Positions 1 through 64,000 of a stretch of 64,000 nucleotides of DNA are shown one piece after another. The notes beneath the pieces were generated by a model. That model was not told the origin of the DNA, did not search any database, and worked only from the letters and a program-made list of their open reading frames with translations. Made by a program: the position numbers and the translations under genes. Each line of letters begins with the position of its first letter. Position 1 is the stretch's first letter. The stretch lies in the NCBI GenBank assembly GCA_949295085.1, contig CASFJS010000001.1, positions 9,121-73,120 on the forward strand, written 5' to 3'. The stretch comes from an uncultured Pseudomonadota bacterium (lineage in GTDB: Bacteria > Pseudomonadota > Alphaproteobacteria > RF32 > CAG-239).

Positions 1-1938
1 ATGGTACTCCGTATCCGCCAGCCGGAATTGGCAAAAACCGCTTTGTCGGGTGCCGAGGATTTCGCCGCCGCCGCGCAATTCCAAGTCTTTTTCGGCAATC
101 AAAAAGCCGTCTTCGGTCTGTTTCATGATATTGAGACGCTCCCGCGCGGTTTCGCTCAGGGGCTGCCCGTAAAGCAGCAGACAGGTTGCCGCCTCAAACC
201 CGCGCTTGACCCGCCCGCGCAGCTGGTGCAGCTGTGCCAGCCCGAACCGCTCGGCGTGTTCAATCACCATAATGGTAGCTTCCGGCACATTCACGCCGAC
301 TTCAATCACCGTCGTTGCCACCAAAAGCTTTATCTCGCCGCGCTTAAACCGCTCCATCACCGCGTCTTTGTCTTTTTCTTTCATTTTGCCGTGCACCAGC
401 CCGACATCATCGCCGAATATTTTGCGCAGGTCTTCAAACCGCGCCTCGGCCGCCGCCAAATCGCTTTTTTCGGATTCTTCCACCAACGGACACACCCAAT
501 AAGCCCGCGTTCCGCTTTCAATTTTGCGTTTTAGGGCCGCCACCGTGTCCGCCAGCTTGGCTATCGGCAAAACACGGGTATCCACCGGCTTGCGCCCCTC
601 GGGAACCTGATCGATTTTGGAATATTCCATATCGCCGTAAGAGGTCAAAACCAGCGTCCGCGGAATAGGGGTTGCCGTCATAATCAGAACATCGGCCTTG
701 TCGCCTTTTTCCGACAATTTAAGCCGCTGGTGCACGCCAAACCGGTGTTGCTCGTCTACCACCACAAACCCCAGCTCTTTATAACTCACGTCTTCTTGAA
801 ACAAGGCGTGCGTGCCGATAAGAATGTTTATTTTGCCCTCAGCCAGTTTGTTGAGGATTTCCGTCCGTGCTTTGCCCTTGGTCTTGCCGGTCAGCAGCGC
901 CGCCGTAATGCCGATATCCTCACACATCGGCGCAATCGTTTCAAAATGTTGCTTGGCCAAAATCTCGGTCGGCGCCATAATCGCCGCCTGCAAACCGGCC
1001 TCAACCGCGTTCAGCATGGCCAAAAACGCCACAATCGTTTTGCCGGAGCCAACATCTCCCTGCAACAGCCGCAGCATGCGGAGCGACGCCGCCTGATCGG
1101 TATAAATCTCCGCCAAAACGTTTTTTTGCGCCGTTGTCAGCGTAAACGGCAGCTTTTCCATAATTTTTTTGCGCAACAGCCCGTTGCCGCGGACAATCCG
1201 GCCGCTTTGTTTTTTGACCCGCTCGCGGGCAATGGCCAATGTCAGTTGGTTGGCCAAAAGCTCGTCATAAGCCAGACGCGCCCGCTCTTTGGCATAAGGC
1301 TCAAGATCTTGCTGATAGCGCGGATGGTGCGCCTTGACCAGTGCCGAGCGGAAGTCGTCCCAGCCTTGTTGGTGCACAAAGGCTTCGTCCAGCCATTCGG
1401 GCAGGGCAGGCACTTTGGCCAGCGCCTGTTCGGCATATTTGTTGAGCATCTTGTTGCTGATGCCGGCCGTCAGCGGATAAACCGGTTCAAACGCCGGAAT
1501 TTTATCACTGTCGGCCTCAGGCACGATATAGTCCGGGTGCGCCATCTGCAGCATACCGTTAAAGCTTTCAATCTTACCGCTGACAATCCGCACCGCGCCG
1601 ACGGGCAGGTTTTTGGCAATCGAGTCGGCATAAACCTTAAAGAAAATCAGCGTCATCTCGCCGCTGCCGTCGCTGACCAAAACCCGATAAGGCTGCTGCC
1701 GTGTCTTTGGCGCAATATGTTCAATAACCTTAACCCGCAGCGTGCAAATACGCCCCAGTACGGCGTCTTTAAGCCGCGGCCGGTAGGATCGGTCAATAAT
1801 TCCGGCCGGCAGATGAAACGCCAGATCAACAATTTTGCTGCCGCTCAAAAGGTTTTGCAGCAGTTTGACGGTCTTGCTGCCGATACCTTTAAGCGTTGAA
1901 ATCTCGGCAAACAGGGGAAACAAAATCTCTGGACGCAT
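1..1938 (-). CDS. recG: ATP-dependent DNA helicase RecG (C-terminus runs off the left edge)
   Basis: Not in the ORF track. The reverse complement from ATG 1938-1936 reads MRPEILFPLFAEISTLKGIGSK... and stays in frame to position 1. It passes through GDVGSGKT (Walker A), VVDEQHRFGV and MTATPIPRT helicase motifs. Plus-strand ORFs 1..534 and 730..1899 are its antisense shadows. Confidence 0.9.
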   Translation of the reverse strand, partial: MRPEILFPLFAEISTLKGIGSKTVKLLQNLLSGSKIVDLAFHLPAGIIDRSYRPRLKDAVLGRICTLRVKVIEHIAPKTRQQPYRVLVSDGSGEMTLIFFKVYADSIAKNLPVGAVRIVSGKIESFNGMLQMAHPDYIVPEADSDKIPAFEPVYPLTAGISNKMLNKYAEQALAKVPALPEWLDEAFVHQQGWDDFRSALVKAHHPRYQQDLEPYAKERARLAYDELLANQLTLAIARERVKKQSGRIVRGNGLLRKKIMEKLPFTLTTAQKNVLAEIYTDQAASLRMLRLLQGDVGSGKTIVAFLAMLNAVEAGLQAAIMAPTEILAKQHFETIAPMCEDIGITAALLTGKTKGKARTEILNKLAEGKINILIGTHALFQEDVSYKELGFVVVDEQHRFGVHQRLKLSEKGDKADVLIMTATPIPRTLVLTSYGDMEYSKIDQVPEGRKPVDTRVLPIAKLADTVAALKRKIESGTRAYWVCPLVEESEKSDLAAAEARFEDLRKIFGDDVGLVHGKMKEKDKDAVMERFKRGEIKLLVATTVIEVGVNVPEATIMVIEHAERFGLAQLHQLRGRVKRGFEAATCLLLYGQPLSETARERLNIMKQTEDGFLIAEKDLELRGGGEILGTRQSGFCQFRLADTEYH

Positions 1939-2028
1939 AAAACCGTGGCCTTTCGTGAAATAAAACTTGCATAACCAAGGGCTATTGTATATATTTTTCG
2001 GCGTCAAGTAAACAATAAGAAACAAGTA

Positions 2029-5000
2029 ATGCAGGACAATATTGCGCGTTTTAAAGGGGCTACTTTTTCTTCCGTCGCCAAGGGCTATGATGCCCTGCTG
2101 GCGGGCAACTTTGCGCTCAATTCGCCGGAGGGCGTGGTTTACATTGCCGCCGACGGTGTCGAACTGGCCAATACGGTCGCGTTGATTGAGTATATGTTCC
2201 CCAAGCTGCAGGTGTTGCGTTTTCCGGCGTGGGATACCGTGCCGTATGACCGTGTTTCGCCCAATTCATCAATCATTGCACAGCGGATTGACTGCCTGTC
2301 AGCTTTGGCGCAGGCGCCATCGCCCGAGCATCCGCGCATTGTCGTGACTTCGGTCGGCGCGGTGCTGCAAAAACTGCCGCCAAAGAAGATTTTTCTTAAT
2401 TCTTTGCATGAAGTTTCTGTTGGTAGTAAATTGAATTTTGATGATTTTTTGCATTACGCGACAATCAACGGCTACAACCGCGTCGCTCAGGTCTACGAGC
2501 CCGGCGAATACGCCGTCCGCGGCGATATCATTGATATTTTTCCGGTCGGCACCGACGAGCCGCTGCGTATTGATTTGTTTGATGACGAGGTTGAGCGTAT
2601 CCGCACGTTTGACGCCATGAGCCAGCGCACCACCGGCGAGCTGAAGTCCTATCAGTTTAAGGTGATGAGCGAGGTTGTACTGGACGCCAACACTGTTAAG
2701 ACTTTCCGCTCCAAATACCGCGAGGCTTTCGGGGCTGATTTTAACGGCGACGAGATTTACGAGGCCGTTTCCGCCGGCCGCAAATACATCGGGCTGGAAA
2801 ACTGGCTGCCGTTTTTTTATGAAGACCCGCTGCCGACGTTGTTTGACTACCTGCCGTCTGCCGGTATTATTACTTCGGACAAGGTTGCCGATGCCGCTGC
2901 AGCCAAGGCCGACAGCATTGCCGATTATTATCATGCCCGCCTTGAGGCACTCAGGATAAAATCGGCCGCCGGCGAGGAAGCCTATCGTCCGGTTAAGCCG
3001 GAACTCCTCTATCTGACAGATAAAGAATTTGAAAATATACTAAAGCAAAAACAATCTGTTACACTAACTTTTTTAAGTATTCCGTCATCTGAAAATGTTG
3101 TTGATTGCCAGATTTTGCCGGTGCGCGATTTTGCCTCTGCCAAAAACATTACCGCCGGCGAGGTCTATGTCGAACTCAAAAATTATTTGAGCGAAAACAA
3201 AAAGTTAAAGCGCATTATTGCCTGCTATTCCGAGGGCAGCCGCGAGCGTCTGTTTTCGCTGATGAACGAATACGAGATTCCCGACCTCACGTTTGCCGAA
3301 AGCTGGAACGAAGCCTTGGATAAGGCCAAAGACAAGGTTGTGATGGTTGTTATGCCTTTGGAACACGGCTTTAAGGGCGACGGCCTGTGCCTGATTGCCG
3401 AGCAGGATATCTTGGGCGAAAAACAGCACCGCCGCAAGCAAAAGAAATATTCTTCCAAGGATTTTATTGCCGATGTCGGCTCCCTGCAAGTCGGCGAGCT
3501 GGTGGTGCATATCGACCACGGTATCGGCCGTTTTATGGGGCTGGAGAACATCACCGCCGGCGGCGCGCCGCATGATTGTCTGAAGATTGTTTATGCCAAC
3601 GATGCCAAGCTTTTTGTGCCGGTTGAAAACATTGATGTTTTGTCGCGCTACGGCCTTGATGACGAAAATATTGAGCTCGACACGCTGGGCGGCGCCGCCT
3701 GGTCGGCCAAAAAGGCCAAAGTCAAGGCCAAAATCCGCGATATTGCCGAAAAACTGATTAAAATTGCCGCCGAACGCCATCTTAAAAAGGCCGATTGCTA
3801 CGCCCCGCCGCAGGGAATGTTTGATGATTTTTGCGCCCGTTTTCCTTATAACGAAACCGATGACCAGCTCAACGCCATTGCCGACGTTATGGCGGATTTG
3901 AACGCCGCAATTCCGATGGACAGGCTGGTTTGCGGCGACGTCGGTTTCGGCAAGACCGAAGTTGCGTTGCGCGCTGCTTTTGCCGTGGCGGCGTCCGGTG
4001 CTCAGGTGGCGGTTGTGGTGCCGACCACGCTTTTGGCGCGCCAGCATTATCAAAACTTCAAAGCCCGTCTGGAGGGTTTTCCGATACGGGTTAAAATGCT
4101 TTCGCGTCTGGTAACACCCAAAGAGGCGCGCGAGACCAAGCAGGGACTTAAAGAAGGCTCGGTTGAAATCGTTATCGGCACCCACGCGCTGTTGTCAGAA
4201 AAGATTGAGTTTTGCAACCTCGGCCTGTTGATTATCGACGAGGAGCAGCATTTTGGCGTCGCTCATAAGGAAAAACTAAAGCAGATTAAGTCCGATGTCC
4301 ATGTCCTGACCCTAACCGCCACGCCGATACCGCGCACGTTGCAACTGTCGTTAACCGGCGTCAAGAGTTTAAGCGTCATTGCCACGCCGCCGGTTGACCG
4401 CCTGGCCGCGCGGTCATTTGTTATGCCGTTTGACAAAGTGATGATTAAAGAGGCCGTCTACCGCGAAAAATACCGCGGCGGCCAGAGTTTCTTTGTCTGT
4501 CCGCGGGTTTCCGATATCCGCGAGGTTGAAAAAGGGCTGCGCGCGCTGTTGCCGGATATCAAAATTCTGGTGGCTCACGGCCAGATGCCGCCCAAACAGC
4601 TTGAAGACGTTATGAACGACTTTGCCGACGGCAAGGCCGATATGTTGTTGTCCACCACGATTATCGAATCCGGCATTGATATGCCGCGGGTTAACACGAT
4701 GATTGTCTATCGTGCTGATATGTTCGGTCTGGCACAGCTCTATCAGCTCAAGGGCAGAATAGGGCGCGGCAAAGTCAGGGGCTATGCTTATTTCACCATT
4801 CCGCCGCACCGCAAACTTAATCCGGTGGCCGAGCGACGCCTGAGCATTTTGCAGGCGCTGGATACGCTGGGCGCCGGTTTTTCGCTGGCCAGTCATGATA
4901 TGGACATCCGCGGCGCCGGCAATGTTTTGGGCGAGGAGCAGTCCGGCCATATTAAAGACGTCGGCATTTCGCTTTATCAGCATATGCTGGAAGAAGAGAT

Positions 5001-5502
5001 TCTCCGCCTGCGTTCCGGCGTTATGGCCGATGAGCAGCGCAAGCAGATTGAAGACTGGGCGCCACAGATTTCAACCGGTATCCCGATTATGATACCCGAG
5101 GTCTACGTGCGCGATTTGGGCATTCGCTTGGGGCTTTATAAGCGTATCGGCGATATTAAGGACAAAGATGCTCTGGCCGATATGAAAGCGGAGCTGATAG
5201 ACCGTTTTGGCCCGTTACCGCCGGAGGTTGAAAACCTGCTCACCACGGTGGAAATCAAAATTGCCTGCCGCCTGGCCGGAATCGACCGGATTGACGCCGG
5301 CGCCAAAGGGGTTTTGATAGGATTTAGGGGCAATGTCTTTGCCCGTCCGGAAAAGCTGATAGAGCTGATAGCCTCGTCTTTCGGCACCATCAAAGTCCGT
5401 CCGGATCAGCGCCTGTTTATTGAAAAAGATTTGTCATCTTACGCCGTGCGCATTGCCACAATCAGACAATACATAGACCGAATCGCCGCTTTAGCAGTCT
5501 GA
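2029..5502 (+). CDS. mfd: transcription-repair coupling factor Mfd
   Basis: 1157 aa. Helicase motifs GDVGFGKTEVALRAAF, IIDEEQHFGV and LTATPIPRTL, with an Mfd-typical N-terminal UvrB-like region and C-terminal TRCF domain. Divergent from recG. Confidence 0.95.
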   Translation: MQDNIARFKGATFSSVAKGYDALLAGNFALNSPEGVVYIAADGVELANTVALIEYMFPKLQVLRFPAWDTVPYDRVSPNSSIIAQRIDCLSALAQAPSPEHPRIVVTSVGAVLQKLPPKKIFLNSLHEVSVGSKLNFDDFLHYATINGYNRVAQVYEPGEYAVRGDIIDIFPVGTDEPLRIDLFDDEVERIRTFDAMSQRTTGELKSYQFKVMSEVVLDANTVKTFRSKYREAFGADFNGDEIYEAVSAGRKYIGLENWLPFFYEDPLPTLFDYLPSAGIITSDKVADAAAAKADSIADYYHARLEALRIKSAAGEEAYRPVKPELLYLTDKEFENILKQKQSVTLTFLSIPSSENVVDCQILPVRDFASAKNITAGEVYVELKNYLSENKKLKRIIACYSEGSRERLFSLMNEYEIPDLTFAESWNEALDKAKDKVVMVVMPLEHGFKGDGLCLIAEQDILGEKQHRRKQKKYSSKDFIADVGSLQVGELVVHIDHGIGRFMGLENITAGGAPHDCLKIVYANDAKLFVPVENIDVLSRYGLDDENIELDTLGGAAWSAKKAKVKAKIRDIAEKLIKIAAERHLKKADCYAPPQGMFDDFCARFPYNETDDQLNAIADVMADLNAAIPMDRLVCGDVGFGKTEVALRAAFAVAASGAQVAVVVPTTLLARQHYQNFKARLEGFPIRVKMLSRLVTPKEARETKQGLKEGSVEIVIGTHALLSEKIEFCNLGLLIIDEEQHFGVAHKEKLKQIKSDVHVLTLTATPIPRTLQLSLTGVKSLSVIATPPVDRLAARSFVMPFDKVMIKEAVYREKYRGGQSFFVCPRVSDIREVEKGLRALLPDIKILVAHGQMPPKQLEDVMNDFADGKADMLLSTTIIESGIDMPRVNTMIVYRADMFGLAQLYQLKGRIGRGKVRGYAYFTIPPHRKLNPVAERRLSILQALDTLGAGFSLASHDMDIRGAGNVLGEEQSGHIKDVGISLYQHMLEEEILRLRSGVMADEQRKQIEDWAPQISTGIPIMIPEVYVRDLGIRLGLYKRIGDIKDKDALADMKAELIDRFGPLPPEVENLLTTVEIKIACRLAGIDRIDAGAKGVLIGFRGNVFARPEKLIELIASSFGTIKVRPDQRLFIEKDLSSYAVRIATIRQYIDRIAALAV

Positions 5503-5579
5503 GCAAGGCTTTGCATAAAAAAATTTACTTTTGCCGTAAAATAAGATAAAATAAAATCGTTTTTTGGAGGCATAATCCG

Positions 5580-6239
5580 ATGTATCCGACGGACAAATTT
5601 TATAATATGCAGGTTAATCTGGTCAAAAACGGCCGGGTCTATCCTGAAAAAGCCGCCATTCGCAACATTTGGCAAAAAGACCGTAACTTTTTTCTTGATA
5701 TCTATATTTATCGTTTGCAAAAGGCTTTTGTCTTTGATGCCGCCTTTGTTCGTGACATATCGGATATGAGCCGCGGCATAAGCTATAAGGACATCAACAA
5801 ATTTGCTGCCGATTTTGCCGCTGCGGCAGCTGTCGAGCCGGTGCAGGTGTCAAAAACGGGAACCGCAGATATTTTATCGCCGGTTAAAGATGATGTTATA
5901 CTGCTCCTGTTTATGTCCAAAGTTTGGAACGATAAAAACCCGATTAAGCAAAAGATTATTTTTGACTATATTCAAAGCAGCGTCGCCGCGGCCAAAAATC
6001 TGAGCGAGCGCTATTTGAGCCGGTATCTGGCCGGACTGCAACCGGCGGATGATGATTTTTACAACACCTTGAACCGTCTTAAGTCAAAAAAGCCGTCCCA
6101 AGCTCTGCGCCTGTTGCAGGAGGCGGTCAAAATTTGTCTTGTCGGCGGCTATCTGCATTACAACGAACGTATGTATCTGGCTGATTTTATCCAGGCCTTG
6201 CGCCAAGAGGGCGTGGAGGTTCCGCCCGATGTTATCTGA
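5580..6239 (+). CDS. hypothetical protein (219 aa)
   Basis: ATG preceded by GGAGG about 9 nt upstream. I recognise no catalytic motif, TM segment or signal peptide. Confidence 0.55.
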   Translation: MYPTDKFYNMQVNLVKNGRVYPEKAAIRNIWQKDRNFFLDIYIYRLQKAFVFDAAFVRDISDMSRGISYKDINKFAADFAAAAAVEPVQVSKTGTADILSPVKDDVILLLFMSKVWNDKNPIKQKIIFDYIQSSVAAAKNLSERYLSRYLAGLQPADDDFYNTLNRLKSKKPSQALRLLQEAVKICLVGGYLHYNERMYLADFIQALRQEGVEVPPDVI

Positions 6240-6299
6240 TTAAAAAAAAAGACGCTTCCTTTACCGGAGGTAAAAAAAAGCATCTTTTCAAAGTGTTCT

Positions 6300-6773
6300 T
6301 CAACCGTTAGACAGCATATCCTGCGTTATCAAGAGCCGATCCAGCTTTTTCATAAGCGCGGTATGGACACGTTCGGCGTCTCTCGGGTGCTTAAAAAGGT
6401 GGAGGGCGATAACATCGCAAAGCAAAACATTTTCATGTTCAAGTTGCGACAGCTGCCGTCGGAGACTTCGGCGATCTCTGAAAGAAAGTTCGGCGCGCAG
6501 GTAGTCCTGACAGTGGCGGATTCCGTCCAGCACAAACTTTATTTTTTTGTGAACTTGGAGGATATTTTCGTTTGCCGCAGCCGAGGCATTATCCCACAAA
6601 TTTTGTACGGCGAAGATAACGTTGTTTTTGTCAACGTGCGAAAAAACGGTTTCAAACAACAGACAGTCGTTGTTTTCCAGGGCGTTGATTATGACGTCGA
6701 CAAGCGACTTACGGCGTTTAACATAATCTGTTAAGGCCGTAATTTTAATTCTGATTTTTTCTATAGCGGTCAT
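6300..6773 (-). CDS. hypothetical helical protein (158 aa), cassette 3 of the tandem array
   Basis: The track ORF starts at TTG 6857. The first ATG (6773, MTAIEKIRIK...) lies 16 nt downstream of the conserved UTR 10-mer, matching the layout of the two neighbouring cassettes. No family recognised. Confidence 0.5.
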   Translation of the reverse strand: MTAIEKIRIKITALTDYVKRRKSLVDVIINALENNDCLLFETVFSHVDKNNVIFAVQNLWDNASAAANENILQVHKKIKFVLDGIRHCQDYLRAELSFRDRRSLRRQLSQLEHENVLLCDVIALHLFKHPRDAERVHTALMKKLDRLLITQDMLSNG

Positions 6774-6789
6774 AATAATTATTTTTAAT

Positions 6790-6854
6790 GTTAATAATTC
6801 TGTATATTGTAAATGTTGTAGTTTGAGAATATAGGCTTTTTTTTCGTCGGTCAA
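6790..6854 (-). promoter_or_regulatory. putative sigma70-type promoter plus conserved 5' UTR element (cassette 3)
   Basis: Minus strand: TTGACC (6854-6849), 18-nt spacer, TATTCT (6830-6825). The invariant AATTATTAAC (plus strand gttaataatt, 6790-6799) sits 16 nt before ATG 6773. Confidence 0.4.
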
Positions 6855-6901
6855 CAAAAAAATGACGTCGCCGTAAGCACTTACATCTCAGAAACAAGCG
6901 C

Positions 6902-6941
6902 AAAAAAGCCCGCGGAGAACCTTAAAAAGTTCCCGGCAGGC
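6902..6941 (-). terminator. rho-independent terminator after cassette 2
   Basis: Plus strand aaaaaa-gcccgcggagaac-cttaaaaa-gttcccggcaggc. On the minus strand this is an imperfect ~13-bp GC-rich hairpin followed by a T6 run. Confidence 0.6.
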
Positions 6942-6964
6942 TAAATTTCTGCTTCCTGACCACA

Positions 6965-7315
6965 CTACATAACATTGTAGTGTTGTGGTGTATTAAGGCT
7001 GAATTCCTCAAATGCCTTATAATGTCTTTCGGCATCGGAATAGGTCAGCAGTTGGAACAAAACCGTCAGTCCCTCCGATAACCCGAGTTCTTTCTTGTTC
7101 TCGAAGCTTATGCCGTTTAGCTTGTTGTTAAGCATCTGATTCCAGGCTATAAGACGGTTCTCGTGGCTTGAAATTTTCAAGGCCGTACGGATAAATTCCT
7201 TAAGATAGGGCACTTGCTCTGGTAATAAGGCATCACCTGTTAATTCGGGCGCTTCCGTCGGGCGGATGGCTTTGATCTGTTCGGCTTTAAAAAGCCTTTT
7301 TCTTGTCAGTTTCAT
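6965..7315 (-). CDS. hypothetical small protein (116 aa), cassette 2, paralog of 7485..7880
   Basis: ATG start. Shares the AIRP..PEL, PYLKEFI, AW..MLNNK, L.E..T.LF..L.Y and HY.A..E.S blocks with the neighbouring ORF. Confidence 0.65.
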   Translation of the reverse strand: MKLTRKRLFKAEQIKAIRPTEAPELTGDALLPEQVPYLKEFIRTALKISSHENRLIAWNQMLNNKLNGISFENKKELGLSEGLTVLFQLLTYSDAERHYKAFEEFSLNTPQHYNVM

Positions 7316-7332
7316 ACTTTTTATTTTTGGGG

Positions 7333-7396
7333 GTTAATAATTTCTATGTTATAGTGAAAACGACTCCAGAATATAATCTTTTGTCCATTTGGTCAA
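7333..7396 (-). promoter_or_regulatory. putative promoter plus conserved 5' UTR element (cassette 2)
   Basis: Minus strand: TTGACC (7396-7391), 17-nt spacer, TATTCT (7373-7368). AATTATTAAC (plus strand 7333-7342) sits 17 nt before ATG 7315. Confidence 0.4.
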
Positions 7397-7435
7397 CAAA
7401 AAATATTTGGTATTTTTTTTACCAAAAACGAGCAC

Positions 7436-7473
7436 AAAAAAGCCCGCGGGGAACTTTAATGTTCCCGGCGGAC
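7436..7473 (-). terminator. rho-independent terminator after cassette 1
   Basis: Plus strand aaaaaa-gcccgcggggaac-tttaat-gttcccggcgg. It is a near copy of the 6902-6941 hairpin and has a T6 run on the minus strand. Confidence 0.6.
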
Positions 7474-7484
7474 CGAAATTTCAT

Positions 7485-7880
7485 TTAATCAGCGTATTTC
7501 TCCGGCCTTGCGGAGTACTCGGTGTAGGCGCAATAGTGCAATTTTGCGCCGTAGTAGCCGAGCCTGTCGAACAGGAACGTCACGGCCTCACCGAGGTTCA
7601 GCCTTTCGCCCTCAACCCCTCCCCGGAGGTTTGACTTATTGTTAAGCATGGTCGCCCACGCTTTCATCATGTCCTCGTGGCTGTAGCCATGCGCCCGCGC
7701 CGCCAGGATAAATTTCCTCAGGTAAGGAGTTTGCTCGCGCCCGAGGTAAAAACTTCCCTTTGGCAACTCCGGAACCATAAGAGGGCGGATAGCGCGCAGT
7801 TCTGCGGCCGAAAAAAATCCCTTTTCCGAGATGTGGATAGAAGTGCTGCTGTTGATGCTGATGGTGTTTTCTTTTGCCAT
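7485..7880 (-). CDS. hypothetical small protein (131 aa), cassette 1, paralog of 6965..7315
   Basis: ATG with AAGGA upstream. By hand alignment it is about 35-40% identical to the 116-aa neighbour. Confidence 0.65.
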   Translation of the reverse strand: MAKENTISINSSTSIHISEKGFFSAAELRAIRPLMVPELPKGSFYLGREQTPYLRKFILAARAHGYSHEDMMKAWATMLNNKSNLRGGVEGERLNLGEAVTFLFDRLGYYGAKLHYCAYTEYSARPEKYAD

Positions 7881-7900
7881 AATCCTTGTTTTTTTAATTT

Positions 7901-7954
7901 GTTAATAATTTTTATCAATGGCAACAACATATCACATTTTGCCGGGGTGGTCAA
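7901..7954 (-). promoter_or_regulatory. putative promoter plus conserved 5' UTR element (cassette 1)
   Basis: Minus strand: TTGACC (7954-7949), 17-nt spacer, TATGTT (7931-7926). AATTATTAAC (plus strand 7901-7910) sits 20 nt before ATG 7880. Confidence 0.4.
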
Positions 7955-7986
7955 TCATAAAAATGACAAAATTTATTTTTTTTGTC

Positions 7987-8018
7987 AAAAAAAGAGGTCT
8001 CGTTTCGCGAAACCTCTT
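7987..8018 (-). terminator. rho-independent terminator ending the FAS/OmpA operon
   Basis: Minus strand: aagaggtttcgcgaaacgagacctct hairpin followed by TTTTTTT, 22 nt after the stop at 8040. Confidence 0.6.
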
Positions 8019-8039
8019 AAAATCAAAGCAAATCAAAGA

Positions 8040-8678
8040 TTATTGCTGATTAATCAGCACAATTTCCACCCGGCGGTTTTGTTCGCGTCCGGCCGCCGTC
8101 GCGTTAGAGGCAATCGGGTTGGCCGAGCCGTATCCGGTGGCAATAATCCGTCCGGCCGCCACGCCTTGCAGTTTTAAGAAATCGGCAACGGCATTGGCGC
8201 GGCGCTGCGATAACGGATTATTGATGGCGGCAGAGCCCGTATTATCGGTGTAGCCGTTAACCTGAACCAGCGTTTTGTCATATTCTTTCAAAACCTTGGC
8301 AATCGAAACCACAACCGGCTGGAAAGAAGACTTGATATAGGCCTCGTTGGTGTTAAAAGTGATGTTGCCGGGCATAATCAGATAAATCCGGCCGTCAAGT
8401 TCCTTAACCTGCACACCGGTTCCGACCAGCTCCTGCCGCAGCTTGGCAGCCTGATAATCCATATAGCCGCCGGCTGCCGCGCCGCCGGCCGCACCGATAC
8501 CGGCGCCGATAAGCGCGCCTTTTTCACCGCCGGCCAAAGCGCCGATACCCGCGCCCAAAGCCGCGCCGATACCCGTTCCCCAGGCCGTTTTGGCCACTTT
8601 CGTTTCGCCGGTATAAGGATCCGTGGCGCAGGCCGCCAACAGGGTTATCACCATTAAAGAGCCTAGTATTTTTTTCAT
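8040..8678 (-). CDS. OmpA-family lipoprotein with glycine-zipper region
   Basis: Lipobox LLAAC. GxxxG-rich segment (GIGAALGAGIGALAGG...). C-terminal OmpA-like domain with NTGSAAINNPLSQRRANAVADFL and NRRVEIVL. Confidence 0.85.
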   Translation of the reverse strand: MKKILGSLMVITLLAACATDPYTGETKVAKTAWGTGIGAALGAGIGALAGGEKGALIGAGIGAAGGAAAGGYMDYQAAKLRQELVGTGVQVKELDGRIYLIMPGNITFNTNEAYIKSSFQPVVVSIAKVLKEYDKTLVQVNGYTDNTGSAAINNPLSQRRANAVADFLKLQGVAAGRIIATGYGSANPIASNATAAGREQNRRVEIVLINQQ

Positions 8679-9853
8679 GCGTTTTTCTCCTCCGAAATTT
8701 TGCCGTGCAACAGTCTGGCCGAATCAAGCCCTGATGCAACGGCTTCCACAATGGTCGAACCGCCGGTTTTGCAGTCGCCGGCATAAATGATATGGGCGTG
8801 TTCAACCGGTTTTTCCGCGCGGCTGCCGATAGCTTTGATAATCAAGTCAAAACCTTCGCGCCGGATAACGGAATCTTCAATATCCTCATAACCGCGCTCC
8901 CCCGGTCGGGTGGAGCAGGTGTAGGCATCAAGTTTGTCGCCGCTTTTAACCACTTTGCAAACACGCGTTGTGGTGACCAGATCAATCTGCCGGTCAATCA
9001 GTTCTTCCATTTCCTTACGCGTCACCTTCATATCAAAAATCTTGCGCCGCACAAACACCGAAACACTGTCCGCCCCTTGATTCCTGGCCGTAACCGCACA
9101 ATCAGCCGCCACATTGCCGCCGCCGATAATGCCGACTCTTTTGGCGCCGGCAAAGTCCTGCGGCCGCTGCAGATATTCGGCATAGGGCACAACGTTTTCT
9201 TCTCCCTCAACGCCGAGATCAATGCCGTTTTGCTCGCCGATTGCCATAATCACACCGTCAAACCCTTGCGACAACAGCTCCGGCGGATTATCTACCCGTT
9301 TGTTAAATTCAATTTCGGCATTGCCGATTCGTTTAATATAGTTCCAGTCGTCTTCAATCACTTCATAAGGCAGGCGATAGTCGGGAATCAAGTTCAATGC
9401 GCCGCCGACTTTATCACTTTTTTCAAACAATTTAACGCCGTATCCCAGCTTGACCAAAACCCAGGCCGCTGCCATTCCGGCCGGTCCGGCGCCGACAATG
9501 GCGATTTTTTTGCCGTTGTCCGGTTCTTTGGCGGTGTCGGTCATATCTTCGCGATATTTATGAATCAAGGTAGCTTGCACCAGCGGAATATTAATCGGAA
9601 AATCAATTCGTCCGCGCACACAGGCTTTCATACAAAACGTATCCGGACAAATCAGCCCGCAGGTATGTCCCATCGGGTTGTTTTTGACGATTGAGGCCAC
9701 AGCCTCTTTGAATTCGCCCTTTTTAGCGTGTTGAATAAACTCCTGTGGCGAGCAGTTGACCGGACAAGCGCTCATACACGGTTTGGCCGCACAATTCAAA
9801 CAGCGGTTTAACTCGGCTTCAAACTGCGGTTTATTAAGATAAAGGTTGCCCAT
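8675..9853 (-). CDS. GltD-like NAD(P)H-dependent Fe-S flavoprotein (glutamate synthase small-subunit family)
   Basis: N-terminal Cys clusters (CLNCAAKPCMSACP, CGLICPDTFCMKAC). FAD/NAD Rossmann motifs IAIVGAGPAGMAAA and VGIIGGGNVAADCA. Its stop overlaps the next start (ATGA). Confidence 0.8.
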   Translation of the reverse strand: MGNLYLNKPQFEAELNRCLNCAAKPCMSACPVNCSPQEFIQHAKKGEFKEAVASIVKNNPMGHTCGLICPDTFCMKACVRGRIDFPINIPLVQATLIHKYREDMTDTAKEPDNGKKIAIVGAGPAGMAAAWVLVKLGYGVKLFEKSDKVGGALNLIPDYRLPYEVIEDDWNYIKRIGNAEIEFNKRVDNPPELLSQGFDGVIMAIGEQNGIDLGVEGEENVVPYAEYLQRPQDFAGAKRVGIIGGGNVAADCAVTARNQGADSVSVFVRRKIFDMKVTRKEMEELIDRQIDLVTTTRVCKVVKSGDKLDAYTCSTRPGERGYEDIEDSVIRREGFDLIIKAIGSRAEKPVEHAHIIYAGDCKTGGSTIVEAVASGLDSARLLHGKISEEKNA

Positions 9854-9871
9854 TTCTTAAAATCCTTAAGC

Positions 9872-10615
9872 TTAAACCATTACCATACCGCCGTTGACGT
9901 GAATAGTCTGTCCGGTGATATAGCCGGCCTCGTCGCTGGCCAAAAACAGTGCCGCATGAGCCACATCTTCCGGTGTGCCCATATACGCCATCGGTATATT
10001 TTCCAAAACTTTTTCTTTGGCTTTATCGGGCAAAACATCGGTCATCGGCGTTTTGATAAACCCCGGAGCCAGGCAGTTAATGGTAATCCCGCGCGAAGCA
10101 ACCTCCAGCGCCATGGATTTTGACATTCCGATAAGTCCGGCTTTGCTGGCGGCATAATTACTCTGTCCGGCATTACCGACCACGCCGACCACCGAGGTCA
10201 TATTGATAATCCGCCCGAAACGATGTTTGAGCATACAAGGCAAAACAGCCTTGGACAACAAAAAACTCGAGGTCAGGTTGGTATCCAGAACCTGATGCCA
10301 GGCCTCGCTTGAAATCTTGAGCGACAAATTGTCTTTGGTGATACCGGCGTTATTAATCAGAACATCGATTTTACCGCAGTCTTTCTCAACCTCGGCCACC
10401 AACCTGGCAATATTGTTTTCATCGCTCAAATCAAAGGCGTAAATCCGCACTTTGCCATCTGGCAGTTCGCTTTGGCGAAAGGCATCCAATTTTTCGGCGT
10501 TGCGGCCGACAATTGCCAGCTCGGCACCTTGTTGCTGAAAGAGTTTGCAAATACCGCGGCCGATACCGCCGGTCGCGCCGGTAATTAACACTGTTTTGCC
10601 ATGAAAATCAAGCAT
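9872..10615 (-). CDS. fabG: 3-oxoacyl-ACP reductase
   Basis: Trimmed to MLDFHGKTVLITGATGGIGRG, with GGAGA as the RBS. SDR catalytic motif YAASKAG. Confidence 0.9.
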   Translation of the reverse strand: MLDFHGKTVLITGATGGIGRGICKLFQQQGAELAIVGRNAEKLDAFRQSELPDGKVRIYAFDLSDENNIARLVAEVEKDCGKIDVLINNAGITKDNLSLKISSEAWHQVLDTNLTSSFLLSKAVLPCMLKHRFGRIINMTSVVGVVGNAGQSNYAASKAGLIGMSKSMALEVASRGITINCLAPGFIKTPMTDVLPDKAKEKVLENIPMAYMGTPEDVAHAALFLASDEAGYITGQTIHVNGGMVMV

Positions 10616-10637
10616 ATGGCTTTCTCCGTAATTTTGG

Positions 10638-11567
10638 TTAAATAGCCTCGGCATAAGATTTCAACAAATCTTCGGCCAAAACCGTTTCCGCCTCCGGCAA
10701 TATCTTTTTAACCAGCCCGCTCAAAACATTACCAAAACCGGTCTCGATAAACTTAGTTGCGCCGTTATCGGCCATATAAACAACGCTTTCCTGCCATTTG
10801 ACGGTATTGGTAATCTGTTTGACCAGCAGATCTTTAATCTCGGCAGTGTTTTCATAAGGCAGCGCCGACAAATTGCTGATGACTTTAACCGTCGGTTCGG
10901 CAAAACGGGTCTGCGCGATAACTTCGGCCATCTTATCCGCCGCGCTCTGCATCAAAGGCGAGTGAAAAGCCCCCGAAACCTGCAACATAATCGCGCGTTT
11001 GGCACCTTGTTCTTTGGCCAATTCACAGCCTTTTTCAACCGTTGCCGTGCTGCCGCTTAAAACAATCTGCGCCGGCGAGTTGGAGTTGCCGATAGAGCAC
11101 CCGACCTCATCGGCAATGGTCTTGACCTGAGTATAATTCAGGCCGATAATTGCCGCCATGCTTCCCGGATTGTCAAGACACGCCTGCATCATATAAGCGC
11201 CGCGCGCTTTCAATAAAACCGCCGTATCTTCAATCGACAGACACCCCGCCGCACATAGCGCCGAATACTCACCGAGCGAATGTCCGGCCATAAATTTAAC
11301 TTCTTCGAGGTTTATCAGACCGAGGCTTTTCAAAACTTCAAAATAAGCCATCGACACCGCCATAATCGCCGGTTGGGCATGAGCGGTCTTGTTGAGCTCT
11401 TCCGCGTCGCCGTCAAACATCAGCGAACTCAGCTTGAAATTTAAGGCATTATCAATTCGCTCAAATACATCTTTGGCAATGGCAAAGTTTTCATACAAAT
11501 CTTTGCCCATGCCGATTTTTTGCGACCCCTGGCCGGGAAAGACCAAAACATTGGATATAACTTCCAT
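10638..11567 (-). CDS. fabD: malonyl-CoA:ACP transacylase
   Basis: GHSLGEYSAL nucleophile elbow and a family-typical length of 309 aa. Confidence 0.93.
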   Translation of the reverse strand: MEVISNVLVFPGQGSQKIGMGKDLYENFAIAKDVFERIDNALNFKLSSLMFDGDAEELNKTAHAQPAIMAVSMAYFEVLKSLGLINLEEVKFMAGHSLGEYSALCAAGCLSIEDTAVLLKARGAYMMQACLDNPGSMAAIIGLNYTQVKTIADEVGCSIGNSNSPAQIVLSGSTATVEKGCELAKEQGAKRAIMLQVSGAFHSPLMQSAADKMAEVIAQTRFAEPTVKVISNLSALPYENTAEIKDLLVKQITNTVKWQESVVYMADNGATKFIETGFGNVLSGLVKKILPEAETVLAEDLLKSYAEAI

Positions 11568-11578
11568 AAAGCAGCTCC

Positions 11579-12835
11579 TTAAATTTTCTTAAAAATCAAC
11601 GAAGCATTGGTGCCGCCAAAGCCAAATGAATTGGACATCGCGACTTTAACATCACACGGGCGCGCTTTATGCGGTACCAAATCCATACCCTCAACCTCGT
11701 CAATCGGGTCTTCAAGATTAAGCGTCGGCGGCAATATGCCGGTCTCAATCGCTTTAACACAGAATACCGCTTCAACCGCACCGGCCGCACCCAGCAGATG
11801 GCCGATGGCCGATTTGGTTGACGACATCTTCAAATCCGGACAGTTGACAAACAATTCTTTAACGGCTCTGGCTTCCATCGCGTCACCAATCATTGTCGAT
11901 GTGCCGTGCGCGTTGATATATGTCACTTCTTGCGGTTTGATACCGGCTTTGCGCAGCGCTTCGCTCATCGCCTTTTTGGCGCCGCTGCCGTCCGGAGCCG
12001 GCGAGGTGATATGGTAGGCATCACCGGACGTCCCGTAACCGATAAGTTCGGCATAAATCTTGGCGCCGCGTGCTTTGGCGTGCTCATATTCTTCCAAAAC
12101 CACCACACCGGCACCTTCGCCCATCACAAAACCGTCATGCCCTTTGTCCCACGGACGCGAAGCTTTCTCCGGCGTATCGTTATAGCTGTGTGATAAAGCT
12201 TTCGCCTGCATGAATCCGGCAATACTCAGCGCGCAGACAGCCGATTCCGCACCGCCGACAACCATCACATCGGCATCATCCAGAATAATACTCTGATAAG
12301 CGTGGGCAATAGCATGTGAACCGGTTGCACAGGCGGTCACACAGGCCAGATTCGGCCCGGTAAAGCCGTGCGCCATCGAAACATGACCGGAAATCATATT
12401 GATAATCGTTGCCGGAATAAAAAACGGACTGATACGTCGAGGCCCCGATGCCGCCAAAATTTTGGCATTGTCGTCAATGGTCTTTAATCCGCCGATGCCC
12501 GAGCCGATCATCACGCCGGTGCGTGCTTTTTCTTTGGCGTCTTCCGGCGTCCAACCGGCGTCTTTAATGGCTTCTTCCGCCGCCGCAATGCCAAACAGGA
12601 TAAAATCATCAACCCGCCGTTGTTCTTTCGGATCCATATATTCATCAGCGTTAAACTGCCCCGGTTCGCTGCCCTTAATGACTTCACCGGCCACTTTGAC
12701 GCTGAAATTTTCGGTATCAAATTTGGTAATATTGCGGATGGCCGATTTGCCGGCAACAACTGAATTCCAAGACAAATCAACGCCCATTCCGAAAGGTGTT
12801 AATGCTCCAAGTCCCGTAACAACTACTCTTTTCAT
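11579..12835 (-). CDS. fabF: 3-oxoacyl-ACP synthase II
   Basis: 418 aa. Active-site region ACVTACATGSHAI, with a C-terminal NSFGFGGTNASL. Confidence 0.93.
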   Translation of the reverse strand: MKRVVVTGLGALTPFGMGVDLSWNSVVAGKSAIRNITKFDTENFSVKVAGEVIKGSEPGQFNADEYMDPKEQRRVDDFILFGIAAAEEAIKDAGWTPEDAKEKARTGVMIGSGIGGLKTIDDNAKILAASGPRRISPFFIPATIINMISGHVSMAHGFTGPNLACVTACATGSHAIAHAYQSIILDDADVMVVGGAESAVCALSIAGFMQAKALSHSYNDTPEKASRPWDKGHDGFVMGEGAGVVVLEEYEHAKARGAKIYAELIGYGTSGDAYHITSPAPDGSGAKKAMSEALRKAGIKPQEVTYINAHGTSTMIGDAMEARAVKELFVNCPDLKMSSTKSAIGHLLGAAGAVEAVFCVKAIETGILPPTLNLEDPIDEVEGMDLVPHKARPCDVKVAMSNSFGFGGTNASLIFKKI

Positions 12836-12847
12836 TGTCTGTCCTTT

Positions 12848-13873
12848 CTATTTTTGAAAAATATTTTCGGTTTTAAAAATCCCCGGCCGCAGGTTAATAA
12901 CCCCGCCGCCCCAGCACATACCGGCGCCAAACCCGCAAATAACCGCTTTTGCCGGTGTTTTAATCTTGCCGTCTTTAATCGCTTCGCCCAAGGCAATCAA
13001 AATTGACGAAGCCGACGTATTGCCCAGCCGCTCAATATTGGAAATGACCTTGCTGTCATCATAACCCAAACGCTCCTGCACGGCTTTGATAATTCGTTGG
13101 TTGGCCTGATGCAAAATAAGATAGTCAATATCTTCCGCAGCAAAGCCGTTTTGCGCCAAAATATCATCGGTAATATACGCCGGAATAACATTGGCCACAA
13201 ATTTGTAAACATCCTGACCTTTCATCGTACAAATTTGTTGTGTCGGCGTCTGGTCAACAAACGGGCAGTTTCCTTTGGCCGCCGGCATGGTTATATAATC
13301 GCCGACATGTCCGTCCGCCTTGATATTGATAACCGGAACATCATTTTCCGCTCCGGCCGAAATAACCGCTGCGCCGATACCGTCACCAAACAAAATCGAA
13401 GTTCGTCTGTCGGCCCAGTCAACATAGCGCGAACAGTTGTCAATCGTCACCAGCAAAACATTTTGAGCCATGCCCGATTTGATATAAGCCGAGGCAATAT
13501 CCAGCCCGTAAACAAAACCGGAACAGGCGACCGAAATATCAAATGCCGGCACATTTTTCTTAATACCGAGCAGGTGCTGCACCATACAGGATGTCGACGG
13601 CATAAATTGTACCGGCATAGAGGTCGCTGCCACAATCAAATCCAGCGTCTCGACATCAATTCCGGCGTTCTTCACCGCCTGTTCCGCAGCCTGGCGCAGC
13701 AAATCAAAAGCCTCGTCATCGCTGGCAAAAACGCGGCGTTCTCTAATTCCGGTGCGCGTATAAATCCATTCGTCCGATGTTTCATACAAATGCGTCAGGT
13801 CATCGTTGGTAACAACCTTGTTTGGTACGGCATAGCCGATACCGGTAATCATAGGCAAACTACTTGTTGTCAT
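12848..13873 (-). CDS. fabH: 3-oxoacyl-ACP synthase III
   Basis: Trimmed to MTTSSLPMITGIGYAVPNK. Active-site VACSGFVYGL and C-terminal GFGAGMCWGG. The start overlaps the accC end by 14 nt. A start at MITGIG is also possible. Confidence 0.88.
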   Translation of the reverse strand: MTTSSLPMITGIGYAVPNKVVTNDDLTHLYETSDEWIYTRTGIRERRVFASDDEAFDLLRQAAEQAVKNAGIDVETLDLIVAATSMPVQFMPSTSCMVQHLLGIKKNVPAFDISVACSGFVYGLDIASAYIKSGMAQNVLLVTIDNCSRYVDWADRRTSILFGDGIGAAVISAGAENDVPVINIKADGHVGDYITMPAAKGNCPFVDQTPTQQICTMKGQDVYKFVANVIPAYITDDILAQNGFAAEDIDYLILHQANQRIIKAVQERLGYDDSKVISNIERLGNTSASSILIALGEAIKDGKIKTPAKAVICGFGAGMCWGGGVINLRPGIFKTENIFQK

Positions 13874-15215
13874 TATTACTTCTTTTCTCCAAAAATTTTT
13901 CCAGCCAGTGAATGTTGTAAAGACCGTCAACAAACTCCGGCGTCGAAACGATTTCTTCATGCAACGGCAGGGTGGTGGTGACACCGCCGATAACAAATTC
14001 GCGCAAAGCCCGTTTAAGCCGCAGTAAAGCGCCGCTGCGGGTCGTACCGCGGACAATCAGCTTGGCAATCATGCTGTCATAAAAAGGCGGTATCCGATAC
14101 CCCGAATAAGCCTCCGAATCCACTCTGACGCCCAATCCGCCCGGCACATGCCATTCGGCAATTGTTCCGGGGCAGGGCGCAAAAGTAAACGGATCTTCGG
14201 CATTAATCCGGCATTCAATGGCTGCGCCGTGAAAATGCACGTCATCTTGCGTGTAGCCGAGTTTGGCACCGTTGGCAATGCGTATTTGCTCACGCACGAT
14301 GTCAATATCGGTTACCGCTTCGGTAATCGGGTGCTCAACCTGCAGACGGGTATTCATCTCCAAAAAGTAAAACTCGCCGTCTTCGAACAAAAATTCCAGC
14401 GTGCCGGCGCCATAATAACCGATTTTCTTAATCGCCGCGCAAACAATTTTGCAAATTTCGTCGCGTTTTTCCTGGTTAAGAGCCGGTGAGGGCGTTTCTT
14501 CTATCAGCTTTTGATGTTTGCGTTGGATAGAACAGTCGCGCTCGCCCAAATGCACCACATTGCCGTGCATATCAGCCAGAATCTGAATCTCGATATGCCG
14601 CGGTTTTTGCAGGTATTTTTCCATAAACACCACATCGCTGGTAAAAGAGGCTTTAGCCTCGGCTTTAGCCATGGTGAAAGCGGTTTCGACTTCTTCTTCA
14701 TTAAACGCGGTCTTCATTCCTTTTCCGCCGCCGCCGTCTTTGGCCTTGATGATAACCGGATAGCCGATCTCTCTGGCCCATTTTTTGGCGTCTTCCACCG
14801 TGTCCAACGCCGGCGAACCTTTGGTAACCGGCAAACCGGCTTCAATGGCGACTTTTTTAGAGGCAATTTTGTCGCCCATCAGTCGCATTTGTTCGGGCGT
14901 CGGGCCGATAAAAGTCAATCCGTGTTTAATCACCATTTCTGCAAAATCGGCGTTTTCCGACAAAAAACCATAGCCCGGATGAATGGCATCAGCACCGGTC
15001 ACAATAGCCGCCGAAATAATCGCCGTTTTGTTAAGGTAAGAATCTTTGGACTGCGGTCCGCCGATACAGACAGCCTCGTCAGCCAACCGGACATGCATGG
15101 CGTCTTTGTCCGCTGTCGAATGCACCGCTACGGTCTTAATACCCATTTCATGACAGGCACGATTGATCCTCAGGGCCACTTCACCGCGATTGGCAATCAG
15201 TACTTTTTCAAACAT
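13860..15215 (-). CDS. accC: biotin carboxylase
   Basis: MFEKVLIANRGEVALRI N-terminus, ATP-grasp GGGGKGM motif, 451 aa. Confidence 0.95.
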   Translation of the reverse strand: MFEKVLIANRGEVALRINRACHEMGIKTVAVHSTADKDAMHVRLADEAVCIGGPQSKDSYLNKTAIISAAIVTGADAIHPGYGFLSENADFAEMVIKHGLTFIGPTPEQMRLMGDKIASKKVAIEAGLPVTKGSPALDTVEDAKKWAREIGYPVIIKAKDGGGGKGMKTAFNEEEVETAFTMAKAEAKASFTSDVVFMEKYLQKPRHIEIQILADMHGNVVHLGERDCSIQRKHQKLIEETPSPALNQEKRDEICKIVCAAIKKIGYYGAGTLEFLFEDGEFYFLEMNTRLQVEHPITEAVTDIDIVREQIRIANGAKLGYTQDDVHFHGAAIECRINAEDPFTFAPCPGTIAEWHVPGGLGVRVDSEAYSGYRIPPFYDSMIAKLIVRGTTRSGALLRLKRALREFVIGGVTTTLPLHEEIVSTPEFVDGLYNIHWLEKFLEKRSNNDNK

Positions 15216-15232
15216 AGCTTTTTATTTCTCTG

Positions 15233-15703
15233 TTACTCAATAACAAATAAAGGCTCGTCAAACTCAACCGCCGAACCGGAGGCGACCAAAATCTCCCGAA
15301 TAATGCCGCCTTTGGGAGCCTTAATCTGGTTAAAGGTTTTCATTGCCTCAATCAGACACAACACATCGCCTTCGCGCACCGTGTCACCGACCTTGACATA
15401 CTCCGGATCATTCGGGCTGGCCGAGAGATACAAGACGCCGACCATCGGTGATTTGACCACATCACCTTTCGGCGCTGTCGCTGCTGTCGGAGCAGGAGCT
15501 TCCGCCGGAGCAGTCGGCATCGGCGCCGCCGGCAGAGGAGCAGGAACAGGGGCGGCAGCCGGGACAGCAGTAACAATTTCTTTTGCTCTGTTGGTCACGA
15601 TAATATGCAGGCCGTCTTTGTTATAGTCAACCGATTCCAAATTCAAATCGCTGACAATTTTGGCAATGCTCTCAATACAGGCAATATCTTCTTCTTGTGC
15701 CAT
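15233..15703 (-). CDS. accB: biotin carboxyl carrier protein
   Basis: Pro/Ala linker followed by a biotinyl domain carrying EAMKTFN (the canonical motif is EAMKMMN). Confidence 0.9.
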   Translation of the reverse strand: MAQEEDIACIESIAKIVSDLNLESVDYNKDGLHIIVTNRAKEIVTAVPAAAPVPAPLPAAPMPTAPAEAPAPTAATAPKGDVVKSPMVGVLYLSASPNDPEYVKVGDTVREGDVLCLIEAMKTFNQIKAPKGGIIREILVASGSAVEFDEPLFVIE

Positions 15704-15708
15704 CGGTT

Positions 15709-16530
15709 TTATTCCTTCATCTTGGCAAACTCAGCCAAAAGCTCGGAAACCTCCTGAGCTTTGTTGATATTGCACATCCCTTGTTTATTATAACCGCCGT
15801 CCACATGCAGAACCTCGCCGGTAACGCCGCTTGACATATCGCTCAACAGATAAACCGCCGAATTGCCGATATCATCAATGCTCATGTTGCGCCCCAGCAG
15901 CGAATTAGCCTTGTTCCAGCCCAGAATATTGCGAAAATCACCAATACCGGCCGCAGCCAAAGTACGGATCGGTCCGGCCGAAATCGCATTGACGCGGATA
16001 TTTTGCTCGCCCAAATCACGAGCCAGATACATCACCGAAGCCTCCAAAGCCGCTTTGGCCACGCCCATCACGTTGTAGTTCGGAATAACTCTTTCCGCCC
16101 CCAGATAAGACAAGGTGACAAAGCTGGCGCCGTCGTTGGCAATCTTGGCTGCGCGGGCACAAATATCCGTAAACGAATAGCAGGAAATGTGCATCGAGTT
16201 CAAAAAGTTGGCAAGCGAGGTGTCGCAATACCGCCCCTTAAGCTCATTTTTATCCGAGAAAGCAATGGCGTGTACCACAAAATCAATCTTGCCCCAGCGT
16301 TTTTCAATTTCGGCAAACAGGTTATCAAGCGTTGCCGCGTCGGTGACATTGCAAGGCAGGATAATATCAGAACCGAGACTTTCGGCCAGCGTACGCACGC
16401 GTTTTTCCAGGGCCTCTCCTTGATAGGTAAAAGCCATTTCGGCGCCTTGCTCATGCAGAGCTTTGGCTATACCCCAAGCAATGGAGTGGTCGTTGGCCAG
16501 TCCGAGAATAATACCTTTTTTGTTTTTCAT
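15709..16530 (-). CDS. fabI: enoyl-ACP reductase (NADH), FabI type
   Basis: Trimmed to MKNKKGIILGLANDHSIAWGIA. Contains the Y-x6-K motif (YNVMGVAK). Confidence 0.9.
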   Translation of the reverse strand: MKNKKGIILGLANDHSIAWGIAKALHEQGAEMAFTYQGEALEKRVRTLAESLGSDIILPCNVTDAATLDNLFAEIEKRWGKIDFVVHAIAFSDKNELKGRYCDTSLANFLNSMHISCYSFTDICARAAKIANDGASFVTLSYLGAERVIPNYNVMGVAKAALEASVMYLARDLGEQNIRVNAISAGPIRTLAAAGIGDFRNILGWNKANSLLGRNMSIDDIGNSAVYLLSDMSSGVTGEVLHVDGGYNKQGMCNINKAQEVSELLAEFAKMKE

Positions 16531-16578
16531 AGCTTCTTTCACGAAAGTTCTCCTTAAGTAAAATGTCATCCGTCAGAA

Positions 16579-17973
16579 TTATTTGCCGCTCTTGATGGTT
16601 TCAATCAACTCTTTGATTGATGGCCAGTTGCCGCGGTTAAACAACGGATCGGTTTTGAATTTGAAAGCGTTTTTACCCGAGAATAAAATATTATCAAGAA
16701 TATTGCCGTTTTGATGTCCGATTTCGATTAAAGATTTGCGGATACAAAAAGACCTGAGATCGGGACGCTTGCCGGTCGTGCCGGTGTGGCTTGACCAGCT
16801 TGAAAACTTACAGGCCGACAAACAGCCGCAGCAGTCCCTGATATCCTCCATATCCTGTGCTTTTTCATCTTTCGTCAGGAATATCAGGGTGTTGTCAGGC
16901 GTTATGGACAGGCAGGTTTTGCCTTTTTTAGCCTGCTCATCCGCAACCGGCAGATCTTCTTTGCGGATATAATAGGTTGTGTTTTTAGAGTAAACAATCG
17001 GTTCCGAAAATTCCTCCGTTTGTTCTTTGCTGAAAGGAATTTCACTGTTTTTACGCTCAAACAGCTTCATCAAAAAAGAATTTTTAATCGCCGAAGATAA
17101 AAATCCCGTCGGGCTGAAGTCTTGAATCACCACATCATCCAAATTAAGATGCAGCATCAGTTTTTTCCAGGCCTGACTGATAGGGCTTTCTTTGGTTAAC
17201 ATCGGTCGGGTACCAAATTGAAAACCGACTTTGCCGATTTCCGGATTATCAATATAATCCTGCCAGTCCTCAAGCGACCACACACCGCCGGCAATAATAA
17301 TCGGCACATTATCCAGCCCGTTGGCGCGCAAAACCTTGCGCAGTTCCACCACTTTTTCGTAGGGGCTGCGCGGTTTGCTGACTTCATCGGTGTTGGAAAA
17401 GCCGCAATGCCCGCCGGCAAACCACGGATCTTCATAAATCACGCCGCCCATATATTCCTTATATTTGTCATAGCCGCGCTTAATCAAAATTTGCAATGCC
17501 CGCCCCGACGAAACAATCGGATAATAAAACACCTTGAATTGTGACGTCAGTTCCGCAAGCTTAATCGGCAATCCGGCACCGGACACCACCCCGTTAATAA
17601 GACCTTTGGCACGTTCCAGCACGTTTTTAATCAGGTACTGGCTGTCGGCCAGTTCCCATAAAACATTCATATTAATCAAGCCGTTACCGCCGGATATCTC
17701 ATGAGCAATTTGCGCCTGACTGACACAGCCTTCAACCGCTTGCTCCATCATCTGGTTGTGTCTGTCAATTCTTGATGTCGCGGTAATCGTCTCTTGTTGC
17801 AAATCGCCGTTTTTATTTCGAATATCCGGAAAGACGGCCGAAAATGTCCCAATACAGTTTTCTTTGGCCCAGGCGCCTGCCGTATGGCCATTGCTGACAT
17901 TAACGCCGCGCCCGCCCTCAAACAGCGGAAACACCGTCTTGCCACACAAGTCCAGAAGTTTAAGCTCTTTCAT
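16579..17973 (-). CDS. nitronate monooxygenase / FabK-family flavin oxidoreductase with a long C-terminal extension (464 aa)
   Basis: TIM-barrel NMO-like core (GGRGVNVS..., IIAGGVWS). The extra ~140-aa C-terminus carries CCGCLSAC and FC. The gene is embedded between accD and fabI. Confidence 0.65.
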   Translation of the reverse strand: MKELKLLDLCGKTVFPLFEGGRGVNVSNGHTAGAWAKENCIGTFSAVFPDIRNKNGDLQQETITATSRIDRHNQMMEQAVEGCVSQAQIAHEISGGNGLINMNVLWELADSQYLIKNVLERAKGLINGVVSGAGLPIKLAELTSQFKVFYYPIVSSGRALQILIKRGYDKYKEYMGGVIYEDPWFAGGHCGFSNTDEVSKPRSPYEKVVELRKVLRANGLDNVPIIIAGGVWSLEDWQDYIDNPEIGKVGFQFGTRPMLTKESPISQAWKKLMLHLNLDDVVIQDFSPTGFLSSAIKNSFLMKLFERKNSEIPFSKEQTEEFSEPIVYSKNTTYYIRKEDLPVADEQAKKGKTCLSITPDNTLIFLTKDEKAQDMEDIRDCCGCLSACKFSSWSSHTGTTGKRPDLRSFCIRKSLIEIGHQNGNILDNILFSGKNAFKFKTDPLFNRGNWPSIKELIETIKSGK

Positions 17974-17974
17974 A

Positions 17975-18838
17975 TTATTCTCCTTTTACAAAGGTGTTAC
18001 CGAGCAAGTTAAGTAAACAAATAAGTTTTTCACGCAGCTCTTTACGGTTGACAATCATATCAACCATGCCGTGCTTTTTCAAATATTCGGCTTTCTGAAA
18101 ACCGGCCGGCAAATCGGCTTTGATGGTTTCTTTGATAACGCGTGCGCCGGCAAAGGCAATCAAAGCATCGGGTTCGGCAACGGTGACGTCGCCGAGCATG
18201 GCAAACGAGGCCGAAACACCGCCGGTTGTCGGATTGGTCAACACGGCAATGTAAGGCAGACGCTGATCCTTTAAAAGTTTGATAGCCAGCGTCGTCCGCG
18301 CCATCTGCATGAGCGATAGTATACCTTCCTGCATTCTGGCGCCGCCGGAAGCGGTAACCAAAATCAACGGCATGTGATGTTTGACGGCAAATTGTGCCGC
18401 CTGAACAATCCCTTCACCGACGGCAATTCCCATCGAGCCGCCGATAAAGTTAAAATTCATCACGCCGATAACCACACCGTGCCCGCCCATCTTGCCGTAG
18501 GCAGCCACAAAGGCCTCGTCAAACTTGGTTTTTTCACGTGCCGATTTCAATTTCGTACGGTAATCTTTTGTATCCCTGAAATTAAGCGGGTCTTCTTTAA
18601 CCTGCGGTGTTTCCAGATAGGTGTATTCGCTGTTATCAAACAACATGTTTAATCTTTTGCGCGGGCGCAAATACAGATGATAGCCGCAATGCGGGCAAAC
18701 ATAGAGATTTTTGGCCAATTCCTGTCCGTAAACCATGGCATCGCACTGCGGACATTTGTCCCACAAATTATCCGGCACATCTTTTTCGGTTTTGGCGACC
18801 GAAAGTTTCGGACGCACGTAATCAAGCAGCCAATTCAT
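17975..18838 (-). CDS. accD: acetyl-CoA carboxylase carboxyltransferase beta
   Basis: N-terminal zinc ribbon CPQC...CPHCGYH. The carboxyltransferase fold includes GGARMQEG. Confidence 0.92.
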   Translation of the reverse strand: MNWLLDYVRPKLSVAKTEKDVPDNLWDKCPQCDAMVYGQELAKNLYVCPHCGYHLYLRPRKRLNMLFDNSEYTYLETPQVKEDPLNFRDTKDYRTKLKSAREKTKFDEAFVAAYGKMGGHGVVIGVMNFNFIGGSMGIAVGEGIVQAAQFAVKHHMPLILVTASGGARMQEGILSLMQMARTTLAIKLLKDQRLPYIAVLTNPTTGGVSASFAMLGDVTVAEPDALIAFAGARVIKETIKADLPAGFQKAEYLKKHGMVDMIVNRKELREKLICLLNLLGNTFVKGE

Positions 18839-18849
18839 TGTTTTTCCTC

Positions 18850-19818
18850 TTACTTTAACTCAAAACGCGTCATGGTCAAAAATTTATTTTCCCGATCTTT
18901 GGCCAATTCTTCCGGTGTCATTTTCTTTAGCTCGGCCAAATGTTTCCAGATAACCTCGCCGGTGCGTTCAATGGTTTCGTCTCTAAAGCGGTGTGCTCCG
19001 CCGAGAGGCTCCGTAATAATCTCGTCAATCACACCGAATTTATACAAATCCTGTGCCGTCAAATGCAGAGCCGTGGCCGCTTTTTTTACGGCGGCACCGT
19101 CACGCCAGAGAATAGAGGCACAACCCTCCGGCGAAATCACCGAATAGATGGAGTGTTCCAGCATCAAAATCCGATTGGCCGAGGCAATGGCAATGGCGCC
19201 GCCGGAGCCTCCTTCGCCGATAACCACGGCAATATACGGCACATTAAGCGTAAACCCCTCCATAATACACGAAGCAATAGCTTCGGCCTGGCCGCGTTCT
19301 TCGCCCTCGATTCCCGGAAAGGCTCCGGCGGTATCAACCAGCGAAATAATCGGCAGCCCGAAGCGGTTGGCCAGCTCCATCAGGCGTTTGGCTTTGCGAT
19401 AGCCTTCCGGTTTGGCCATGCCGAAACCGTGGCGGATTCGGCTTTCCAAATCGTGCCCTTTCTCATGGCCGATAATCATAACCGATTGCCCCTTAAAAAA
19501 GCCCATCCCGCCGACAATAGCCTCATCATCGCCAAACAGTTTATCACCGGCCATTGGCATAAAATTGTCAATCAGGGCATGAATATAGTCAATACTGTGC
19601 GGCCGGTTGGCGTGCCGGGCAACGCAAACCTTTTGCCACGGCGTCAGTTTGGTATAGGTTTCTTCCAAAAGCCTCTTGGTCTTTCGTTCCAAATTGGCAA
19701 TTTCTTTGTTAAAGTCTTTTGCCAATTTATCGTCACAGCAGGACTTTAGCTCCTGTATCTTGCTTTCAAGCTTATAAATAGGCTCCTCAAAGTCCAGATA
19801 AATTGTTTTATCGGCCAT
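18850..19818 (-). CDS. accA: acetyl-CoA carboxylase carboxyltransferase alpha
   Basis: Trimmed to MADKTIYLDFEEPIYKLESKI. Contains GEGGSGGA, and the length is family-typical after trimming. Confidence 0.92.
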   Translation of the reverse strand: MADKTIYLDFEEPIYKLESKIQELKSCCDDKLAKDFNKEIANLERKTKRLLEETYTKLTPWQKVCVARHANRPHSIDYIHALIDNFMPMAGDKLFGDDEAIVGGMGFFKGQSVMIIGHEKGHDLESRIRHGFGMAKPEGYRKAKRLMELANRFGLPIISLVDTAGAFPGIEGEERGQAEAIASCIMEGFTLNVPYIAVVIGEGGSGGAIAIASANRILMLEHSIYSVISPEGCASILWRDGAAVKKAATALHLTAQDLYKFGVIDEIITEPLGGAHRFRDETIERTGEVIWKHLAELKKMTPEELAKDRENKFLTMTRFELK

Positions 19819-19838
19819 TGCAGTGTCCTTAAAATAAA

Positions 19839-20288
19839 TTATCGGCCCATCATGGCGGTTAAAATGGCTTCGGCATGCAAAACACCGTTGCAGCTTGCCC
19901 GGCACTTAAAACGATAAACGCCGCGGCACTCCTTTTCCTTAACCACGTGCATTTCCATAATGTCACCGGGCAGAAAAGGTTTGCGAAACTTGGCCTCGTC
20001 AATTCCCATAAACAAAACCGCCCCTGAATTATCGCCGCCGGTAGAGGATTTCACGACAATGCCGCAGGTTTGCGCCATGGCTTCCATAATCAACACTCCG
20101 GGCATAATCGGATTTTCGGGAAAATGTCCGGTAAACTGCGGTTCGTTCATCGTAACGTTTTTAAATCCGATACCTTCGCAACCCTCTTGGATAATCTGCA
20201 CTTTATCAACCAGCAAAAAAGGGTAGCGGTGTGGCAGCAGTTTAAGAATATCACCGATTTTAAGCTCTTTAATAACCTGTTGTTCCAT
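19839..20288 (-). CDS. fabZ: 3-hydroxyacyl-ACP dehydratase
   Basis: Trimmed to MEQQVIKELKIGDILKLLPHRYPFLLVD, with AAGGA as the RBS. It is the first gene of the operon. Confidence 0.9.
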   Translation of the reverse strand: MEQQVIKELKIGDILKLLPHRYPFLLVDKVQIIQEGCEGIGFKNVTMNEPQFTGHFPENPIMPGVLIMEAMAQTCGIVVKSSTGGDNSGAVLFMGIDEAKFRKPFLPGDIMEMHVVKEKECRGVYRFKCRASCNGVLHAEAILTAMMGR

Positions 20289-20434
20289 CTTTTCAATCCT
20301 TATGTTTTTCCAATTGTTAGTAAACAGTATTTTGTCCTGCCTGTAAAGTACGTACTCAAACGCCGCATAGTTTCCTTTAAGATACCATGCCGACAGCAAT
20401 AGCTTATTGGACAATACACTTAAAAAACAAAAAG

Positions 20435-20450
20435 TCAATCAGTTGATTGA
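20435..20450. promoter_or_regulatory. perfect 7-2-7 palindrome TCAATCA-GT-TGATTGA, candidate operator upstream of the FAS operon
   Basis: Read directly from the sequence, about 150 nt upstream of fabZ ATG 20288 in the divergent intergenic region. The flanks extend the symmetry (aaaG...Attt). Confidence 0.3.
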
Positions 20451-20575
20451 ATTTATGCTTTATTGAGACGGTAAAGCGATGTAACACATTGAAAATAGGA
20501 CAATAATTATTTTAGTGCCTTAGGGTAACTTGGTCAGCAAAATCAAAATTTTCGTCATTTTTGTCCATAATTTGT

Positions 20576-20603
20576 TTGCAATAAATTAATTTTATGCTAT
20601 TAT
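20576..20603 (+). promoter_or_regulatory. putative promoter of the lysozyme-domain gene
   Basis: TTGCAA (20576-20581), 16-nt spacer, TATTAT (20598-20603), about 18 nt upstream of ATG 20622. GAGGG serves as the RBS. Confidence 0.3.
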
Positions 20604-20621
20604 AAATACAGAGGGTTAAGG

Positions 20622-22274
20622 ATGACGTTGATGAAATATCAAAAATTTGATTGTGAGCAATATCTTTTAGATGAATATAAAAAAGACGGCAAAGAGCCGG
20701 TGTATTATCCGTGGATTGACGGCACAAGCCTCTTGGTTCCGAGTGCTTACAACGGCGATATGGAGACCTTTGAAGAAGATTTATTTGCTCATCCGGACAA
20801 GCAAAAAAAATATGACAGGTACAATGCCGCGCACCCCGACAACCCGATGGAAATACCGGAGCCGATTAAGTACCAAGATTTTTACATACTTCCCAAATTA
20901 AGCTATGTTCAAAAAGGCTTATCGGACAAAGAAATTATCCGTAAAACGCTGCAGGAAGTCCGGCGTCGTTATCGCGGCACGATCAAACAGACGGCGCGCA
21001 CCGCAAGAGAATATCCGCAGCAGTCATTCAGAGTCAAACTGACCAAAGAACACAAAGAAAAAATAAAAGCATTACATCATCGCCATCAACTCAAAAAATT
21101 AGGGCGGGGTATTGGCGAAATGTTTAAATTTACTGCCAAACAAACAGCAGAAATCTTAACCGGAGCGACCGGGGCTTTACCGGCCGTCACTTATTATCTT
21201 TTGGATAAAAAAGTTCATTTTGCCGAGAATAAGGCAAAAAGTTTTATCAACGAAAAAGCTTTGCCCTATATTCGTCGCGGCGCATTAAAAGCACTAATCC
21301 CGCTGAGTATATTTACGGCAATACGGGTAACGCCGGTTATAAAGCAAAACAAACAAGAAAAAATCGAAAGACAAGAGATTTTAGCTCGTGAACAGGCGGA
21401 AAAAGAGGCGTTCTTTGCCAAATACGACACGCGCAGCGAAGTTTTTTACCAAAATTATAAGCAGGCCAAAACCTTAGAATCAGAATTTCTGTGCCTGTTG
21501 TCGTGCTATGAAGATTATCACGAAAAAGCTTATAAATGCCAAGCCGGTGAATGGACAATCGGTTATGGTTCAAGACGTCTGGCCGACGGCCGCAAGGTGA
21601 CCAAAGGCATGACCATTACCCAAACCGAAGCGACACAAGCCGTTGCCAGACACATGGAAAAATATGTCTACCCACAATTTCGTCACATTACCAGAAAATT
21701 AACATCGGAACAACTCCTGGCTGTCAGTATGTTTATCTATAACACTGACGAAAGCGCATTTCAAAAATCAAAAGTCTGTTCGGCCGTTAATGCAAATGAA
21801 TCGGATGAGAAAGTCTGTGAAGCCTTTTCTTATTATCGCAGCGTCAACGGTAAGCGTAGTTATGGCCTGATTAACCGCCGCGGTTTTGAAGGACGTGTTT
21901 GGACATGCGGCGATATTTCATCTGTTTTAATACTGAGCCCGAATGTTGCCGGCAGCAAACATATCAAGTATTTTGAATATCCCAATGCCCGCAGCCGTGA
22001 TCCGATAGAAAACGACGATGGCACTTTTAGAGTGCGAAAAATCAAAGATGTTTCAAAAGATATGGAAAGATATAAAGTATCGTCAATTAATAAAAGTCTT
22101 CTCGGCAACATTCCCGAAGAATGCCGTAATGAATTGATAAAGAAATATGGCATCACCGAGCAAAACGGAACGTTGATTTGCCTAAACAACGACGCAAATG
22201 TCAACAAGCAAGGCAAAACAATTTCTTGGGAACAGGCGCAGGTACTGGCTCAAGCCCAAACACAAACTAAGTAG
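20622..22274 (+). CDS. membrane-associated protein with a central GH24 (T4/lambda-type) lysozyme domain (550 aa)
   Basis: Residues ~285-428 read YEDYHEKAYKCQAGEWTIGYGS...GMTITQTEA...LTSEQLLAVSMFIYNT...GLINRRGFEGRVW, matching the E-x8-D-x5-T lysozyme core. Hydrophobic segments lie at ~aa 180-195 and 222-238. The N- and C-terminal regions are of unknown family. Confidence 0.7.
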   Translation: MTLMKYQKFDCEQYLLDEYKKDGKEPVYYPWIDGTSLLVPSAYNGDMETFEEDLFAHPDKQKKYDRYNAAHPDNPMEIPEPIKYQDFYILPKLSYVQKGLSDKEIIRKTLQEVRRRYRGTIKQTARTAREYPQQSFRVKLTKEHKEKIKALHHRHQLKKLGRGIGEMFKFTAKQTAEILTGATGALPAVTYYLLDKKVHFAENKAKSFINEKALPYIRRGALKALIPLSIFTAIRVTPVIKQNKQEKIERQEILAREQAEKEAFFAKYDTRSEVFYQNYKQAKTLESEFLCLLSCYEDYHEKAYKCQAGEWTIGYGSRRLADGRKVTKGMTITQTEATQAVARHMEKYVYPQFRHITRKLTSEQLLAVSMFIYNTDESAFQKSKVCSAVNANESDEKVCEAFSYYRSVNGKRSYGLINRRGFEGRVWTCGDISSVLILSPNVAGSKHIKYFEYPNARSRDPIENDDGTFRVRKIKDVSKDMERYKVSSINKSLLGNIPEECRNELIKKYGITEQNGTLICLNNDANVNKQGKTISWEQAQVLAQAQTQTK

Positions 22275-22935
22275 TGTTTTTTTTCTTTCGCCGCAGGTGA
22301 TTGTACAAATACGCTGCCAACAAGACGACATACAAACCGCCCATTCCCCACCATGTCCAGTATTTTATCTGTTTGTCGCTCCATTCTTTGGTAATGGCAT
22401 TGACATTGAGCGCGCTGCCTTTGATTTTGAAGGTGGCTTTAGGGTTTTCATGCAAAATGGAAGCGCCGATTTGATAATCAGAGTTTAAAAAATCAAATTC
22501 GATAACCAAATCACCGTCAATTTCGCGCAGGCTGGAGGTTATATCCGGCGTGGTAATGGTTTTATCCAGCGTATAATGCACCATTTTGGCATCATCGGGG
22601 ATCACGATTCGTATGGGATTATGTCCGATTTTTGATACGTCTTTGCCGGATAGGGCGGAGGCGCCTTTGTTTTGCAGTGTCAGTCGAGTCAAATAAAGGT
22701 CTTTGTATTCCTGTCCTTTGACGCTGACTTTGTAGTCATTTTGGTTTTGCGAGGATATAAACGAAATTGTTTCGGCCTCGTATTTCAAAATCGGCCGGTT
22801 GATGTAAAACTGATACCAGCCGATGACAATGGCCGACACCGCCAGTAAAAAGGCGCCGGTTTTGCTGGTCCAAAAATCCCATACGGCCGTAATGATTTTT
22901 TTGATATCCGTATTGTTACGCTTAAATAATTTCAT
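22267..22935 (-). CDS. hypothetical membrane protein with N- and C-terminal TM helices flanking a beta-rich domain (222 aa)
   Basis: ATG start. TM segments GAFLLAVSAIVIGWY and WWGMGGLYVVLLAAYLY, followed by a basic tail RRKKKNTT. Its 3' end overlaps the convergent gene by 8 nt. Confidence 0.6.
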   Translation of the reverse strand: MKLFKRNNTDIKKIITAVWDFWTSKTGAFLLAVSAIVIGWYQFYINRPILKYEAETISFISSQNQNDYKVSVKGQEYKDLYLTRLTLQNKGASALSGKDVSKIGHNPIRIVIPDDAKMVHYTLDKTITTPDITSSLREIDGDLVIEFDFLNSDYQIGASILHENPKATFKIKGSALNVNAITKEWSDKQIKYWTWWGMGGLYVVLLAAYLYNHLRRKKKNTT

Positions 22936-22998
22936 TTTATTTATTCCTCTAATATCAGCTTTTTTGATATAAGCGCGGCTGAACGGATATAAAGAGGA

Positions 22999-24510
22999 CT
23001 AACGTAAATATTCTTGCAAGATACCGGGAGTCAAAATCTGCGGCAGAATAACATAATCATCGCCTTTGCCGTTGTAATACACATACAACGGCACACCGGC
23101 GCGGCCGTAAGACGCCAGAGCGGCGGCAGATTCGGGATCATGGCTGGTAATATCGGCCCGCAACAACAATATGTTTTGCCTTTGTGCCAGCGCCGCCATT
23201 GTCTCGGACTGCAGCGATGTCTTTTTATTCACCAGACAGGTCATGCACCATTTGGCGGTAAAATCTATAAATACGGGGCGTCTTTGTTCCAGGGCTTGTT
23301 CGACTTGAGCCATGGAATAGGGCTTCCAGTCAAAATTTTGTTCCTGATGAAACACGGTTATTTGGGCGCTTAAAATCCATGCCAGCCACAAACAGGTCAA
23401 AATCAGCGGAATACTGAGAATTCGTTTAAGTCGCACCATCCAGATACCGGGTTTGGGCATAATTTTGCCTGAGGCTTGCGGATATAAGGCCAGCAAAGCA
23501 AAAGGCAGGGCATAACCGACACCCAGCGCCCAAAATACCGGAAATCCGGCATAAACAGGCATCATCAAAGCATAGCCGACGGCCGCTCCCATAAAAGGCG
23601 CCGTGCAAGGGCTGGCAACCAACACCGCCAGCAGGCCGGTCATAAAAGCATTGAATCGTGGCCCGCAAAACTTTAAACCGGCAAGCCGGTTTAAAAAACC
23701 TCCGCCGAAACGGACAACATCCGACATCAGTAAAGTAAGCCATATAAAAACCGCCAGCATAATACCGACAAACCACGGCGATTGTAGCTGAAAACCCCAG
23801 CCGGTTGAAGCATCAAATCGCCGCAAAACAAGTAAAATAACGGCAACAGCCGTCATCGAGGCCACCACCCCGATGGTATAAAATAAGGCTTCTTGCCGGC
23901 GGGTATGTGTTTGCACTTGCGCCAATGACATGATTTTGAGGCTCAATATCGGAAAAACGCAGGGCATCAGGTTAAGAATAAGTCCGCCGCCGAATGCTGC
24001 AAACAGGATAAACAACCATTCAACCGCCGCCAATCCGTCCTCAAATGTCGGCTGCGCAATTTTTGCCGCTTGCGCAAACCCAGGGGTATTTTCAAACGGA
24101 ATTTTAAGAGAAACCCGCTCAGGGATACATTCATCCGCACATGCCTGCCAGCTGATATCGGCGGTAACATACTCATATTTGCCGGCATTTTGCAATGTTG
24201 CCTTATAAAAAGCACTGTTTTCATAGCCGTCAAACGCAAGCCCGCCCTGATTAAAATGCTGTGTCCGACCGAATTTTTCTTTGGCAACCGTTGTCTTTTC
24301 CGGTAGTTTCCATGTCACTTTAAGCGGCGTGCCGAAAGTTTGGATATATGGAGCAAATATATGCCACCCGGGCCGGATATTAAAGCGCAGAAGTACTTCA
24401 AGATTATTGTTGTGAGTATGGCCATAGGCTGTCACATTGACGATATCTTGCGCAACCGCATTTTGCGCGCATAAAAAACAAGCCAGAAAAGCGAAAACGA
24501 TTTTTTTCAT
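22999..24510 (-). CDS. dsbD: thiol:disulfide interchange protein, DsbD/ScsB family
   Basis: Signal peptide. N-terminal domain with CADECIPE. Transmembrane core with NLMPCVFPILSLK and ASPCTAPFMG. C-terminal thioredoxin fold with WCMTC. Confidence 0.85.
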   Translation of the reverse strand: MKKIVFAFLACFLCAQNAVAQDIVNVTAYGHTHNNNLEVLLRFNIRPGWHIFAPYIQTFGTPLKVTWKLPEKTTVAKEKFGRTQHFNQGGLAFDGYENSAFYKATLQNAGKYEYVTADISWQACADECIPERVSLKIPFENTPGFAQAAKIAQPTFEDGLAAVEWLFILFAAFGGGLILNLMPCVFPILSLKIMSLAQVQTHTRRQEALFYTIGVVASMTAVAVILLVLRRFDASTGWGFQLQSPWFVGIMLAVFIWLTLLMSDVVRFGGGFLNRLAGLKFCGPRFNAFMTGLLAVLVASPCTAPFMGAAVGYALMMPVYAGFPVFWALGVGYALPFALLALYPQASGKIMPKPGIWMVRLKRILSIPLILTCLWLAWILSAQITVFHQEQNFDWKPYSMAQVEQALEQRRPVFIDFTAKWCMTCLVNKKTSLQSETMAALAQRQNILLLRADITSHDPESAAALASYGRAGVPLYVYYNGKGDDYVILPQILTPGILQEYLR

Positions 24511-25196
24511 TTGCCGCGTTTTTGTTGAATAACCAGTTTATAGTAGGCGGAAGATGTAATCACCAGAGCTTTCAAAAGGCACCAGCAGCCGAGCGCTATG
24601 GCAATCGGCAAAAAGGCAAACGGCATAATACACAACAAAACAAATGCCGTCAAAGTCTCAAATCCTTGTGCCGCACCACCCAAATAAAAAGGCGATTCTG
24701 TCAGGGGTTGCTCTTTTTTGCTCTGATTATAACTGACAACGCCGTAAGCCAACATTGCCGAGGCCGAAGCCGTAAAGCCAAAAAGCAAAAAACAAGCCGC
24801 CACGGCATTTTCTTCCGGATGCGCCAGAGCAAAACCGAAAATAACTCCGGCATAAAAGATAAAGTCCAAACAGGCGTCCAAAAAGACACCGAACCGCGTA
24901 ACCCCCTCGGCTCTGGCTACAGCGCCGTCCAAAACGTCGCAAAAACGGTTAACCAAAATACATACCAAAGCTTCAAAATACAAATTCATGGCCAGAAAAT
25001 TAATTGCCATCATTCCGATAACAAAGCCAAAAATCGTCACCATATTGGCGTTAATGCCGCTTTTGGACATTTCTTTACCCCAAAGGTTAACCTTTTTTTG
25101 CCATTTTTGCCGCACACATAACGAATTTTTACAAAAATCAGATTTTTTATAGTCGGCGATTAACTCTTTGAATTTGATAACTAAATTTTCAAGCAT
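24507..25196 (-). CDS. CDP-alcohol phosphatidyltransferase family protein
   Basis: Signature D-x2-DG-x2-AR-x8-G-x3-D-x3-D, read as DVLDGAVARAEGVTRFGVFLDACLD. Polytopic membrane protein. Its stop overlaps the dsbD start. Confidence 0.8.
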   Translation of the reverse strand: MLENLVIKFKELIADYKKSDFCKNSLCVRQKWQKKVNLWGKEMSKSGINANMVTIFGFVIGMMAINFLAMNLYFEALVCILVNRFCDVLDGAVARAEGVTRFGVFLDACLDFIFYAGVIFGFALAHPEENAVAACFLLFGFTASASAMLAYGVVSYNQSKKEQPLTESPFYLGGAAQGFETLTAFVLLCIMPFAFLPIAIALGCWCLLKALVITSSAYYKLVIQQKRGK

Positions 25197-25309
25197 GGTA
25201 CGATAACCCCTTTTGTTGCCATATGAAGCTTATTGACTTTACCCGGCTCAGACTATAAAACATTTTTTGGTATTTGTAAAAAACAACTTTGTAATTATGC
25301 AGGTATAAT

Positions 25310-26305
25310 ATGCGTGTTTTTCGCCTTGTTTCAATAGGGTTATGCTTAGCAGCCGTCATTTTGATAATGTTTCGCACACCTTCATACCAGGTTATTGAGG
25401 GCGAAATTTTTGGAACTTATTATACTATAAAAATTCGCGGCGCGCAGCAAACGGCAGATATAAAAAAAGCCGTTACGGCCAGACTCAATGAAATAGACAA
25501 ACAAATGTCCGTATTCAGGGAAGACAGCGAAATCTCGGCAATCAACCGGGCCCCGGCCGGACAAAATATTTCTCTGTCGCCGGATATGCAAAAGGTCATG
25601 CGGGCGGCCGATACGGTCTATCGCCAAAGCGGTGGCGCGTTTGACCCGACTTTGGGACGATTGATTGATATGTGGGGTTTCGGCGCCGGCAAAAAAACGG
25701 AGCCGTCGCCGCAGGAATTATCTGGGGCTTTGGCTGATGTCGGCTTTGATAAACTCGGGTTTACGGATGATTTTGGCACTTTACGCAAGACCAAAGGCGG
25801 CACTTATATCAACTTATCCGCCATTGCCAAAGGATACGGGGTCGACGCAATAGCGCAGGTTTTGGATGATCGCGGCTGCACGGATTATATTGTTGAAATC
25901 GGCGGCGAAGTAAAGGCCAAAGGGTTGCGCAACGCGTCCGCACCGTGGAATATCGGTATCAATCGCCCGCAACCGGACGCTGATGACAACATATCAGTAG
26001 TGGCTTTAAGCAATATGGCCGTAGCCACTTCGGGCAATTATCGCAATTTTTATCAGAAAGACGGGCAAAATTTTGGGCATACAATATCGGCACGTACCGG
26101 GCGGCCGGTGCAAACAGATGTTCTTTCGGCCAGCGTTTTTAATGATTCTTGTATGTATGCCGACGCCTATGCAACGGCAATTGTTGCGCTGGGTGTTGAT
26201 AAGGGTTTGGCTTTGGCCGACAAATATCGTCTCAAGACCGTTATTTATGATACCCGGATGCGGCCGCATTTTTCCAAAGCGGCGGCCGAAGCTTTTGAGG
26301 AATAG
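25310..26305 (+). CDS. apbE: FAD:protein FMN transferase
   Basis: N-terminal anchor and LSAIAKGYGVD, with an ApbE-typical length of 331 aa. It lies directly upstream of rnf. Confidence 0.9.
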   Translation: MRVFRLVSIGLCLAAVILIMFRTPSYQVIEGEIFGTYYTIKIRGAQQTADIKKAVTARLNEIDKQMSVFREDSEISAINRAPAGQNISLSPDMQKVMRAADTVYRQSGGAFDPTLGRLIDMWGFGAGKKTEPSPQELSGALADVGFDKLGFTDDFGTLRKTKGGTYINLSAIAKGYGVDAIAQVLDDRGCTDYIVEIGGEVKAKGLRNASAPWNIGINRPQPDADDNISVVALSNMAVATSGNYRNFYQKDGQNFGHTISARTGRPVQTDVLSASVFNDSCMYADAYATAIVALGVDKGLALADKYRLKTVIYDTRMRPHFSKAAAEAFEE

Positions 26306-26308
26306 TTT

Positions 26309-26755
26309 ATGGAAAAGATTACCCGCACCGCAACCGTCATCGCCGTAAAAAACGGACAGGCCGTTTTGCGGATACATTGTGCGGAGGCTTGTCAGGGGTG
26401 TGCGGCGCGAAACTTATGCGGCTCATCCGGCGGCAAAAATATGGAAATTGTCGCATGTCTGCCTCCGGATACCAAGATTGCCGTTGGTGAAAAAGTCAAG
26501 ATAACGCTTGATTCCTCTCAAGGATTACAAGCCGTGTTGTTTGCCTATGTCGTACCGCTTTTACTGCTGGTCATGACCATTACTTTGCTTAAAATTTGTG
26601 GCTTTGGTGATTTTAGCAGCGGTATATCCGGCATAATTATCTTGATTCCGTATTATTTTGGATTATTCTTAACCCATCGCAAACGAAAACCCGGCCGATT
26701 GCCGGTCATATCCAAAAAGGATCAAGCATCCGGGGAATGTGAAACAAATGAATGA
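26309..26755 (+). CDS. rseC: RseC/MucC-family membrane protein
   Basis: N-terminal Cys motif (CAEACQGCAARNLC) followed by two TM helices. This family is commonly found preceding rnf operons. Confidence 0.7.
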   Translation: MEKITRTATVIAVKNGQAVLRIHCAEACQGCAARNLCGSSGGKNMEIVACLPPDTKIAVGEKVKITLDSSQGLQAVLFAYVVPLLLLVMTITLLKICGFGDFSSGISGIIILIPYYFGLFLTHRKRKPGRLPVISKKDQASGECETNE

Positions 26756-27578
26756 TTTGATTATTGTCAATATGTTGCTGCTTGGCGGAACGGCGCTTGT
26801 CGCGGCATTGATTTTATATTTTGTATCCAAAAAATTTGCCGTCCGGCGGGATGAAATGGCCATCCGCATAGCCGAATGTCTGCCTCAGGCCAATTGCGGC
26901 GCTTGCGGCAAGGCCGGGTGCGCTGATTTTGCCGCCGCCTGCGCCGGCGCGGATGAAAATGAGTTTGCCAATTTATACTGTCCGGTCGGCGGTGCGGCGG
27001 TCATGCAAAAGATAGCCTCGCTTAAAGGATTTGCCGCAACGGACAAACCGTCAACGGTGGCTGTTTTGCGCTGTCAGGGCAATTGTCGCAACGCGCCGGC
27101 CAAAATTATTTATGATGCCGTGAGCTCCTGCCGTATCGCACACCGCATTTCCAGCGGCCAAAGCGGTTGTCCGGACGGTTGTTTGCATTTGGGTGATTGT
27201 GTCAAAGTTTGTAAGTTCGGGGCATTAAGTTTTGATGAAAAAAGCGGTATGCCGGTGGTTGATACATCAAAATGCGTTTCCTGCGGTGCCTGTGTCAAAA
27301 TATGTCCGCGCGGGCTGTTTGAAATCCGTCCGCAAAGTCCGGCCGGCGGCATGGTTTATGTGGCCTGCCGCAACAAACAAAAAGGCGCCGTTGCCCGCAA
27401 AAATTGCTCTGCGGCCTGTATCGGGTGTGCCAAATGCGCCAAACTGAGCGATTTAATCAGAATAGAAGATAATCTGTCCTATATTCCGCCGGCTGTCGAT
27501 GCCGGGGAACTTGGCAGTGCATTGCAACAAGCCTGTCCAACCGGCGCCATCATTTATAAGGAGAGGATTCGTGGTTAA
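26739..27578 (+). CDS. rnfB: Rnf complex subunit B
   Basis: N-terminal TM helix, CGACGKAGC cluster, and ferredoxin motif CVSCGACVKICP. Confidence 0.9.
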   Translation: MKQMNDLIIVNMLLLGGTALVAALILYFVSKKFAVRRDEMAIRIAECLPQANCGACGKAGCADFAAACAGADENEFANLYCPVGGAAVMQKIASLKGFAATDKPSTVAVLRCQGNCRNAPAKIIYDAVSSCRIAHRISSGQSGCPDGCLHLGDCVKVCKFGALSFDEKSGMPVVDTSKCVSCGACVKICPRGLFEIRPQSPAGGMVYVACRNKQKGAVARKNCSAACIGCAKCAKLSDLIRIEDNLSYIPPAVDAGELGSALQQACPTGAIIYKERIRG

Positions 27579-28893
27579 AAAATATACGTTTCCGATGGGC
27601 GGTATCCACCCGGACAAACACAAAATAACCGCCTCATGTCCGATAATTAAAGCCGAATTACCGCCTTTTGTGACCATTCCGGTTAAGCAGCATATCGGCG
27701 CACCGGCCAAAATTCTGGTAACCAAAGGCGACAAAGTCAAGGCCGGTACTTTATTGGCCGACGCCGACGGCATTGTCTCGGCCGACGTGCATTCCTCCGT
27801 TTCCGGTGAAGTGACCAAAATTGAAGACACGCCCGGAGCAGGGGGTTATACCGAAAAGATGATAACCGTCAAGGTGGAGGGTGATGACTGGGAAAGCTCA
27901 ATTGACCGCACACCGGATATTGTCAAAGAAATTAAGCTGACAGCCGAAGAAATTATCGCCAAAATCAGGGAGGGCGGTATTGTCGGCATGGGCGGCGCCG
28001 GATACCCGACCCCGATAAAAACGACCTTACCCGAGGGTAAAAAAGCCGAAATGCTGATCATTAACGGTATTGAATGTGAACCTTTTTTAACCGCTGATGA
28101 CCGCCTCATGATTGAAAAGGCCGAACAGATAATCATGGGGGCTAAGGTCTTAAATCGGGCCTTGGGCATCCAAAATGCCGTTATCGCCATTGATGAAAAT
28201 AAACCGGACGCCATTGAAAGGATAACAAACTTAAGTAAATTATATGTCGGGGTCAATGTCAAAGTTTGCAAAACCAAATACCCCCAAGGCGGTGAGCGCC
28301 AGTTGATTAATGCCATCACCGGGCGGGAACTGCCCAGCGGCAAATTGCCGATAGATATTGGCTGTGTCGTACAAAATGTTGGCACGGTTTTTGCGGTTTA
28401 TGAAACTGTTTTAAAAAATAAACCGTTGTTTGAAAGGGTTGTGACGGTATCCGGTCCCGGCTGTGCGCATCCGGGCAATTATCTGGCGCGTATCGGCACG
28501 CCGATTTCATCGCTGATAAAACAAAGCGGCGGCCAGCCGGATGATATCGAAAAAATTGTTTTGGGCGGTCCCATGATGGGAAACACCGTTACGAACACTG
28601 AGACACCGGTAACAAAACTGACATCGGGCATCTTATTGCTAAACGGAGCCGAATTTGCCAAACATGAACCGACAGCCTGTATTCGCTGCGGTAAATGCGC
28701 GCTTGTTTGTCCTGCGGGACTTCGGCCTTTTGCCATCAGACAAGCCGTCAGTTTCAATGATCCGGCCGATACTTTGCGTCGTCTGCACGTCGGTGATTGT
28801 ATTGAGTGCGGCTGCTGTGCTTATACATGTCCGGCGCATATTCCTCTGCTGGATTATTGCAAAATTGCCAAACAAGAAATCCGAAAGAAATAG
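27571..28893 (+). CDS. rnfC: Rnf complex subunit C
   Basis: Trimmed to GTG 27571, with AAGGAGAGG upstream. The start overlaps the rnfB stop. Motifs: GMGGAGYPT, CIRCGKCALVCP, CIECGCCAYTCP. Confidence 0.88.
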   Translation: MVKKYTFPMGGIHPDKHKITASCPIIKAELPPFVTIPVKQHIGAPAKILVTKGDKVKAGTLLADADGIVSADVHSSVSGEVTKIEDTPGAGGYTEKMITVKVEGDDWESSIDRTPDIVKEIKLTAEEIIAKIREGGIVGMGGAGYPTPIKTTLPEGKKAEMLIINGIECEPFLTADDRLMIEKAEQIIMGAKVLNRALGIQNAVIAIDENKPDAIERITNLSKLYVGVNVKVCKTKYPQGGERQLINAITGRELPSGKLPIDIGCVVQNVGTVFAVYETVLKNKPLFERVVTVSGPGCAHPGNYLARIGTPISSLIKQSGGQPDDIEKIVLGGPMMGNTVTNTETPVTKLTSGILLLNGAEFAKHEPTACIRCGKCALVCPAGLRPFAIRQAVSFNDPADTLRRLHVGDCIECGCCAYTCPAHIPLLDYCKIAKQEIRKK

Positions 28894-28895
28894 CC

Positions 28896-29879
28896 ATGCT
28901 TAAAATATCTGCCAATCCGCACACTCAAACCAGTCGCGATACCCGCGCCATCATGCTTGATGTCATTATCGCTTTAATGCCGGCGGCGCTTGCCGCAATG
29001 TTGTTTTTCGGCATTGATGCACTGCGGGTTATGCTGACATCGGTTGCCGGCTGCGTCATGTTTGAATATCTGGCCTGCCGCTATTGGCTCAAAATAAAAA
29101 CAACAACCGGCGATCTCTCGGCTGTAATTACCGGTTTATTGTTGTCTTACAATCTGCCGTCGACCATGCCTTGCTGGATGATATTAATTGGCGCCTTTAT
29201 GGCAATTATCGTTGCCAAAATATGCTTTGGCGGCTTGGGCAAAAATATTTTTAATCCGGCGTTGGTCGGCCGGGTTTTTTTGTTTATTTCTTTTCCTGTT
29301 CAGATGACGATATGGCCAAAGCCGTATTTTTTGCAATGGACGTCTCCGGACGGCCAAACGGGAGCCACACCGTTGAATATTCTCAAAAACATAGAAATTT
29401 CATCGGAACATTCCATGTATTTGCCGGATGATTTGCCCGGATATTGGAATATGTTTGTCGGCAATATCGGCGGTTGTATTGGCGAAGTGTCGTCTTTGGC
29501 GTTGCTTTTGGGTTTTGTCTGGCTGCTATGGCGGCGGGTTATCACCTGGCATATACCGGTTTATTATTTGGCCGCGGTTTTTGCACTGACATCCGTGTTG
29601 TACCTGGCCACCGGTGAAATCAAGTTTTTACCGCTGGCTCATCTGTTGTCCGGCGGTCTGATGCTCGGTGCGATTTTTATGGCAACGGATTATACGACCT
29701 CGCCGATGACCATCAAAGGCCAAATAATTTTTGCTGTCGGCTGTGGTCTTCTGACCGTTATTATTCGCGCTTTCAGTGCTTATCCGGAGGGGGTGTCGTT
29801 TGCTGTTTTGATTATGAACGCATTGGTGCCGCTAATTGATAAATTTGCCGTCCAGCGTTATTACGGGGAGAAAAAATAA
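28896..29879 (+). CDS. rnfD: Rnf complex subunit D
   Basis: Trimmed to MLKISANPH, the ATG 2 nt after the rnfC stop. FMATDYTTSP is the flavinylation-site region. Confidence 0.92.
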   Translation: MLKISANPHTQTSRDTRAIMLDVIIALMPAALAAMLFFGIDALRVMLTSVAGCVMFEYLACRYWLKIKTTTGDLSAVITGLLLSYNLPSTMPCWMILIGAFMAIIVAKICFGGLGKNIFNPALVGRVFLFISFPVQMTIWPKPYFLQWTSPDGQTGATPLNILKNIEISSEHSMYLPDDLPGYWNMFVGNIGGCIGEVSSLALLLGFVWLLWRRVITWHIPVYYLAAVFALTSVLYLATGEIKFLPLAHLLSGGLMLGAIFMATDYTTSPMTIKGQIIFAVGCGLLTVIIRAFSAYPEGVSFAVLIMNALVPLIDKFAVQRYYGEKK

Positions 29880-30469
29880 TGGCGAAAAAGAGACAAAGCT
29901 TTTGGCAACCGTTGATCGTTCTGGTCGGTATTGCCGTTGTTTCGGCTTTTATGCTGGCTTACGTCGAACAGATAACCGAGGTACCGATAAAAAAGGCCAA
30001 AGATGCTCAGGAACTTGCGGCCATCGCCGAGGTGGTCAACGCATTTGACAACAACCCGTTTGCCGAAAAAATGATTATTACCACGGCCAATAGAAAACAC
30101 AAACTGACAATGTATCCGGCTCGCAAAGACGGAGTCCTTAATTCGGTTGCCATTAAGGCGTATACCAACACCGGCTTTGGCGGCAGGATAGAACTGATGG
30201 CCGGTTTTAATGTTGACGGTTCCATCAGAAATTTTAAAATTACCTCAAGCAATGAGACACCGGGGCTTGGTTCAAAAGTCGATGAGCCGAAATTTAAAGA
30301 GCAGTTTCACGGCTTTTATCCGGAACGGCAGATATTGAAAGTTCGGCAAGACGGCGGCGATGTTGATGCCGTTACCGCGGCAACCATCAGTTCGCGTGCG
30401 GTATTAAAAGCTCTGGATAGGGCCTATGATGCTTTCAGGACATTTAAATCGGGAGACAGTCATGAATAA
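29879..30469 (+). CDS. rnfG: Rnf complex subunit G
   Basis: N-terminal anchor and FMN-attachment region VDAVTAATISSRAV. Confidence 0.88.
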   Translation: MAKKRQSFWQPLIVLVGIAVVSAFMLAYVEQITEVPIKKAKDAQELAAIAEVVNAFDNNPFAEKMIITTANRKHKLTMYPARKDGVLNSVAIKAYTNTGFGGRIELMAGFNVDGSIRNFKITSSNETPGLGSKVDEPKFKEQFHGFYPERQILKVRQDGGDVDAVTAATISSRAVLKALDRAYDAFRTFKSGDSHE

Positions 30470-31058
30470 AACAAGCTTGGAAAATCTGACTCGCGGTCTG
30501 TTTAAGGAAAACCCGACTTTTGTCATGTTGCTCGGGATGTGCCCGACTTTGGGTGTGTCGACCTCCGCCGCCAACGGTCTTGGTATGGGGCTGGCCACGG
30601 CTTTTGTGTTGTTGCTGTCAAATATGGGAATCTCTCTGGTTAAAAACATTATTCCGGACATTATTCGTATTCCGAGTTTTATTGTCATTATTGCTTCTTT
30701 CGTCACCGTTATTGAGATGTTGATGCAGGCTTATCTGCCGCAATTATACGCGGCTCTGGGGATTTATATTCCGTTGATTGTGGTCAATTGCATTATCTTA
30801 GGGAGAGCAGAGGCTTTTGCTTCAAAAAACAATATATGGCAGTCGTTTTTGGATGCCCTCGGCATGGGGCTTGGTTTCACCATGGCCTTGACCATACTCG
30901 GATCCATAAGGGAAATCTTGGGCAATGGTTCATTGTTCGGCCGGTCGTTTATTAGTGAAGATACGCCGACGATGCTGCTGTTTATTATGCCGCCGGGAGC
31001 CTTTTTGGCTTTGGCCGGTATCATCATTGTGGTTAATAAGCTACGGGGAGTCAAATAG
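30462..31058 (+). CDS. rnfE: Rnf complex subunit E
   Basis: Trimmed to MNKTSLENLTRGLFKENP. Polytopic RnfE/NqrD-like sequence LLGMCPTLGVS. Confidence 0.92.
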   Translation: MNKTSLENLTRGLFKENPTFVMLLGMCPTLGVSTSAANGLGMGLATAFVLLLSNMGISLVKNIIPDIIRIPSFIVIIASFVTVIEMLMQAYLPQLYAALGIYIPLIVVNCIILGRAEAFASKNNIWQSFLDALGMGLGFTMALTILGSIREILGNGSLFGRSFISEDTPTMLLFIMPPGAFLALAGIIIVVNKLRGVK

Positions 31059-31060
31059 CC

Positions 31061-31636
31061 ATGGCGTACATGATGATTTTTATTACCGCAATTTTTGTAA
31101 ACAATATTATCTTGTCGCAGTTTCTGGGTATTTGCCCCTTTTTGGGCGTATCCAAAAGAATTTCAACCGCCGTCGGCATGGGTTTGGCAGTTATGTTTGT
31201 CATGACCTTGGCCACAGTGGTGACATTTTTGATCTATTACACGTTTTTGCAGCCATATAACCTCAAGTTTATGACCACGGTAACGTTTATTTTGGTCATT
31301 GCCTCACTGGTGCAGATGGTCGAACTGATTATCAAGAAGACATCGCCGGGGCTGTACCAGTCTTTGGGGATTTTCCTGCCGCTGATCACCACCAACTGTG
31401 CCGTTTTGGGTATAGCCATGCTGACGATTCAAAAGAATTATACTTTACTGGCTGGTATTTGTTATACTTTGGCGTCGGCAATGGGTTTCACGTTGGCAAT
31501 TGTTATTTTTGCCGGCATTCGCGAACGTCTGGAACGCACCGAGATCCCTCAGGCTTTAAAGGGAACGCCGATTGTTTTAATTTCGGCGGCGCTGTTGTCA
31601 ATGGCCTTTATGGGTTTTGCCGGCATATCTTATTAG
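31061..31636 (+). CDS. rnfA: Rnf complex subunit A
   Basis: 191 aa, polytopic, RnfA/NqrE-like sequence (LSQFLGICPFLGVS). Confidence 0.93.
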   Translation: MAYMMIFITAIFVNNIILSQFLGICPFLGVSKRISTAVGMGLAVMFVMTLATVVTFLIYYTFLQPYNLKFMTTVTFILVIASLVQMVELIIKKTSPGLYQSLGIFLPLITTNCAVLGIAMLTIQKNYTLLAGICYTLASAMGFTLAIVIFAGIRERLERTEIPQALKGTPIVLISAALLSMAFMGFAGISY

Positions 31637-32272
31637 TCAGAGCAGGGCTCTTATATGCCGGATAACATCCTCAAACATCTGCGGCGTCAATACACCGGTA
31701 TTGATATTGTAGCGCGATGTATGATATGAATTAACCAAATACAGGTTGTGTTTTGCCAGACAATGCTCGGCGTTGTGAGCAAATTTGAATGCCGCTTTTT
31801 TATAACCCAAAACGCCCAACACGGCATTATGCGCCACACTGCCAAGCGCCAGAATGACTTTAAGCTTGGGCATGGCGGCAATTTCTTGAACAAGATAGCT
31901 GCCGCAAGCTTTAATCTCGGCGCCGGTAACTTTGTTTTGCGGCGGCACACAGCGCACCGAGTTGGTTACCCGGACATCAATCAGCCGGAAACCGTCATTG
32001 GCACGTTTGGCGTAAACACCTTCGGCAAATCCGTATTTTTGCAACATCGGATAAAGCACGTCACCGGCATAATCATTGGTAAAAGGGCGTCCGGTTTGGT
32101 TGGCGCCGTTCAATCCGGGAGCCAGACCGACAATTAAAACTTCGGCATTCAATTCGCCGAACGGTGGCACCGGAGCATTAAAATAGGTTGGAAATTTTTT
32201 GCTGTTTTCGGCGCGAAATTGAAGCAGCCGCGGGCATTTGTCGCAAGTATTATCAGGAGCTCTGAAAGCCAT
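31637..32272 (-). CDS. uracil-DNA glycosylase superfamily protein (family 4/5-like)
   Basis: Motif VGLAPGLNGANQTGRPFTNDYAG and the C-terminal HTSRYN motif. The stop codon abuts the rnfA stop with zero spacing. Confidence 0.8.
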   Translation of the reverse strand: MAFRAPDNTCDKCPRLLQFRAENSKKFPTYFNAPVPPFGELNAEVLIVGLAPGLNGANQTGRPFTNDYAGDVLYPMLQKYGFAEGVYAKRANDGFRLIDVRVTNSVRCVPPQNKVTGAEIKACGSYLVQEIAAMPKLKVILALGSVAHNAVLGVLGYKKAAFKFAHNAEHCLAKHNLYLVNSYHTSRYNINTGVLTPQMFEDVIRHIRALL

Positions 32273-32466
32273 TAAGACACCTCCGTTTCATAATGCTTTT
32301 CCGATATATCAGCAAAATTATGTAAAAAAATATTTAACCGCCTCTTTAAATTTTTCTTATACGGATTATCTGATTTGCGTAAACCGATTGTCTATATGGT
32401 TTACAAAAGATGGACGACCAAAAAATGTAAAATAAAATCTGTTTATATAAATGGAGTTTAATAATC

Positions 32467-33030
32467 ATGAAAAAAACATTATTGCTTGCAGGCGCGGCCT
32501 GTATTTTGATGGCGGCCGAGGCCTCGGCCGGATGGTCGGATATGGCACAAAATTCCAAACTCTATGTTGGTGCCGATTATGCTTTCAGTTCGTATGATTT
32601 TAAAGGCGGTCTGGATGAAGCCAAAAAATCTTATAATTCTGCCATGGTCAATATCGGTACCCGGATGGATCGTATCGGTGCCGAAATTTTTGGCCAGTGG
32701 AGCGGCAAGCGCACCAAAGACTTAACGGATGGTAAACTAAAAACCAAAGTCAACGCCTATGGTTTGGATCTGTACGGCTATCAGCCTTTGGGGTGTGAAG
32801 GAAAATATGACCTGTTGGCAACAATCGGTGTTGCTGATTATTACTACAAAGGCGAAAGCAAAGACGGCAGCCACAGCAATAACCGTATCGGCTGGCGTAT
32901 CGGCGGCGGCGCCATGTACAATATGACGGATCACGTATCGGCTCGTATTGTCGGCAGATATGCTTATATCGGCGCCAAAGAGTTAAATCACGTTGCCGAG
33001 GTTACCGCCGGTCTTCGTTACTCATTTTAA
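32467..33030 (+). CDS. small outer-membrane beta-barrel protein
   Basis: Signal peptide ending AEASA, alternating amphipathic strands, aromatic girdle residues, and a C-terminal GLRYSF. Confidence 0.7.
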   Translation: MKKTLLLAGAACILMAAEASAGWSDMAQNSKLYVGADYAFSSYDFKGGLDEAKKSYNSAMVNIGTRMDRIGAEIFGQWSGKRTKDLTDGKLKTKVNAYGLDLYGYQPLGCEGKYDLLATIGVADYYYKGESKDGSHSNNRIGWRIGGGAMYNMTDHVSARIVGRYAYIGAKELNHVAEVTAGLRYSF

Positions 33031-33047
33031 TTGTCACCCCAAGATCC

Positions 33048-33088
33048 AAAGAGTCTTTTCATTTCAAGAAAAGGCTCTTTAATTTTTT
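33048..33088. terminator. bidirectional hairpin terminator between convergent genes
   Basis: aaagagtcttttc-atttcaa-gaaaaggctcttt forms a 13-bp stem with one G.U pair. It is flanked by an A run upstream and a T run downstream. Confidence 0.6.
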
Positions 33089-34478
33089 AAGAAACGGACG
33101 GTATATGATATTTTAGGGCATGTTTGCGCAAAAATATTTTGCGCATTTCCTGAGGATTGATTTTGGTAACAACCCAAAAATAGCCGCCGCAAACCACCAA
33201 AGCGCCGCCGACCCAGGCTGTCGGTCCCGACCAGAAAATGCCGACATATCCTAAAACATGAGCCAAATACAATGCCGCAAAGATTCGTACGCCAAGCTCC
33301 ACAAAACCGGATATCAGCGGAATAATCGTGCGCCCCATGCCTTGTAATGTGTTGCGCGCCACAAAGATACAGGATAAAAAGAAATAAAAATAGGAACTGA
33401 TAAGCAAATATTCTTGTCCGATATGAACAATTTTTTCGTCGCCGCCCTCAATAAAAGCCGAAACCATGTGCGAACCGTAAAAGCGCACACTCAGGCTGAC
33501 AATAATGCTTAAGACAAAACAGGCTGCCAAACTCAGACGCACACCCTGACGTATGCGGCGGATAAGCGCCGCGCCAAAATTTTGTGCCGAATAAGTCGCA
33601 CAGGCAATGCCGATGGCAAACAAAGGCTGGGTCGATACTTGTTCAATCCGCATGGCCGCGGTAAATCCGGCAATAACATCCGTACCAAAAGAGTTACAAA
33701 CACTTTGAATAACCATCATGCTCAAAGCAAGGATTGAAAACTGCAACGCCATCGGCACGGCAACTTTAAGGTGTTCCATCATGAATTTATGATTATATCG
33801 GCAATCGGCTTTGGTGATTTGCAGCAGAGGAATTTTTTTGGCAATAAACCATACACAAGCGGCGGCGCTGATAAGCATTGATACAAAAGTACCGCCGGCC
33901 GAACCGACCACGCCCAATCTCAGATAGTAGATAAAAAAGAAGTTAAACAAAATATTTAACAACGATGAGGCAATCAAAAAGTAAAGCGGCGTTTTGGAAT
34001 CACCCAGAGCCCGAATAAAACCGGACAGCAGATTATACATAACAATGGCGGTGATGGATAGCCCCAAAACCAGCATAAAAGAATAGGCCTCGTCCATAAT
34101 TTCCGCCGGAACGTTCATCAGACGGAGCAAGGGCCGCAGAAATAAAATCAGGCAAATGGAAATAAACAAGCTTAAAAGTCCGGCGGCAATCAATGAGTGA
34201 AACACCGAAGATTTAATTCCGGTTACGTCGCGCGCACCAAAACGTTGTGCCGTAATAACGGTCAGCCCGGCCGTAAATCCGAAAGCCACCATCAAAAACA
34301 TAAAAAACAACGGTGCTGAGGCGCCGACGGCCGCCAGTGATTTGACACCGAGCAACCGCCCGACAATTAAAATATCGGATATTTGAAACAACTGTTGAAA
34401 AATATTACCGATTAAAATCGGCAATGCAAACCACATAATCAATTTTAGAGGATTTCCTCTGGTCAAATCTCTAATCAT
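33087..34478 (-). CDS. MATE-family efflux transporter
   Basis: Trimmed from TTG 34541 to MIRDLTRGNPLKLIMWFALPILIGNIFQQ. It has 12 predicted TM helices. Confidence 0.88.
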   Translation of the reverse strand: MIRDLTRGNPLKLIMWFALPILIGNIFQQLFQISDILIVGRLLGVKSLAAVGASAPLFFMFLMVAFGFTAGLTVITAQRFGARDVTGIKSSVFHSLIAAGLLSLFISICLILFLRPLLRLMNVPAEIMDEAYSFMLVLGLSITAIVMYNLLSGFIRALGDSKTPLYFLIASSLLNILFNFFFIYYLRLGVVGSAGGTFVSMLISAAACVWFIAKKIPLLQITKADCRYNHKFMMEHLKVAVPMALQFSILALSMMVIQSVCNSFGTDVIAGFTAAMRIEQVSTQPLFAIGIACATYSAQNFGAALIRRIRQGVRLSLAACFVLSIIVSLSVRFYGSHMVSAFIEGGDEKIVHIGQEYLLISSYFYFFLSCIFVARNTLQGMGRTIIPLISGFVELGVRIFAALYLAHVLGYVGIFWSGPTAWVGGALVVCGGYFWVVTKINPQEMRKIFLRKHALKYHIPSVS

Positions 34479-34636
34479 CCGCTCACCCGTTGTCTCAAAC
34501 CATAGGTCTTTTAATGCCTTAAAATCAAATTGTAAAGTCAAAAAGCAAAATTCATACCATAATATATGATTATTATTTATTTTTAATTAATCTTTCACGG
34601 CAATGCGCAAATAAGAGAGCGTACCGACGCGGGATA

Positions 34637-35365
34637 TCAATTCTCATTCGGATGTTTGCCAGAGGAACTGAGCATTTCATCGACAAAAGCGGGGAGTGTG
34701 TTTCCGGCCGACCCCATAATATGTCGATCAAAATAAAAGTTGTTGGATGTTTGCTCCATATTAAATTCATAAGTCGTTGCGCCATGGTATTTAGCTGTTT
34801 GAACAAAAGCCGCCGCCGGAAAAACCACACCGGAAGTGCCTATTGATAAAAACAAATCACATTGGCGCAACAATTCATCAACTTTATTCATATACAAAAG
34901 ATTTTCCCCGAAAAACACGATATTCGGTTTCATCATGCCGGCAATGCCGCAATGCGGACAAACCGTTTCGGTGTCAACATCGCCCGAAGCATCGGCAATT
35001 TGGCCGCAGTTCAAACACACGGCTTGGTTTATTTGTCCGTGGATATGATACACATTTTGGTTGCCGGCTTTTTCATGCAGCAAATCAACATTTTGAGTAA
35101 CGACGGATATTTCGGCGGGATATTCCTTTTGCAGCTTCGTAATAGCCAGATGCGCCGCATTGGGCTTAGCCGCAAGCACCTGTTTTTTCAAATCATTATA
35201 AAATTCATGAACATAAGCCGGATGACGCTCAAAAGCCTCGAGAGTTGCCACGTCTTCAACCCGATGGTTGTTCCAGAGGCCGTTTGCGGCACGAAAAGTC
35301 GACAACCCGGATTCGGCCGAAATACCGGCACCGGTCAAAATAACAATATGATTAAATCTGTCCAT
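34637..35365 (-). CDS. cobB: NAD-dependent protein deacylase (Sir2 family)
   Basis: Trimmed from TTG 35419 to MDRFNHIVILTGAGISAESGL. Contains VTQNVDLLHEKAG and the zinc motifs CLNCG...CPHCG. Confidence 0.88.
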   Translation of the reverse strand: MDRFNHIVILTGAGISAESGLSTFRAANGLWNNHRVEDVATLEAFERHPAYVHEFYNDLKKQVLAAKPNAAHLAITKLQKEYPAEISVVTQNVDLLHEKAGNQNVYHIHGQINQAVCLNCGQIADASGDVDTETVCPHCGIAGMMKPNIVFFGENLLYMNKVDELLRQCDLFLSIGTSGVVFPAAAFVQTAKYHGATTYEFNMEQTSNNFYFDRHIMGSAGNTLPAFVDEMLSSSGKHPNEN

Positions 35366-35441
35366 CTGAACAATCCCTAAATAACGGTTGCTTTTGCATA
35401 TGGTTGATTTATAATCCAAAACCGAAAGGAATCAAGAAAAA

Positions 35442-35996
35442 ATGCGCTTTTTGCTACTGTCTTGCTGTGCACCGTGTTCTTGTGCTGTCATTGAAAAACT
35501 GGCGCAAGAAAAAACTGATTTTGCCGTCATTTTTTATAATCCGAACATTCGTCCGCTGACCGAATATCAAAAAAGGTGCAACGAAAACAAAAGGCTATGC
35601 GAAAAATATAAGATAGATTTTATTGAACTTGAATATGACAACGAACGTTGGTGTGCACTAACCAAGGGAATGGAAAATCTGCCCGAACGCAGCGAACGCT
35701 GTTCAATTTGTTTTGGCATGCGCCTGCGACAAGCGTTTGAATACGCTAAAGCCAACGGTTATGAGGCTGTTGCCAGTGTTTTAGGGGTTTCGCGCTATAA
35801 AGATTTGAATCAGGTTAACCGTGTAGCACACGCCGAAGCCGCGCGGGCAGGGCTGCCGTATCTGGAAATTGAAGGGCGTAAGGGAGGCATGCAGGAACGA
35901 CGCCAACAATTAATCAAAGAGCTCAATTTGTATAATCAAACTTATTGCGGTTGCAAACCGCGGGAGGAGGCGGAATGTTCTGGCAAAAATGGCTAA
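35442..35996 (+). CDS. queH: epoxyqueuosine reductase QueH (DUF208)
   Basis: LLLSCCAPCS, ERCSICFGMRL and a C-terminal YCGC. Confidence 0.85.
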   Translation: MRFLLLSCCAPCSCAVIEKLAQEKTDFAVIFYNPNIRPLTEYQKRCNENKRLCEKYKIDFIELEYDNERWCALTKGMENLPERSERCSICFGMRLRQAFEYAKANGYEAVASVLGVSRYKDLNQVNRVAHAEAARAGLPYLEIEGRKGGMQERRQQLIKELNLYNQTYCGCKPREEAECSGKNG

Positions 35997-36895
35997 CACC
36001 AAAACCGTTTAACGAAGGGTGGCTGCCGGACGAAAACGGACACCGGGTTTATTTTGCCGAGTTTGGTAACCGTAAAGGCATGCCGGTGTTGTTTTTCCAC
36101 GGAGGCCCGGGTGGCAGTTGTAAAGCAAAATATGCCAAAACCGTTAATCTGCGCAAATATCGCGTAATTATGTTTGATCAGCGCGGTTGCGGACAATCCC
36201 AACCTTTGGGTAAGTTGGAATATAATACCACCAAGGATTTATTGGATGATGTTGATCGTCTGTTGAATCATTTGAATATACAAGGCAAAGTGATTTTGCG
36301 CGGAGCCTCCTGGGGATCAACACTGGCGCTGTTGTGGGCAGAAAGGCATCCGCAAAGAGTAGAAAAATTGTTGCTGTCGCAAGTTTTTTTAGCTAATCAG
36401 GATTTCCACAATTGGGAGTTTGGCGGAAGCGGGTACTTATATCCCGAATTTGTATCATATATACAAGAGGAATCAACTGGAAAAACAATTAGCTATTACA
36501 ACAAGTTAATCCAATCGGATAACCTGCAGGACCAACTTACCGCGGCCAATCATTATGGCTGGTTTGAACGTGTCTGCGGCAGTATGGAGCCATCGTTTGG
36601 CACTTTTACCGAGCTTTCCGAAAAAGAATTGGCTTCGCAACGGATTTACATGCACTATGCTGCCAATAATTTCTTTTTAAATGCCAATGATATTTTGGAT
36701 AACATACACAAAATCAAAGAGATAGAGGCTTGTATTGTTCACAACAGGTTAGATTTGATAGCGCCTCTGAAAGGTGCTTGGGATATCCATAAAGCCTTGC
36801 CGAATTCCAAATTGATCATTGTGCCGGATTTTGGCCATGTCAGCGCCAAACTATATAAGACCATCAAAAAAGAATATGCCAAAACACTAAAGTAA
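35975..36895 (+). CDS. pip: proline iminopeptidase-type alpha/beta hydrolase
   Basis: Trimmed to MFWQKWL, with GGGAGGAGG as the RBS. Contains HGGPGG and the nucleophile elbow GASWGS. Confidence 0.82.
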   Translation: MFWQKWLTPKPFNEGWLPDENGHRVYFAEFGNRKGMPVLFFHGGPGGSCKAKYAKTVNLRKYRVIMFDQRGCGQSQPLGKLEYNTTKDLLDDVDRLLNHLNIQGKVILRGASWGSTLALLWAERHPQRVEKLLLSQVFLANQDFHNWEFGGSGYLYPEFVSYIQEESTGKTISYYNKLIQSDNLQDQLTAANHYGWFERVCGSMEPSFGTFTELSEKELASQRIYMHYAANNFFLNANDILDNIHKIKEIEACIVHNRLDLIAPLKGAWDIHKALPNSKLIIVPDFGHVSAKLYKTIKKEYAKTLK

Positions 36896-37159
36896 ATGAA
36901 AATAAAACATATGCTCAAAAAAACAAACACCAAAATACAAACAGATTTTGAACAGGCACATTATATAATTCTGTCATTATATCGGGCATATTCTGTCGGC
37001 TTATTAAAAAATCCGGCACAAAAAGAAACATATATAACAGCCATGCGGCAAATAAAAAAAGATTTGCAGAATTTATCCGGAGACGAACTAATAGCCAAAG
37101 CCGTAAGAACTTATCAACCGGTTTTGCAAAAATTAAAAACCGGTGATATTAAGCGATAA
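36896..37159 (+). CDS. hypothetical small protein (87 aa)
   Basis: The ATG directly follows the pip stop, and a hairpin terminator follows the ORF. No family recognised. Confidence 0.4.
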   Translation: MKIKHMLKKTNTKIQTDFEQAHYIILSLYRAYSVGLLKNPAQKETYITAMRQIKKDLQNLSGDELIAKAVRTYQPVLQKLKTGDIKR

Positions 37160-37182
37160 AAAATCGTTATATCGCTATTTTC
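37152..37182 (+). terminator. rho-independent terminator
   Basis: agcgata-aaaaatcgtta-tatcgct followed by attttcg. The 7-bp stem overlaps the stop codon. Confidence 0.45.
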
Positions 37183-37344
37183 GACAGTAAACTATACATA
37201 ATGTATATTATGCGACAAATATTTATACAAATAAAGAGTCCTATCTTCTGTATAATATCGACAAACAAAAAATATATTATTATCAATATGTTAAAAGATA
37301 TTGACAAAAATTACAATGAAATACAATGCGACAAGAGGCCTTAA

Positions 37345-37902
37345 ATGACAACTATTTTACCTATGCCTGAATTAATCGAAAATGAGATTATCAAGCTTGT
37401 TTCTCGTAACAATCACCGACTTGACGAAGAAATATGGCATCAGACAAATAAAAACCGTGCATTCCTACGCCGTTATCTGGACTGGGTCGACAACACCAAT
37501 TCTGTAAAAGATTGCCGGTCTACAACCGATATGTTCACCGGAGAATGGACTGCCGGCAAAATATATTGTTACTCTATTCTATTAAAATCTTCCGGCGAAG
37601 TTATAGGCTCAATAGATATTCATGCTTGTAACAACAAGCATCAAAACGCTGAAATCGGCTATTGGCTGGCCGAGGCGTATAACGGTCGGGGTCTGATGAG
37701 TATGGCTGTTCAACTGATTGAAAAGCAAGCATTTTTATGCGGATATCATCGTCTGTTTATTGCTGTGCAAAAAGAAAATCTTCCCTCTGCTCGTGTGGCC
37801 GAACGCAACAACTATATTTACGAAGGAACACTTAAAGATGCCATTTTGCTTTACGGAGAATTCCATGACGAATTAATTTTTGCCAAAATAAATAAGTCTT
37901 GA
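37345..37902 (+). CDS. GNAT N-acetyltransferase (RimJ/RimL-like)
   Basis: EIGYWLAEAYNGRGLMSMAV is the acetyl-CoA binding region. 185 aa. Confidence 0.85.
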   Translation: MTTILPMPELIENEIIKLVSRNNHRLDEEIWHQTNKNRAFLRRYLDWVDNTNSVKDCRSTTDMFTGEWTAGKIYCYSILLKSSGEVIGSIDIHACNNKHQNAEIGYWLAEAYNGRGLMSMAVQLIEKQAFLCGYHRLFIAVQKENLPSARVAERNNYIYEGTLKDAILLYGEFHDELIFAKINKS

Positions 37903-37954
37903 TTTTTAGGCTTTTTGGCCTATTATCAATCGTCAAATAACATGGGGTCGTAAG

Positions 37955-38737
37955 ATGCAAATAAGTTTTATGAATGATGAATTTTCCAATATTGACGAGG
38001 CTCTGGCTTTTGCCAAAAAAAATCAGTTGCGTTATATTGAGCTGCGCAAAATCAATAATAAGGATATAACCGAGCTGAGCAAAGATGAAGCTTTCGCTCT
38101 GGCAGACAAAATATCTGCCGCGGGGATTCTTGTCTCCGCCCTGTCCTCACCTTTCCTCAAATGGAAAGAAGGCGCGCAAAGTTTTGCTTTTGGTAATCGC
38201 CCTGTTGCTTCTGAGGCAGAATATTTCACGGCTTTGATGGATTTGGCCGATATTTTCGGTGCCCCCAATATCCGTATTTATTCGTATTTAAAAAATGAAA
38301 GCTTATCACTTGAAGATTTAGGCCGGAAGCTGGATGTTTATAGCCAAATGGCTCTGGAACGCGGCTTAAATCTATTGCTGGAGAATGACAGTCTGTGCAA
38401 CATCGACACAATTAATAAAATGCACCAACTGTTTGAAATATATGGTTTTTCAAATATTTTTCCGTTGCTTGATTTAGGCAACACCATCGCTTCCGGTGAT
38501 GATTTCAAACCGCAAGAGTTACAAGACATCATCAATAAGTGTTTGTATTTTCATATAAAAGATTATGATGCCGAACTCAAACGCTTTGTCGTTGTTGGTG
38601 AAGGCCACGTCGACTATGAAAATATTTTGGCCGACAAACGGACGGATGCGGAATCAATCTTTTCCTTAGACACCCACACCGGCTATCCCGAAGACCTGCA
38701 AATGTCGCTTAATTTATTGCAAACCTGGGAAGATTAA
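37955..38737 (+). CDS. sugar phosphate isomerase/epimerase (xylose isomerase-like TIM barrel)
   Basis: 260 aa with a family-like alternating beta/alpha pattern. Motifs IRIYSY, LLLENDS and YFHIKDYD. Confidence 0.7.
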   Translation: MQISFMNDEFSNIDEALAFAKKNQLRYIELRKINNKDITELSKDEAFALADKISAAGILVSALSSPFLKWKEGAQSFAFGNRPVASEAEYFTALMDLADIFGAPNIRIYSYLKNESLSLEDLGRKLDVYSQMALERGLNLLLENDSLCNIDTINKMHQLFEIYGFSNIFPLLDLGNTIASGDDFKPQELQDIINKCLYFHIKDYDAELKRFVVVGEGHVDYENILADKRTDAESIFSLDTHTGYPEDLQMSLNLLQTWED

Positions 38738-38739
38738 CC

Positions 38740-39084
38740 CTATTTGTTAATCAACAGCTTAACAAAATTCATTAAGAAGACAATGGTCAAAAAGGTTATT
38801 GTCCTGGCTGCCAAAACGATTATACCGGCGCTCTGCCCCACAATAAACACTTGAACTAACAATGCCGCAACGACAGCGCATCCGGTTATAATCAGCCAAT
38901 AATTTTTATTTCCCAAAAAGATAAATGCACAAACGGCCGCCGATACGGACAGTGCATTTTCCCTGGCAAAACCGGCACACAGATTCACAAAAGACTTTAT
39001 ACTGCCTATATTCATTATATAGCCGATAGCTGCAATTATGATAACAGCCGCCAAAATTAAAAAATAAGTTTTTGTTTTACTCAT
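38740..39084 (-). CDS. small polytopic membrane protein (114 aa, about 4 TM)
   Basis: Hydrophobic throughout. The start overlaps the yejF stop by 8 nt, which suggests co-translation with the ABC genes. Confidence 0.6.
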   Translation of the reverse strand: MSKTKTYFLILAAVIIIAAIGYIMNIGSIKSFVNLCAGFARENALSVSAAVCAFIFLGNKNYWLIITGCAVVAALLVQVFIVGQSAGIIVLAARTITFLTIVFLMNFVKLLINK

Positions 39085-40711
39085 TTATCCCTCTGTATTT
39101 CCGTTGATAAGTCTCTTTAACACAATGTTTTTCAGTTATATTGGCCGAATAAATCAGTTGACGGGTATACTTATGTCGCGAATTTTTAAAAATTTTCATC
39201 GCCGAACGAAGCTCAATAATTTTACCGTCTTTCATAACGGCAATATCATCAGCCATAGCCTTGATAGCCCGCATATCATGTGATATAAACAAATAAGAAA
39301 TTCCTCGTTCTTGTTGAATTTTCTGCAACAACTTCAATATCTGTGCCGCAATCGTCACATCAAGCGACGACGTCGGCTCGTCCAAAATAAGAACCGACGG
39401 CTCAACGACCAAAGCTCTGGCTATGGCAATTCTTTGGCGTTGTCCGCCGGAAAATTCGTGAGGATATTTATCCAAAACAGAGTCTTTCAACCCAACCTCT
39501 CGTAATACTTTATAAATACGCGATAATTTGTCTTGGTTTGACAATTGCGGAAAGTGAACTCTTAACCCCTCCCCGATAATTTCGGCAACCGTCATCCGGG
39601 GATTAAGAGAATTATAAGGATCCTGAAAAACAATCTGCACCTGTTTATGCAGGCTTTTATGAGGAATTTCTTGAATGGATTGATTATTGAGAGTAATAAT
39701 ACCCTCAAATTTTATTAATCCGGCCAAAGCCATTCCCAAAGTCGTTTTGCCCGATCCGGATTCCCCGACCAGCCCCAATGTTTTTCCGGTCTTAAGTTTA
39801 AGTGACACACCGTGGAGAGCATAAAACCATTCGCTAACGCGTCCCCAAAAATTTTTCATCACCGGAAATTTAACCTCCAGACGCCGCACCTCGACGAAGC
39901 ACCCGCGGTTTGAATTGTTATTGTTTTTTAATACGTTAGACGAATAAATTAAAGACTTTGTATATTTTTCCGCAGGATGACCAAAAACAGCATGACAACT
40001 TCCCTGCTCGATGATTTTACCGCTTTTCATGACCAAAACTTTGTCGGCTATCCGATGTACAATGTTTAAATCATGACTAATAAAAATAACGGCCATTCCA
40101 AGCTCGTGTTTTAATTTAAGTAACAACTCCAAAATTTGAGAGGCCACCGTAACATCAAGAGCCGTTGTCGGCTCATCGGCGATTAAAAGATCCGGTTTGT
40201 TGGCAATGGCCATGGCAATCATAACGCGCTGCCTTTGTCCGCCGGAAAGCTCGTGCGGATAGGATTTAAAGCGGCGTTTTGCATTGGTAATGCCGGTTTG
40301 TTCCAACAAGCCGATAGCCTGTCGTCGGGCTTGACGGTACGATATTTTTTGATGAACCGACAAAACTTCGGTAATCTGCTTACCAATCGTATGCAAAGGA
40401 TTTAAGCTGGACATCGGTTCTTGAAAGACAAAGCCGATACGGTTTCCCCTAAATTCGCGTATATTCGGATTATTCAACAATTCAATACCCGAAAATTTAA
40501 CGGAACTTTCCGGTGAATGAAAAGCTTTCGGATACGGCAACAATCCTACAATGGATAAGGCTGTCAAAGATTTTCCCGAACCTGACTCTCCGACGATTCC
40601 CAGCACCTCGCCTCTTTCCAGACTAAAATTTACATTTTTAACCACCTTATATCGATAACCGCCGGAGCTGTTGAAGCCGATACTCAAATTGTTCACATCC
40701 AAAAGAGCCAT
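39077..40711 (-). CDS. yejF: fused double ATP-binding-cassette protein, YejF/Opp-Dpp type
   Basis: Two Walker A motifs ([16 protein letters not shown]) and two signature motifs ([18 protein letters not shown]). 544 aa. Confidence 0.88.
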
Positions 40712-41748
40712 CAGCGGTTTCTCCTTGTGTCAAAAGCATCGCGGATTCCTTCCCCTATAAATATCAACATTGTGAGGAGAGACGATAAAACGACAAAAAT
40801 CGAAATACCGATCCAGGGAGCCTGCAAATTATCTTTTCCCTGTCGCACCAAATCCCCCAGTGAAGGATATTCATGCGATAGCCCCAGACCGAGAAAATCC
40901 AATGCCGTAAGGGCAACGATGGATTCAGACATAATAAAAGGAATAAACGTTATTGAGGCAACCAAAGCATTGGGCAAAATATGCCTGAACATAATCCGGG
41001 TATTGCTAACCCCCAGAGCCTGCGCCGCCTTAACAAACTCAAAATTTCGCACGCGCAAAAACTCTGCCCTTACAACGCCTACCAATGCCGGCCAACTAAA
41101 AAAAAGCATAATAAACAACAAGATCCAGAAAGTCGGTTCAAAAACACTGGCAATAATAATCAAAATAAAAAGTTGCGGCAAAGATTCCCATATTTCCATA
41201 AAACGTTGAATAATGATATCCGTCTTACCGCCGATATACCCCTGCAAAGCTCCGATAATAATACCAATAGCCGAAGATAATGTCGTAAGAATGAAAGCAA
41301 AAACAACAGACAAGCGGATACCGTATAATATGCGGGCCAATATATCACGCCCCTCATCATCGGTTCCCAACCAATGATCCCTGTCCGGCGCCGAAGGTGT
41401 TGGCTTTTCAAGCTGGTAATCAACGGTATTAAAAGAATAAGGAATAAATGTAAACCACAAATCGCCGTGTTTTTGGATATTTTGTATGATAAAAGGGTCC
41501 TTATAATTTGCCTCGGTCGGAAAATCGCCGCCAAATGTTTGTTCTGTATAACTTTTGAACAATGGGAAAAACCACTCTCCCTTATACTTAACGGCCAAAG
41601 GCTTGTCATTAGCAATCAATTCGGCCGCCAAGCTCAAAAGCAGCAATCCGCCAAAAAGAATCAAAGACCAGTAAGCCCGGCGATTCCGGCAAAAAATATC
41701 AAATTTACCAAGCTTTGTCGCAGAATATTTGCTCTTGCGGTCAAACAA
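40711..41748 (-). CDS. yejE: ABC permease, YejE/DppC type
   Basis: 345 aa. N-terminal anchor plus a periplasmic loop. The EAA region reads AAQALGVSNTRIMFRHILPN. Confidence 0.85.
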   Translation of the reverse strand: MFDRKSKYSATKLGKFDIFCRNRRAYWSLILFGGLLLLSLAAELIANDKPLAVKYKGEWFFPLFKSYTEQTFGGDFPTEANYKDPFIIQNIQKHGDLWFTFIPYSFNTVDYQLEKPTPSAPDRDHWLGTDDEGRDILARILYGIRLSVVFAFILTTLSSAIGIIIGALQGYIGGKTDIIIQRFMEIWESLPQLFILIIIASVFEPTFWILLFIMLFFSWPALVGVVRAEFLRVRNFEFVKAAQALGVSNTRIMFRHILPNALVASITFIPFIMSESIVALTALDFLGLGLSHEYPSLGDLVRQGKDNLQAPWIGISIFVVLSSLLTMLIFIGEGIRDAFDTRRNR

Positions 41749-41766
41749 TCTTTTGCCCCTGCCGAA

Positions 41767-44634
41767 TTAGTTTTCAATAACCTTAATTTGGATATTAACA
41801 CCATCCGTATTGTTATTCTTTCCGGCCTCCGACAAACTCTGCCGAAACTGCCGTTTGAGTTCCTCCGGTGTTAATGGCCTTTCGTTTGTTACCGGCGCCT
41901 CCAAAATATCTTTAAGCTCAGGGTTCTGAGAAAAACTTTCAACCTCATGTGCCAGATTGTCCAAAGCCTGTTCGGCCTGCTCGGCCTCGGCCGCTTTTAG
42001 TGTTTTGCGAGCTTTGGCAATAGCTTCTTCTGCCGTGTTTTTTTCTTCCTGCGTATCAAACAACGTATCCGGAAGAACATCTTCGGCATCAGCCTCCGCA
42101 GATTCGCTTACGGGCTGCGATTCGACAGAAACGCCATCAGGCTGACCTGACGGAATTTCTTCCTCGGTAATATTCGTCGCTGCCGTATATTGAGACGACT
42201 GTTCATCCACCGTATTTTCCGTGGTTTGGTCAGCAGATTCCGGCGCTGTTTGATTCGTCACCTCAGGGGGCACACCGTCTGCCGGAGCAGCTGTTGCCGT
42301 CTCAGGGGTGTTCGGCACTTCTGATTCGGTAACATTTGTTTCCACAGAATTTGACGCATCTTCCGTTACGGGAGTTGGTTCGGCTTCAGGTTCGGCTTCC
42401 GGTGTATCGACCTCTCCCGCAGAAGAAGATATATCCGCTGCCGGTCCATCCGTTTTAGTTTCCGCAATGCCGGATTCTGCTTCTTGCGAATGGTTATCTT
42501 CTTTTTCCGCGATATTTGTAGTCATATCTGTAGTCATATCTTCGCTGCCTGACGGAGACAACTCCCCTTGTTGCGTTTCTTCCGCCGCGGCACTGATAGA
42601 CTTAACCTCCTGTTCCGGCACATCTTCAACAACTTGCGGCGAAACAACCGGCTTTGTTATTTTTTTCGGCTGCGCCTCGGACAGTGTTTGCAACGGCTCA
42701 CCAGTCTTATTTGTCTGTTTGGTTTGATAGTCCGCAACCACTCCCGTCTCATTAAAAGCCTGCCAGGCCATACTCCATTTGTCGAAATTTTCTGTCGCCA
42801 AATCAATAACATGTTTTTTGTACTTGTCCTGATCAATCATTTGTTGAATATGTTTCAGGTTTTTATCCGTCGTTTTTATGTTCGAAAATTCTTCACAAGG
42901 CGCATGCGTAAAGAAAAACGAATTTAAAATATCATCAACATCACACAAACTGTAATCTATATCGGCTTTTTGCATGCCGGCGGGATGTATGGCCAACATA
43001 ACCTGATGTTCACGTTGAAGTTGGCGATAATATTCGGTTTCTTTGGTGGACAATCCCTGCGGCGTATTTAATCCTTCTATAATGAGGGTTGTATCTTTCA
43101 AATAGCCCTTTTGATCAAGCTGTCGGATGAAATTATCCAGCGCCCCGAACAAACAATTAATCTGATCGGCATAAGCATTGCGCCGCTCGTCAATAGACGA
43201 AAACTTGGCAAATGCGACATTTTTTTCGCTTAGCCATTGTGACATATTTTTCAAATGACAAAATTCATCATAAATATATGTTTCCGAGGGCAAATCGACA
43301 ACGGCAATATACGCCTGATTCCCGGACTGACGCTCAAGGCTGTCAATAATTTGATCAAAAACCCTAAAAGAATTGACCGTATAAATTTCATCGGGCTTAA
43401 AATTCATACTGACTCTAAATTGCGCCGGCAGAATAAAATCAGCCATTTTCAATATCGGATTCAAATTATCAACAAGCCCTGTGGAGGTAAGCCATTGCGC
43501 CGCAAGCAGTATGGTGGATTGCGCCGGAGAAAGATCGCCGCCGCTCCAAACCGTCGGAGCATTAATTTTTTGTTTGCAGAGAGCAACGGCCAACCTATTA
43601 TCCAAATAACAAACATCAATTCCTCTGGATTGGAAGACATTAAGGGCATACTCGTTTTTTCTCAAAAATGAGTACAACGAGCTGTCTTTCAAATAAATTT
43701 TATCTTTTTGCAAGATGTCAAAAATAAAATACTTATCCCGAACGGCCGACAGTTGCATGTGTTCTTCCGCGGCTTTGTCGGAATCCGGATTAAGCGATGA
43801 CACAACATTCAAAAACGGATTGTCAACAGGCTTGGTCATGGCATTGGGGTATAAAATAAAATTATTTTTTGTAAAGAAACCTATCGCATTATTAAAACTT
43901 TCCTGAATGTTAATCTTCTGTTTTGACACCTGAGCCATTGCTGCCAGATTATTGGGCGATGTTAAACTGTTAAAAGACAAAAATATCAAATTTTTTCCGA
44001 CAGCCTCATCCTTTAATATCGGACCGGATGCAACAGTCTTAAAATACTGCGAAGATGTATTGGCATAAGCTTCATTTAACACCCACCCCATGCAAAGAGC
44101 CATTAATATTGTCAGATACAGCAAAAACGAACGTCTGAGTTTATTGAAAAGCAACCAACAGATAACAAAGATAACACTCCCTATGATCCACAGCGAATAC
44201 TTATACAAAACAAGATTAACGTCATCACTGAAAACGCCGTTAAAAATAATCAGTAATCCGGAATGCTTTTCAAAGGAGGCAAACTGATTAACAAAGGCCA
44301 CACACAACAACGCAACCAGTAAAGCCAGAAACAGGTTCTGCAACCCGTGAATAAAAGAAGCCGTGAACATAAGAAGAAAACTGAACAAAGCAATCCCTGT
44401 ATAAATGTACAAAGCTTCGGTATTCAAAAAAAACGAAGAAGTAAAAATATTATAATTGCCGGAATTAGCAAACAACGTAAAATCAAGTGAAATCAAAAGC
44501 GCACAAAGAATGGTTTTTATGATAAGATCAAACAAATACCTGAAAACACGCATTTTTTTACTTGCTTGCACGGAGGCGGCACGAATTTGTTTTGCAGAAA
44601 ATTTTCGCGGATCTTCCAGATGAATATCATCCAT
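41767..44634 (-). CDS. large polytopic membrane protein (955 aa) with an extracytoplasmic domain and an acidic low-complexity tail
   Basis: ATG start. About 6 TM helices within aa 35-195, a ~420-aa soluble domain, a ~235-aa E/T/P/S/A-rich tract, and a helical C-terminus. It ends 18 nt upstream of yejE. Confidence 0.75.
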   Translation of the reverse strand: MDDIHLEDPRKFSAKQIRAASVQASKKMRVFRYLFDLIIKTILCALLISLDFTLFANSGNYNIFTSSFFLNTEALYIYTGIALFSFLLMFTASFIHGLQNLFLALLVALLCVAFVNQFASFEKHSGLLIIFNGVFSDDVNLVLYKYSLWIIGSVIFVICWLLFNKLRRSFLLYLTILMALCMGWVLNEAYANTSSQYFKTVASGPILKDEAVGKNLIFLSFNSLTSPNNLAAMAQVSKQKINIQESFNNAIGFFTKNNFILYPNAMTKPVDNPFLNVVSSLNPDSDKAAEEHMQLSAVRDKYFIFDILQKDKIYLKDSSLYSFLRKNEYALNVFQSRGIDVCYLDNRLAVALCKQKINAPTVWSGGDLSPAQSTILLAAQWLTSTGLVDNLNPILKMADFILPAQFRVSMNFKPDEIYTVNSFRVFDQIIDSLERQSGNQAYIAVVDLPSETYIYDEFCHLKNMSQWLSEKNVAFAKFSSIDERRNAYADQINCLFGALDNFIRQLDQKGYLKDTTLIIEGLNTPQGLSTKETEYYRQLQREHQVMLAIHPAGMQKADIDYSLCDVDDILNSFFFTHAPCEEFSNIKTTDKNLKHIQQMIDQDKYKKHVIDLATENFDKWSMAWQAFNETGVVADYQTKQTNKTGEPLQTLSEAQPKKITKPVVSPQVVEDVPEQEVKSISAAAEETQQGELSPSGSEDMTTDMTTNIAEKEDNHSQEAESGIAETKTDGPAADISSSAGEVDTPEAEPEAEPTPVTEDASNSVETNVTESEVPNTPETATAAPADGVPPEVTNQTAPESADQTTENTVDEQSSQYTAATNITEEEIPSGQPDGVSVESQPVSESAEADAEDVLPDTLFDTQEEKNTAEEAIAKARKTLKAAEAEQAEQALDNLAHEVESFSQNPELKDILEAPVTNERPLTPEELKRQFRQSLSEAGKNNNTDGVNIQIKVIEN

Positions 44635-44752
44635 ATTCTTACCCTCATGTTAATCAAAAGCCTAAAACTCTGCTTAATCCTAACCGATATTTAATTTAGT
44701 TAAAACAAAAATTATGTCTGTTTGCACAACTTCTGCAAAATATTGCGGATAC

Positions 44753-44785
44753 AAAAAAGAGACCGAAACCAAACGTTTCGGCCTC
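44753..44785 (-). terminator. rho-independent terminator of rpsD
   Basis: Minus strand: gaggccgaaac-gtttg-gtttcggtctc followed by TTTTTT. Confidence 0.65.
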
Positions 44786-44804
44786 AGAGAAACATAAAGA
44801 AAGG

Positions 44805-45416
44805 CTATCTTGAATAAAACTCAATAACCATATTCGGTTGCATAAGAGATGCGTACGGTACATCTTCAAATTTAGGCACAAAAGCATATTTGGCAACCAT
44901 CTTTTTAGCATCCAGCTCCACATACGCCGGAACATCGCGCGAAGCAGATTCCAACGCGGCGATAACCATGGGCAGCTGTTTGGACTTAGTACGTACCTCT
45001 ACAACATCACCGGCTTTCAAGGCATAAGACGGAATATTAACTTTTTTGCCGTTAACGGTAACATGGCCGTGATTAACAAACTGACGAGCGGCAAAAATCG
45101 TCGGCACAAATTTTGCTTTGTAAACAATATTGTCCAACCGTGATTCCAACAGGCCGATAAGGTTCTCGGCCGCGTCGCCGGAGCGCCGAATAGCCTCAAC
45201 ATAATATTTATGAAACTGCTTTTCGGAAACATTGCCGTAATAAGTTTTCAACTTTTGCTTGGCTGACAATTGCTCACCGTAATCGGTCGGTTTCTTTTTC
45301 CTTTGTCCGTGCTGTCCCGGAGCATATTCTCTCTTAGCAACGGAACCGTTCGGAGCCCCCCAGATAACACCTAATTGGCGTTCTTTTTTCTTCTTTGTGG
45401 TAACAATACTTTTCAT
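44805..45416 (-). CDS. rpsD: 30S ribosomal protein S4
   Basis: 203 aa with a typical S4 N-terminus and S4 RNA-binding domain ([10 protein letters not shown]). Confidence 0.95.
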
Positions 45417-45464
45417 CTGTTAGATTTCCTTTGTTTGATTAACATTATTGTCCCGATAGTCCTG

Positions 45465-45503
45465 GCCTCGAAAACAGACCAAACGAGGCGGCCAAAACCG
45501 CCT
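45465..45503 (-). promoter_or_regulatory. hairpin plus U-rich tract in the rpsD 5' leader (possible attenuator or S4 autoregulatory structure)
   Basis: Minus strand: AGGCGG-UUUUGG-CCGCCU followed by CGUUUGGUCUGUUUUCG, about 50-85 nt upstream of the ATG. Confidence 0.3.
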
Positions 45504-45631
45504 TCATTCTCGGAAGTAGGCAAACTCTATATCAATATAATTTGAAAATCAAGTATTTTTTATAATTTTGCTGGATTTTTAAAGCGTTTTCTGCTACAAA
45601 AACAAAATCATGCTTCATCCGGGAAAAAATT

Positions 45632-47389
45632 ATGGATTATGATACCCTGTTTCAAAGAGCCCTGCAATATTTTGATGCTGGCAATTTAGTTGCGGCCGAA
45701 GACACCGCGCGACAGATTATTCGCGCGGTTCCCGATCAACCGGATGTCCTGAATCTGCTGGGGCTTATCGCCCAAAACAAAGGACTGCACCAACAGGCAG
45801 GCCCCTATTTTGCCGCGGCCATCCGGCAGCAACCGGAAAATGCTGTTTTTTACTTCAATCTGGCCTTTTCTTTGCGTGCCGCTGGAAAAGATACCGAAGC
45901 TTTATATAATTTTAACAAAGTACTGCAATTGGCTCCTCACATTAAAGAAACCTATAATGAAATAGCTTTTATTTTTGAAAACCGACATCAGTTGGATGAA
46001 GCACGCCGATATTGGCAAACAGCTTTGCAGATGGATAATCGCTACATCATTGCCGCTGTTAATCTGGCCAACAGTTATCGTCTTGATAATCCGTCAAAAG
46101 CCGAAGAAGATTTGCGCCGCCTCAGCTTGGACTGGCCGGAAATATCTTTAATATGGTATGATTTAGCGTGGCTGGCTTATAATCGTAAGGATTTGCAAGA
46201 GGCTTTGCATTGCCTTGAAAAAGCCGCTTCCCTGCACCCAAAATCGGATGTCGTTCATTACCTTTTCGGATTAATTTTTCAAGAAAGCGGACAAAAAAAA
46301 GCCGCCGTCGAAAATTTTGAACAAGCTATCACCCTTAACCCCGATAACATCAACGCATTATTACATCTGGCTGATATCTATAGTCTGGACAACAATTACC
46401 GACCGGCCGAAAAACTTTATAAACGTATTTTAGAATTGGCACCGGATAATTTTGCCGCCTGTAATAATTATGCCGAAATGCTTTATCGGCAAAAACGTCT
46501 GCCCGAAGCTCTGGAAACATACCGCCGAGCCGTTATTATCAACGCACAATCCGCCGAGGTTTGCAATAACCTTGGCGTGATTTTAAAAGATCTTAAAGAA
46601 TATACGGAGGCTGCAGCCTTATTCATAAACGCCCTGAAACTTAATTCTCATCAAACCGAAACGGCTGTTAATCTGGCAGAAACCATAACTCTGCTGGCAC
46701 AAACGGATGATTCTGCCGCTTTACGCATTGCTCAAAATTGGCACAATCTTTTTCCGAACGATCCGTTTGCCACCCACACATTAGCCGCCCTGAAAGGAGA
46801 AACCGTTGCCGATACTCAGGTTTTTATTGAAAAGTTGTTTGACAATTTCGCTGATAATTACGAATTGGTTATGCAAAATCTGGATTATCAAGCTCCGCTG
46901 GCTGTCCGAAGAATTGCTGGACCTTTGGTCGGTCGTATTGCGGATCTGGGGTGTGGTTCGGGGCTTGTTGGTCAAGCTGTTAAAACGGATCAAAATTATC
47001 TGATCGGAGTTGATATATCATCAAAAATGCTGCAACAGGCAAAGGCCAAGCAGGTTTATGATGAGTTGATTAAAGAAGATATCCTGACTTTTTTACACCG
47101 CCGCTTTGATTTTGACTGGGTCTTGGCGATTGATGTCGCCGGCTACTTGGGGGTATTGGATGAATTTGTGGCGTCCTGCCGCGGTAAAAATCTTATTTTT
47201 TCAATTGAAACTTTAGCTGGCGACCAAGTTTGCCAACGTCAAAAAAACGGCCGTTTCAAACACAATCCGCAAGCCGTACAAAATCTTTTACGGCAAAATA
47301 ATTTCACAAACATCACAATAGAAAATTTATCCCTGCGCAATGAAAACGAACATCCGGTCGCAGGTTGTATAATCAAAGCCCAACCTTAA
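45632..47389 (+). CDS. TPR-repeat protein fused to a class I SAM-dependent methyltransferase
   Basis: The N-terminal ~380 aa carry TPR periodicity. The C-terminal domain has motif I, IADLGCGSGLVG. Confidence 0.8.
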   Translation: MDYDTLFQRALQYFDAGNLVAAEDTARQIIRAVPDQPDVLNLLGLIAQNKGLHQQAGPYFAAAIRQQPENAVFYFNLAFSLRAAGKDTEALYNFNKVLQLAPHIKETYNEIAFIFENRHQLDEARRYWQTALQMDNRYIIAAVNLANSYRLDNPSKAEEDLRRLSLDWPEISLIWYDLAWLAYNRKDLQEALHCLEKAASLHPKSDVVHYLFGLIFQESGQKKAAVENFEQAITLNPDNINALLHLADIYSLDNNYRPAEKLYKRILELAPDNFAACNNYAEMLYRQKRLPEALETYRRAVIINAQSAEVCNNLGVILKDLKEYTEAAALFINALKLNSHQTETAVNLAETITLLAQTDDSAALRIAQNWHNLFPNDPFATHTLAALKGETVADTQVFIEKLFDNFADNYELVMQNLDYQAPLAVRRIAGPLVGRIADLGCGSGLVGQAVKTDQNYLIGVDISSKMLQQAKAKQVYDELIKEDILTFLHRRFDFDWVLAIDVAGYLGVLDEFVASCRGKNLIFSIETLAGDQVCQRQKNGRFKHNPQAVQNLLRQNNFTNITIENLSLRNENEHPVAGCIIKAQP

Positions 47390-47408
47390 ATTATTCAGAC
47401 ATAAAAAA

Positions 47409-47446
47409 AGACTCCGACCAAAAAGGAGTAAAAAAAATCGGAGTCT
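47409..47446. terminator. hairpin between convergent genes
   Basis: agactccga...tcggagtct forms a 9-bp stem with a large loop. An alternative inner stem is actcc/ggagt. A and T runs lie on both sides. Confidence 0.45.
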
Positions 47447-47459
47447 TCTCTTTCGCACT

Positions 47460-47825
47460 CTAAGCATTGGCATACGAACGTACGCTTTGAACCGCCGGCG
47501 AATATAAAAAACTGTACCTGGTTTTAAACTCGGCCAAATCTTTATTAAAATCCCCCATCTTAAAACCGGCTCTGATATAGGTATTAAGCGCTATATCGAT
47601 ATAATGGCTTTCGGTCTCATATGGCACATGATTGGCTATGACGGCCATTGCTTTTGAGGCATTAAATTTAATAATAACTTCCTGAAAGAACACATGTTTG
47701 GTATTCACATTATCTCCGGTTCCGCAGGCTTCAAACAAAGCAGCAAAAATCTGCTCTTTTGAAATATGGGGCTTTTGCATGATATTTAAAAACCTCAGCC
47801 CCTGCTCTTTGCTAATTTTCATCAT
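47460..47825 (-). CDS. hypothetical protein (121 aa)
   Basis: ATG preceded by GGAGGG. No family recognised. Confidence 0.55.
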   Translation of the reverse strand: MMKISKEQGLRFLNIMQKPHISKEQIFAALFEACGTGDNVNTKHVFFQEVIIKFNASKAMAVIANHVPYETESHYIDIALNTYIRAGFKMGDFNKDLAEFKTRYSFLYSPAVQSVRSYANA

Positions 47826-47989
47826 AATACCCTCCTTAAATGAAGGTTTGTTCTATGATTATAATATACCATATTTTAGCTCATAAAACAAGTATTTTGT
47901 AACAAAACTGTAACATTTTATCAGCCGCCGCATATTGGAAACTATTTGCCCAATAAAGATTTTTATAAAAAAGCAGTCTTTCGGCCCCA

Positions 47990-48313
47990 TTAACGATGCT
48001 TAAGCTGATTCACCTTACGGTGCGATAATTCGATAACGGCGTCAAAATTATCTTCGGGACAAACTTTATTGCGGCGGACAAAACCACATTTTTGGCAACG
48101 ATGCACCAATATATACTTGCCGTCTTTTAGTTCCAAATCAATCGGCTCCATCAATCCGCCGCATTCTTCGGCACGATCTCCCGGATTAATGTCAACATGC
48201 TTGGAATAAAGGCAATTCGGGCAATGATTAGTATACCCGTTACCGCGAACCTCCGCTCCGCAATGCTCGCAAACAAAATCTTCTTTTTTACGTTGAAACT
48301 GCCGCATTTTCAC
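47990..48313 (-). CDS. RNHCP-domain zinc-ribbon protein
   Basis: CEHCG...YTNHCPNCLYSKHVD...CQKCG, giving multiple CxxC pairs and the eponymous NHCP motif. Confidence 0.72.
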   Translation of the reverse strand: MKMRQFQRKKEDFVCEHCGAEVRGNGYTNHCPNCLYSKHVDINPGDRAEECGGLMEPIDLELKDGKYILVHRCQKCGFVRRNKVCPEDNFDAVIELSHRKVNQLKHR

Positions 48314-48496
48314 AAAACTTTCAATTGCATAACAAAAATTCGTTTAGCCTAATATCAGCCAACTAAAATAAATCACAAGACTAAATTTACTACCGCAAAT
48401 CAATATACTAATACATTTATCTAAATGTGAAAAGTAGCCATATTTACAATTTGTGTCAAGAGTTTTGCATTTTCATATATCAATTAAATTCACCAT

Positions 48497-48613
48497 GGTC
48501 GGGGAGCTTTTGGCGTATGTTCAGAAGTTTTTTGACTTTAAAGGCTAAGAGAATCATTTAAGCATATATGATTGATGAACTCTCCGACCACCTTGAAAAA
48601 GGTGGCTTTTGTT
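48497..48613 (+). ncRNA. candidate structured RNA / cis-regulatory leader with an intrinsic terminator (class not recognised)
   Basis: A 10-bp closing helix pairs ggtcggggag (48497-48506) with ctctccgacc (48580-48589). An internal hairpin pairs aatcat with atgatt (48552-48573). The terminator ccacc-ttgaaaaa-ggtgg-cttttgtt (48588-48613) follows. The element ends 27 nt before ATG 48640. Confidence 0.3.
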
Positions 48614-48639
48614 AATCACAAAAAAGGGAGTTATATCAT

Positions 48640-48924
48640 ATGAAAAAATTAATATTAGTATTAATGACAGCAACAATGCTATCTGGCTGCTCATCAATTG
48701 TCAAAGGCAGCAGACAAACCATTAACATTTCAACCAGCACGGGCAAACAAGCTGATGCAGTCATAACAACATCGGAAGGGCAACAAAATATTACCCTGCC
48801 GCGCTCTGTTTCCGTAAAGACAACAAGCGGAGATATCGTGGTTGATGTAAAAGAAACTCGTTGTAACACATCTTCATCAACGGTTATTCCAACTACAATC
48901 ACGCTGAACATTCAAGCAGCCTGA
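48640..48924 (+). CDS. small lipoprotein (94 aa)
   Basis: GGGAG RBS, signal peptide with lipobox MLSGC, and a Ser/Thr-rich beta-type sequence. Confidence 0.6.
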   Translation: MKKLILVLMTATMLSGCSSIVKGSRQTINISTSTGKQADAVITTSEGQQNITLPRSVSVKTTSGDIVVDVKETRCNTSSSTVIPTTITLNIQAA

Positions 48925-48976
48925 TAACCGGTCTATCTTTACATTTTTAAGGAATATTCGGAATTCTTTGTTTATA

Positions 48977-48994
48977 TGGTCGGGACTATTGGAT
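48977..48994 (-). repeat. 18-nt perfect direct repeat of the tRNA-Pro 3' end (att-like scar)
   Basis: tggtcgggactattggat is identical to 49124-49141, which covers CCA, the discriminator, the acceptor 3' strand and the T-stem 3' strand. Confidence 0.8.
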
Positions 48995-49074
48995 GACTTC
49001 GTTCACGGCGCTCATTCGCTTGTCGCTCATCGGCGTACTCTCGTCCGCCTTTCGCTTGTAGTCAAACCAACGCC

Positions 49075-49097
49075 TCGTTGGTTCGCATCCAATAGTT
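49075..49097 (+). repeat. inverted partial copy of the tRNA-Pro T-arm
   Basis: tcgttggttcgcatccaatagt matches the sense tRNA sequence tcgttggttcgaatccaatagt at all but one position, in the opposite orientation. It also sits in the palindrome aaccaacg-cct-cgttggtt. Confidence 0.7.
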
Positions 49098-49123
49098 TCA
49101 AAATTTTTCCTCAGTTCAAAATC

Positions 49124-49200
49124 TGGTCGGGACTATTGGATTCGAACCAACGACATCTTGCTCCCAAAGCAAGCGCTCTACCAGGCTGAGCTAAGTCCCG
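49124..49200 (-). tRNA. tRNA-Pro (anticodon UGG), CCA encoded
   Basis: The reverse complement folds as a cloverleaf: CGGGACT/AGTCCCG acceptor, GCTC/GAGC D-stem, CTTGC-TTTGGGA-GCAAG anticodon arm (TGG), GTTGG-TTCGAAT-CCAAT T-arm, then A-CCA. Confidence 0.95.
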
Positions 49201-49218
49201 TTTGACAAAACACTGTTA

Positions 49219-49247
49219 TATTTAGCCTAACATTTTTGTTAACGCAA
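49219..49247 (-). promoter_or_regulatory. putative tRNA-Pro promoter
   Basis: Minus strand: TTGCGT (49247-49242), 17-nt spacer, TAAATA (49224-49219), about 20 nt upstream of the tRNA 5' end. Confidence 0.35.
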
Positions 49248-49260
49248 GATATTTTTGCTT

Positions 49261-50553
49261 TCATGTGTTAAAATACCGCAAATCGGTCTGATTGGCTTTT
49301 ACCGTTAACAACAGGGTATCTCCGTTGACACGTTGCGACAGTACCCGAGCGTGTTTGTATATTGCGGCCAATCTTTTGCCGTCAGCCGCCGGGATAGCAA
49401 GATTCATAATTTCCGCATCGGTCGCCAGACTGTCATCCATTTTCTGCAAAACGTCCTGCTTTCCCTCACCTGTCAAGGCTGACAAACAAACCATTCCGCC
49501 GACTTGCGCTTTAACGATAAGCTCGTCTTTTTTCCCCGACGGTAGCAAATCAATTTTATTCAAGACTTCCAGATATTTTGAAGAATGTACAACATCTTTC
49601 AAACCGAGCTTTTCAAGCACTTGCAAAACATCCTGACGTTGTTCCCGGCTATTGTCGGAAGCCGCATCGCGAACATGCACCACCAAATCAGCGGCCAAAA
49701 CCTCCTCAAGCGTTGCCCGAAAAGCCATAACCAATTCATGCGGCAAATCTGAAATAAAGCCGACCGTATCCGATAAGATAATTTCCCTGCCGGACGGCAG
49801 CTTAACTTTGCGCATCGACGGATCAAGCGTCGCAAACAACAGATCCTCGGCCAACATCTTACTGCCGGCAAGCAAATTAAACAAAGTCGACTTTCCGGCA
49901 TTGGTATACCCAACCAGCGCAACAACCGGATACGGCACCCTCTGACGAGCCGAGCGTTGAATTTGCCGCGTCTTTTTTACTTTTTCAAGCAGTCTTTTTA
50001 TTTTAACGATTTTTTCGTCAATCAAGCGTCTGTCAAGCTCAATCTGTGTTTCGCCGGGGCCTCCGAGAAAACCGGCGCCGCCGCGCTGACGTTCAAGATG
50101 CGTCCAGCTGCGCACCAACCGGCTTCGCTGATATGTCAAATGAGCCAGCTCAACTTGGAGTTTTCCCTCTTTGGTTTGTGCTCGTTCACCGAATATTTCC
50201 AATATCAGTGCCGGCCGGTCTATAACTTTTACCTGAAGTTTTTGTTCCAGATTACGCTGCTGAATGGGAGTCAGGTTTGTATCAATAATAACTAAAGTTA
50301 CACCACTTGTAATCAGTGTGTTTGCCAATCTTTCAATAACACCCTGCCCCATAAGCGTGGCCGGTTTTATGGTGCGCAAACGGACGATTTCTTTATAAAC
50401 GACATCCAAACTGATTGCCCGCGCCAAACCGACAGCTTCCTCCAAACGCGCCTCGGCCGACAACGCAATTCTTTGCTCTGCATAATCCGGAAAAACAACG
50501 GCAGCCCTTACAATTGATTTTTTGCCACCGTCAAGCAATGTTACCTCAGCCAC
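49261..50553 (-). CDS. hflX: GTPase HflX
   Basis: G1 motif GYTNAGKSTLFN, DTVGF and NKID. The GTG start directly abuts the hfq stop. Confidence 0.92.
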   Translation of the reverse strand: MAEVTLLDGGKKSIVRAAVVFPDYAEQRIALSAEARLEEAVGLARAISLDVVYKEIVRLRTIKPATLMGQGVIERLANTLITSGVTLVIIDTNLTPIQQRNLEQKLQVKVIDRPALILEIFGERAQTKEGKLQVELAHLTYQRSRLVRSWTHLERQRGGAGFLGGPGETQIELDRRLIDEKIVKIKRLLEKVKKTRQIQRSARQRVPYPVVALVGYTNAGKSTLFNLLAGSKMLAEDLLFATLDPSMRKVKLPSGREIILSDTVGFISDLPHELVMAFRATLEEVLAADLVVHVRDAASDNSREQRQDVLQVLEKLGLKDVVHSSKYLEVLNKIDLLPSGKKDELIVKAQVGGMVCLSALTGEGKQDVLQKMDDSLATDAEIMNLAIPAADGKRLAAIYKHARVLSQRVNGDTLLLTVKANQTDLRYFNT

Positions 50554-50769
50554 TTAAATCTCAACAGCTTCGCCTGGCATAATTGTCGAAACGGCATGCT
50601 TGTAAATCAACTGAGTGTGTCCGTCCCGCCGCAACAAAACGGCCGCCTCGTCAAACCAGGTAATAATACCCTGCAACTTAACCCCGTTAACCAAAAAAAC
50701 GGTTACCGCAATCTCTTTTTCTTTTAAATGATTTAAGAATTTCATTTCAATTTCTTGGTTTGTGCTCAT
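50554..50769 (-). CDS. hfq: RNA chaperone Hfq
   Basis: Sm1/Sm2 motifs: [17 protein letters not shown] and YKHAVSTI. 71 aa. Confidence 0.93.
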
Positions 50770-50842
50770 AGGTTTAGTTCCTTGTTGTCATTATTATTGT
50801 CTGATTATTTTAATATCATTTTTAAGGAGCTGTCAAAGATTT

Positions 50843-52198
50843 TTAGCAAAAAATCTTCTCGGCCTGCTTAACGGCCGCGGAATCGACATAAATCAAAAGC
50901 GAATCTCCTCTTTCCAATTTAGTCGTCGGATCGGCATAAATCAATGTCTCGCCTCGTAACAAGGCAAAAATCCGGCAAGTTTTCGGCAAACTTAATTCCC
51001 CTGTTTTTTTATCACAATACGTACTATCTTCTTCTACGTCGATTTCCCAGATTTCTCCCATTTCACGCGCCACCGAATAAGCCTCTTTGATTTTTGCCTT
51101 GCGAATTTCTTTTAAGACACGCGATATCGCCAAGGCGCTGCGGTCAACCAGAATATTATCGGTAATGTTAAACATTAAATTATTATACGACGGTGTGTTA
51201 ATAACCGAAATTGTTGTTCCGACCCCGTTTTTGGATGCCAATAAAGACGCCAGCAAATTATCCTTGTCATTATCGGTCAAAGCAATAACCGCATCGGCAT
51301 GACTGATATCGGCTTCTTTTAAGATAACGTCGCTCATCATTTCGCCATGTATAACCACCACATGATTCAAATTACGAGCCAATTTTCTGGCCTTATCAAT
51401 ATCTTCTTCAATCAGCCGGCATGAAACAATACTGTCATCAAGTTCTATCTGATCACCGATAAATTCTGCAATCTCATTACCGCCGAAAATAACCAATCTT
51501 TCGTTGGCCGGTTTTTCCAAACCGAAAGCAGCGATGGTGTTATAAACCTCATCGGCTTTGACCAAAATATTCACTTCATCGTTAACCTGCAAACTTTCAT
51601 ACATATCCGGCAAAAAGCTGATATCATGACGAATAATATTGATAAACCCGATATCCAAATCGGCCTGTCGCCCTATTTGTGACAACGGGACACCCAATAA
51701 CGGGCAATTTTCTTTAATATTCAACGTCATAACATAATAAGCATCATTCCAAACCGGCAATATTCCGGCACATCCCGGATACTGCAAAATTTTTAAGATA
51801 TTTGTTGCAATATCAATATCCGGTGAAATCAAAAGATCTATCGGCAGATGATTATCGTTATAAAGCATTCCCCACAACGGATCAATAAAAGTTTTACTCT
51901 TAATACTGGCAATTTTTTTAGGTATTTCAAACAATGTGTAAGCCAATAAACAAATAATCATATTCACTTCATCAACATCGGTCACGGCCAATATCATATC
52001 GCAATCTTTGGCGCCGGCTTTTTCCAAAACATCCGGATACGACGGTTTCCCCTGCACCGGTAAAATATCAAACTCCTTGGATATTTCATCAAGCGCATAC
52101 GCATCATCGTCAATAACCGTAATATCGTTATTACCTTTAACCAGATAACTAACGACGCTTCGTCCCAATTGTCCCGCACCGCAAACAATAATCTTCAT
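50843..52198 (-). CDS. trkA: Trk potassium uptake protein TrkA
   Basis: Two RCK/NAD-binding halves (IIVCGAGQLGRS and VIFGGNEIAEF). 451 aa. Confidence 0.9.
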   Translation of the reverse strand: MKIIVCGAGQLGRSVVSYLVKGNNDITVIDDDAYALDEISKEFDILPVQGKPSYPDVLEKAGAKDCDMILAVTDVDEVNMIICLLAYTLFEIPKKIASIKSKTFIDPLWGMLYNDNHLPIDLLISPDIDIATNILKILQYPGCAGILPVWNDAYYVMTLNIKENCPLLGVPLSQIGRQADLDIGFINIIRHDISFLPDMYESLQVNDEVNILVKADEVYNTIAAFGLEKPANERLVIFGGNEIAEFIGDQIELDDSIVSCRLIEEDIDKARKLARNLNHVVVIHGEMMSDVILKEADISHADAVIALTDNDKDNLLASLLASKNGVGTTISVINTPSYNNLMFNITDNILVDRSALAISRVLKEIRKAKIKEAYSVAREMGEIWEIDVEEDSTYCDKKTGELSLPKTCRIFALLRGETLIYADPTTKLERGDSLLIYVDSAAVKQAEKIFC

Positions 52199-53169
52199 TC
52201 CAGGGCTCCTTCCGTATGATGAGAAAAGAAACGATTTATTTCTTCCAAAGCTTGTTTCATATTGTCGATTTTAACATAACGCTCCCTAAACTTACGGGCA
52301 TCCCGAAAATTTTTGCAATACCAGCACACATACTTGCGCGCCAACCCCAGTGCAATGGGCTCACCGTAATAGGCAACCAATTCTTGCACATGTTTCAACA
52401 ACGTTGTTTTAATTGTATAAACATCAATTATCGGTTGTTCAATCCCTGTTTCCAGATAACTGTGTATCTGCGCAATCAGCCATGGTTGCCCGAGAGCAGC
52501 TCTCCCGACCATAACACCGTCGACCTTTGTATAATTTATCATTTGTTGTGCTTTTTGCGGACAATCGATATCCCCGTTCCCGATAACCGGAATCTTGACC
52601 GCATCCTTGACGGCGGCAATTGTATCCCAATCGGCCGTTCCGGAATACATTTCCGATCGGGTACGTCCGTGCACGGTCAAATAAGCCGCTCCGCAGTCTT
52701 CACACATCTTTGCAAACGCCACGGCATTGACGTTTTCACTGTCCCATCCTTTGCGAAATTTAACACTAACCGGCAAACTGACGGCATTTTTGACCGCCTC
52801 AATAATTTTGGCTGCCAAAATCATATCTTTCATCAAATACGCCCCCGAACGATTAGCAACGATTTTTTTTACCGGACACCCCATATTAATATCAATCGAA
52901 TAAGCCCCGAGCTCGGCAATTAATTTGGCCGCGTCGGCAAATATTGCCGGATCATTGCCGACCAACTGGACGACAACCGGATAATTTTCATCTCTGACGT
53001 CGGCAATTCTGTAAGTTTTTGGATTCCGCCGGGACAAAGCGTTAATCGCAACCATTTCCGAAACGATATTACCGCCGCCGAAAGAATGAACCAACCGACG
53101 CATCGGCTTATCGGTAATTCCGGCCATCGGTGCTAAAAAAACTTTGCTGTTCAATCCGCCTATAGCCAT
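52195..53169 (-). CDS. dusB: tRNA-dihydrouridine synthase B
   Basis: FLAPMAGITDKPMR and NMGCPVKK, with a Dus TIM barrel plus a helical C-terminus. The stop overlaps the trkA start. Confidence 0.9.
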   Translation of the reverse strand: MAIGGLNSKVFLAPMAGITDKPMRRLVHSFGGGNIVSEMVAINALSRRNPKTYRIADVRDENYPVVVQLVGNDPAIFADAAKLIAELGAYSIDINMGCPVKKIVANRSGAYLMKDMILAAKIIEAVKNAVSLPVSVKFRKGWDSENVNAVAFAKMCEDCGAAYLTVHGRTRSEMYSGTADWDTIAAVKDAVKIPVIGNGDIDCPQKAQQMINYTKVDGVMVGRAALGQPWLIAQIHSYLETGIEQPIIDVYTIKTTLLKHVQELVAYYGEPIALGLARKYVCWYCKNFRDARKFRERYVKIDNMKQALEEINRFFSHHTEGALE

Positions 53170-53523
53170 TTATACCCTAAAATCAAAATTTTGGTTGTTA
53201 TCAAAAATAAGCCCGTCAATCACCGAAGATTTTTTGTCAATACCCTCGGCATACCGGTACGCGCCGGCGGCATAACCATTATCGGTCGCCACAGCCTTAC
53301 CCAGCAACATATAAGCATTTTCGCTGTTTATAAGTTCATAGGATTGCACTTCCGTATACGAGACAAACCGGACTCTATCCGGTAGTCTGTCTGTATCCGT
53401 AGTTGAGATTTCCGTTTTACCGGGATATTGCTGCCGTTTGATTCGAGCCGCCGTTTCGGCAATCTGCCGGTGCAAACTATTAACATAATCATGAACGGAA
53501 GTCTGCGCCACACCAAGCCTCAA
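53170..53523 (-). CDS. hypothetical protein (about 113-117 aa), start uncertain (TTG 53523 or GTG 53511)
   Basis: The ORF exactly fills the gap between the giant gene's stop (53526) and the dusB ATG (53169). There is no ATG near its 5' end and no family is recognised. Confidence 0.4.
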   Translation of the reverse strand: MRLGVAQTSVHDYVNSLHRQIAETAARIKRQQYPGKTEISTTDTDRLPDRVRFVSYTEVQSYELINSENAYMLLGKAVATDNGYAAGAYRYAEGIDKKSSVIDGLIFDNNQNFDFRV

Positions 53524-53525
53524 AT

Positions 53526-56500
53526 CTAATTAAGTTTGTTAAGAGCTTTTGCCAAAACATAATACAAACGTCCGAGATCTGCCCCCGAAATAACAGCCAT
53601 CAAAGCTGCCGAATGCTCATTTTTCTTTGATTTATCAACCAAAGCCTCAAACTCGCTCATATATGTATTTACCAATTTGCGCAAATCGTCATTTTTTTCA
53701 AACTCTTTCCGCAATGCCGCAATCTGAGTACTTGTCATATTTTTGGCTATAGCCCGGATGAAGACTTCGGTATCTCCGTTATAAAACTTTTTCCATAAAT
53801 CTTCCTCATCTTTCGGATTAAGCAATCTGCTGATATCAACAGAAACACTTTCCAAGCGGTTAATAATTTTTCCGGCATCTTTAAGAAAAGTATCAACCTT
53901 AATGTCTTTATAGGCTGCTGTTAACCCTTTCATGGCTTTCTCGGCCTTAAGGGCGTTTTCGCTCAAAGTTTTGGTCTGAATATTAACCGTATCGTTAAAG
54001 CGCAGACTTTCTTTGACAATTTCCTGTCCTTGAGTCTCAAAAGCCTTTCCGGCATCAACCAAATTGCTGATACACTTTTCCACCTTATTTGTCGTATCAT
54101 CGGCCAGCGCCGTTAACGCCTGAGATTGCTTAACAAACACCTCGCCGGAAGACAAAATCGTATTTGAAATACGCTCGGCATTGGCCGCAATCTCGTTAAC
54201 GGAAGCCCTGAGCTTGTCGCCGGATTTTTCCAAATGTGTCGCACTGAGCCTGGCCGCATCCTCCATCTCCAGTCCCAGCTTTTTAAGATCTTTACCCAAG
54301 CTGCTTACTTTGTCATAAGCATCATTGGCCCTTTCTGCCAATTGATTTGAGGTATCGCTCAAAACCGTATTAAAGCAATCAACAAGTTTTTTGGTATCAT
54401 CAGAAATTTTAACCATCTTATCGCTTTGTGCCGAGATCAAATGATTAATCTCAACCACGCCGGTTGAAGTCTCAGCCGTCACGGTATTAAATCCGGCAAT
54501 GTATTTTTCATATTCATTAAATACCCCGCCGATATTCTCAACCGAATGAAAAATCGTGGTATCCAAATCTTCGCTGCATTGGCTGAGGCGTAAACTGACC
54601 TGATCAATGTTTTTGACGGAATCTTTTGAGGCCTTATTAATCGCGTCACATGCTTTTAACAAGCGATCACCCAACACGTCAAATTCATAAGAAAGCTTGT
54701 TGGTAGCCTCAAAAATACCATTGGTGTTATCTTTAAATCCCGCATTGATTTCCTGTATTTTTGCCGCCGTTTCAACCGTTGCGTCGGTCAAATATTTATA
54801 TTGTTGTGCCAAAGATGCCTCGCCGAGACGAGCCTGAGTAGCCAGATTATTGACCACCTCGGATATATTGTTTTTCTGACTTTCCAGCATTCCGGCAATA
54901 CTCTCGCCCTGTGAAGCCAGTTTAACTCCGATTGTCTCCATATACTTGGTCTGTTCATTCATCTTTTGCCACAAATTATCATTATCTTTGGCCAAACTCT
55001 GATAAAGATCTTTAAGCCTGGTCGAACTGCCGCTGATTTGTTGTACCATATCGCCGACATTATCTTTCATCATGGCCACGGTCGTATTAAAACCGGCCAA
55101 ATGCTCATCGATTGTGGTATTAACGCTTCCGAGTTTATTAATTGCCTCATCAACGACTTTTTCGGTCTGTTGGTGTTTGTTTGTCAGCATCTTTTCAATA
55201 TCGGCCAATTCTTGAATTGATTTTTGAGAATTTGCCACAACCGTTTCGGCGCGGCGACCGGTATCTTCTTCCAAAATAACTAATCTGGCAAACAATTTAT
55301 CGGCACTTTCTTCAATACCTGACATTTGTTTTTTCAAAATATCGGCCATTTTATTTGTATTTTCCGAAATTTTATCACAATAGGCATAAAAATCGGCCTC
55401 CTGCTGCCGGAACAAAATATTAAGATTTGCTGTTTTTTCATCCAAGCCCGAAGCCACTTCACTGATATATTTGGCCGCAGATTGTGAAATATCGCTGATA
55501 TTGATACTCTTAGCTTCAAAATCGCTGATTGATTTATTCAATATGGTTTCAGAGTTGGCCGTTGTTTCGTTGAGTTTTTGCGTCTGTTCCACCAGTGTTT
55601 TATTAATTTGTTCACTGACGCTGCCGATATGCGTCGCCAAAGCCTCCATATTTTGCGCCTGTTTGGTCAAAATATCTTCAAATTGTGTAACTTTTGCCAA
55701 AGTCTTATTGGCCGAGGTATCAAACACGCCGGCCTGCTCGGCCAAATTACTGTTAATGCTCTGGCTTTTGGCAATGGCATCATTACATTGCCCCAGCATT
55801 TTAGCGATATTTGATTTCAACAGCTCCAGAGTATTAACCGCATCTCTTTCCAGACTCCCCGACGCTGTTGACAATTCGTCTATCTGTCGTTTCAGCTCGT
55901 TTTTAATTTCTTCAACCCTTGCGGCCGTATCGGTAATATGTTTCTGCTGCTGAGCCAGCGATGCTTCGCTGATTTGACTCTGTGTTACCACAATGGATGA
56001 TGCCTCTGTCAGATTATTGGTGTATTTTTGCATCAACCCGCTAATCTGATTCATGCTTTCAACCGATTGGGCCGTCTGCACCATCAGGTTTTCCGTTGCG
56101 GTATTAATCCCCTTTCCGACTTCCTGCAACTGATTCATCCCGGCGGCAACGGATTTCTGCAAATTATCATAACGTTTATGAATAACATCGGTTAAATCAA
56201 CAATTTTATTAACACCGTCATGACTGATACGCTCAAAATCGGAAGTCTTTTCCTGCAACGTTCCGACATAAGACAGAATATCGCTGTTGGCAGCCAAAAC
56301 TTTTTCGTCCAGAGACGCAATATTGGCATTCAACGCCGTTTCAACTTCTTGCATGGAAGCAACCACCTTATCCGAAACACCGTTTAAATTTGAAACCTGC
56401 AAGGCCACGGCATCTTCCAGATTAGAGCTCCGCACCATGAGCCGGTCCAGCTCTTGGGCAATCATCTCGCCATGCGCCGTAAACTTTTTACTGACGCCGT

Positions 56501-57704
56501 CCGTTTTTTCTTCCAACACTTTCACTAAAGAAACAATATCTTTATTACGTTTGGCCAACGCCTCATTCACTTTTTGAATCTGCAAATCAATCGTGTCATC
56601 AATATTGTTCATGCTGTTTTTGAGGTTGTTGTTGATAATACCGATATTGGCCACGGCCGATTTGGTAATTTCCTCCGTCTTGTCTTTAGCTTCTTTGGCA
56701 GCAGCTTCCAACACCTGATAAAGCTGTTGATTATGTTTTTGCAACGCATCGTCAAGACTGGTTATTTCTTTGCTTGTCGTCTCTTTCAAATTTTCACACT
56801 TATTAACCGCCGCATCGGCAGCTTGCCGGAGTTGTGATGTCTGAGCCGTAAGCATATTATGCACGGCATTAAACGTCACATTGGCTCGTTCGACAAAGTT
56901 TTTTAAATTTTCCCCGGTCTTTGCGGCATCTTCGGCCGAACCGGACAATATGGTTTTAAAATCTTCGGATGTCTGCTTAATTTCCCGCAGCGACGGCAAC
57001 AATCTTTCAAATACATCTTTGAGCGAATTTTCCAAATTGTTACCGCCGGAAATAAATTCCTGATTGATTTTGGCAAAATTTTGCGTTGAATCTTGAGCCT
57101 TGTTCAACAAATTTTCAAAATTAGCCATCAAAAATTTAACCCCCTCGCTCAATTCGACAATAGTCTTTGACGAGTAATTATCCAAAGTCCCTATCAACTT
57201 GGCAAACTCATCAATGTTTCCTTTAATGGAATCCTTAATTTTTGATGTTTGCTCATGTGCCAGCTTGGAAACCTGCTGCAGCTCCACAACTTGCGAACGA
57301 ATGGCATCTGCCATGGCTTTAGCCGTCTGCGGGGCACCCTCCTCCGGGTAAACAAGCTGATTCATATAAGCGCGCAAAAACTTCGCTTCATGCTTAAACG
57401 ACGTTCCCCTGTCAATATAAGCCATCACCACCCAGATAATAGCCAGAGGCAAGGTCACACCGGCCAAAAAGCCGCCAAACTCATCCGGCATCATCAAAAA
57501 TAAATTTGACCATCCGAAAAACTGCGTAATATAGATTAACACAATGGCAAACCATACCACGCTGACACTAATCATCAGCTTATGCAGATTGTTATTCAAC
57601 CATGATTCCGGTTCTTCAATCTCCGCCGGAGGTGTATTTTCTTTCATAAATTGCGGCAAAACCGTAACATTACCGTCGGTCGTCTTGGCAGCTCTCTCGG
57701 ACAT
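53526..57704 (-). CDS. giant membrane-anchored alpha-helical/coiled-coil protein (1,392 aa from ATG 57704)
   Basis: The track ORF starts at TTG 57737, and I trimmed it to MSERAAKTTDG. Numbering below follows the 1403-aa track ORF. Two or three TM helices lie at aa ~55-108. About 1,150 aa of heptad-like, Q/N/E/K/S/T-rich sequence follows, with internally duplicated motifs. The globular-looking C-terminal ~110 aa includes DLWKKFYNGDTEVF... Confidence 0.8.
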   Translation of the reverse strand: MSERAAKTTDGNVTVLPQFMKENTPPAEIEEPESWLNNNLHKLMISVSVVWFAIVLIYITQFFGWSNLFLMMPDEFGGFLAGVTLPLAIIWVVMAYIDRGTSFKHEAKFLRAYMNQLVYPEEGAPQTAKAMADAIRSQVVELQQVSKLAHEQTSKIKDSIKGNIDEFAKLIGTLDNYSSKTIVELSEGVKFLMANFENLLNKAQDSTQNFAKINQEFISGGNNLENSLKDVFERLLPSLREIKQTSEDFKTILSGSAEDAAKTGENLKNFVERANVTFNAVHNMLTAQTSQLRQAADAAVNKCENLKETTSKEITSLDDALQKHNQQLYQVLEAAAKEAKDKTEEITKSAVANIGIINNNLKNSMNNIDDTIDLQIQKVNEALAKRNKDIVSLVKVLEEKTDGVSKKFTAHGEMIAQELDRLMVRSSNLEDAVALQVSNLNGVSDKVVASMQEVETALNANIASLDEKVLAANSDILSYVGTLQEKTSDFERISHDGVNKIVDLTDVIHKRYDNLQKSVAAGMNQLQEVGKGINTATENLMVQTAQSVESMNQISGLMQKYTNNLTEASSIVVTQSQISEASLAQQQKHITDTAARVEEIKNELKRQIDELSTASGSLERDAVNTLELLKSNIAKMLGQCNDAIAKSQSINSNLAEQAGVFDTSANKTLAKVTQFEDILTKQAQNMEALATHIGSVSEQINKTLVEQTQKLNETTANSETILNKSISDFEAKSINISDISQSAAKYISEVASGLDEKTANLNILFRQQEADFYAYCDKISENTNKMADILKKQMSGIEESADKLFARLVILEEDTGRRAETVVANSQKSIQELADIEKMLTNKHQQTEKVVDEAINKLGSVNTTIDEHLAGFNTTVAMMKDNVGDMVQQISGSSTRLKDLYQSLAKDNDNLWQKMNEQTKYMETIGVKLASQGESIAGMLESQKNNISEVVNNLATQARLGEASLAQQYKYLTDATVETAAKIQEINAGFKDNTNGIFEATNKLSYEFDVLGDRLLKACDAINKASKDSVKNIDQVSLRLSQCSEDLDTTIFHSVENIGGVFNEYEKYIAGFNTVTAETSTGVVEINHLISAQSDKMVKISDDTKKLVDCFNTVLSDTSNQLAERANDAYDKVSSLGKDLKKLGLEMEDAARLSATHLEKSGDKLRASVNEIAANAERISNTILSSGEVFVKQSQALTALADDTTNKVEKCISNLVDAGKAFETQGQEIVKESLRFNDTVNIQTKTLSENALKAEKAMKGLTAAYKDIKVDTFLKDAGKIINRLESVSVDISRLLNPKDEEDLWKKFYNGDTEVFIRAIAKNMTSTQIAALRKEFEKNDDLRKLVNTYMSEFEALVDKSKKNEHSAALMAVISGADLGRLYYVLAKALNKLN

Positions 57705-57761
57705 CCGATATATTCCCCATACAAATAAATTCCCCAAAGCCCACCATCAGGCTCCGGGGTT

Positions 57762-57789
57762 ATTATAAGCACAAATTTTAAAATTGGAA
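57762..57789 (-). promoter_or_regulatory. putative promoter of the giant gene
   Basis: Minus strand: TTCCAA (57789-57784), 16-nt spacer, TATAAT (57767-57762), about 55 nt upstream of ATG 57704. Confidence 0.35.
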
Positions 57790-57830
57790 ACACAATCAGC
57801 CGAAAGATATCGTTTATCCACAAGGAATAT

Positions 57831-58010
57831 TTAATTTTCTTCCTGTTTTTTCAAAAGATACAACAGCTTTTGCAGGGCTCTGGCCTGCATTTGTTCTTCT
57901 GGCAGATCCGCGGGCACCACAACAACAGCTTCAACACCGGTATCCGGCTCAATGGCCGTAACTCTGACCGAAGCCCCGTGTCGCATATATTCAAACAAAA
58001 CCTTTGACAT
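57831..58010 (-). CDS. small hypothetical protein (59 aa)
   Basis: Trimmed to MSKVLFEYMRHGASVRVTAIEPDTGVEAVVVVP. It lies immediately after parC, and the longer GTG form overlaps the parC stop. Confidence 0.5.
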   Translation of the reverse strand: MSKVLFEYMRHGASVRVTAIEPDTGVEAVVVVPADLPEEQMQARALQKLLYLLKKQEEN

Positions 58011-58015
58011 CTGCC

Positions 58016-60238
58016 TCACTTCAAAAATTTATTATCCTTTGAAAATCCGAAAGGCGCCAATTTTCCGACCTGTGCCCGATGTCCGAGCCATGTCAGCAAA
58101 TCCTTTTCCACGCTGATACCGCCGGATCGGCTGTAACTGAAACCGTCCGCTTCGTTAAAGAACTGGATATCGCTCAATCCGCCGTCTTTATACTTTTGCA
58201 AGCAAACACCGCGTCCCCGGGCAATTGTCGGAATTTCTTCCGTTTTAAAGACCAATATTTTCCGGTTGTCGCCAATCATGGCGACCATATTGCCCGTAAC
58301 TTTCTTACAAAACATTGTTTTTTCGCCTTCAACGACGTTCATAATTTTTCGCCCTTGCCTTGTTTGGGCTGTCAAATGGTTTTCATCGACAATAAACCCG
58401 TAGCCCTTATCGGTCGCAACCAAATAATCTGCTCCGGGCTCAAAAACAAACATTTCGGTCACGGTATCCGTATTGCCCAAATCAATCATCAACCGCAGCG
58501 GTTGGCCGAACCCCCGTCCGGATGGAATATCACAGGCATTGATATTAAAGAATTTTCCGGCGGTATCAAACAACACAATTTTATCGGTTGTCTGAGCATG
58601 AATGGCTTTGAGCAGCCTGTCATCATCCTTAAACTTAAATTCATCGGTTAAAGAAGCGTACCCTTTCATACAGCGTATCCAGCCTTTTTCCGATAAAATA
58701 ACCGTTATCGGTTCTTTTTCAACCAATGCCTCTATGGAAATATCAATATTATCAACATCAAGTTCGGCAAATTCTGTTCGGCGCCGTCCCAAAGCCGTCT
58801 TTTTACCGAATTTCTCTCTAATGTTCTTAATTTCTTCGGCCACTTTCTGCCAACGTTTGCTTTCATCGGCCAACAAAGCGTCAAGCTCGGCCTTTTCGGC
58901 CGTCAATTCGTCAAACTCCCGCCGAATATCGGCTTCTTCAAGTTTGCGCAGATTCCTGAGTTTCATGTTAAGGATAGATTCGGCTTGCACATCGGTTAAT
59001 GAAAACCGCTCTGCCAACACGACCTTAGGCTCGTCTTCTTCACGAATAATCCGAATAATCTCGTCTATATTGAGATAGGCAATCAAATAGCCGGATAAAA
59101 TTTCCAACCGGTTGACAATCTTCATCAGCCGGTATCCCGAACGCCGCTCCAGCACTTTCAGCCGATGGTTCAAAAATTCGCGCAAAACCTCGGCGATACT
59201 CATAACCCTCGGCACGCCGTCAGAATCCAACACATTCATATTCATGTTGAATTTTGCTTCCAGCTCGGTATTTTTAAACAACAGTTCCATCAGCATATTA
59301 GCGTCGACATTGCGGTTTTTAGGCTCCAGCACAATTCGGACATCCTGCGCCGATTCATCACGCACGTCATTTAAAAGCGGCAGCTTTTTTTCTTGCAACA
59401 ACAACGCAATTTTTTCAATTAACTTTGATTTGACAACCTGATAAGGTATCTCTGTAACCACAATCTGATACTGCCCCATACCGAGGTCTTCTTTTTGCCA
59501 TTTGGCGCGGACACGAAAATTACCTTTTCCCGTGGTATAAGCATCCAAAATCGTTGCAAACTTATCAACAACAACACCGCCGGTCGGAAAATCCGGCCCT
59601 TTGATTTTGCGCACCAGACTTTCAACCGTCACATCCGGCTTTTCAATCATCAAAAGCAGTGCGTCACACACTTCCGCCAGATTATGCGGCGGAATATTGG
59701 TCGCCATACCGACGGCAATACCGCTTGAACCGTTGCATAACAAATTCGGTACCGCTCCGGGCATCACCACGGGCTCTTGTTCTTCGCCGTCATAAGTATC
59801 TCTGAAATCAACCGCATTTTCATTCAAGCCTTCCATCAATGCCATGGCAAATTCGGTCAGTCTGGCCTCGGTATAGCGCATAGCGGCCGGACTGTCTCCG
59901 TCAATATTACCAAAGTTCCCCTGCCCGTCCACCAACGGATAGCGCACCGAAAAATCCTGTGCCAAACGACACATGGCGCCATAAACGGCGCTGTCGCCGT
60001 GCGGGTGGTATTTACCGATAACATCGCCGACTACTCGAGCGCATTTTTTAAAACCGGACTTCGGATCCAGATGTAATTGGCGCATTGCATACAACAGGCG
60101 GCGGTGCACCGGTTTTAGGCCGTCGCGCACATCCGGCAGCGACCGCGCAACAATGGTTGACATTGCATAAGACAAATAGCGGCTGCTTAATTCCTCGGCC
60201 AAAGCCACGTTTTTTACTTTTTCATCTGTTTGAGGCAT
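58016..60238 (-). CDS. parC: DNA topoisomerase IV subunit A
   Basis: [19 protein letters not shown], with active-site Tyr region [10 protein letters not shown]. 740 aa with a ParC-type C-terminal beta-pinwheel. Confidence 0.93.
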
Positions 60239-60966
60239 TGATATTCCTGAGTTTTCTTAACAATTTCTGCCAAATTAGCACGACAATCCGGAAATTTCAA
60301 GTTATGAATTACAAAAAAATTTTTATTGAGGAAAAACTCTGTCATTCTCAGCAAATCAGCGGTTTCTGCGGCCTCCGGATGGTAATTTTGTTCAACAATA
60401 AAGTACGGATACAAAAACAACCGGCTGCGGTAGGGTTCGCCGGCTTCCCGGCACACGGCCCGTCCGGTTTTGGGCGACACAAAGGCAAGGTTTTCCGTTG
60501 TTCCCGTTGCCGAACATTCGCTCAAATCCAGCCCCACCCCCAAAAATTCAAGAAGATAAAATTCAAAGAAACAATAATGTGTTAACCAGTTATCTTCACC
60601 TATAAGATTAACAAAACTCTCGGCAAAATAATAAAATCTGTCCAACGGCTGCAGCTCCGGCAGACATTGATTACACAGGGCGCAAAAACATGACAAAACC
60701 CGCAATTTGTCGGCATTATTCAAAAAATTAACCGCATAAGGCACCAACAATTCCACCTTAAGCGACAACATATTGTCATCCACCCGCGACCAGGCATCAA
60801 TTTTAACTTTATTTCCGGGTTGAAAAACCGCCAATGTCTTTTTATTGAGGCCCGATCTGACATAACCGCACACCTTGCCGTATTCTTTGCATAAAACGGT
60901 CAAAATAAGCGAATTTTCGCCGTGTTTGCGGCAATGAATGATATAGCCCTCGTCAACAAATTTCAT
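60214..60966 (-). CDS. recO: DNA repair protein RecO
   Basis: N-terminal OB-fold signature [25 protein letters not shown], 250 aa, and a family-typical position. Overlaps the parC start by 25 nt. Confidence 0.8.
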
Positions 60967-61025
60967 ACCTTAAGCCATATCATTAACCTTATGTTTCGTC
61001 AATCATCCGAAGATATTAATCAACC

Positions 61026-61065
61026 AAAAAGAAAGCTCCGAATCATACAATCGGAGCCGTTTTTG
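61026..61065 (-). terminator. rho-independent terminator of kdsA
   Basis: Minus strand: gctccga-ttgtatgat-tcggagc followed by TTTCTTTTT. Confidence 0.6.
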
Positions 61066-61081
61066 AACCATAAAGCCGCTG

Positions 61082-62011
61082 TCAGGCTGTTTTTTTACCC
61101 TCTTTCTGCGCCTGTATGGCCTGATAAGCCGCGCCAAAATCAGCCAGATTAGAGGCTGTTTCGCTGTAATAATCCGTAATTTTTGATTTTGTAATCAAAT
61201 CATACTCTTTCAAATACGCCAAAATCGGTTTCATATCCTTAAGAGCAATGGTATTCGGTCCGTCAGATAAAGCCTTGTCGGGGTTTTCGTGGGTTTCAAA
61301 AAACAACCCGCCGACTCCGGCTGCAATTGCCGCTCTGGCCAATACCGGAGCCAATTCCCGATTACCTCCGGTAGATGTTCCCAACCCGCCGGGTTTTTGC
61401 ACCGAATGCGTCGCGTCAAAAATAACCGGACACCCGGTTGTCTTGGCCATAACGGAAAAACCCGTCATATCCACCACCAATGTATGATACCCGAACGAAA
61501 CGCCGCGCTCAGTCAGGCAGACTTGTTCATTACCGGCATCCAAGCATTTCTGCACCGCGTTTTTCATATCTTCCGGCGCCAAAAACTGGCCTTTTTTGAT
61601 ATTGATAACTTTTCCGGTCTTGGCTGCGGCCACCACCAAATCGGTCTGCCGACACAAAAACGCCGGAATTTGCAACATATCAACATGCTGAGCAACCTCG
61701 GCACATTGCCACGGCTCATGCACATCGGTCACAATCGGAATATTATTATAAAGCTTTTTAATTTCGTCAAAAGTTTCCATCCCTTTTTCGAGACCGACAC
61801 CGCGCGCGCCACGAATTGACGAGCGATTGGCTTTGTCAAACGAGGCCTTAAAGACATAAGGAATATCCAACTCTTTGGTAATCTCGCACATCGCGCCGCA
61901 AATATCCGCGGCGTGTTGCTTACTCTCAATCTGACACGGTCCGCACAACAAAGAAAAAGCCTTGCGGTTATTAATTTCAATCTGCCCTATTCGAACACTT
62001 TTTTGTTCCAT
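61082..62011 (-). CDS. kdsA: 3-deoxy-8-phosphooctulonate synthase
   Basis: FKASFDKANRSS, QIPAFLCRQTDL and DATHSVQ. It carries a ~30-aa C-terminal extension beyond the usual length. Confidence 0.92.
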   Translation of the reverse strand: MEQKSVRIGQIEINNRKAFSLLCGPCQIESKQHAADICGAMCEITKELDIPYVFKASFDKANRSSIRGARGVGLEKGMETFDEIKKLYNNIPIVTDVHEPWQCAEVAQHVDMLQIPAFLCRQTDLVVAAAKTGKVINIKKGQFLAPEDMKNAVQKCLDAGNEQVCLTERGVSFGYHTLVVDMTGFSVMAKTTGCPVIFDATHSVQKPGGLGTSTGGNRELAPVLARAAIAAGVGGLFFETHENPDKALSDGPNTIALKDMKPILAYLKEYDLITKSKITDYYSETASNLADFGAAYQAIQAQKEGKKTA

Positions 62012-62100
62012 CTTTTGCTTCCTTATAAAAGAAAGTTAACCCGACACTTTGTGTGTCTTTAGCACAAAATTCGACAAAAAACAAGTTTTTTTTTGCTTTT

Positions 62101-63282
62101 TCATGACCCGATAAAAATTTTAACCTTTTCCGCAAACCGATTCAAAACATCCGATTTCGGCGTATATTTTTCTTCAAAAGATTCTGCCGTCTGCCAACCG
62201 AGATCATCCATCACTTGTTTGACCTCTTTAACAACCCCCGGCCGCCAACCGTAGGAACCAAAAGCCAGTCCTTTCTTTCCCTTAGGCGCAAGGCCTTTCA
62301 TATAGGTCAAAAACGCCGCTACCCGCGGAAAGATTTGATTATTAAGTGTCGGTGTCCCGACCAAAACATATTCGGCATCCAAAACATCGGTCATAACGTC
62401 GGAAATATGCGTAACACCGAGGTTATATTTAACAACCGGAATATCGGCATCCTGAAATTCGGCCATCGCCACCTCCGCCAGTTTGGCCGTTGCGCCCCAC
62501 ATCGTGTCGTACACAACAACCGCTTTGCGAACGTTTTTGCCTTGTGCCCAGGTATCATACAGTCCCAAGATCTGCGCTACTTCGTCTTTGCCCGACCAAA
62601 TTAACCCGTGTGACGGCGCAATCATATCAATATCCAGTTTCATCTCACCTGCCGAGGCCAGGGCTTTCTCCGCCTGCGAACCGTAAGGCAGCAAAATATT
62701 GGCATAATAGCTTTTGGCGGCTTTAACCACCAAATCGTTCGGATAATCTTTGACAAACAACGCCTCAACGCACAAATGCTGACCAAAGCCGTCGTTGGGC
62801 AACAGTAACTTATCCTCGGCAACGTATGTCATCATTGAATCCGGCCAATGCAGCATCGGCGTCGTCAAAAAGCTCAAATTGCGTTTGCCGATATTAACCA
62901 CATCACCGGTCTTGATGATTTGATATTGCCAGTCGGTTGTGTCAAAATGCGCTTCCAGAGCCATTTTTCCGGCCGAATTGGTAATAATCACCGCCTGCGG
63001 TGCCAGCTTCATAATCTCGGGGATACTGCCGGAATGATCCTGTTCCACATGGTTGACCACCACATAACTGATTTTGCCGAAATCAACGATTGAGCGCACC
63101 CGCGCCAGTTGTTCCGCCGTCATATAACCTTTAACACCGTCCACCAGCGTGATTTTGTCATCCATAATCAGGTAGCTGTTATAAGTCGAGCCGTCCGGCG
63201 TGTTATAACCATGAAACTCCCGCAAATTCCAATCCCTGGCGCCGACCCAGTAAACGTCTTTTTTAATCTCAACCGCTTTCAT
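62101..63282 (-). CDS. fprA: flavodiiron protein (O2/NO reductase; metallo-beta-lactamase plus flavodoxin domains)
   Basis: Di-iron ligand motif HVEQDHSG, with a C-terminal flavodoxin-like domain (VVVYDTMWGAT). 393 aa. Confidence 0.9.
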   Translation of the reverse strand: MKAVEIKKDVYWVGARDWNLREFHGYNTPDGSTYNSYLIMDDKITLVDGVKGYMTAEQLARVRSIVDFGKISYVVVNHVEQDHSGSIPEIMKLAPQAVIITNSAGKMALEAHFDTTDWQYQIIKTGDVVNIGKRNLSFLTTPMLHWPDSMMTYVAEDKLLLPNDGFGQHLCVEALFVKDYPNDLVVKAAKSYYANILLPYGSQAEKALASAGEMKLDIDMIAPSHGLIWSGKDEVAQILGLYDTWAQGKNVRKAVVVYDTMWGATAKLAEVAMAEFQDADIPVVKYNLGVTHISDVMTDVLDAEYVLVGTPTLNNQIFPRVAAFLTYMKGLAPKGKKGLAFGSYGWRPGVVKEVKQVMDDLGWQTAESFEEKYTPKSDVLNRFAEKVKIFIGS

Positions 63283-63367
63283 TTTGCTCTACTCCTAAAA
63301 AAATTAAACTAAGCATTAACATAAACTTTTTATTTTGATTGACAAGATAAAATATTTTTATTAAAAA

Positions 63368-63382
63368 TGATAATCATTATTA
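63368..63382. promoter_or_regulatory. Fur-family (PerR/Fur) operator, 7-1-7 inverted repeat
   Basis: TGATAAT-C-ATTATTA matches 14 of the 15 positions of the classical TGATAATnATTATCA box. It lies in the divergent fprA<>perR intergenic region, downstream of a TTGACA at 63339-63344. Confidence 0.6.
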
Positions 63383-63401
63383 CTTTTATCAACAGGATAA
63401 T

Positions 63402-63788
63402 ATGAAATACTCAAAACAACGTGAATTGATATTGGAAACTTTGCGGCAAAATCCCTGCCACCCGACAGCGGAAACACTTTTTGCCCTTGTCCGGCAAAAA
63501 GACTCGTCCGTCAGTCTGGCCACGGTTTATCGCAATTTAAACCAGCTGGCTGCAAACGGCTTTATCCGCAAGCTGGAACATCTTGACAACGTTGCCCGCT
63601 TTGACCATAATCTGACAAAGCATTATCATTTTATTTGCTCAGAATGCGCCGCAGTCATGGATATCGACAGCGATATTGCCGCCGGTATCGAACAACGGCT
63701 GGCAGAGCAAACTGGCCTGGCAGTTGAATGCGCTGACATTTTCTTGCGCGGAATTTGCCCGAACTGCCTCAAACATAAAACTAACTGA
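63402..63788 (+). CDS. perR: Fur-family transcriptional regulator, PerR-like
   Basis: Winged-helix N-terminus (SLATVYRNL), HYHFICSEC and CPNC metal sites. The gene is flanked by peroxide/oxygen detoxification genes. Confidence 0.85.
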   Translation: MKYSKQRELILETLRQNPCHPTAETLFALVRQKDSSVSLATVYRNLNQLAANGFIRKLEHLDNVARFDHNLTKHYHFICSECAAVMDIDSDIAAGIEQRLAEQTGLAVECADIFLRGICPNCLKHKTN

Positions 63789-63808
63789 TATCTGAAAAGG
63801 AGAAAATC

Positions 63809-64000
63809 ATGGAACTCAAAGGTTCAAAAACCGAAAAAAACTTAATGGAAGCCTTTGCCGGCGAATCACAAGCCCGCAACAAATACACCTACTATGCTTC
63901 CAAGGCCAAAAAAGAAGGCTACAACATCATTGCCGACAAATTTGAGCAAACCGCCAACAACGAAAAAGAGCACGCCAAAATCTGGTTCAAGTTGTTGCAC
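63809..64000 (+). CDS. rbr: rubrerythrin (N-terminal 64 codons; continues past the right edge)
   Basis: Not in the ORF track. An AAGGAGAAAA RBS precedes the ATG at 63809. The ORF reads MELKGSKTEKNLMEAFAGESQARNKYTYYASKAKKEGY...NNEKEHAKIWFKLLH, the ferritin-like di-iron E...ExxH pattern. Confidence 0.9.
   Translation, partial: MELKGSKTEKNLMEAFAGESQARNKYTYYASKAKKEGYNIIADKFEQTANNEKEHAKIWFKLLH

What the first reader, a model, noticed from the sequence alone, without database searches (positions are those of the whole stretch)
6240..8020. Three tandem small-ORF cassettes whose non-coding scaffold is better conserved than their proteins
Three consecutive small genes lie on the minus strand: 7880->7485 (131 aa), 7315->6965 (116 aa) and 6773->6300 (158 aa). 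Each carries its own copy of one scaffold. The scaffold starts with a T-rich tract and TTGACC (plus strand ggtcaa at 7949, 7391 and 6849). A 17-18 nt spacer leads to TATGTT, TATTCT and TATTCT respectively. The 5' UTR holds the invariant 10-mer AATTATTAAC 16-20 nt before the ATG. For the first two genes, near-identical hairpin terminators follow (gcccgcggRgaac...gttcccggcRg plus a T run). The unit length is about 545 bp. The 131- and 116-aa products are clear paralogs at about 35-40% identity by hand alignment (blocks AIRP..PEL, PYL+.FI, AW..MLNNK, LF..L.Y, HY.A..E.S). The 158-aa product shares only a C-terminal LF..L....DAER.H.A-like stretch. Regulatory DNA is therefore conserved while the coding DNA has diverged strongly. 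Neutral decay of a duplication would give the opposite pattern. This suggests diversifying selection on a co-regulated small-protein family. I see no signal peptide or TM segment, and I recognise no family. The array sits in an AT-rich gap between mfd and the FAS operon, with another orphan gene (5580..6239) beside it.
Basis: seen in the sequence. Interest (0 to 1): 0.7.

Follow-up and report, generated by a model that had tools for sequence, protein, structure and literature searches.

The report
Orphan split-protein gene cassettes beside mfd
Three small genes next to mfd in an uncultured gut alphaproteobacterium encode the separated halves (one half in two copies) of an undescribed, fast-diverging helical protein, and each gene has its own promoter and terminator that are better conserved than the coding sequence; the function is unknown.

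Summary
Three minus-strand genes, A (131 aa), B (116 aa) and C (157 aa), each carry a TTGACC-17-TATxxT promoter, an unstructured AT-rich leader with AATTATTAAC 16-20 nt before the ATG, and a strong terminator.

C is not a diverged paralog. It is a separate domain (N) that sits N-terminal to the A/B-type domain (AB) in single 235-280-aa proteins of relatives, so the array encodes a split two-domain protein with AB duplicated.

An exhaustive search of 1.84 billion representatives found 34 family members. None matches Pfam, NCBIfam, PHROGs, PADLOC or PDB. A confident AlphaFold model (pLDDT 93) has no Foldseek neighbour.

The module always lies beside a TerB-like gene and mfd in a few species of uncultured gut Alphaproteobacteria. 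It varies between species (split, fused, duplicated, absent).

Against the closest species, neighbouring genes are 85-96% identical in protein, but AB is 46% and N is 52%. The head promoter is 92% identical and A's terminator 46/47 nt, both far above the neutral expectation.

dN/dS is below 1 wherever it is measurable (0-0.27). Rapid evolution and conserved expression signals are therefore shown, but positive selection is not. A conflict or specificity role is only inferred.

The parts
7992..8018 (-). Intrinsic terminator of the upstream OmpA-family lipoprotein gene; left border of the array
   Evidence: 11-bp stem plus T-run; -15.1 kcal/mol, z = -4.6
7964..7987 (.). Palindrome TGACAAAA-N8-TTTTGTCA in an A/T tract just upstream of the -35 of cassette A (UP-element-like or operator-like)
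   Evidence: Unique in the 64-kb window with 0 expected. One copy per locus in six species-level loci, always at the head promoter.
7926..7954 (-). Promoter of cassette A: TTGACC, 17 nt, TG-n-TATGTT (extended -10)
   Evidence: 28/29 identical in L009. The hexamers are kept in strains whose spacer has 8 changes.
7901..7910 (-). Leader motif AATTATTAAC of cassette A, 20 nt before the ATG
   Evidence: The leader is predicted to be unstructured.
7485..7880 (-). Gene A, 131 aa, AB-domain protein. It has a strain-variable N-terminal tail.
   Evidence: AB profile hit at E = 3e-32; 34-member family; strain comparison
7435..7474 (-). Intrinsic terminator of A (13-bp stem, U-run)
   Evidence: -23.0 kcal/mol, z = -3.6; 46/47 nt identical in L009
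7368..7396 (-). Promoter of cassette B: TTGACC, 17 nt, TATTCT
7333..7342 (-). Leader motif AATTATTAAC of cassette B, 17 nt before the ATG. No Shine-Dalgarno sequence.
   Evidence: The same ATTATTAAC-CCCC-AAA leader is seen in the distant L089 and L093 AB genes.
6965..7315 (-). Gene B, 116 aa, second AB-domain protein. The whole cassette (about 7440-6900) is missing in the closest species L009.
   Evidence: AB profile hit at E = 9e-32; indel seen
6901..6942 (-). Intrinsic terminator of B, homologous to A's terminator
   Evidence: -21.6 kcal/mol; 83% identical to A's terminator
6826..6854 (-). Promoter of cassette C: TTGACC, 17 nt, TATTCT
   Evidence: 78% identical to B's promoter core over 36 nt (D4).
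6790..6799 (-). Leader motif AATTATTAAC of cassette C, 16 nt before the ATG. No Shine-Dalgarno sequence.
6300..6773 (-). Gene C, 157 aa, N-domain protein. It is homologous to the N-terminal half of the fused N::AB proteins of relatives.
   Evidence: BLASTP against P0039 residues 1-155: 32% identity, E = 3e-21. N profile hit at E = 5e-55.
6246..6289 (.). Bidirectional terminator shared by C and the convergent TerB-like gene
   Evidence: -19.5 kcal/mol, z = -4.3
5580..6239 (+). TerB-like gene (p219) downstream of mfd. It is the constant right-hand neighbour of the module, not one of the cassettes.
   Evidence: 13 of 14 orthologs match Pfam TerB, best E = 3.4e-6. Present next to mfd with or without the array.

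Best explanation
SHOWN.
- A, B and C are three self-contained transcription units that encode the separated parts of one lineage-restricted protein.
- C is the N-domain (about 155 aa, helical). A and B are two old, diverged copies of the AB-domain (about 105 aa, helical).
- In related species the two domains form a single N::AB polypeptide. That polypeptide is predicted with high confidence to fold as one two-domain body.
- The module sits beside a TerB-like gene and mfd in a small clade of uncultured gut Alphaproteobacteria.
- Between species it is rebuilt: split, fused, duplicated, accompanied by two more orphan families, or absent.
- Its proteins change about 10-20 times faster at non-synonymous sites than the neighbouring genes, yet remain under purifying selection.
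- The head promoter module and A's terminator are held far more tightly than neutral sites.

INFERRED.
- C binds A and/or B in the cytoplasm.
- The units are built for strong, coordinated expression: a near-consensus -35, an extended -10, an UP-like A/T palindrome, unstructured leaders that in B and C lack a Shine-Dalgarno sequence and all carry a fixed motif, the MAK start of A (which most relatives share), and strong terminators.
- The B cassette was gained or lost by unequal recombination between the repeated terminator and promoter copies.
- The scaffold-versus-coding contrast arises because expression signals are constrained while a loosely constrained helical protein diverges. Occasional import of diverged alleles may add to this.

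FUNCTIONAL GUESS (about 0.3 on its own). This is a species-specific binding or specificity module of the conflict type (defence, immunity or addiction-like), not a housekeeping enzyme.
For: Split versus fused:
- The A+B profile finds 34 proteins. Ten are 235-276 aa and carry the AB domain at the C-terminus.
- C aligns end to end with their N-terminal half (32% identity, E = 3e-21).
- B aligns with their C-terminal half (E = 2e-11).

Structure:
- The natural fusion P0039 models at pLDDT 93.2 and pTM 0.77.
- An artificial C+B fusion keeps both domain folds (pLDDT 86.9).

Synteny and variability:
- Architectures in about 12 species-level loci are tabulated.
- The module stays with p219 and mfd even when the left flank differs (L089; L099).

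Evolutionary rates:
- Against L009, the neighbours have dN 0.02-0.09, AB 0.52, N 0.41 and p219 0.17.
- In L092 versus L099, dN/dS is 0.15 for AB and 0.02 for mfd.
- Within the species the array proteins are 95-100% identical, with pN/pS of 0-0.27.

Scaffold constraint:
- The head promoter module is 110/119 identical (P = 2e-12 against the neutral rate), and A's terminator is 46/47 (P = 4e-8). Other intergenic regions look neutral.
- In strains, the promoter spacer is rewritten at 8 positions while the -35, the extended -10 and the leader motif are kept.
- In the second species pair, the 150 nt upstream of AB are 87% identical against 77% for the coding DNA.

B cassette:
- It is a 535-nt terminator-to-terminator indel relative to L009.

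Expression signals:
-.
Against: - No expression data exist. Transcription start sites, protein abundance and co-regulation are inferred from sequence alone.
- The C-B interaction is not demonstrated. The artificial C+B fusion gives only pTM 0.56.
- AB occurs without any N gene in L092 and L093.
- C's own promoter and leader are only 66% identical to L009's, which is the neutral level. The strong constraint is therefore specific to the head promoter and A's terminator.
- Nothing links the proteins to any conflict system. No PADLOC, Pfam or PHROG signal appears, even across all 34 members. There are no phage or plasmid relatives. No toxin, recombinase or mobile-element gene lies within 10 kb.
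- The excess silent-site divergence against L009 is not explained by relaxed constraint alone.
Confidence: 0.6

Rival explanations
1. Cassette exchange. The conserved promoter, leader and terminator serve as homology arms. The coding interiors are replaced by recombination with anciently diverged alleles, as at polymorphic specificity loci. The scaffold looks young and the coding DNA old.
For: - Against L009, identity is mosaic: 92% in the promoter, about 53% in A's interior and 98% in the terminator.
- Four-fold degenerate sites at conserved codons differ at 30/48 in AB+N against 663/1886 in ten neighbouring genes (P = 1e-4).
- Observed dN (0.4-0.5) is 2-3 times what the within-species pN/pS and the background dS predict.
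- A 100-nt imported patch in the adjacent ompA-like gene shows that recombination with diverged donors happens here.
Against: - The second species pair (L092/L099) shows no silent-site excess in AB (0.38 against 0.51 in mfd).
- Five strains of the window's species all carry the same alleles.
- The conserved first 5 and last 8 codons are also conserved as protein motifs (MAK......RPE[KR]Y.D) in other family members, so they need not be breakpoints.
- The numbers of silent sites are small (19-54 per gene).
Confidence: 0.3
2. One reading: positive, diversifying selection on a co-regulated family of three paralogous small proteins.
For: - The proteins diverge 10-20 times faster than their neighbours while the regulatory DNA is kept.
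- Copy number varies between species.
- A's N-terminal tail differs between strains by substitutions and indels.
Against: - C is not a paralog.
- Every measurable dN/dS or pN/pS is 0-0.27.
- The A-B comparison is saturated (pS 0.74) and uninformative.
- No site-level test was possible.
Confidence: 0.2
3. Orphan immunity genes against interbacterial toxins: an array of small, helical, fast-evolving cytoplasmic proteins with repetitive intergenic DNA, as in the acquired interbacterial defence clusters of gut Bacteroidales.
For: - The organism lives in the gut.
- The array consists of small soluble proteins with repeated intergenic sequence and lower G+C than the flanks.
- In L013 the same junction holds a gene whose C-terminal module is repeated as displaced fragments, which resembles polymorphic-toxin loci.
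- rAID-1 clusters are described as having skewed GC, a XerD-type recombinase and repetitive intergenic sequences (10.1101/471110).
Against: - No recombinase or toxin gene lies within 10 kb.
- No immunity family matches; a single Imm43 hit at E = 0.08 in 1 of 34 members is noise.
- Only one family is present, in 1-3 copies.
- The module is syntenic with mfd across species rather than mobile.
- The two domains are fused in relatives, which is not typical of immunity arrays.
Confidence: 0.1
4. Toxin-antitoxin or addiction-type pair, with N and AB as toxin and antidote. It is sometimes fused, like the known fused toxin-antitoxin proteins.
For: - There are two small adjacent partner genes that are fast-evolving, patchily present, and split or fused.
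- A locus-specific palindrome lies at the head promoter, as at autoregulated antitoxin operators.
Against: - In the window each gene has its own promoter and terminator instead of forming one operon.
- AB occurs alone in L092 and L093.
- No toxin-antitoxin or PADLOC family hit is found.
- Both partners are basic (pI about 9).
- No catalytic motif stands out (my reading of the alignments).
Confidence: 0.08
5. AB is a small DNA-binding autoregulator. It would use a helix-turn-helix-like segment (...A..xxGYSxE[ED][IM]..AW...) to bind the locus-specific palindrome.
For: - The palindrome is conserved and unique to the locus.
- The proteins are basic (pI about 9).
- By my own reading of the alignment, the Ala-Gly-hydrophobic spacing resembles the classical helix-turn-helix pattern. 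This was not scored with any tool.
Against: - No helix-turn-helix family appears in Pfam, even at E up to 1, in any of 34 members.
- Foldseek finds no helix-turn-helix protein.
- B lacks the glycine.
- The palindrome stays constant while AB proteins fall to 30% identity, which is hard to reconcile with a matched operator and reader.
Confidence: 0.08
6. The ORFs are not real genes; they are chance ORFs in AT-rich spacer DNA.
For: No database annotation and no family hit.
Against: - The ORFs are conserved as proteins in about 12 species with dN/dS well below 1.
- The profile finds 34 clusters.
- The structure models are confident.
Confidence: 0.01

Closest known systems
Recombinase-associated acquired interbacterial defence clusters (rAID-1) of gut Bacteroidales, and integron cassette arrays
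   Same: Both are arrays of small genes separated by repeated non-coding sequence, with G+C below that of the flanks, in gut bacteria (rAID-1 as described in 10.1101/471110). A hairpin-forming element closes each unit.
   Different: - No tyrosine recombinase or integrase lies within 10 kb.
- The hairpins are ordinary terminators with a U-run, not attC sites.
- Every unit has its own promoter.
- Only one protein family (two domains) is present, in 2-3 units.
- The locus is syntenic with mfd rather than mobile.
Polymorphic specificity loci with conserved flanks and hypervariable interiors (Bacillus comQXP, staphylococcal agr; from my own knowledge, not checked here)
   Same: Both show sharp mosaic identity between closely related lineages. 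Here that is a conserved promoter and terminator around a coding interior near random identity, and two interacting partners that diverge together.
   Different: - There is no homology to any quorum-sensing component.
- No peptide or kinase is present.
- No evidence yet of several alleles segregating within one species.
Type II and fused toxin-antitoxin modules
   Same: Both comprise two small adjacent partner proteins that are patchy and fast-evolving, occasionally fused, with a palindrome at the promoter.
   Different: - The units here are monocistronic, each with its own terminator.
- AB can occur alone.
- There are no family hits.
- No toxicity data exist.
E. coli long direct repeats (ldr/rdl) and similar tandem type I toxin units (reviewed in PMC2887945; found, abstract only)
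   Same: Both are tandem repeats of about 0.5 kb, each an autonomous transcription unit with conserved regulatory DNA.
   Different: - The products here are folded soluble proteins of 116-157 aa, not hydrophobic peptides of 50 aa or fewer.
- No antisense RNA signal is found (Rfam negative).
Rosetta-stone (split versus fused) gene pairs in general
   Same: Separate genes in one genome correspond to one fused polypeptide in another, which predicts physical interaction.
   Different: The gene order in the split form (AB then N) is the reverse of the domain order in the fusion (N then AB). Simple read-through fusion or fission does not explain it. L011 (AB followed by N::AB) suggests a route through loss of the fused AB part.

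Membership tests
Any curated protein family (Pfam, NCBIfam, PHROGs, PADLOC) | Profile match at or near the curated threshold | tested here: not met
   - A and B have no hit at E up to 1 in Pfam, NCBIfam or PADLOC. A also has none in PHROGs, and B has only two noise-level PHROG hits (E 0.058 and 0.16).
- C has only noise: NACHT at 0.016 and DUF1722 at 0.055, both far below cut-off.
- Across all 34 family members, no family recurs in more than 2 members.
Any solved or viral predicted structure | Foldseek or sequence-profile match | tested here: not met
   - Best Foldseek E-values are 0.93 (PDB) and 0.98 (BFVD) for the pLDDT-93 model, and 2.0 for the window's own C+B model.
- PDB profile searches give nothing below E = 0.03.
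- AlphaFold DB was not available.
Integron / rAID-1-type cassette array | Adjacent tyrosine recombinase (IntI or XerD-like) | tested here: not met
   The genes within 10 kb on both sides are FAS genes, a Fer4/Pyr_redox protein, OmpA, mfd, recG and a glycosyltransferase. None is a recombinase.
Integron / rAID-1-type cassette array | attC-like recombination site at each cassette end | tested here: not met
   The 3' hairpins are 13-bp G+C-rich stems followed by U-runs, which is the form of intrinsic terminators. By inspection they read GGGAAC...GTTCCC, not RYYYAAC...GTTRRRY.
Integron / rAID-1-type cassette array | Unrelated cargo genes in successive cassettes | tested here: not met
   All cassettes encode the AB or N domain of one protein family.
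Type II toxin-antitoxin module | Two genes co-transcribed as one operon | tested here: not met
   In the window each gene has its own promoter-like site and terminator. This is predicted from sequence, not from transcripts.
Type II toxin-antitoxin module | Homology to a known toxin or antitoxin family | tested here: not met
Type II toxin-antitoxin module | One partner is toxic and the other neutralises it | not testable with these tools
   This needs expression experiments.
Polymorphic toxin immunity proteins | Linkage to a toxin gene, or homology to an Imm family | tested here: not met
   No toxin domain lies in the neighbourhood. There is one Imm43 hit at E = 0.08 in 1 of 34 members. The toxin-like repeats in L013 are on the other strand and have no family assignment.
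Polymorphic specificity locus (comQXP/agr type) | Several deeply diverged alleles segregating within one species, between conserved flanks | tested here: inconclusive
   - Between sister species the pattern is present.
- Within the species, five assemblies carry one allele set.
- The sample is too small to decide.
TerB family (for the neighbour at 5580-6239 only) | Match to Pfam PF05099 | tested here: inconclusive
   13 of 14 orthologs match at E up to 1, with a best E of 3.4e-6. The window's own copy does not reach E = 1 in the table shown, and no score against the gathering cut-off was obtained.

The most novel reading that the evidence does not exclude
N and AB form a previously unknown two-part conflict or specificity system of gut Alphaproteobacteria. 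Its coding interiors are swapped between lineages by homologous recombination through the conserved promoter, leader and terminator 'handles'. This would be a recombinase-independent gene-cassette system in which regulatory DNA doubles as the exchange site. The locus-specific palindrome would act as its dedicated control element.
Probability: 0.12. Interest if true: 0.8.

Novelty: categorically new. Interest (0 to 1): 0.5.

Why it matters
If the reading is right, this is an undescribed protein family with a confidently predicted fold that has no solved neighbour. It is confined to a poorly known group of animal-gut Alphaproteobacteria.

The split, fused and duplicated forms give a ready-made prediction of a protein-protein interaction.

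The locus is also a clean natural case in which promoters and terminators are held more tightly than the proteins they express. The head promoter is 92% identical and A's terminator 98%, against 53% in the coding interior, between species whose other genes are 85-96% identical in protein. That makes it a useful test bed for two questions. How do expression signals and coding sequence evolve independently? Can conserved regulatory DNA serve as recombination handles?

'New' here means an undescribed family and locus organisation. Orphan families are common in uncultured lineages, and the function is unknown, so the practical importance is uncertain.

Tried and rejected
Family and structure searches that found nothing:
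- Pfam, NCBIfam, PHROGs and PADLOC on the window proteins.
- Pfam, PADLOC and PHROGs on all 34 family members.
- PDB sequence profiles.
- Foldseek against PDB twice and BFVD once.
- Rfam on the region. The only hit was 24 bits against a 60-bit threshold, on the ompA terminator.

Wider sequence searches:
- The word-indexed protein search found almost nothing beyond the queries. The exhaustive HMMER search was needed.
- A viral-contig scan with the AB alignment gave no relative.
- tblastn of the fused protein against 50,697 phage and 72,556 plasmid records gave no match.
- A metagenome scan with the palindrome-plus-promoter pattern returned two short contigs of species already in hand and one chance hit in G+C-rich DNA.

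Ideas considered and rejected:
- The terminator hairpin as a genome-wide repeat: it occurs only at these two places in the window.
- The fourth AATTATTAAC copy at 53859 as a fourth cassette: it lies inside a long coding region.
- dN/dS for the A-B pair: synonymous sites are saturated (pS 0.74), so the value of 0.21 means nothing.
- An alternative promoter using TATTAA of the leader motif as the -10: by inspection there is no acceptable -35.
- A CtrA box (TTAA-N7-TTAAC): by inspection only the half-site is present.
- attC sites: rejected by inspection.
- A tRNA or integrase anchor for an island: the only tRNA is 41 kb away.

Limits on structure prediction:
- The artificial C+B fusion did not give a confident inter-domain arrangement (pTM 0.56).


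Full report
**1. The observation**

The three minus-strand ORFs exist as described: A 7880->7485 (131 aa), B 7315->6965 (116 aa) and C 6773->6300 (157 aa).

Promoters. Each ORF is preceded by TTGACC, a 17-nt spacer and TATGTT or TATTCT. That composite pattern occurs 4 times in 64 kb against 0.42 expected, and 3 of the 4 are here.

Leaders. The exact 10-mer AATTATTAAC occurs 4 times in the window. Three copies lie 16-20 nt before these ATGs, and the fourth is inside an unrelated coding region. With one mismatch allowed the 10-mer is not rarer than chance, so its weight comes from position and from recurrence in relatives. The motif keeps its distance to the ATG (16-20 nt) rather than to the -10 (15 or 25-26 nt). 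The leaders are predicted to be unstructured, and those of B and C lack a Shine-Dalgarno sequence.

Terminators. A and B end in homologous hairpin terminators (83% identical; -23.0 and -21.6 kcal/mol). C shares a bidirectional terminator with the convergent neighbour.

Conservation within the window. Upstream regions are 70-76% identical (z = 3.0-6.4). The A/B coding DNA is 49% identical when codon-aligned, and the proteins are 39-41% identical.

Five independent assemblies of the same species show the same array.

**2. What the proteins are**

None of the three matches Pfam, NCBIfam, PHROGs or PADLOC.

An exhaustive HMMER search of 1.84 billion representative proteins with the A+B profile found only 34 proteins. 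About two thirds are 97-116 aa. Ten are 235-276 aa with the match in their C-terminal 100 residues.

The N-terminal half of those longer proteins aligns end to end with C (32% identity over 156 aa, E = 3e-21). B aligns with their C-terminal half (E = 2e-11). So C is not a decayed paralog of A and B. It is a second domain (N), and relatives carry it fused in front of the A/B-type domain (AB).

AlphaFold2 models the natural fusion P0039 as an all-helical two-domain protein (pLDDT 93.2, pTM 0.77). An artificial C+B fusion keeps both folds (pLDDT 86.9) but with a less certain domain arrangement (pTM 0.56).

Foldseek finds nothing in PDB or BFVD (best E 0.9-2.0). PDB sequence profiles find nothing. 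No weak family hit recurs across the 34 members. There are no relatives in phage or plasmid records or in viral contigs.

The proteins are soluble and basic, with pI about 9.

**3. Where it occurs**

The host is an uncultured animal-gut alphaproteobacterium, according to the record titles of the 80 closest loci.

I scanned those loci, and loci fetched through family members, with my own profiles. The resulting architectures are:

| Locus | Genes in order | Right flank |
|---|---|---|
| Window and its strains | AB, AB, N | TerB-like, mfd |
| L009 (closest species) | AB, N | TerB-like, mfd |
| L089 | AB, N, X | TerB-like, Y, mfd |
| L010 | N::AB, AB, X | TerB-like, Y, mfd |
| L011 | AB, N::AB | TerB-like, Y, mfd |
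| L006 | N::AB, X | TerB-like, Y, mfd |
| L008 | N::AB, X | TerB-like, Y (contig ends) |
| L007 | N::AB, X | contig ends |
| L092 | AB, X (no N) | TerB-like, Y, mfd |
| L093 | AB only | split TerB-like gene, Y, mfd |
| L012, L018, L040, L045 | none | TerB-like, mfd |

X and Y are two further orphan families.

The module stays next to the TerB-like gene and mfd even where the other flank is not the OmpA-like gene. It belongs with mfd.

**4. How it evolves**

*Window against L009.* Twelve neighbouring genes are 85-96% identical in protein, with dN 0.02-0.09 and dS 0.4-1.25. The TerB-like gene is 74% identical (dN 0.17), N is 52% (dN 0.41) and AB is 46% (dN 0.52).

The nucleotide alignment is a mosaic:

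| Segment | Identity to L009 | P against the neutral rate |
|---|---|---|
| ompA terminator, palindrome and A promoter | 110/119 | 2e-12 |
| A's coding interior | 53% | not significant |
| A stop to end of terminator | 46/47 | 4e-8 |
| C's promoter and leader | 66% | not significant |
| Other intergenic regions | 56-68% | not significant |

The neutral rate is 35% difference at four-fold degenerate sites.

In the closest strains, A's promoter spacer has 8 changes. The -35, the extended -10 and the leader motif are untouched.

*Second species pair (L092 against L099).* The 150 nt upstream of AB are 87% identical against 77% for the coding DNA. dN/dS is 0.15 for AB and 0.02 for mfd.

*Within the window's species.* The array proteins are 95-100% identical, with pN/pS of 0-0.27.

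It reflects tightly constrained expression signals around fast-evolving but still constrained proteins. No comparison gives dN/dS near or above 1.

**5. A complication**

Against L009, silent sites in the array are also over-diverged. Four-fold sites at conserved codons differ at 30/48 in AB+N, against 663/1886 in ten neighbouring genes (P = 1e-4).

Together with the mosaic identity and a clear imported patch in the adjacent ompA-like gene (19-20 differences in 100 nt between otherwise 99%-identical strains), this points to recombination with diverged alleles.

The second species pair shows no such excess, and the five strains share one allele set. I therefore treat cassette exchange as a serious rival or contributor (0.3), not as shown.

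**6. The B cassette**

B is missing in L009 as a 535-nt indel that runs from terminator to terminator.

- B's terminator resembles A's.
- Its -35/-10 core resembles C's (78% over 36 nt).
- Its distal A/T tract resembles A's.

This fits unequal recombination between scaffold copies. The direction (gain in the window's lineage or loss in L009) is unresolved.

In a neighbour-joining tree, B is no closer to A (42%) than to L009's AB (47%). The two copies are therefore old.

**7. The head promoter**

A palindrome, TGACAAAA-N8-TTTTGTCA (7964-7987), lies in an A/T tract just upstream of the -35.

- It is unique in the window, with 0 expected.
- It occurs once per locus in six species-level loci.
- It heads whichever gene comes first or, in L089, the N gene.

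It could be an UP element, an operator or both. This is inference.

**8. Function**

Nothing assigns a function.

The design of the units suggests abundant expression: a near-consensus promoter, an unstructured leader, the MAK start of A that most relatives share, and a strong terminator.

The patchy, rearranged, fast-diverging, species-specific pattern at a variable junction suggests a binding or specificity role of the conflict type. In L013 the same junction holds what looks like displaced toxin C-terminal modules. I give this guess about 0.3.

- Known cassette systems fail on their defining features. Integrons and rAID-1 (10.1101/471110) require a recombinase, attC sites and diverse cargo, and none is present.
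- A toxin-antitoxin reading fails on operon structure and homology.
- A DNA-binding autoregulator is a weak idea that rests only on my reading of a helix-turn-helix-like spacing.

**9. Verdict**

This is an undescribed split/fused two-domain protein family in autonomous, conserved expression cassettes beside mfd. It is real, reproducible across species and unassigned.

Interest is moderate. The evolutionary pattern and the novel fold are unusual. However, orphan families in uncultured bacteria are common, and there is no functional lead.

Noticed in passing
window 5580-6239 (+): The 219-aa 'orphan' downstream of mfd is TerB-like: 13 of 14 orthologs match Pfam PF05099, with a best E of 3.4e-6. 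It follows mfd co-directionally in every related locus, including those without the array. It is itself unusually diverged from L009 (74% protein identity against 85-96% for neighbouring genes).
   Followed up: partly
window 8203-8302 (inside the OmpA-family gene 8040-8678): A 100-nt patch carries 19-20 mostly synonymous differences between strains that are otherwise about 99% identical. It looks like a short recombination import from a diverged donor.
   Followed up: partly
window 7830-7870 (codons 5-17 of gene A): A's N-terminal tail is absent from other AB proteins. It differs between strains by substitutions and a 12-15-nt indel (ENTISINSSTSIH against ENSNNPPIH or ENSNNTPIH). Some gene callers extend the ORF to 150-151 aa.
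   Followed up: partly
L013 11600-14113 (RUG14511, same ompA / TerB-like junction): A 335-aa minus-strand ORF has a C-terminal module of about 95 aa. That module recurs in two truncated ORFs (99 and 63 aa) with repeated intergenic blocks and three copies of one promoter-like sequence. This resembles displaced C-terminal cassettes of polymorphic toxins. No Pfam hit.
   Followed up: partly
L006 11159-11587 and 12454-12972; also L007, L008, L010, L011, L089, L092, L099: Two further orphan families travel with the module in relatives and are missing from the window. X (139-163 aa) follows the AB/N genes. Y (164-188 aa) lies between the TerB-like gene and mfd. No Pfam hits.
   Followed up: partly
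L093 5538-6178: The TerB-like gene is split into two ORFs (79-97 and 134 aa) in this species. This could be a frameshift, a pseudogene or an assembly error.
   Followed up: no
window 53526-57737 (-) and 49124-49200 (-): A 1,403-aa ORF lies a few kb from the window's only tRNA gene (tRNA-Pro). The one stretch of it that I read looks charged and helical by eye. It might belong to a prophage or a gene-transfer-agent-like region. I did not examine it.
   Followed up: no
L009, L010, L089, L093 leaders: AB-gene leaders in distant species share ATTATTAA[CT], often followed by CCCC and an A-run, 16-36 nt before the ATG. Most AB, N and fused proteins start with MAK (ATGGCAAAA). The leader may be an old RNA-level or operator-level signal of this family.
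   Followed up: partly

What the first reader, a model, noticed from the sequence alone, without database searches (positions are those of the whole stretch)
20622..22274. 550-aa membrane-associated protein with a GH24 lysozyme core carrying Cys at the T4 Asp20 position
Residues ~285-428 align by eye with T4/P22/lambda-type lysozymes. E297, C306 and T312 reproduce the E11-D20-T26 spacing exactly (9 and 6 residues), but Cys (TGC at 21537-21539) replaces the catalytic Asp. The domain sits between a ~285-aa N-terminal region with two hydrophobic segments and a ~120-aa C-terminal region, both of unknown family. No other phage genes surround it. It could be a domesticated cell-wall remodelling enzyme, an effector, or a remnant of a lysis module.
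Basis: partly seen in the sequence, partly recalled or inferred. Interest (0 to 1): 0.6.

Follow-up and report, generated by a model that had tools for sequence, protein, structure and literature searches.

The report
Membrane-tethered chromosomal phage-type lysozyme
An uncultured gut alphaproteobacterium carries, as an ordinary chromosomal gene, a phage-type cell-wall-cutting enzyme fused to an unknown lineage-specific front domain and a weak membrane anchor; the cysteine in its active site is a known working variant, not a defect.

Summary
ORF 20622-22274 (+) encodes 550 aa with a genuine GH24/T4-type lysozyme domain (Pfam PF00959, E=5.5e-24). E297, C306 (TGC 21537-21539) and T312 align with the E11/D20/T26 triad.

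The Cys is not an anomaly. [quoted passage not shown]

More interesting is the architecture. A 165-aa N-domain folds with confidence (pLDDT 92) but has no structural or sequence relative. Only 87 protein clusters among 1.84 billion hold it, and it is always N-terminal. It occurs once per genome in about half of one family of small-genome gut Alphaproteobacteria.

It is always followed by a Gly/Ala/Ser/Thr-rich membrane segment and a muramidase cassette. The cassette differs between lineages:
- GH24 with Asp
- GH24 with Cys plus a C-terminal domain (this gene)
- GH108
- a divergent lysozyme-like domain plus TPR

Cassettes are exchanged just after the anchor between near-identical N-modules, at one housekeeping locus (fabZ / dsbD-rnf). 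There is no phage, secretion or defence context.

Most likely this is a type II inner-membrane-anchored, active periplasmic muramidase with a cytoplasmic control domain. Its biological role is unknown. The closest analogue is SpmX.

The parts
20576..20603 (+). Promoter-like site (TTGCAA-16-TATTAT with TG), followed by GAGGG/AAGG ribosome-binding motifs before the ATG
   Evidence: Consensus scan and sequence read. A pattern match only, not proof of function.
20622..22274 (+). Whole ORF, 550 aa (P0001). An alternative start lies at ATG 20631.
20622..21125 (+). N-domain, residues 1-168: two beta-hairpin-plus-helix units followed by two long helices. It is lineage-specific and inferred to be cytoplasmic.
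   Evidence: AF2 pLDDT 92.4, pTM 0.82. No PDB or BFVD fold match and no PDB sequence-profile match. Only 87 clusters among 1.84e9 proteins hold it, always at the N-terminus. No phage match.
21147..21203 (+). Hydrophobic segment 1, residues 176-194 (AEILTGATGALPAVTYYLL). Probably a juxtamembrane helix rather than a membrane span.
   Evidence: Weak hydrophobicity. The homologous stretch in other genera carries K/R and is not hydrophobic.
21285..21341 (+). Hydrophobic segment 2, residues 222-240 (LKALIPLSIFTAIRVTPVI). Inferred signal-anchor, N-in/C-out.
   Evidence: Its position matches the single clear Gly/Ala/Ser/Thr-rich TM of relatives. Flanks of those TMs: K/R 4.5 on the N side against 3.5 on the C side, D/E 0.9 against 2.9. 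The cassette breakpoint lies just after it.
21342..21476 (+). Charged helical linker or stalk, residues 241-285
   Evidence: AF2 predicts one continuous helix over 205-268. Conserved EQAEKEAFF..Y.T motif.
21477..21905 (+). GH24 (T4-type) muramidase domain, residues 286-428. Catalytic codons: E297 21510-21512, C306 21537-21539, T312 21555-21557.
21906..22190 (+). C-terminal domain, residues 429-523, of unknown family. It is shared with short signal-anchored GH24-Cys proteins of sister genera.
   Evidence: pLDDT 84-94. No PDB profile match. Homology to the short forms extends past the catalytic domain.
22191..22274 (+). Low-confidence basic/Gln-rich tail and stop codon. It overlaps the 3' end of the convergent gene by 8 nt.
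22267..22935 (-). Convergent 222-aa two-TM protein (P0114). A frequent neighbour but not an obligate partner.
   Evidence: Found in 21 of 41 genus genomes. Present without the lysozyme gene in at least 8 and absent where that gene is present in at least 8. It is 82-87% identical beside cassettes of different type.

Best explanation
P0001 is a lineage-specific chromosomal peptidoglycan muramidase, not a phage part. The inferred topology is type II bitopic. The N-domain (1-168) and the basic helices up to about residue 220 stay in the cytoplasm. Segment 2 (about 222-240) anchors the protein in the inner membrane. A charged helical stalk (241-285) then holds the GH24 domain and its C-terminal domain in the periplasm, near the sacculus.

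There the enzyme would hydrolyse MurNAc-beta-1,4-GlcNAc bonds as T4, P22 and P1 lysozymes do. E297 would act as the general acid, with C306 and T312 at the positions held by Asp20 and Thr26 in T4 lysozyme. The cytoplasmic N-domain would control where or when the enzyme acts.

The periplasmic part behaves as an exchangeable cassette. The same N-domain-plus-anchor module carries GH24-Asp, GH24-Cys+CTD, GH108 or lysozyme-like+TPR in different lineages, which suggests the module needs some muramidase rather than a particular one.

Shown here: the domain identities, the catalytic residues and their invariance, the distribution, the synteny, the cassette exchange and the absence of phage context. 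Inferred: the topology, the enzymatic activity, and the regulatory role of the N-domain.
For: 1. GH24 identity and an intact triad plus Y304 (the Y18 equivalent), invariant in 24 relatives.
2. The Cys variant is known to be active (PMC3556154; bioRxiv 10.1101/418723).
3. Relatives in other genera have one clear TM at the segment-2 position, while their segment-1 equivalent is polar. For 35 clear TMs the N flank is net about +3.6 and the C flank about +0.6.
4. The nearest relatives of the catalytic+CTD part are 257-331-aa proteins with an N-terminal signal-anchor directly before the same GH24-Cys domain, so those are exported. They share 31-34% identity, against 21-30% for Asp-type N-domain proteins.
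5. In genus g7 the short form sits directly after mraZ-rsmH-(FtsL-sized ORF)-class B PBP in two genomes, which links this GH24 lineage to wall synthesis or division.
6. The N-domain is always fused to a muramidase: 29 PF00959, 13 PF05838, about 10 TPR type, of 64 scanned.
7. It is single copy in 77 of 151 genomes and 13 of 20 genera. The locus is fixed between fabZ and dsbD-rnf in the close species.
8. dN/dS is 0.14 against a close strain, so the gene is under purifying selection.
Against: - In this protein the anchor is marginal: only 11-12 consecutive apolar residues in segment 2, and a crude summed insertion energy of +4.7 to +6.9 kcal/mol.
- There are two hydrophobic segments. If both span the membrane, the catalytic domain is cytoplasmic.
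- No dedicated topology predictor was available, and AF2 confidence over 163-240 is low.
- The putative periplasmic part holds 8 Cys, and no partner for C306 is conserved.
- The genome already has two SLT-domain proteins, MltG and an Amidase_3 protein, so no missing function points to a role.
- About half of the family's genomes show no N-domain, and one carries a copy with eight stop codons, so the gene is dispensable.
- The dcw link concerns a 30%-identical relative in two genomes only.
Confidence: 0.55

Rival explanations
1. SpmX-like co-option. Both weak hydrophobic segments insert as a hairpin, so the N-domain and the GH24 domain both stay in the cytoplasm. The lysozyme fold then serves as a protein-interaction or localisation module rather than as a wall-cutting enzyme.
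For: Two hydrophobic segments are present in this subclade. The loop between them is K/R-rich (7 K/R against 3 D/E). The part after the anchor has many Cys. SpmX is a precedent in Alphaproteobacteria and a structural neighbour (6h9d).
Against: All catalytic-cleft residues that SpmX lost (D20, T26, Y18) are invariant here. Relatives have only one TM. The closest relatives of the catalytic cassette have an N-terminal signal-anchor. Replacement of GH24 by GH108 in other members argues for enzymatic rather than scaffold selection.
Confidence: 0.12
2. Regulated self-lysis or anti-phage abortive-infection device. The cytoplasmic N-domain senses a signal such as a phage protein or membrane damage. 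The weakly hydrophobic, SAR-like anchor lets the muramidase become active and lyse the cell.
For: The anchors are about 50% Gly/Ala/Ser/Thr, like SAR domains. The catalytic Cys resembles that of P1 Lyz. The gene diverges faster than its fab/acc neighbours and shows a recombination tract in the N-part: dS 0.13-0.17 against 0.003-0.04 in most neighbours, with accB (0.14) the exception. Cassette swapping occurs. Presence is patchy.
Against: No PADLOC match. It lies in no defence island; the locus is fixed and housekeeping. A folded domain of at least 165 aa on the cytoplasmic side makes SAR-type escape of the helix into the periplasm physically implausible. No Cys is conserved in the anchor, and no partner for a caging disulfide is conserved. 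The divergence is only modestly above that of the neighbouring membrane and periplasmic proteins rseC, apbE and dsbD.
Confidence: 0.1
3. Interbacterial weapon of the pesticin type or a polymorphic-toxin type. The N-module would act as a delivery part with swappable muramidase toxin ends, and the convergent 222-aa membrane protein would be the immunity protein.
For: The C-terminal cassette is displaced after a conserved N-module. A membrane protein lies convergent and overlapping. That adjacency recurs at other loci in G017 and G033. The pesticin-T4L chimera is among the distant fold hits.
Against: The 222-aa protein is 82-87% identical next to different cassette types. It is missing beside GH24-Cys genes in L017 and L020, and it is present in at least 8 genomes without any N-domain gene. 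Relatives have a true TM anchor. There are no secretion-system, lysis or TonB-box features, and the gene is single copy.
Confidence: 0.05
4. Decaying remnant of a prophage lysis cassette.
For: The GH24 domain is of phage type, and the best sequence and structure neighbours are phage endolysins. GC content is lower (0.41) than in the flanking fab operon.
Against: No phage genes lie within at least 10 kb on either side. The locus is the same in several species. The frame is intact under purifying selection (dN/dS 0.14). The N-domain is absent from 50,697 phage records. The protein is three times the size of an endolysin and has conserved extra domains.
Confidence: 0.03

Closest known systems
Phage P1 Lyz (SAR endolysin, GH24)
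   Same: Same fold (1xjt). It has the same E-8-C-5-T triad with a catalytic Cys and a weakly hydrophobic, Gly/Ala-rich membrane tether before the catalytic domain. The local motif C-x-A-G-x-W-T-x-G-x-G is shared, though that comparison rests on my recollection of the P1 sequence.
   Different: In P1 Lyz the anchor lies at the extreme N-terminus and leaves the membrane. Here it is internal, behind a folded 165-aa domain. There is no conserved caging or activating Cys pair and no holin/spanin context. This is a chromosomal single-copy gene with an extra C-terminal domain.
SpmX of Caulobacterales
   Same: An alphaproteobacterial, vertically inherited, single-copy gene built from a phage GH24 domain joined to membrane segments and lineage-specific sequence. 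It is a structural neighbour (6h9d).
   Different: The domain order is reversed: in SpmX the GH24 is N-terminal and the two TMs are C-terminal. SpmX has lost D20, T26 and Y18 and is attenuated, whereas here E, C, T and Y are invariant. The two have different N/C partner domains and occur in a different bacterial order.
MltG (YceG) and similar bitopic inner-membrane glycan-strand cleaving enzymes
   Same: The inferred layout is the same: a cytoplasmic N-terminal part, a single membrane anchor, and a periplasmic peptidoglycan glycosidase. This is a 'works like' comparison based on established knowledge of MltG.
   Different: The catalytic fold is unrelated (YceG against GH24), and a hydrolytic muramidase is expected here rather than a lytic transglycosylase. 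The genome has its own MltG.
Pesticin (Yersinia bacteriocin with a T4-lysozyme-like killing domain)
   Same: A non-phage protein with an N-terminal non-enzymatic module and a C-terminal GH24-like muramidase. In both cases a membrane or periplasmic protein is encoded next door.
   Different: Pesticin is soluble and released, imported through a TonB-dependent receptor, and paired with a specific immunity protein. Here there is a membrane anchor and the neighbour is not coupled.

Membership tests
GH24 / Pfam PF00959 phage (T4-type) lysozyme | Profile match above the curated threshold | tested here: met
   85.3 bits against a cut-off of 22.3, residues 296-421. PHROG endolysin families also match.
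GH24 / Pfam PF00959 phage (T4-type) lysozyme | Glu-8X-Asp/Cys-5X-Thr catalytic motif | tested here: met
   E297, C306 and T312 with spacings of 8 and 5, aligned to the Glu and Asp of solved muramidases. Invariant in 24 relatives. Motif definition from PMC3556154.
GH24 / Pfam PF00959 phage (T4-type) lysozyme | T4-lysozyme-like two-lobe fold | tested here: met
   Foldseek: 6et6 E=3.3e-8, TM 0.84, rmsd 1.7 A. P22, R21, P1 Lyz and SpmX are also hit.
GH24 / Pfam PF00959 phage (T4-type) lysozyme | Muramidase activity on peptidoglycan | not testable with these tools
   Needs a zymogram or an RBB-sacculi assay.
SAR endolysins (P1 Lyz / R21 type) | Weakly hydrophobic signal-anchor-release helix at the extreme N-terminus, directly before the catalytic domain | tested here: not met
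   The hydrophobic segments lie at 176-194 and 222-240, after a folded 168-aa domain and about 55 residues before E297.
SAR endolysins (P1 Lyz / R21 type) | For the P1 subclass: the catalytic Cys is caged by a conserved second Cys and freed by a Cys in the SAR helix | tested here: not met
   C291 and C295 are frequent but absent in P0008/9/10/12. There is no Cys in either hydrophobic segment of P0001.
SAR endolysins (P1 Lyz / R21 type) | Phage lysis-cassette context (holin/pinholin, spanins) | tested here: not met
   The neighbours are fabZ-accA-accD and dsbD-CDP-OH transferase-apbE-rnf.
SpmX | N-terminal GH24 domain, Pro-rich middle, two C-terminal TM segments | tested here: not met
   The order here is N-domain, hydrophobic segments, GH24, CTD. 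SpmX architecture taken.
SpmX | Remodelled cleft (D20L/R/G, loss of T26 and Y18) | tested here: not met
   C306, T312 and Y304 are invariant.
Pesticin-like or polymorphic muramidase toxins with immunity | An adjacent immunity gene that co-occurs and co-varies with the toxin domain | tested here: not met
   P0114 is present without the gene and absent with it in at least 8 genomes each, and it is 82-87% identical beside different cassettes.
Known anti-phage defence systems (PADLOC) | Match to a defence-system protein model | tested here: not met
   No hit for P0001, P0114 or P0026 at E<=0.1.

The most novel reading that the evidence does not exclude
The N-domain plus small-residue-rich anchor is an undescribed cytoplasm-to-periplasm control module. 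It gates a catalytically competent muramidase from inside the cell. That could serve septal or polar wall cleavage coupled to the divisome, or deliberate self-lysis on an intracellular signal. Because the module only needs some muramidase, it has repeatedly captured different phage-derived cassettes (GH24-Asp, GH24-Cys, GH108, lysozyme-like+TPR). This would be a new principle for regulating an autolysin, and a case of serial domestication of phage lysins at one locus.
Probability: 0.15. Interest if true: 0.7.

Novelty: new variant of a known kind. Interest (0 to 1): 0.38.

Why it matters
The feature the finding was built on, Cys at the Asp20 position, is ordinary: a documented and active variant.

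What has some value is the protein family around it. A phage-type lysin has become a fixed chromosomal gene in an uncultured family of gut Alphaproteobacteria. Unlike SpmX, it keeps every catalytic residue. It is tied to an orphan, confidently folded N-domain. Its enzymatic half has been replaced several times by unrelated muramidase families.

If the N-domain controls the enzyme from the cytoplasm, this would be a compact model for how bacteria tame lytic enzymes. It would also add a second, independent example of lysin co-option in Alphaproteobacteria. The organisms are uncultured and no function is shown, so for now the finding is descriptive.

Tried and rejected
- Family searches of the flanking domains (Pfam, NCBIfam, PHROGs, PADLOC) found nothing.
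- The fold search of the N-domain against PDB and BFVD gave a best E of 1.3 and 0.2, so no match.
- Profile searches of the N-domain and the CTD against PDB sequences found nothing significant.
- tblastn of the N-module against 50,697 phage records gave no match.
- Prophage hypothesis: rejected on context and synteny.
- Immunity or partner role for the 222-aa neighbour: rejected on co-occurrence.
- Functional link to the neighbouring DsbD-like gene (protection of a periplasmic catalytic Cys): attractive, but dsbD also flanks the Asp-bearing TPR-type alleles (L021-L024), so there is no correlation.
- 'Sole glycan-cleaving enzyme of a reduced genome': rejected, because two SLT-domain proteins, MltG and an Amidase_3 protein are present.
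- The locus in same-genus genomes without a hit: their fabZ lies in a different context and is only about 50% identical, so the comparison was uninformative.
- 'Extraordinarily fast evolution' had to be toned down. The gene diverges more than the fab/acc genes but only modestly more than rseC, apbE and dsbD next door.
- The search for related loci with the N-domain alignment failed because no stretch was conserved enough. With the single protein it returned only two MAG records, titled 'Alphaproteobacteria bacterium'.
Full report
**1. The observation**

The ORF 20622-22274 (+) is open and encodes 550 aa. It has its own promoter-like site and Shine-Dalgarno motifs. A 98%-identical relative was called from the ATG nine bases further on.

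Pfam PF00959 (Phage_lysozyme) matches residues 296-421 at 85.3 bits, against a threshold of 22.3. PHROG endolysin families match the same stretch. The only NCBIfam hit is a sub-threshold match to the Bartonella GTA endolysin, and it covers the catalytic domain only.

HMMER alignments to solved muramidases put E297 on the catalytic Glu and C306 on the Asp. I read the codons directly: GAA 21510-21512, TGC 21537-21539, ACA 21555-21557. The AF2 model superposes on GH24 structures (6et6 TM 0.84, rmsd 1.7 A). P22 lysozyme, R21, P1 Lyz and the SpmX muramidase domain are also among the hits. In 24 full-length relatives of 35-98% identity, E297, Y304, C306 and T312 are invariant.

**2. The Cys is a known, working variant**

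[quoted passage not shown] P1 Lyz is the Cys-bearing example, and there the Cys is used for disulfide regulation (PMC3556154). The SpmX study states that D20C/A are the only position-20 substitutions that keep hydrolytic activity in T4 and P22 lysozymes, and that they are well represented in phage sequences (bioRxiv 10.1101/418723).

Here all cleft residues that SpmX lost (D20, T26, Y18) are kept, so the domain looks catalytically competent. No conserved second Cys could cage C306. C291 and C295 are frequent but missing in several relatives, and the hydrophobic segments hold no Cys.

**3. Context**

The genome is a 1.47-Mb, 100%-complete MAG of an uncultured gut alphaproteobacterium, and the gene is single copy.

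- Upstream and divergent lies the fabZ-accA-accD-NMO-fabI operon.
- Downstream and convergent lie a 222-aa two-TM protein, a DsbD-like protein and a CDP-alcohol phosphatidyltransferase.
- After those come apbE-rseC-rnf.

There are no phage, secretion-system or defence genes, and PADLOC finds nothing. The same position between fabZ and dsbD is occupied by a homologue in the closely related species.

**4. The family**

The N-terminal 168 residues fold with high confidence (pLDDT 92.4, pTM 0.82). They have no structural neighbour in PDB or BFVD, no profile match to PDB sequences and no match in phage genomes.

A profile of this domain finds only 87 clusters among 1.84 billion representative proteins. 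It is always at the N-terminus of proteins of about 410-750 aa. In the organism's order, which is sampled as a single family, it occurs once per genome in 77 of 151 genomes and 13 of 20 genera. One genome carries a copy with eight stop codons.

Of 64 full-length members, 29 carry PF00959, 13 carry GH108 (PF05838) and about 10 carry TPR repeats. The TPR forms have a divergent lysozyme-like stretch (E-8-D, then ...T.G.G) that Pfam does not call. The N-domain is therefore always joined to a muramidase, but not to one particular family of them.

The E-8-C-5-T form is confined to this protein's own subclade. Other genera have E-8-D-5-T.

**5. Cassette exchange**

L021 (TPR type) is 88-100% identical to P0017 (GH24-Cys type) over residues 1-240 and about 20% identical afterwards. 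P0032 against P0003 behaves the same way. P0026 is a mosaic of a P0003-like segment (1-120) and a P0001-like segment (121-235) in front of a TPR cassette. The breakpoint falls just after hydrophobic segment 2.

Against a 98%-identical strain, synonymous divergence is 0.13-0.17 over residues 1-245. It is 0.003-0.04 in most neighbouring genes (accB, at 0.14, is the exception), and overall dN/dS is 0.14. This points to a recombination tract in a gene under purifying selection.

The catalytic+CTD half of P0001 is closer to short (257-331 aa) chromosomal proteins of sister genera than to the catalytic domains of Asp-type N-domain proteins: 31-34% identity against 21-30%. The g6 short forms consist of an N-terminal signal-anchor, a GH24 domain with E-8-C-4-T, and a similar tail. 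This protein therefore looks like the N-module fused to that Cys-type cassette.

In genus g6 the short form sits beside groESL. In genus g7 it directly follows mraZ-rsmH-(FtsL-sized ORF)-class B PBP in two genomes. That is a hint of a role in wall synthesis or division. It concerns a distant relative whose motif is itself altered: Ser at the Asp position and Cys at the Thr position.

**6. Topology**

In P0001 both hydrophobic segments are weak. Relatives in other genera have one clear TM at the segment-2 position. It is about 50% Gly/Ala/Ser/Thr, and the segment-1 equivalent contains Lys/Arg. Around 35 clear TMs, the N flank carries more K/R and far fewer D/E than the C flank, as expected for an N-in/C-out orientation. 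AF2 continues segment 2 into a long charged helix that leads to the catalytic domain.

Together with the signal-anchored short forms, this favours a cytoplasmic N-domain and a periplasmic muramidase. It is an inference, because no dedicated predictor or experiment was available. SAR-type release is unlikely, since a folded domain of at least 165 aa sits on the cytoplasmic side of the helix.

**7. The neighbour**

The 222-aa protein overlaps the gene's 3' end by 8 nt. It is also adjacent to the gene at two other loci, in G017 and G033. Even so, it occurs in at least 8 genomes without an N-domain gene and is absent from at least 8 that have one. It stays 82-87% identical beside different cassette types. 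It is not an immunity protein or an obligate partner.

**8. Role**

The genome has two SLT-domain proteins, MltG and an Amidase_3 protein, so this enzyme does not fill an obvious gap. The best reading is a lineage-specific, dispensable, inner-membrane-tethered periplasmic muramidase controlled or positioned through its cytoplasmic N-domain (confidence about 0.55). The rivals are:

- a SpmX-like cytoplasmic scaffold (0.12);
- a regulated self-lysis or defence device (0.10);
- an interbacterial toxin (0.05);
- a prophage remnant (0.03).

**9. Earlier notes of this scan**

A follow-up on an orthologue in another genome (e1-1211274) reached the same reading: domesticated, membrane-tethered, two interchangeable versions, neighbour not a partner, SpmX as the closest known. 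My analysis was done independently and agrees with it. It adds five things:

- the GH108 members;
- the short signal-anchored Cys-type relatives and their dcw and groESL contexts;
- the Asp-to-Cys distribution across genera;
- the recombination tract;
- the family-wide count of the N-domain.

**Verdict.** The surrounding architecture is an undescribed variant of lysin domestication, of moderate interest and unknown function.

Noticed in passing
L048 (G016:C24) 3168-7630 and L051 (G031:C2) 3671-7721: In genus g7, a 242-286-aa signal-anchored GH24 homologue lies directly after mraZ-rsmH-(128-aa FtsL-sized ORF)-class B PBP, where murE usually follows. Its motif reads E-8-S...C-V-G-Y-G, with Ser at the Asp position and Cys at the Thr position.
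   Followed up: partly
L019 (G017:C2) 6025-10099: One same-genus genome has two tandem paralogues (525 and 600 aa, both N-domain + GH24-Cys) next to a homologue of the 222-aa membrane protein. The locus is unrelated to fabZ/dsbD.
   Followed up: partly
G080:C2:37685-38344 (not fetched as a locus): A copy of the N-domain gene interrupted by eight stop codons (1 TGA, 1 TAG, 6 TAA), so the gene is being lost in at least one lineage.
   Followed up: no
window 15233-15703 (accB) against L040 603-1073: Between two otherwise near-identical strains (dS 0.00-0.04 in most genes), accB has dS 0.14 and 5% amino-acid difference. This is a second local recombination tract, besides the one in the lysozyme gene.
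   Followed up: no
P0019, P0024 and P0028 (relatives), first ~40-45 residues: Some relatives carry an extra N-terminal copy of the first beta-hairpin-plus-helix unit (..Y....G....L.P.SY....F..D). The N-domain itself contains two such units, so it may have arisen by internal duplication.
   Followed up: no
Phage records MT838727.1 (4.9 kb, human faeces) and MG945887.1 (Microviridae, 5.8 kb, pig faeces): Two very small faecal viral contigs encode GH24-like stretches. MT838727.1 is the strongest phage match to this catalytic domain (34% identity, E=7e-19); MG945887.1 is weaker (28% identity, E=2e-7).
   Followed up: no
L027/L028 (genus g9) 1899-9066, and L029/L030 (genus g13): In two other genera the N-domain gene lies directly after, or two genes from, a tetR-MFP-AcrB efflux operon. 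This may be coincidence.
   Followed up: no
window 20435-20450: A perfect 16-nt palindrome (AGTCAATCAGTTGATTGA region) lies at the fabZ start, in the divergent intergenic region shared with this gene. Another first-stage note had already flagged it.
   Followed up: no

Follow-up and report, generated by a model that had tools for sequence, protein, structure and literature searches.

The closest described relatives of the transport genes studied here are the Yej systems. YejABEF of E. coli imports microcin C and peptides. In Agrobacterium tumefaciens, YejBEF-YepA takes part in muropeptide recycling, and the gene for its binding protein, YepA, is not linked to the transporter genes (PMC9790009). 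Yej has also been reported in antimicrobial-peptide resistance (PMC4994006, PMC8406287). For the large membrane protein that precedes these genes, the closest described counterpart is PbgA (also YejM or LapC), a lipid A-binding pseudo-hydrolase scaffold (PMC13125744).

The locus lies in a 64-kb window (the whole stretch of DNA analysed) and comprises a gene for a 955-aa protein, hereafter BIG, followed by yejE, yejF and a gene for a 114-aa protein with four transmembrane (TM) helices, hereafter TM114, all encoded on the minus strand beyond the terminator of rpsD. No description of the BIG-yejEF arrangement was found in the searched literature, as the earlier note on this DNA had supposed.

Operon layout and transporter genes

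The features of the locus are presented in Table 1. The earlier note had described an incomplete Yej set lying tightly in an operon with a large protein and a mini-protein, and the ORFs and junctions agree. The BIG stop does precede the yejE start by 18 nt, with an AGGGG Shine-Dalgarno sequence in the gap, yejE and yejF overlap by 1 nt, and the TM114 gene overlaps the yejF stop as claimed, its ATG lying inside the end of yejF (ATGAGTAA, an 8-nt overlap). The proposed bounds also hold: rpsD has its own terminator, which marks the upstream boundary of the operon, and the convergent AP_endonuc_2 gene bounds it downstream. A candidate promoter site follows the rpsD terminator and precedes BIG.

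Table 1. Features of the BIG-yejEF locus, in window coordinates.
Feature	Coordinates	Strand	Basis or remark
BIG ORF, 955 aa	44634..41767	-	ORF list
BIG residues 1-29, cytoplasmic N-terminus, motif M-[DEQH]-D-[IV]	44548..44634	-	predicted helix 9-26
BIG residues 30-191, five TM helices	44062..44547	-	helices 30-58, 72-92, 96-118, 137-165, 168-191
BIG residues 213-630, predicted periplasmic alkaline-phosphatase/sulfatase-fold domain without catalytic-type residues	42745..43998	-	Foldseek, motifs
BIG residues 632-867, acidic low-complexity disordered periplasmic tail	42034..42741	-	pLDDT 30-40
BIG residues 868-955, C-terminal helices	41770..42033	-	helices 867-902, 905-911, 923-940; pLDDT 50-70
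yejE, 345 aa, TTG start	41748..40711	-	C-type permease of Yej/Opp/Dpp (PepT-family) ABC importer
yejF, 544 aa	40711..39077	-	fused double ATPase
TM114, 114 aa, four TM	39084..38740	-	unannotated family
AP_endonuc_2 gene, convergent	ends 38737	+	downstream neighbour of operon
Candidate sigma-70-type promoter TTTGCA-17-CATAAT	44711..44739	-	consensus scan, 9/12 matches; weak
rpsD intrinsic terminator	44759..44785	-	11-bp stem (6 G-C pairs), then TTTTTT
rpsD	45416..44805	-	upstream neighbour
TPR + methyltransferase gene	45632..47389	+	divergent from rpsD; Pfam TPR + Methyltransf domains

YejE reaches 428 bits against the NCBIfam model PRK15021 "microcin C ABC transporter permease" (cut-off 439) and is 52.5% identical to E. 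coli YejE over its full length. Its Pfam matches are BPD_transp_1 and, weakly, OppC_N, and the closest solved chains are the C-type permeases OppC and DppC (8z21_B, 8z1v_B, 8wd9_C, 8j5q_C). YejF scores 622 bits with the NCBIfam YejF model, presents two ABC_tran domains in Pfam, and is 46.5% identical to E. coli YejF; two Walker A and two signature motifs are present in all full-length relatives (63/63). Judged by sequence, YejE and YejF are importer-type. Given this, and given that BIG has its own membrane anchor, the suggestion that the ABC machine exports or anchors the acidic protein finds no support.

No significant Pfam match was obtained for TM114 (best E 0.004). Homologs occur in 38 of the searched sequences, that of the window included; at the 37 loci from relatives, the gene follows yejF, lies downstream in convergent orientation, or immediately precedes BIG. 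Y62, F98 and N106 are invariant in the alignment, and no homolog was found at the outgroup loci. These homologs indicate that TM114 is a real gene and a frequent, not obligatory, companion of the BIG-yejEF module. An HD-domain gene is also a frequent companion of the module.

Conservation, history and missing partners

In 64 species-level genomes (gut and rumen MAGs), all loci not truncated by a contig end have BIG, yejE and yejF side by side. The BIG family is thus found with yejEF-only loci in other genomes, a check the earlier note had proposed, and its opposite case, an arrangement unique to one genome and accompanied by pseudogenisation, does not apply: more than 60 species share the arrangement and no sign of pseudogenisation was seen. 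The gap between BIG and yejE measures 4-29 nt, with a Shine-Dalgarno sequence, in the window and the relatives' loci read. The neighbourhood is syntenic over the clade (TPR-methyltransferase, rpsD, AP_endonuc_2, GNAT and hydrolase genes). The trio is also intact in L053, L056, L057 and L070, whose upstream neighbour is something other than rpsD, and in these loci and L005-L007 it persists amid differing upstream and downstream neighbours.

Over 65 loci, YejE identity ranges from 67 to 85%, with a median of 73% and a minimum of 67%, while ribosomal protein S4 presents a median of 84% and a minimum of 69%. YejF identity is 55-73%, with both ATPase motif sets kept. Given that YejE is nearly as conserved as S4, the system is not decaying. 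The median identity of BIG is 35%, versus 73% for YejE.

Neither YejA nor YejB was found in the 64-kb window, either by phmmer on the ORFs or by six-frame tblastn (E<=10), which agrees with the claim that the missing Yej parts are not nearby, and neither yejA nor yejB lies within 10 kb of the module in 64 related genomes. Each of the solved relatives of YejE pairs with a B-type partner, and we know of no single-permease system in its family. Given that yejB and yejE adjoin in both systems examined for this, those of E. coli and Agrobacterium (the latter: PMC9790009), a yejB split from yejE would be unusual.

In outgroup loci L074-L081, BIG occurs without any Yej gene, beside the TPR-methyltransferase gene and/or rpsD. 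Given that BIG lacks yej genes in these distant loci, yejEF was most likely added behind a pre-existing BIG; that BIG probably came first and yejEF joined later is a direction (yejEF gain versus outgroup loss) inferred without a rooted tree. The proposal that BIG sits in the yejA/yejB positions as a replacement is not supported, since the BIG family predates the yejEF link and extends beyond it. In the loci read, the TPR-methyltransferase gene adjoins BIG homologs in L074, L075, L077 and L080 and in ingroup loci L001-L005. This gene accompanies the BIG family also where yejEF and rpsD are missing, and is possibly an older partner.

Fold of BIG and its active-site motifs

BIG is composed of five TM helices, a periplasmic alkaline-phosphatase/sulfatase-fold domain, an acidic disordered tail and C-terminal helices, and its AlphaFold2 model presents pLDDT >85 across most of residues 30-630. 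Its earlier description as polytopic holds for the five N-terminal TM helices (residues 30-191) and not for the remainder, which is extracytoplasmic in the model; the cytoplasmic loops of the model are only 2-3 residues long. The five TM helices, the basic N-terminal side and six invariant cysteines (C342, C353, C459, C494, C564 and C580) predict a periplasmic placement of the domain. According to the conservation ranking and alignment, the top-conserved motifs (LDFTLFANSGNY at 50-61, E73, and NQFASFEKHSGL at 116-127) sit where TM1-TM3 meet the periplasm. Neither M1 nor D3 varies across 36 yejEF-linked sequences, and the N-terminal motif is missing in the outgroup.

The disordered tail spans about 235 aa, and D+E make up 22% and K+R 6% of the stretch from residue 633 to the end (323 aa). 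All BIG-family members examined carry an acidic tail, with lengths of 30-320 aa. The C-terminal motifs LEAPV..LSPEELK.. and NIxIKVIEN are kept in closer relatives, and IEVKVIEN and DVIPPALL recur in other members of the family.

BIG has no match of its own in Pfam or NCBIfam. A word-index search gave 36 homologs, and an exhaustive search with E<=1e-30 gave 151 cluster representatives. Pfam Sulfatase is weakly matched by 7 of 32 family members, with P0024 reaching 25.5 bits (cut-off 25). Foldseek yielded 197 PDB matches at E<=1e-3, the best 50 of which all belong to the alkaline-phosphatase/sulfatase superfamily. Full-length PbgA ranks first (6xlp_A, E 9e-9, 628 columns; 6v8q_A), then LtaS, sulfatases and MCR-1, with modest TM-scores of 0.29-0.49, normalised to target. 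Neither ABC-permease homology nor an EAA-type coupling loop was found in BIG. As modelled, BIG is a membrane protein of PbgA/LtaS/EptA fold rather than a permease or a homolog of binding proteins, and it comes from an unannotated family of alphaproteobacterial inner-membrane proteins with PbgA/LtaS/EptA-like architecture.

Distant BIG relatives without yejEF keep sulfatase-like active-site motifs. Where yejEF-linked BIG presents the states SFNS / N276 / VDLPSETY / EGLNT, the outgroup presents DH / S / HLxLPHYPY / IHGD, positions being equated with catalytic residues by motif order, predicted secondary structure and family alignment, without structural superposition. Of 69 scoreable yejEF-linked loci, 68 keep none of the four catalytic-type features, versus two to four of four in the long outgroup forms (canonical residue sets of LtaS, EptA and YejM: PMC7576196), and 70 of 72 aligned sequences have Asn at the nucleophile position. 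Among the invariant residues of yejEF-linked BIG, no substitute Ser/Thr/Cys-plus-His/Asp constellation is apparent. The alignments therefore indicate a loss of catalytic-type residues in the gut and rumen clade that contains the window.

Proposed explanation and comparison with known systems

With about even confidence, we propose that the locus is a clade-specific envelope operon, in which a non-catalytic, PbgA-like BIG is joined to a working YejEF importer core of separate history. Gene identities, fold, catalytic-motif loss, conservation and synteny are observed; the remaining steps would be as follows. The yejE-yejF pair was most likely put directly behind BIG in the clade ancestor, and would share its transcript and be coupled to it in translation, in many cases along with the 4-TM protein and/or the HD-domain gene. 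BIG would bind or sense a membrane lipid or a component of the envelope, or act as a scaffold for it, in the manner of PbgA rather than of a transferase. YejEF would still be an importer of peptides, muropeptides or antimicrobial peptides. The partners that it lacks would be encoded elsewhere, with Agrobacterium YepA as the precedent for an unlinked binding protein; alternatively, a YejE homodimer would replace YejB. The link between BIG and YejEF would most likely be co-regulation of two envelope-maintenance functions, although the tight, rearrangement-resistant linkage and the active-site loss coinciding with the yejEF link fit a physical complex at least as well.

In such a complex, BIG would functionally replace the receptor or the second permease. 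BIG, possibly with TM114, would be a physical subunit of a new YejE2-YejF machine, capturing substrate in YejA's place beside a YejE homodimer. Capture might involve the pseudo-enzyme domain, the membrane-interface patch or the polyanionic tail, and the substrate might be, e.g., cationic host peptides or a lipid-linked molecule. The absence of yejA/yejB within 10 kb in the 64 genomes, the short BIG-yejE gaps with their Shine-Dalgarno sequences and a module that stays intact when its flanks change all favour this reading, as do features particular to the yejEF-linked clade, i.e., the catalytic-residue loss, the new TM-interface and N-terminal cytoplasmic motifs, and the co-occurrence of TM114. 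However, BIG evolves far faster than YejE, its family exists without yejEF, acidic tail included, and it offers neither permease homology nor an EAA-type loop, with cytoplasmic loops of 2-3 residues. We consider this reading unlikely.

Similarly doubtful is passive adjacency, in which yejEF landed once behind BIG and stayed there by synteny, with no functional tie between the two and with unlinked yejA/yejB completing a canonical YejABEF. Synteny of the entire neighbourhood, the presence of BIG without yejEF in other lineages and the very different rates of BIG and YejE are consistent with it, yet the trio survives neighbour changes, the BIG-yejE spacing leaves no room for an independent promoter or terminator, and the yejB/yejE split is itself unusual.

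It is improbable that BIG still works as an enzyme of the LtaS/EptA/OpgB/BcsG group, whether as a phospho-headgroup transferase or as a hydrolase, by means of a non-canonical active site: the near-complete loss of the scored features, the Asn at the nucleophile position and the want of a substitute residue set among the invariants argue against it, even though BIG has the fold and membrane-anchored architecture of that group (bioRxiv 10.64898/2026.09.23.753746), the outgroup keeps the DH / S / HxxLPHxPY / HGD motifs, and PbgA catalysis is itself disputed (PMC7576196 vs PMC13125744). A degraded importer en route to loss, as the earlier note had also considered, is very hard to credit, for although two of four canonical components are missing nearby, YejE is close to S4 in conservation over more than 60 species, YejF keeps its ATPase motifs, no reading frame is broken anywhere and translational coupling persists.

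In comparison with E. coli YejABEF, YejE and YejF are clear orthologs, and yejE and yejF are adjacent and overlapping in both; unlike YejABEF and YejBEF-YepA, the operon in the window has no yejA/yejB and opens with an unrelated membrane protein. YejE resembles the C-type permeases of OppBCDF and DppBCDF, which have both B-type and C-type permeases, whereas only the C type is present locally.

BIG shares its overall architecture and fold with LtaS, EptA/MCR-1, BcsG and OpgB. Like LtaS, EptA and sulfatases, distant BIG members keep an acidic residue and a His after strand 1, a Ser at the start of the next helix, HxxLPHxPY and HGD, whereas the BIG of the window and its whole clade lack the LtaS/EptA-type catalytic residues; hence, transferase activity is unlikely. 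In PbgA as in BIG, a periplasmic alkaline-phosphatase/sulfatase-fold domain comes after five TM helices at the N-terminus, and both have lost the canonical SDHG-type metal motif at the same position (IIEGLNTP in BIG, IITAGRGIP in YejM). However, their sequences present no significant homology (hhalign probability 17%), YejM keeps Thr302/Asp268, for which BIG has no equivalents, and BIG lacks the conserved basic or tandem-arginine linker of PbgA and carries a long acidic tail and C-terminal helices. PbgA belongs to Enterobacteriaceae, whereas BIG is found in uncultured Alphaproteobacteria, in an operon with yejEF. "PbgA-like" is therefore to be read as an architectural analogy rather than orthology.

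Operon layout and the ABC components

The operon consists of four minus-strand ORFs of 955, 345, 544 and 114 aa, in agreement with the earlier note. These encode, in order, an inner-membrane protein from an unannotated family (hereafter BIG), the permease YejE, the ATPase YejF and a four-TM mini-protein (hereafter TM114). BIG and yejE are separated by an 18-nt spacer, in which an AGGGG Shine-Dalgarno sequence can be read 8 nt before the TTG start of yejE; yejE and yejF overlap by one base, and the ATG of the TM114 gene overlaps the yejF stop (ATGAGTAA). The upstream neighbour of the operon is rpsD, and downstream a convergent AP_endonuc_2-family gene ends at 38737. The Rfam scan of 38-46 kb in the window returned no element.

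Features of the window, ordered by position
Feature	Coordinates	Strand	Basis or remark
550-aa protein with Phage_lysozyme domain	20622-22274	+	amid otherwise housekeeping genes
87-aa ORF	36896-37159	+	near the place equivalent to that of the relatives' 89-92-aa gene
TM114 ORF, 114 aa	39084..38740	minus	ORF call
yejF ORF, 544 aa	40711..39077	minus	ORF call and homology
yejE ORF, 345 aa, TTG start	41748..40711	minus	ORF call and homology
BIG ORF, 955 aa	44634..41767	minus	ORF call
BIG N-terminal segment, residues 1-29	44548-44634	minus	cytoplasmic motif
Promoter-like site, weak, TTTGCA-17-CATAAT	44739..44711	minus	between rpsD terminator and first (BIG) ATG
rpsD terminator, 11-bp stem and T-run	44785..44759	minus	terminator scan and sequence read
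rpsD	45416..44805	minus	Pfam/NCBIfam
TPR + methyltransferase gene	45632-47389	+
1403-aa ORF	53526-57737	-	no Pfam match at E<=1e-5

The 345-aa protein aligns over its full length with NCBIfam model PRK15021 ("microcin C ABC transporter permease") at 428 bits (E = 2e-128), just under the model's cut-off of 439 bits. Over 337 aa its identity to E. coli YejE is 52.5%, against only 29% over 89 residues for E. coli YejB, and its closest solved chains are OppC and DppC, the C-type permeases of the heterodimeric OppBCDF and DppBCDF. In the 544-aa protein, a double ATPase, two ABC_tran domains (Pfam) are fused; its best NCBIfam match is YejF, with 622 bits (below the equivalog cut-off of 834), and it presents 46.5% identity to E. 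coli YejF over 525 aa. Searched against the ORFs of the window and 71 related loci, E. coli YejA retrieved nothing and E. coli YejB retrieved yejE only. No remnant of yejA or yejB was found in a six-frame search of the whole window at E<=10, and no YejB was found in the window or within 10 kb on either side in 64 related genomes. Judged by homology, YejE and YejF are true Yej orthologs, at a locus from which YejA and YejB are missing.

In a scan covering one genome per GTDB species, the BIG family was found in 64 species-level genomes, all of them from uncultured gut or rumen Alphaproteobacteria. Examples include "Proteobacteria bacterium CAG:495", Candidatus Scatocola faecigallinarum (Ca. Scatocola being placed in Rhodospirillales by NCBI) and bins labelled Azospirillum sp. 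UMGS63. We take this clade, to which the window belongs, to be the GTDB order RF32. The best 120 homologs listed for YejE are clade members only. The co-occurrence of the BIG family with yejEF, raised in the earlier note, holds across these 64 genomes: BIG, yejE and yejF are contiguous in every locus that is intact at contig ends, with a BIG-yejE gap of 4-29 nt. Four relatives' loci (L053, L056, L057 and L070) have lost rpsD from upstream and carry a TM114 gene directly before BIG, with the trio intact, and in three others (L005-L007) the neighbours downstream of the trio also differ. The constant core is BIG-yejE-yejF, and the operon end is variable. The earlier note's impression that this layout is undescribed stands, as no paper on a yejEF-only operon or on the BIG family was found in the searched literature.

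Identity to the window protein across the clade loci is 27-69% for BIG (median 35%), 67-85% for YejE (median 73%), 55-73% for YejF (median 61%) and 69-95% for ribosomal protein S4 (median 84%). Both Walker A and both signature motifs are kept in all 63 full-length YejF proteins.

TM114 homologs are present in 37 relatives' loci, in one of three positions: immediately behind yejF, downstream but on the opposite strand, or immediately before BIG. About 25 clade genomes have no TM114 homolog within 10 kb, and none occurs in the outgroup loci (those of distant BIG-family members); the 18 homologs scanned gave no significant Pfam match. A metagenome scan with the TM114 family, aimed at copies in other settings such as next to yejA or yejB, yielded three loci; a single one of these, L083, is long, and it repeats the layout described above. 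In about 30 loci, the window not among them, yejF is followed by a YfbR-like HD-domain gene; in many relatives this gene overlaps the yejF end (L001 15341-15865), and sometimes the TM114 gene is next.

In relatives, a Zeta_toxin gene and a gene of 89-92 aa lie near a GNAT gene (L001 17403-18598; L002) or near the AP_endonuc_2 gene (L003 16446-17661), and near the equivalent place the window has only the 87-aa ORF. Immediately downstream of the module in L004 (16429-20710), Microviridae-type genes (a REP_ORF2-G2P replication protein and a Phage_F capsid) are inserted next to the AP_endonuc_2 gene and are probably an integrated microvirus. Elsewhere in the window, a fatty-acid synthesis cluster (accA, biotin carboxylase, KAS II, KAS III and an NMO/FabK-like gene) occupies 8-20 kb, and the Rnf complex is encoded at about 27.5-31.6 kb. 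The first ~20 kb are mostly 49-54% G+C (one 2-kb block, 44%), and positions 20000-64000 are 38-50%, mostly 40-47%.

Fold and active-site residues of BIG

BIG matched no Pfam or NCBIfam model. When PDB sequences were compared with BIG, the family profile, the periplasmic-domain profile and P0024 (a BIG-family protein), only low-complexity or chance matches were obtained. Pfam Sulfatase is matched weakly by seven of 32 BIG homologs, with P0024 alone exceeding the curated threshold (25.5 vs 25 bits). The AlphaFold2 model, built on 32 homologs and confident over residues 30-630, predicts five TM helices (30-58, 72-92, 96-118, 137-165 and 168-191), an alpha/beta domain at about 213-630, a disordered stretch at 632-867 (pLDDT 30-40) and C-terminal helices at 867-940. 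In Foldseek against the PDB, the top matches of this model are full-length PbgA/YejM (6xlp_A, E = 9e-9, 628 aligned columns; 6v8q_A), to which about 620-630 columns of BIG align, followed by LtaS, many sulfatases, phosphonate monoester hydrolases and MCR-1. At E<=1e-3 there are 197 PDB matches, the best 50 listed of these 197 all being from the alkaline-phosphatase/sulfatase superfamily, and the TM-scores are modest (0.29-0.49, normalised to targets).

Given the basic stretch just before TM1 and the six cysteines that are invariant in the soluble domain in the family alignment, the soluble domain and the tail are judged to be periplasmic. Past residue 632 the tail is 22% D+E and 6% K+R; an acidic tail of 30-320 aa is present in every family member examined, and these tails carry the short recurring motifs IEVKVIEN and DVIPPALL. 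The earlier note's suggestion of an ABC machine that exports or anchors this acidic protein finds no support, as YejE and YejF are of importer type and BIG has its own anchor. Conservation within the clade is highest in NQFASFEKHSGL (116-127), at the periplasmic end of TM3, and LDFTLFANSGNY (50-61), at that of TM1, and lowest in the post-TM5 linker (residues 192-212, mean 0.31). All yejEF-linked BIGs share the N-terminal cytoplasmic motif M-[DEQH]-D-[IV]-x-[ILV], which the outgroup lacks; possible explanations are a docking peptide, a degron or a constraint acting on the mRNA.

The catalytic residue sets of LtaS, EptA and YejM are those of PMC7576196. In the long outgroup forms of BIG, L(S/A/G)DH lies at the end of strand 1 and a Ser opens the next helix, with HLxLPHYPY past another strand and IHGDKG past another. 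In LtaS, EptA and MCR-1, Glu/Asp, the Thr/Ser nucleophile, His and Asp-His follow one another in the same order and secondary-structure setting. At the four corresponding places, with equivalences drawn from alignment and AlphaFold2 strands and helices rather than from superposition, the window BIG has LSFNSL, Asn276, VDLPSETY and IEGLNT. None of the four catalytic-type features is present in 68 of the 69 scoreable yejEF-linked sequences; outgroup forms keep two to four, and three family members (P0255, P0265 and P0274) are intermediate. The sole stretch that hhalign aligned to E. coli YejM is the last motif, where YejM has IITAGRGIP. On these residues, BIG is judged not to be an active LtaS/EptA-type enzyme.

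The family beyond the yejEF-linked clade

When 1.84 billion cluster representatives were searched exhaustively with HMMER, 151 BIG-family proteins were retrieved at E<=1e-30 and 402 at E<=1e-10, some of them 1000-1500 aa long; the named ones are all "hypothetical protein [Alphaproteobacteria bacterium]". This overturned the idea of a tiny family, which a word-index search with a broader profile (the same 36 proteins) had suggested. At the stricter threshold the family is fairly large, and it provides a natural series with probably active LtaS/EptA-like membrane enzymes at one end and a PbgA-like form, fully inactivated, at the other. Such a series should help to explain how transferases give rise to PbgA-type sensors.

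Gene contexts were taken for eight distant members. In L074, L075/L076 and L077 a TPR-methyltransferase gene is divergent from BIG, with neither rpsD nor yej genes; L080 has the order TPR gene, rpsD, BIG, convergent dehydrogenase; L079 has rpsD, BIG and a convergent gene; and in L078 and L081 the neighbours are unrelated. No Yej component and no TM114 homolog stands beside BIG in any of the eight. Given these contexts, the TPR/rpsD-BIG backbone is shared, and yejEF (with TM114) is specific to the gut clade. The BIG family is probably older than its link to yejEF, a polarity that we infer.

The TPR + methyltransferase gene adjoins BIG-family genes in L074, L075, L077 and L080, and distant lineages keep this adjacency even where rpsD and yejEF are lacking from the locus. 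It may be an older functional partner of the family.

Interpretation and comparison with known systems

The reading we favour, whose functional steps we infer and to which we give about an even chance, is that the clade BIG would descend from a membrane-anchored phospho-headgroup transferase or hydrolase that was probably active, would itself be non-catalytic, and would now serve on the periplasmic side of the inner membrane as a PbgA-like binder, sensor or scaffold, tied to YejEF by co-regulation. Such co-regulation is plausible because the known Yej roles are all envelope-related. These roles include peptide and microcin uptake. The missing YejB would be either unlinked, which would be unusual, or substituted by a YejE homodimer. 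To our knowledge, the latter has no precedent in the Opp/Dpp/Yej family. The missing binding protein may be encoded at an unlinked locus, and a Yej-type system with an unlinked binding protein is known from muropeptide recycling in Agrobacterium (PMC9790009).

Rather unlikely, in our view, is a physical BIG-YejE2-YejF machine, with or without TM114. The link is tight and resilient, and the active-site loss and the new conserved motifs coincide with the yejEF link, but BIG and YejE evolve at very different rates and the BIG family exists independently. Passive synteny, with the canonical Yej partners encoded elsewhere, is likewise fairly improbable. We consider it doubtful that YejE2-YejF is a binding-protein-independent, single-permease machine of the PepT family, in which BIG, a membrane-anchored dead enzyme, would capture cationic host peptides or a lipid-linked envelope molecule by its periplasmic-leaflet patch, vestigial pocket or polyanionic tail and deliver them to YejE, its N-terminal segment contacting YejF and TM114 being an accessory. 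That BIG is still enzymatic is very unlikely. A decaying importer, one option of the earlier note, is effectively refuted, since the conservation of YejE and YejF places the ABC core under very strong constraint.

If yejA and yejB were truly absent from these genomes, a peptide-family ABC importer would operate on one permease type without a canonical binding protein; this would challenge the standard subunit rule for Opp/Dpp/Yej, with near-ribosomal-protein constancy across a gut-bacterial clade. Yej has been linked to antimicrobial-peptide resistance (PMC4994006, PMC8406287). Yej and PbgA-type proteins are both tied to such resistance and to outer-membrane homeostasis, which matters for gut colonisation.

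In comparison with the YejABEF importer, the window operon has the C-type permease YejE and the fused double ATPase YejF, but the B-type permease YejB is lacking from the locus, and for the periplasmic binding protein (YejA or YepA) E. coli YejA had no match in the window or at any locus. The LtaS/EptA/MCR/BcsG/OpgB transferases share with BIG, as modelled, a membrane anchor and an extracytoplasmic alkaline-phosphatase-superfamily domain, whereas their Thr/Ser nucleophile and Glu/Asp and Asp/His metal ligands are lacking from the clade BIG and present in its outgroup relatives. With PbgA/YejM/LapC, the modelled BIG shares five TM helices followed by a soluble domain (an architecture defined in PMC13125744) and a periplasmic arylsulfatase/LtaS-like alpha/beta fold. 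Sequence homology to YejM is not detectable, however: the family profile, compared by hhalign with E. coli YejM, reached a probability of only 17%, and BIG was rejected as a YejM ortholog on this basis. PbgA's basic post-TM5 linker with conserved tandem arginines, described in PMC6921655 and bioRxiv 10.1101/2020.12.07.415661 as the lipid-binding region of PbgA/YejM, has no counterpart in residues 192-212, which carry no conserved Arg, and the alignment-based equivalents of YejM's conserved Asp268/Thr302 site are S/N/L and Asn276. By analogy, the best reading is that BIG would work like PbgA/YejM while standing outside that family.
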